A stretch of DNA of 7,207 nt, taken from positions 1-7,207 of the forward strand of contig JAVVGN010000088.1 in NCBI GenBank assembly GCA_032249095.1, given 5' to 3'. Origin of the DNA: Candidatus Caldarchaeales archaeon (GTDB taxonomy: Archaea; Thermoproteota; Nitrososphaeria_A; Caldarchaeales; Calditenuaceae). The notes under the pieces are model-generated. The model was not told the DNA's origin. It searched no databases and worked only from the letters and a program-made list of their open reading frames with translations. The position numbers and the translations under genes are program-made. Positions 1 to 7,207 of the stretch are shown in pieces. Position 1 is the stretch's first letter. The number at the start of each line of letters is the position of its first letter.

Positions 1-255
1 ACTCCATAATACACCATGCTCAGAAGAAGCTTAAATAGTTTGGAGACGAGCTCGAAGATATTTTTGAAAAATCTATCTTACTTTTTACGATGGCTTTAAC
101 TACACCGATAGCAGGGTCTTGAGGTGTTGTTTCATCCTTCACCCATATTATTCAGCGGCCTCAGTATGGTTCCGTCCACCATTACCCGCTCGTCAACTTC
201 TAGCCTCAGATAGCTAGGGACTAGAAGGGATTAGGCCACAAAATATGTTTCATTA

Positions 256-288
256 GAGGGGAAAGAAGGGGGGAGGGGTTGGCTGGCC
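256..288 (-). repeat. Element-end motif, copy 1: purine tract ending GAGGGGTTGG (C/T-rich on the element's coding strand)
   Basis: 256-288 reads GAGGGGAAAGAAGGGGGGAGGGGTTGGCTGGCC. The same arrangement occurs at 5717-5746. Both lie shortly beyond the structured segment that follows an IS110-like ORF, and similarity between the two loci fades just outside the motif. Confidence 0.55.
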
Positions 289-299
289 ACCCGTGCAGC

Positions 300-440
300 G
301 TGTGGGAAACCCTTAGAGGAGGCCGGACGTTAAATAAGCTATCGCAGCACCCGACGCCGGGGTGCGCGTTAATTGCGCCATCATACCGGCCTCCGGGTTT
401 TCCCTGCGCCGGCATGGACAGCCTCCCAAGGGTTTCCATC
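300..440 (-). ncRNA. Candidate structured RNA downstream of IS110-like remnant (copy 1)
   Basis: GC-rich island in A/T-rich surroundings containing only stop-poor spurious ORFs. Helices: 305-314/428-437 (10 bp), 318-323/421-426 (6 bp, stacks on the first), 318-326/386-394 (9 bp, alternative), 382-390/408-416 (9 positions; 385/413 is A.C on + but U.G on -, favouring a minus-strand RNA), and 364-368/374-378. It is the positional homologue of 5769-5916. Confidence 0.4.
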
Positions 441-444
441 CTAA

Positions 445-1000
445 ATATATCATCCAGATTCTTGAGAGGATTTCCTTCTCCTTTTTCGCGGTAAGATGAT
501 GTGTTGTGATGTTGTTTGCTGAAGCCGTCAGCTTCTGCAAAGCACGCCTCAAGTGCCGGCTACAGAATTTCCTTCTACCACGGATCGGTTTAAACAGCCC
601 TTAGATTGCCTGTCTTCCTGAACCCCGTGGATGGGTCTAGGTACGTTATCAGCTCGGCCAGAGCCTCCATAGCAACGAAGTTTCCACCCACACCTAGTGC
701 ATCCACAAGCCTATTATACACAGGATACCTCTTACCGGTCTCCTCAGCGATCATCCTAGCCACCTCCTCCATCCGCACCTCCAAGGACTTTATTACTTGC
801 CTCAGAACCTCCCTCTCAGCCTCAGACAAAGCCCTGTATTTGTTTAATAGTTGTTGGTGCGTTCTCGTCATAGTCCTATAAGCGGTTATCATCCTCCGCA
901 TAGCTAGGAAGTCCTCAGTAACCCTCCTAAGCCACCTCTCCTCTATGTTCATCAATGTCTTTATGTATCCCTTAGGAATGGAACACGGAAACATCCCCAT
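445..1000 (-). pseudogene. IS110-like transposase/recombinase paralogue, 5'-truncated and frameshifted remnant
   Basis: ORF 590-1000 aligns with ORF 5901-6380: ERWLRRVTEDFL...THQQLLNKY.ALS.AE.EVL...IAEE.GKRY..YN.LV..LGVGG...EAL.E..TY, 64/100 identical in the core. Similarity to copy 2 stops at about 978. After one extra nt near 601, the homology continues in the frame of ORF 313-552 (GLFKPIRGRRKF..LRRALQKLTAS...KEILSRIWMIYL vs GLWDRDRRTHY..ARHALETLTLS...EEVLKTIWLTL). The ATG at 1000 lies inside the direct repeat. Confidence 0.6.
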
Positions 1001-1038
1001 ACAGTTGGACTTGTGGGGAAACGAGGTAATATTCTGGG
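981..1038. repeat. 58-nt direct repeat, left copy (DR-A)
   Basis: GAACACGGAAACATCCCCATACAGTTGGACTTGTGGGGAAACGAGGTAATATTCTGGG matches 2406-2463 at 52/58 positions with no gaps (offset 1425). It abuts the truncation point of the IS110-like remnant. Confidence 0.9.
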
Positions 1039-1079
1039 GAAAAGGACAAACAACACTATACGGATACCCGAGGCCAGAC

Positions 1080-1260
1080 TAAACTTTCCCTCACGAGACG
1101 CGGAGTGTTCACCGGAGCCGGTCGCGCCCGGCTGGGGTCTCTGGGCCGCTGAGCCGCAGGGGGCTGGACGCCTTAATATTGTGGGTCTTGCTAGAGGGCG
1201 TCTAGGCATGCGGCTGAAGCTCTGGGAGGCTTTGGCGTCGAACGCTGGCTTCGTTTTTAC
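1080..1260. other. GC-rich helix-containing island between the LAGLIDADG gene 3' end and DR-A (function unknown)
   Basis: GC is clearly higher than in the adjacent 1320-2260 region. Stem 1164-1172/1197-1205 has 9 bp (one G.U on the + strand) and a 24-nt loop. Hairpin 1116-1121/1128-1133 has 6 bp. Only stop-poor overlapping ORFs are present (1013-1318 +, 961-1209 -, and the tail of 1202-1711 -). Confidence 0.3.
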
Positions 1261-2262
1261 TTTCCGTGATAGACACCGTGAACTGGTAAGTATGGGTGGG
1301 AAAAGGGAGAGGGTTTAAGTTTCTAGTTCTCCTGAAGTACTCTTCCAACCTCACTTGCCTCCTCCTGATTGTGAAGCCTATGTATTTGTAGAAGTTTGCG
1401 TTGCTAAAGGTTCTAATATAGATATAGTAGCAATCCTTTTTAGTCGTGTATATTTTCCCAGTAATGGGATTTATTTTTATTAGAGATCCTCGTCGACGAT
1501 TAAGTCTTGGGCCCGTTGACTCTATGCCGAACCTCTTAAGAAGTTCTTGGACGTATGTGAGTAGTCTCAGGTCGGTGTTGGTGATAAATATTTGTCCTTT
1601 CTTGTAAACGCTTCCTTCTGAGTCCGCGAATCCCCTGAGGAATGCCGCTGTGCACCTGTCACAGTGCTCTATATACTTCTTCAGTCTATCAAGGTCAACC
1701 GGTTTTCTCAAGAACTCGTAGAGCGTCTTGGACTCAACTTCGACGACGTCATATATTCTTGACGATAACCTATATGGTTTGATTGGTCCCCTTCCTAGAA
1801 CGACGCTTAAGCATCTCCCAAACTCTTCAACGAACTCCTTGTCTTTAGCCTCAAGACGTATTATGACATGGTTGTAGCCTTCGCGGACGCGGCTTTTCTT
1901 CTTAATATAATATATCCATCGCCTAAGACCACGCCGATCACGTATGCAAGCTCCACAGAGGGCTTCAACAGTTCTAATGAAGGTATCCTCCTGCCGTTGT
2001 ATGGGCTACGTATTCCGCGTAGCCACTCGCTTATCGACGATATGGGTATCCTCACGCCATATCTTCGGTAGATCTCGTCGATAATTTTATTGTATGATAG
2101 CCCGCTTCTCCGAAGAGCAACAACATCATCGTACAACTTTATTCGGAGCTCTTGTGGCAGGCATCTCCTCACTATTACTACACCTCCTCGCCCTCCATCT
2201 TTATCTCGTATGGCCTCGCCACCAACTGGAACCTCACCACCATCCCACTCCATCCTCATCAT
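1202..2262 (-). pseudogene. HTH + double-LAGLIDADG homing endonuclease, frameshifted as assembled
   Basis: ORF 1861-2262 carries an HTH-like segment (SGLSYNKIIDEIYRRYGVRIPISSISEWLRG) and LAGLIDADG motif 1 (AYVIGVVLGDGYI, about 1906-1944). ORF 1202-1711 carries motif 2 (FLRGFADSEGSV, 1607-1642). The second frame stays open upstream to 2005 and reads YIKKKSRVREGYNHVIIRLEAKDKEFVEEFGRCLSVVLG..., a typical post-motif-1 region. The two frames join with a 1-nt indel in the A/T-only run at about 1903-1915. The likely real start is GTG 2172, 26-33 nt downstream of the TATA-like box. The natural C-terminus is probably near 1300, with the ORF tail running on into GC-rich DNA. Confidence 0.8.
2168..2250 (-). 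promoter_or_regulatory. Shared 5' promoter/leader module, copy upstream of the LAGLIDADG gene
   Basis: About 70-75% identical to 6717-6800 (ungapped offset 4549 over the first ~50 nt). It contains the minus-strand sequence AGGCCATACGAGATAAAGA, with a TATA-like GATAAAGA at 2198-2205. Similarity ends at the start codon (GTG 2172, aligned with TTG 6721). Confidence 0.55.
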
Positions 2263-2322
2263 CCGTTTCGGAGAAGAACACCAACCGGCCCCGCATATAA
2301 AGAGTAATGGCCCTAATAACTA

Positions 2323-2340
2323 GGCCATCCCCAACCCTCA
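2323..2340. repeat. Inverted, imperfect copy of the GAGGGGTTGG..TGGCC end motif
   Basis: GGCCATCCCCAACCCTCA has the reverse complement TGAGGGTTGGGGATGGCC. This aligns with 273-288 (GAGGGGTTGGCTGGCC) at 14 matched positions with 3 gap positions. Confidence 0.3.
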
Positions 2341-2405
2341 CCCACTAAGAGCTGGACACACCAGAGAAAGAGATAGGCGTTATTAAGAAGGAGAGGCCTA
2401 AACTA

Positions 2406-2463
2406 GAACACGGAAACATCCCTATACAGCTAGACTTGTGGGGAAAAGAGGTAATTTTCAGGG
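2406..2463. repeat. 58-nt direct repeat, right copy (DR-B), overlapping the ABC gene start
   Basis: 52/58 identical to 981-1038. It contains the TTG start (2436) and the first 9 codons of ORF 2436-3362. The left copy carries a diverged, quickly terminated version (MWGNEVIFWGKGQ...stop). Confidence 0.9.
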
Positions 2464-3362
2464 AGCTGGGCAGAAGGGCTGCTGCTAAGGCGCTTCTCTA
2501 CGCCTCGACCGCCTTCCTATCGAGGTCCATATCCCTCGGCCTCCTCCTCCCCCTAATACTGAGGGACGTCGTCACGGCGCTCAGCACCACACCCCCAGAC
2601 TCGCGGCTCCTCAACCAGGGGATGCTCTCCCTAGCCGCGGTAGCGGTGGCCGTCTCTGCGACCGAGTGGCTCCTAAGGCCCTTCTGGAACCAGATGGCGC
2701 GAGGCATAGTCTCGATAAAGAAGCGGATCCTCGGGCGGGGCCCGGCAGCGTGGGGGGATGGGGGCGACGTGATTGGCAGGATAGTGAGCGACATCGACTT
2801 CGTGATCTGGAACAGCTCCGGCGGCTTCACCACGATGCTCCCAAACGTCCTGATGGCCTCGGCCTCCCTCGCAGCGATGGCAAGCCTCAGCCCCGCGATG
2901 GGCCTCCTAGGCGCGGCCATCATCCCGCCCCTCGCCGCGGTCACCGAGCTCTACAGCAGGAGGGTAGAGCAGGCCCGAAACATCGAGAGAAGCTTTTACA
3001 GCCAGAACATACACTCGGCCGAGAGGTATCTGAACGGCGAGGTGGGTGTGCTCGCCGAGTTCTACACGTCGCTTGACAGGTGGCTCGCGGGGATAATGAG
3101 GATAATCCACTATGACAGGGTCTTCTGGTTCTCGGGGCTGGCGGTCAGCACCTCTCTCCCGCTGGCGGTGCTGTGGCTGGGACTCGCAGAGCTGGAGCGG
3201 GGCAGCATGAACGTCGGCGCAGTGGCGGGCTCGCTCTACGCCAGCGTGAACTACTCCCTCTCGTTGTTCAACGGCTTCTGGGGTCTCTGCATGCTCGGTC
3301 AGTCTCTCGCACCAATCAAGAGGGTCGCGCTGATCTCGCAGGAGAGAAGTAGGGTATCCTAG
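2436..3362 (+). CDS. ABC exporter transmembrane domain protein (type I exporter TMD, no nucleotide-binding domain)
   Basis: 308 aa with six hydrophobic segments. GDVIGRIVSDIDFV resembles the conserved G..i.R...D motif of ABC_membrane domains. The protein ends in the TMD-NBD linker-like stretch SLAPIKRVALISQERSR. Codon usage is GC-rich like the neighbouring host genes, and the start is TTG. Confidence 0.72.
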   Translation: MWGKEVIFRELGRRAAAKALLYASTAFLSRSISLGLLLPLILRDVVTALSTTPPDSRLLNQGMLSLAAVAVAVSATEWLLRPFWNQMARGIVSIKKRILGRGPAAWGDGGDVIGRIVSDIDFVIWNSSGGFTTMLPNVLMASASLAAMASLSPAMGLLGAAIIPPLAAVTELYSRRVEQARNIERSFYSQNIHSAERYLNGEVGVLAEFYTSLDRWLAGIMRIIHYDRVFWFSGLAVSTSLPLAVLWLGLAELERGSMNVGAVAGSLYASVNYSLSLFNGFWGLCMLGQSLAPIKRVALISQERSRVS

Positions 3363-3454
3363 AGTCCTCGAAGCTCCCCGCGCCGCGTCCTAGGGGGAAC
3401 ACTGCTTCTCCCTAAGATTTATCTAGGCCCGCGAGCGATTTTTATCGAGCTGGG

Positions 3455-4507
3455 TTGGCGCCGGTCAGGCTTGGTGTTCTGGGCTCAGGCTTCGTGGTCT
3501 CTACATTCCACCTGCCGTCTCTGAAGGAGGTCCCGGGCGTGGAGGTCGTGGCGGTTGGCGGTAGGAGGCAGGGCCCAGTCGAGGAGCTTGTCAGGTCTTT
3601 CGGCGTGAAGCGGGGCTACTGGGGCGACAGCTTCGTCGAGAAGCTCTGCAGGGACCCCGAGATAGACATGGTCCTGATCTGCCTCCCCAACTTCCTCCAC
3701 CTCGAGGCCACCAGGCTGGCGGCCGAGAACGGGAAGAACGTGGTCTGCGAGAAGCCGTTGGGGAGAACCGCGAACGAAGCCAAAGAGATGCTCGGCCTGG
3801 TCGAGAGGCACAAGGTGCTCCACGGCTACGCGGAGAACCAGGTCTTCGCCCCCCACATAACTAGGGTCAAGGAGCTGGTCGAGAGGGGCGCTCTCGGGAG
3901 GGTATTCTGGGTCAGGACTAGGGAGGCCCACTTCGGCCCCCACTCGGACTGGTTCTGGGACCCGGCGCTCTCGGGAGGCGGCTCCCTCCTCGACATGGGT
4001 TGCCACTCGGTAGAGGTGGCGCGCTACCTTATCGGAGACGAGCCGCTGCAGGTGATGGGCTGGGGAGCCACCCTGGTCCACGGCGCGAAGACGCGGGCGG
4101 AGGATAACAGCCTGGCAATAGTCAGATACCGCGGCGGCCAGATCGGCCAGAGCGAGAACAGTTGGGCGGCCCACGGGGGCCTCGACCTCAGGTACGAGGT
4201 CTACGGCTCGGAGGGTGCGGCATTCATAGACACTACGAGGGAGACGGGGATAAGGGTCTTCACGGTCGCCGCGGAGGAGCGCGTGGGCTACGTCGTCGAG
4301 AAGGCCGAAGTGGCGAGGGGCTGGATGTACCCCATCTGGAGGGAACACGAGCTCTACGGCTACCTCGCCGAGCTAAGACACTTCGTCGACACCATCGGGA
4401 GAGGCGAGATGCCTAGGGAGACCTACCGGGACGGCTACATAGTCAACAAGATACTCGACGCGGCCTACAGGTCTATGAGGAGCGGCGCCTGGGAGACGAT
4501 AGGCTGA
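3455..4507 (+). CDS. Gfo/Idh/MocA family NAD(P)-dependent oxidoreductase
   Basis: 350 aa. The N-terminal Rossmann motif is RLGVLGSGFV, followed by the family-typical VVCEKPL and a C-terminal alpha/beta domain (GALGRVFWVRT..., GGGSLLDMGCHSVEV). The start is TTG, with a TATA-like GATTTATC at 3416-3423. Confidence 0.9.
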   Translation: MAPVRLGVLGSGFVVSTFHLPSLKEVPGVEVVAVGGRRQGPVEELVRSFGVKRGYWGDSFVEKLCRDPEIDMVLICLPNFLHLEATRLAAENGKNVVCEKPLGRTANEAKEMLGLVERHKVLHGYAENQVFAPHITRVKELVERGALGRVFWVRTREAHFGPHSDWFWDPALSGGGSLLDMGCHSVEVARYLIGDEPLQVMGWGATLVHGAKTRAEDNSLAIVRYRGGQIGQSENSWAAHGGLDLRYEVYGSEGAAFIDTTRETGIRVFTVAAEERVGYVVEKAEVARGWMYPIWREHELYGYLAELRHFVDTIGRGEMPRETYRDGYIVNKILDAAYRSMRSGAWETIG

Positions 4508-4538
4508 GGTTCCGAGCCCAGAGGGGTCCAGGAGAGGC

Positions 4539-5666
4539 CTATCGCCCCCTGAGAGCCGCCGCGAGCCTCTCGGCCACGACAACCTCCTCGCCGCTCCGGA
4601 GGCACTGGGGGTTGACGTAGACGCGGCTCCCGACCCTGTAGGTGTATATGGGCGGGTCCCCGGCCCTGAGCTCCCCGAGCAGCGCCTCAGCCTCGCGCTC
4701 CGTCCCCAGCGCTATCTCGACCCTCGGGATACAGGGCGGCCTCGGATGCCGAAAGCCCGACGGATAGATGATCCCCACACCCTCGACGCCCCTCCGCCTG
4801 AGCTCGGACGCTATGTACTCTGCCTTCCGTCTCCAAGACGCAAGCCTCTCCTCCTCGCTCGATGCGATGTAGCTCTTCAGGGCCGCCACCACGGCGAAGA
4901 TATCCTCCTTGCTCGTCTTCATCGTTCTCCCTATGTTTATCCTCGTCGAGCCCTCGACCTGCTCGTAGCTGTGGGGCCCGAGGGTCCTGCAGAGCCCAAC
5001 GACCCACCGCCGGCCTAGAATTATCCCGGCGTCGTTCGGGGCGCCGAGGTCCTTGCCGGCGCTGAAGAGGACAGCGTCGGCTCCCGCCTCGTAGAAGGCC
5101 CTTAGGTTAGTTCTCGGCGGCAGCTCGGCGGCCGCGTCGACTATCACGGGGACTCCGCGGCTATGCGCCAGCTCGACAACCTTTGCTAGGGGTAGGGCGC
5201 CCTCCATAGGATCGAAGGCGAAGTAGACCGTTGCGCAGACCGTACCGTCCAGCGCCTCGGCGAATTCCTGCTCGGCGCCCCCCACCTCCCTTATCCGCGC
5301 CCCAACAGTCTCAATGATGTAGTCGTAGAAGTTCCTCTGAACCGACTGGACCACCACGGTGCTTCTCAGCCCCTCTGTCTTGGGAAGCCTCCACCTAGCC
5401 TCCGGCCTATCCCTGATCATGCAGGCAGCGACGGCGAGGGCCAGCCCCGCGCCAGCCCCACACGTTATATAGGCGTCCTCGACTCCGAGGAGTGAGGCGA
5501 CGTAGCGCCCAGCCTTGACGTGCAGCTCAGCCATGTCGACGTAGATCTGCGACGCCTCCCTGACCGCGTCCAGAACCTCCGGGCCCAGGACGGATCCGCC
5601 GAGAACCGTGAGGGTCCCTGCCGCGTTGATGACCGGCCTGACCCCCAGCTCCTCCACGAGCCCCAT
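4539..5666 (-). CDS. SelA-like / DgaE-like PLP-dependent enzyme (L-seryl-tRNA(Sec) selenium transferase-related family)
   Basis: 375 aa. The N-terminal VINAAGTLTVLGGS and the PLP-lysine region LFSAGKDLGAPNDAGIILGRR match SelA-family signatures (iNatG..t.lGgs; SGdK.lGGPqaGii.G). The gene is convergent with the oxidoreductase, leaving a 31-nt gap. A/T-rich boxes at 5691-5711 lie 25-45 nt upstream of the ATG at 5666. Confidence 0.88.
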   Translation of the reverse strand: MGLVEELGVRPVINAAGTLTVLGGSVLGPEVLDAVREASQIYVDMAELHVKAGRYVASLLGVEDAYITCGAGAGLALAVAACMIRDRPEARWRLPKTEGLRSTVVVQSVQRNFYDYIIETVGARIREVGGAEQEFAEALDGTVCATVYFAFDPMEGALPLAKVVELAHSRGVPVIVDAAAELPPRTNLRAFYEAGADAVLFSAGKDLGAPNDAGIILGRRWVVGLCRTLGPHSYEQVEGSTRINIGRTMKTSKEDIFAVVAALKSYIASSEEERLASWRRKAEYIASELRRRGVEGVGIIYPSGFRHPRPPCIPRVEIALGTEREAEALLGELRAGDPPIYTYRVGSRVYVNPQCLRSGEEVVVAERLAAALRGR

Positions 5667-5716
5667 ACCAGGCCGCGTAGAGAAGGGCTCTAACTTAAAT
5701 CATAATTTAAAGTAAT

Positions 5717-5746
5717 GGGGGAGGAAAAGAGGGGAGGAGGGGTTGG
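5717..5746 (-). repeat. Element-end motif, copy 2: purine tract ending GAGGGGTTGG
   Basis: GGGGGAGGAAAAGAGGGGAGGAGGGGTTGG has the same composition, orientation and relative position as 256-282. A weaker relative, GGGTGGGAAAAGGGAGAGGGTTT, lies at 1294-1316 near the end of the LAGLIDADG gene. Confidence 0.55.
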
Positions 5747-5768
5747 TATGCTTCACCCGACTTTAGAG

Positions 5769-7207: not shown

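What the first reader, a model, noticed from the sequence alone, without database searches (positions are those of the whole stretch)
2168..2250. One promoter/leader module serves two unrelated nuclease genes, as if a cassette replaced the DEDD domain with an HTH-LAGLIDADG gene
Regions 2168-2250 and 6717-6800 are about 70-75% identical. They include AGGCCATA[C/A]GAGATAAAGA and have identical spacing to aligned start codons (GTG 2172 and TTG 6721). Similarity stops within two codons of the start. Downstream, copy 2 encodes the DEDD-like N-domain (6464-6718, about 85 codons), whereas copy 1 has the 1.19-kb HTH-LAGLIDADG cassette (979-2169). Homology between the copies then resumes at 978/6463 through the rest of the IS110-like gene. 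So a DNA-cleaving module was exchanged precisely between conserved flanks, rather than inserted at random. This suggests homing into, or modular shuffling within, this element family.
Basis: seen in the sequence. Interest (0 to 1): 0.7.

Follow-up and report, generated by a model that had tools for sequence, protein, structure and literature searches.

The report
One junction, three swappable mobility genes
The repeated 82-base stretch is the tail of a small upstream gene in a family of archaeal mobile elements, and any of three different DNA-cutting or recombining genes can follow it; in this window it marks separate element copies, not one gene whose front half was replaced.

Summary
In detail: 2169-2250 and 6718-6799 are 61/82 identical, against a best score of 38 for any other 82-mer. 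It is not a generic promoter. It is the 3' end of an upstream ORF, "p167" (…VARPYEIK…EV*), whose stop touches the next gene's start.

A metagenome scan with the leader core gave 92 distinct units. At one fixed junction the next gene is a 273-aa protein with an IS621-like fold (46 units), a second 284-aa protein (21) or the HTH-LAGLIDADG gene (22). Upstream modules 94-97% identical carry different genes, so gene shuffling in this family is real.

The local reading is wrong. The window holds three separate copies:
- a LAGLIDADG unit (about 1290-2463);
- an internally deleted copy (259-1081) with its own 101-nt left end (981-1081), fused to codon ~93 of the recombinase-like gene;
- a p167 + recombinase-like copy (5717-7207).

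Sister contigs carry the same LAGLIDADG unit with no recombinase remnant beside it.

Extras:
- The recombinase-like forms have a roughly 190-nt structured 3' RNA with a variable internal loop.
- LAGLIDADG forms keep the same C-rich right end but abut tRNA gene 3' ends (13/20 contexts, against 0/42).

The likely host is Caldarchaeales. This is a new variant of known kinds; the mechanism is inferred.

The parts
259..440 (-). Element 1 (internally deleted ISx copy): 3' non-coding RNA-like region ending in the C-rich right-end motif (259-282)
   Evidence: 259-282 matches 5723-5746 (D11). The reverse complement of 230-440 matches the 3' regions of 16 other units at 77-92%.
441..978 (-). Element 1: 3' part of the ISx gene (from about codon 93), with further frame breaks near 600-640
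   Evidence: tblastn with ISx residues 95-213 hits 964-605. 71% DNA identity to copy 2 (D1 and D9). Three-frame translation.
981..1081 (-). Element 1: seg100, the 101-nt left terminal segment of the element family, fused directly to ISx codon ~93
   Evidence: Found in 36 of 96 units upstream of the leader, with more than 25 different upstream flanks. Homology between the window and L001-L005 breaks exactly at 1081/1082.
1082..1289 (.). DNA between the LAGLIDADG unit and element 1; 1082-1204 is shared with sister contigs L001-L005; no tRNA or Rfam family detected
1290..1315 (-). C-rich right-end motif of the LAGLIDADG unit (AACCCTCTCCCTTTTCCCACCCATAC), read as the P/T-rich C-terminal tail of the LAGLIDADG ORF
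   Evidence: It aligns with the right ends of ISx and p284 units and with the tails of other LAGLIDADG units.
1202..2172 (-). HTH-LAGLIDADG gene (start GTG 2172), frameshifted by a TATAT insertion at 1910-1914
   Evidence: Pfam LAGLIDADG_3, E=1e-17. 98% identical to the intact 351-aa P0121. Indel located.
2169..2250 (-). Leader copy 1: remnant of the last ~22 codons of p167 (…SGMVVRFQLVARPYEIKMEGEEV*) and the junction to the LAGLIDADG start
2251..2405 (-). Spacer of the element's 5' module, between seg100 and the leader
   Evidence: Aligns over its full length (70-80%) with the same region of other units (query LAGLup_full).
2406..2463 (-). 5'-truncated seg100 (positions 44-101) of the LAGLIDADG unit; it overlaps the first codons of the ABC-membrane ORF 2436-3362 (+)
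   Evidence: (D3). In L039 seg100 is complete here and the ABC gene is absent.
5717..5905 (-). Element 3: structured 3' RNA-like region of ISx copy 2, ending in the C-rich right-end motif (5723-5746); its variable loop strand CTAACTTAAAT is complementary to flank DNA about 23 nt beyond the motif
5901..6721 (-). ISx copy 2: 273-aa protein with an IS110/IS621-like fold, frameshifted by a 1-nt deletion near 6423
   Evidence: 93% identical to P0001; fold; indel.
6718..6799 (-). Leader copy 2: 3' end of p167 (…REQVERFHIVARP*, premature TAA at 6757-6759) and the junction to the ISx start, TTG 6721
6727..7178 (-). p167 gene (167-aa family, no Pfam domain), frameshifted near 6952 and running towards the contig end
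   Evidence: tblastn at 77-87% to L022 p167. 118 homologues, some labelled Candidatus Caldarchaeales. Indel located.

Best explanation
The two 82-nt stretches are homologous copies of one internal junction of a multi-copy mobile-element family. The likely host is Caldarchaeales (formerly Aigarchaeota).

A full element reads:
- left end: seg100 (about 100 nt) plus a spacer;
- small ORFs p64 and p167, which are often partly or wholly deleted;
- one 'engine' gene;
- right end: a C-rich motif plus an A/T-rich tail.

The 'leader' is the last ~25 codons of p167. Its stop overlaps or touches the start of the engine gene.

The engine is one of three genes:
(a) ISx, a 273-aa protein with an IS621-like fold (RuvC-like domain, coiled coil, helical domain);
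(b) p284, which has a KTDENDV motif;
(c) an HTH + double-motif LAGLIDADG endonuclease.
ISx and p284 are each followed by a roughly 190-nt structured RNA with a variable internal loop. The LAGLIDADG gene has no such RNA.

Engines have been exchanged repeatedly between the same two flanks: the p167 stop on the left and the 3' RNA or C-rich right end on the right. The most likely route is homologous recombination between element copies (inferred).

The window holds three separate copies.
(1) A LAGLIDADG form at ~1290-2463. Its left end is truncated against an ABC-membrane gene.
(2) An ISx form at 259-1081. It has lost everything between seg100 and ISx codon ~93.
(3) A p167 + ISx form from 5717 to the contig end.
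Copy 2 lies just downstream of copy 1 in the same orientation, and this mimics a 'domain replacement'.

Shown: the homologies, junctions, copy structures, fold and tRNA association.
Inferred: the leader is kept because it codes for p167 and carries the ribosome-binding site (GGAGGTG) and perhaps a TATA-like box (GATAAAG, about 30 nt before the start). ISx and p284 forms move by an IS110/IS1111-like RNA-guided reaction. LAGLIDADG forms are placed at tRNA 3' ends by the endonuclease.
For: The leader is p167 coding sequence. L022 has the operon p274up-p64-p167-ISx with overlapping stops and starts. p167 maps to window 6727-7178. Reading frame 1 of both leaders gives …VARPYEIK….

Family-wide junction. 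The leader-core scan returned 93+ loci. Of 92 distinct units, 46 carry ISx, 21 p284 and 22 LAGLIDADG, with every upstream state represented: full p167, partial p167 or none. Upstream 237-nt modules 94-97% identical carry different engines. Left junctions coincide. The window's ISx upstream region (7182-6758) is 90% identical to the region upstream of a LAGLIDADG gene in L008.

Element ends. seg100 has more than 25 different flanks. Sequence diverges after the C-rich motif. ORF-less copies join seg100 to the 3' region. LAGLIDADG tails carry the same C-rich motif.

Local structure. seg100 at 981-1081 is fused to ISx codon ~93. L001-L005 carry the LAGLIDADG unit without it, with the break at 1082. 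L039, an independent assembly, is collinear with the window.

Fold. The AlphaFold2 model has pLDDT 78.8. Foldseek's top hits are IS621 and ISCro4 (E=7e-8, TM 0.61) and TasR.

RNA. The conserved nested stems and variable internal loop are shown.

tRNA association. 13 of 20 distinct LAGLIDADG 3' contexts abut a convergent tRNA gene, against 0/22 for ISx and 0/20 for p284.
Against: - No empty site, circular junction or transcript data exist, so mobility and promoter function are inferred.
- ISx has no Pfam, NCBIfam or PDB-sequence match to IS110.
- The Asp of the KTD motif is S/T/A in ISx, and no catalytic Ser was identified, so ISx may not be a recombinase.
- The ISx-p284 profile comparison is insignificant, and p284 could not be modelled.
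- ISx relatives in L019 and L006 lack the leader and seg100, with homology starting about 15 nt before the start codon. This fits a model in which ISx alone is the mobile unit and the leader is its target.
- The window's flank beyond element 1 (1-258) does not match L001, so the local history involves more than one simple insertion.
- The scan was seeded with the leader, so units without a leader are under-sampled.
Confidence: 0.7

Rival explanations
1. Target-site model. The p167 3' end (the leader) is not part of the same element. It is a preferred insertion site in a repeated host or parasitic module, and three independent mobile genes land there: two IS110-like elements guided by their RNA, and a homing LAGLIDADG gene.
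For: ISx relatives in L019 (P0051) and L006 (Archaeon HR02) have neither leader nor seg100, and homology starts at the G-rich GAGGGGGTG about 15 nt before the start codon. That G-rich box is complementary to the C-rich right end, so the two could be short terminal inverted repeats. IS110/IS1111 elements are known to target repeated sequences such as REP and attC (PMC11187229). ISPpu9 shows that modules of an IS110 element can move alone or together (PMC12288879). Nested deletions all begin at the 3' edge of seg100.
Against: The variable RNA loop strands differ among copies that share the same leader. Where they match DNA, it is beyond the right end or upstream of seg100, not in the leader. ORF-less derivatives join the seg100 module to the ISx 3' region, as expected if both are ends of one element. 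LAGLIDADG forms retain the same right-end motif. No leader without an engine gene was found, apart from the rearranged remnant in L069.
Confidence: 0.2
2. In copy 1, one IS110-like gene had its DEDD N-domain (6464-6718 in copy 2) replaced precisely by a 1.19-kb HTH-LAGLIDADG cassette between conserved flanks, by homing into the gene.
For: The order and orientation in the window (leader, then LAGLIDADG, then recombinase C-half) and the coincidence of the leader's end with the start codons.
Against: A complete 101-nt element left end (981-1081) lies between the two parts, abutting the C-half. About 200 nt of unrelated DNA and a right-end motif (1290-1315) follow the LAGLIDADG core. Sister contigs carry the same LAGLIDADG unit with host genes after position 1082. 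In more than 20 other LAGLIDADG units the gene is followed by a tRNA gene or another full unit, never by a recombinase C-half at that junction, except in L039, which is the same locus.
Confidence: 0.04
3. The similarity is a generic archaeal promoter / ribosome-binding consensus found upstream of many unrelated genes.
For: The stretch contains a TATA-like GATAAAG and a GGAGGTG Shine-Dalgarno-like box at suitable distances from the start codons (sequence).
Against: The score is 61/82 against a background maximum of 38/82. Only two copies occur in the window, both next to element genes. Homology extends to 430 nt at 90% between ISx and LAGLIDADG contexts. The stretch is the conserved C-terminus of a protein family. 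In 92 units it is followed only by three element gene types.
Confidence: 0.02
4. Assembly artefact. The window is a chimeric metagenome contig joined through the repeated LAGLIDADG unit, so the adjacency of the LAGLIDADG gene and the recombinase C-half is not real.
For: The window combines a left context seen in L001/L002 (ABC gene) with a right context seen in L039. The 1.4-kb unit is 98-99% identical among them. The window also carries three indels in element genes.
Against: L039, from a different sample and assembly, has the same LAGLIDADG-seg100-ISx-fragment adjacency and is collinear with the window over 6.2 kb. L002 confirms the ABC/oxidoreductase side. The three haplotypes differ by simple indels at one locus.
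Confidence: 0.04

Closest known systems
IS1111/IS110-family insertion sequences with seekRNA / bridge RNA (e.g. IS621, ISEc11, ISPa11)
   Same: - The predicted fold of ISx matches the IS621 and ISCro4 recombinases.
- A long structured non-coding region lies directly downstream of the gene, as in IS1111-type elements (PMC11187229).
- That region has an internal loop with two variable strands closed by a hairpin.
- The elements are multi-copy, with defined ends and varied flanks.
- Short matches exist between the loop strands and flanking DNA.
   Different: - No sequence-level match to PF01548/PF02371 or to IS621.
- ISx is shorter, at 273 aa.
- One RuvC Asp position is not conserved, and no catalytic Ser was identified.
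- Only one variable loop is seen, not separate target and donor loops.
- The element carries extra ORFs (p64, p167) and a long 5' non-coding module.
- The recombinase gene can be replaced by a LAGLIDADG gene.
Modular IS110 element ISPpu9 of Pseudomonas putida (PMC12288879)
   Same: Modules of an IS110-type element occur alone or combined at different loci. Here the combinations are the engine gene alone (L019, L006), 5' module + engine, and 5' module + 3' region with no ORF.
   Different: ISPpu9's second module is a small RNA gene, and circular intermediates were shown experimentally. Here the modules include protein genes and an alternative endonuclease, and nothing has been tested experimentally.
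Free-standing LAGLIDADG homing endonuclease genes
   Same: The protein has two LAGLIDADG motifs with the acidic residues retained (…VLGDGY…, …FADSEGS…) plus an N-terminal HTH-like region. It is multi-copy with 655 homologues. It lies outside any intron or intein.
   Different: It sits at a fixed junction inside a transposon-like frame, taking the place of a recombinase-like gene. Its C-terminal tail is the translated right end of the element. In 13 of 20 contexts it abuts the 3' end of a tRNA gene of varying identity. No cognate HEG-less allele or recognition site is known.
TIGR-Tas RNA-guided systems (TasR) and the Nop5/IS110 link
   Same: TasR is among the significant fold hits (E=2e-6). The two short variable strands flanking a hairpin resemble a dual-spacer guide unit (PMC12045711; 10.1101/2024.06.21.599552).
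   Different: There is no tandem array: each gene has a single RNA unit. The elements are dispersed repeats with defined ends, and the best fold hits are the IS621-type recombinases.
Integrative elements that occupy tRNA gene 3' ends
   Same: LAGLIDADG forms end directly against the 3' end of convergent tRNA genes: Pro, Arg, Val, Phe, Met, Lys, Thr, Gly, Asn and Ser.
   Different: There is no integrase. The tRNA gene appears intact rather than duplicated in part, and the unit is only about 1.4 kb.

Membership tests
IS110/IS1111 family (DEDD recombinase with guide RNA) | Sequence signature of the recombinase: Pfam DEDD_Tnp_IS110 (PF01548) and Transposase_20 (PF02371) | tested here: not met
   No hit for the repaired 273-aa ISx at E<=1 in Pfam or NCBIfam. 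None for p284. A profile search of PDB sequences did not find IS621.
IS110/IS1111 family (DEDD recombinase with guide RNA) | Three-part fold: RuvC-like domain, coiled coil, helical Tnp domain | tested here: met
   AlphaFold2 model of P0001 (93% identical to copy 2): pLDDT 78.8, pTM 0.73. Foldseek top 11 hits are IS621 and ISCro4, E 7e-8 to 1e-6, TM 0.54-0.61.
IS110/IS1111 family (DEDD recombinase with guide RNA) | Conserved DEDD tetrad and the catalytic serine of the Tnp domain | tested here: inconclusive
   In alignment A1, D7, E61/E68 and D94 are invariant. The only aligned stretch with p284 puts ISx K-S-S-R-G-D opposite p284 K-T-D-E-N-D, so the first Asp is S/T/A in ISx. No conserved SG-type serine is evident, and the model is poor at residues 221-227. 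Residue equivalences to IS621 rest on my recollection of its motifs.
IS110/IS1111 family (DEDD recombinase with guide RNA) | Long non-coding region next to the gene that encodes a structured RNA | tested here: met
   A ~190-nt conserved 3' region is shared by ISx and p284 units. RNAalifold predicts 34 pairs, 4 with compensatory changes, plus a covarying inner hairpin. Expression was not tested.
IS110/IS1111 family (DEDD recombinase with guide RNA) | Short RNA segments that match both strands of the target and the element ends | tested here: inconclusive
   8 of 31 units have a complementary match of >=10 nt between a variable loop strand and DNA 23-130 nt beyond the C-rich motif, against about 6% in a flank-swapped control. 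Same-sense matches lie upstream of seg100 in L009 and L118. The exact element ends are not fixed, so target and donor roles cannot be assigned.
LAGLIDADG homing endonucleases | LAGLIDADG domain(s) with catalytic acidic residues | tested here: met
   Pfam LAGLIDADG_3, E=1e-17, two stretches. The motifs LAYVIGVVLGDGY and AAFLRGFADSEGS are conserved in homologues.
LAGLIDADG homing endonucleases | Location in an intron or intein, or free-standing next to its own cleavage site, with spread into HEG-less alleles | not testable with these tools
   The ORF starts right after the p167 stop and is not embedded in a host ORF, so it is free-standing. No empty allele or cleavage site could be identified. 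The association with tRNA 3' ends is only a lead.
Generic archaeal promoter (BRE/TATA) consensus | Similarity limited to short consensus boxes, found upstream of many unrelated genes | tested here: not met
   61/82 identity against a background maximum of 38. Homology extends to 430 nt at 90%. The stretch is followed only by three element gene types in 92 units.
Non-autonomous deletion derivatives (MITE-like) of an insertion sequence | Both element ends retained, internal genes deleted | tested here: met
   The window's element 1 runs from seg100 to ISx codon ~93 and on to the right end. ORF-less copies of about 600 nt in L049, L113 and L118, and similar ones in L034, L050 and L065, join the seg100 module to the 3' region.

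The most novel reading that the evidence does not exclude
One element frame (seg100 left end, p167 junction, C-rich right end) accepts alternative mobility engines, and the engine sets where the element lands.
- Forms with the compact IS110/Nop5-like protein use a single-loop guide RNA encoded at their 3' end.
- Forms in which that gene and its RNA are replaced by an HTH-LAGLIDADG endonuclease are placed exactly at the 3' ends of many different tRNA genes, where the element's T-rich tail could act as the tRNA gene's terminator.
This would be a natural swap between RNA-guided and protein-guided targeting within one transposon lineage. The ISx clade would also be an archaeal IS110 relative that standard sequence profiles miss.
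Probability: 0.3. Interest if true: 0.85.

Novelty: new variant of a known kind. Interest (0 to 1): 0.62.

Why it matters
If the family reading is right, three things follow.
1. It is a natural case of mobility genes of different mechanistic classes being exchanged at a fixed junction inside one element frame. The classes are IS110-like, apparently RNA-associated proteins and a LAGLIDADG endonuclease, and the exchange comes with a clear change in genomic address (tRNA 3' ends).
2. It exposes an archaeal clade with an IS110-like fold (more than 800 proteins, no Pfam model) and a compact 3' RNA. This bears on the proposed IS110-Nop5-TIGR relationship and on the search for small programmable recombinases from thermophiles.
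3. For annotation, it shows that a 'chimeric' gene order in such loci can be two adjacent, decayed element copies.

Tried and rejected
- Rfam on the whole window (E<=1) and on 1040-1330 (E<=10) gave only chance-level hits. ARAGORN found no tRNA in the window, so the tRNA link of LAGLIDADG units is not visible locally.
- The genome-contig scan with the ISx alignment gave a single distant locus, Archaeon HR02 at 49% identity. The viral-contig scan with the leader pattern gave nothing.
- Pfam and NCBIfam gave nothing for ISx, p284, p167, p64 or p274up.
- PDB sequence searches gave nothing useful for ISx (only coiled-coil noise) or for the LAGLIDADG protein.
- The p167 structure model was too poor to search with (pLDDT 56.5). 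Its function stays unknown.
- The profile-profile comparison of ISx against p284 was not significant (probability 2%). Calling p284 IS110-like rests on a motif, the shared 3' RNA and the shared C-terminal codons.
- I looked for leader-complementary segments in the 3' RNA and found none beyond the G-rich/C-rich pair. I therefore rejected the idea that the leader is the RNA-specified target.
- I considered a 58-bp target duplication as the origin of the 981-1038 / 2406-2463 repeat. I rejected it because the repeat is part of a segment present in dozens of unrelated loci.
- I considered a bulge-helix-bulge or group I intron, or an intein, as host of the LAGLIDADG ORF. Nothing supports this: the ORF is free-standing after the p167 stop.
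Full report
OBSERVATION. The repeat finder reports 2169-2250 vs 6718-6799 as an ungapped 82-nt match at 74% (D2). That is 61 identities. The best score of either copy against any other 82-mer of the window is 38 or 36, z about 9. The core AGGCCATA[C/A]GAGATAAAGA and the equal spacing to GTG 2172 and TTG 6721 are as described, and similarity ends at the start codons. The 3' gene halves are also homologous: 642-941 vs 6121-6420 at 71%, and 949-975 vs 6427-6453 at 85% with a 1-nt register shift. This repeat is the key to the local structure.

WHAT THE GENES ARE. Copy 2, repaired for one frameshift, encodes a 273-aa protein.
- Pfam and NCBIfam give no IS110 domain, and a profile search of PDB sequences does not find IS621.
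- The family is large: 840 proteins, typically 273 aa, with no Pfam domain, mostly on short metagenome contigs.
- An AlphaFold2 model of P0001 (93% identical) reached pLDDT 78.8. Its best Foldseek matches in the PDB are the bridge-RNA recombinases IS621 and ISCro4 (E 7e-8, TM 0.61), followed by TIGR TasR.
- 'IS110-like' is therefore right at the level of fold, not sequence. I call the protein ISx.

The other ORF is a double-motif LAGLIDADG protein with an N-terminal HTH-like region (LAGLIDADG_3, E=1e-17). It has 655 homologues, and the closest is the intact 351-aa P0121 at 98% identity.

THE 'LEADER' IS THE END OF AN UPSTREAM GENE. In L022 the ISx gene is the last of four tightly packed ORFs: p274up, p64, p167 and ISx. 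The 167-aa ORF ends …ERFHIVARPYEIKTRNEGVHGC*, and its stop overlaps the ISx start. tblastn places p167 at window 6727-7178. Frame 1 of both window leaders reads …VRFQLVARPYEIKMEGEEV* and …VERFHIVARP*. p167 has 118 close homologues and no Pfam domain. Some come from MAGs labelled Candidatus Caldarchaeales. Its structure model was too poor to use.

I scanned the metagenome collection with the leader core GAGGTTCCANNTNRTNGCNAGGCCRTAYNAGRTMAAG.
- Of 92 distinct units, the gene starting about 61 nt after the pattern start is ISx in 46, a different 284-aa protein (p284) in 21, and the LAGLIDADG gene in 22. The last three units were cut short or rearranged.
- Upstream, every engine type occurs with full p167 (plus p64), with 5'-truncated p167, or with only the last ~22 codons.
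- Clustering the 237 nt upstream mixes the three types. L053 (ISx) and L059 (p284) are 97.4% identical. L068 (ISx) and L102 (p284) are 96.6% identical. L080 (ISx) and L089 (LAGLIDADG) are 94.9% identical. L052 (LAGLIDADG) and L073 (ISx) are 94.1% identical.
- In such pairs similarity ends at the same place, just after …GG(A/G)GGTG, the last Val codon of p167.
- The window's own ISx upstream region (7182-6758) is 90% identical to the region upstream of a LAGLIDADG gene in L008.

The stretch is not a generic consensus, and the junctions are not heterogeneous. Modular exchange of the downstream gene is real and recurrent.

THE ELEMENT FRAME.
- Left end. The 101 nt at window 1081-981 ('seg100', core CTTGGGTATCCGTATAGTGTTG…GTTTCCGTGTTCTA) recur upstream of the leader in 36 of 96 matches and have more than 25 different upstream flanks. 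This marks a left end.
- Between seg100 and the leader lies a spacer plus a variable amount of p64/p167, with many nested deletions that start at the seg100 edge.
- Right end. ISx and p284 share a ~190-nt 3' region that begins within their last codons (…QEAGxxAPA*) and ends in CCAACCCCTCCCCCC(T)TCTTTCC. Flanks diverge after that.
- ORF-less copies join the seg100 module to this 3' region, as expected of deletion derivatives of one element.
- LAGLIDADG units lack the 3' RNA but keep the same C-rich motif, read as the P/T-rich tail of the protein, followed by an A/T-rich tail.

The exchanged segment is thus the whole engine gene, with or without its RNA, between the p167 stop and the right end.

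WHAT THE WINDOW CONTAINS. There are three copies, all on the minus strand.
(1) A LAGLIDADG form.
- seg100, truncated to positions 44-101, lies at 2463-2406 and is fused to the first codons of the ABC-membrane ORF 2436-3362 (+).
- The spacer lies at 2405-2251 and the leader at 2250-2169.
- The LAGLIDADG gene runs 2172-1202, with the right-end motif at 1315-1290.
(2) An internally deleted ISx form at 259-1081. The complete seg100 (1081-981) is fused to ISx codon ~93 at 978, followed by the 3' region and the right-end motif (282-259).
(3) A p167 + ISx form, from 7178 or beyond down to 5717.

The evidence against a domain swap is direct.
- Contigs L001-L005 carry the same ABC-LAGLIDADG locus at 98.4% identity. 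Their homology to the window stops exactly at 1082, the outer edge of seg100, and host genes follow.
- L039, from another sample, is collinear with the window over 6.2 kb including the LAGLIDADG/seg100/ISx-fragment adjacency. It has a complete seg100 and no ABC gene.
- So at least three haplotypes exist at this locus, and the contig is not a chimera.

Relative to these sisters, the window's element genes all carry disabling changes:
- a TATAT insertion at 1910-1914;
- 1-nt deletions near 6423 and 6952;
- TAC->TAA at 6757-6759.

HOW IT LIKELY WORKS (inferred).
- The leader is conserved because it encodes the p167 C-terminus. It also carries the ribosome-binding box (GGAGGTG) and possibly a TATA-like box (GATAAAG, about 30 nt before the start) for the engine gene.
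- ISx and p284 forms resemble IS1111-type elements, whose non-coding region lies downstream of the transposase and yields a seekRNA that matches both target strands (PMC11187229).
- RNAalifold on 20 diverse 3' regions gives nested long-range stems. Two variable 10-12-nt strands form an internal loop closed by a covarying hairpin.
- In 8 of 31 units one of these strands has a match of 10 nt or more, in complementary orientation, to DNA 23-130 nt beyond the C-rich motif. A flank-swapped control gives about 6%. The window example is CTAACTTAAAT, matching about 23 nt beyond the motif.
- In L047 and L078, which share about 65 nt beyond the motif, the complementary site lies where they diverge. The true right boundary may therefore lie further out.
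- Whether these strands guide to the target or to the element ends is open.
- ISx lacks one expected RuvC Asp and an evident catalytic Ser, so its chemistry is uncertain.
- Engine exchange is most simply explained by homologous recombination between copies, using the p167/leader region on one side and the 3' RNA or right end on the other. ISPpu9 is a precedent for modular behaviour in IS110-type elements (PMC12288879).

tRNA ASSOCIATION. In 13 of 20 distinct LAGLIDADG 3' contexts the unit ends …CCTACCCCTCCCCCAACCATTTCCC…CTCAAAATAATAACTAATAT, directly against the 3' end of a convergent tRNA gene. The tRNAs are Pro, Arg, Val, Phe, Met (two loci), Lys, Thr, Gly, Asn and Ser. None of 22 ISx and 20 p284 contexts has a tRNA gene within 500 nt. 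The window's own unit is an exception: no tRNA was detected there. This suggests, but does not show, that the engine determines the insertion site.

COMPARISON AND NOVELTY. The parts are known kinds: an IS110-like protein with an adjacent structured RNA, a LAGLIDADG endonuclease, and MITE-like derivatives.
- New here is the combination: a common frame with accessory ORFs, in which these engines alternate at a fixed junction.
- Also new are the tRNA-end location of the LAGLIDADG forms and an ISx clade that current sequence profiles miss.
- A full-text search found no paper combining LAGLIDADG, IS110 and archaea.
- The work on IS110-Nop5 evolution notes that archaeal IS110 relatives may be missing from its data (10.1101/2024.06.21.599552).

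VERDICT. Family-level cassette exchange holds; the local 'DEDD domain replaced' reading does not. This is a new variant of known kinds, with moderate to high interest and an inferred mechanism.

Noticed in passing
window 5717-5905 (and 259-440); loci L007, L009, L019, L022, L047, L078 and others: A ~190-nt conserved structured region follows the ISx and p284 genes. Long-range stems enclose an internal loop with two variable 10-12-nt strands and a covarying hairpin. One strand is often complementary (9-11 nt) to DNA 23-130 nt beyond the C-rich end motif. In the window, CTAACTTAAAT pairs with flank DNA about 23 nt beyond the motif, in the promoter region of the 4539-5666 gene.
   Followed up: partly
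L008 (192-267, 5050-5124), L009 3899-3971, L031, L052, L066, L071, L092 (two), L107, L110, L117: LAGLIDADG units end directly against the 3' end of a convergent tRNA gene of many identities: 13 of 20 distinct contexts, against 0 of 42 for ISx and p284. The unit's terminal CTCAAAATAATAACTAATAT reads as a T-rich stretch on the tRNA strand and could act as its terminator.
   Followed up: partly
window 1910-1914, ~6423, ~6952, 6757-6759: All three element genes in the window are disrupted relative to sister contigs: a TATAT insertion in the LAGLIDADG gene, single-base deletions in ISx and p167, and TAC->TAA in p167. This could be real decay or sequencing/assembly error; two of the changes are single-A deletions.
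   Followed up: partly
window 2436-3443 vs L039 2663-2907 and L001/L002: There are three haplotypes at this locus. The ABC-membrane ORF (308 aa, transmembrane domain only) starts inside the truncated seg100 in the window and in L001/L002. It is absent from L039, where seg100 is complete. Its first ~9 codons therefore derive from element sequence.
   Followed up: partly
L049, L113, L118 (about 600 nt); L034, L050 3977-, L065/L103: ORF-less, MITE-like copies consist of seg100, ~350 nt of conserved non-coding sequence (with GC-rich, apparently structured stretches) and the ISx-type 3' region.
   Followed up: partly
L069 682-960: Next to a tRNA-Gly gene lie an inverted remnant of the first ~20 LAGLIDADG codons and a leader on the opposite strand. 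The breakpoint is exactly at the leader/LAGLIDADG junction, which hints that this junction is recombination-prone.
   Followed up: no
window 6151-6175 and 6820-6844: A 25-nt inverted repeat, 88% complementary, links the ISx coding region (…GVGGRSS…) and the p167 coding region (…PRIYHLPP…), 644 nt apart. Its conservation in other copies was not checked.
   Followed up: no
window ~6737-6729 vs 5723-5746; L022 and L019 likewise: The G-rich box just before the ISx start (GAGGGGGTG, also the ribosome-binding-like site and the last p167 codons) is complementary to the C-rich right-end motif. It could be a short terminal inverted repeat or an anti-Shine-Dalgarno pairing.
   Followed up: partly
L022 1485-2504; L054, L078, L080, L095, L120: In several loci two further ORFs of unknown function precede p167 in a tight operon: p274up (274 aa) and p64 (64 aa). 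Neither has a Pfam domain. It is unclear whether p274up belongs to the element.
   Followed up: no
window 7134-7164 (-): A weak, sub-threshold Rfam match to the C/D-box sRNA family sR53 (18.5 bits against a gathering score of 49, E=0.82) lies inside the p167 coding region. It is probably chance.
   Followed up: no
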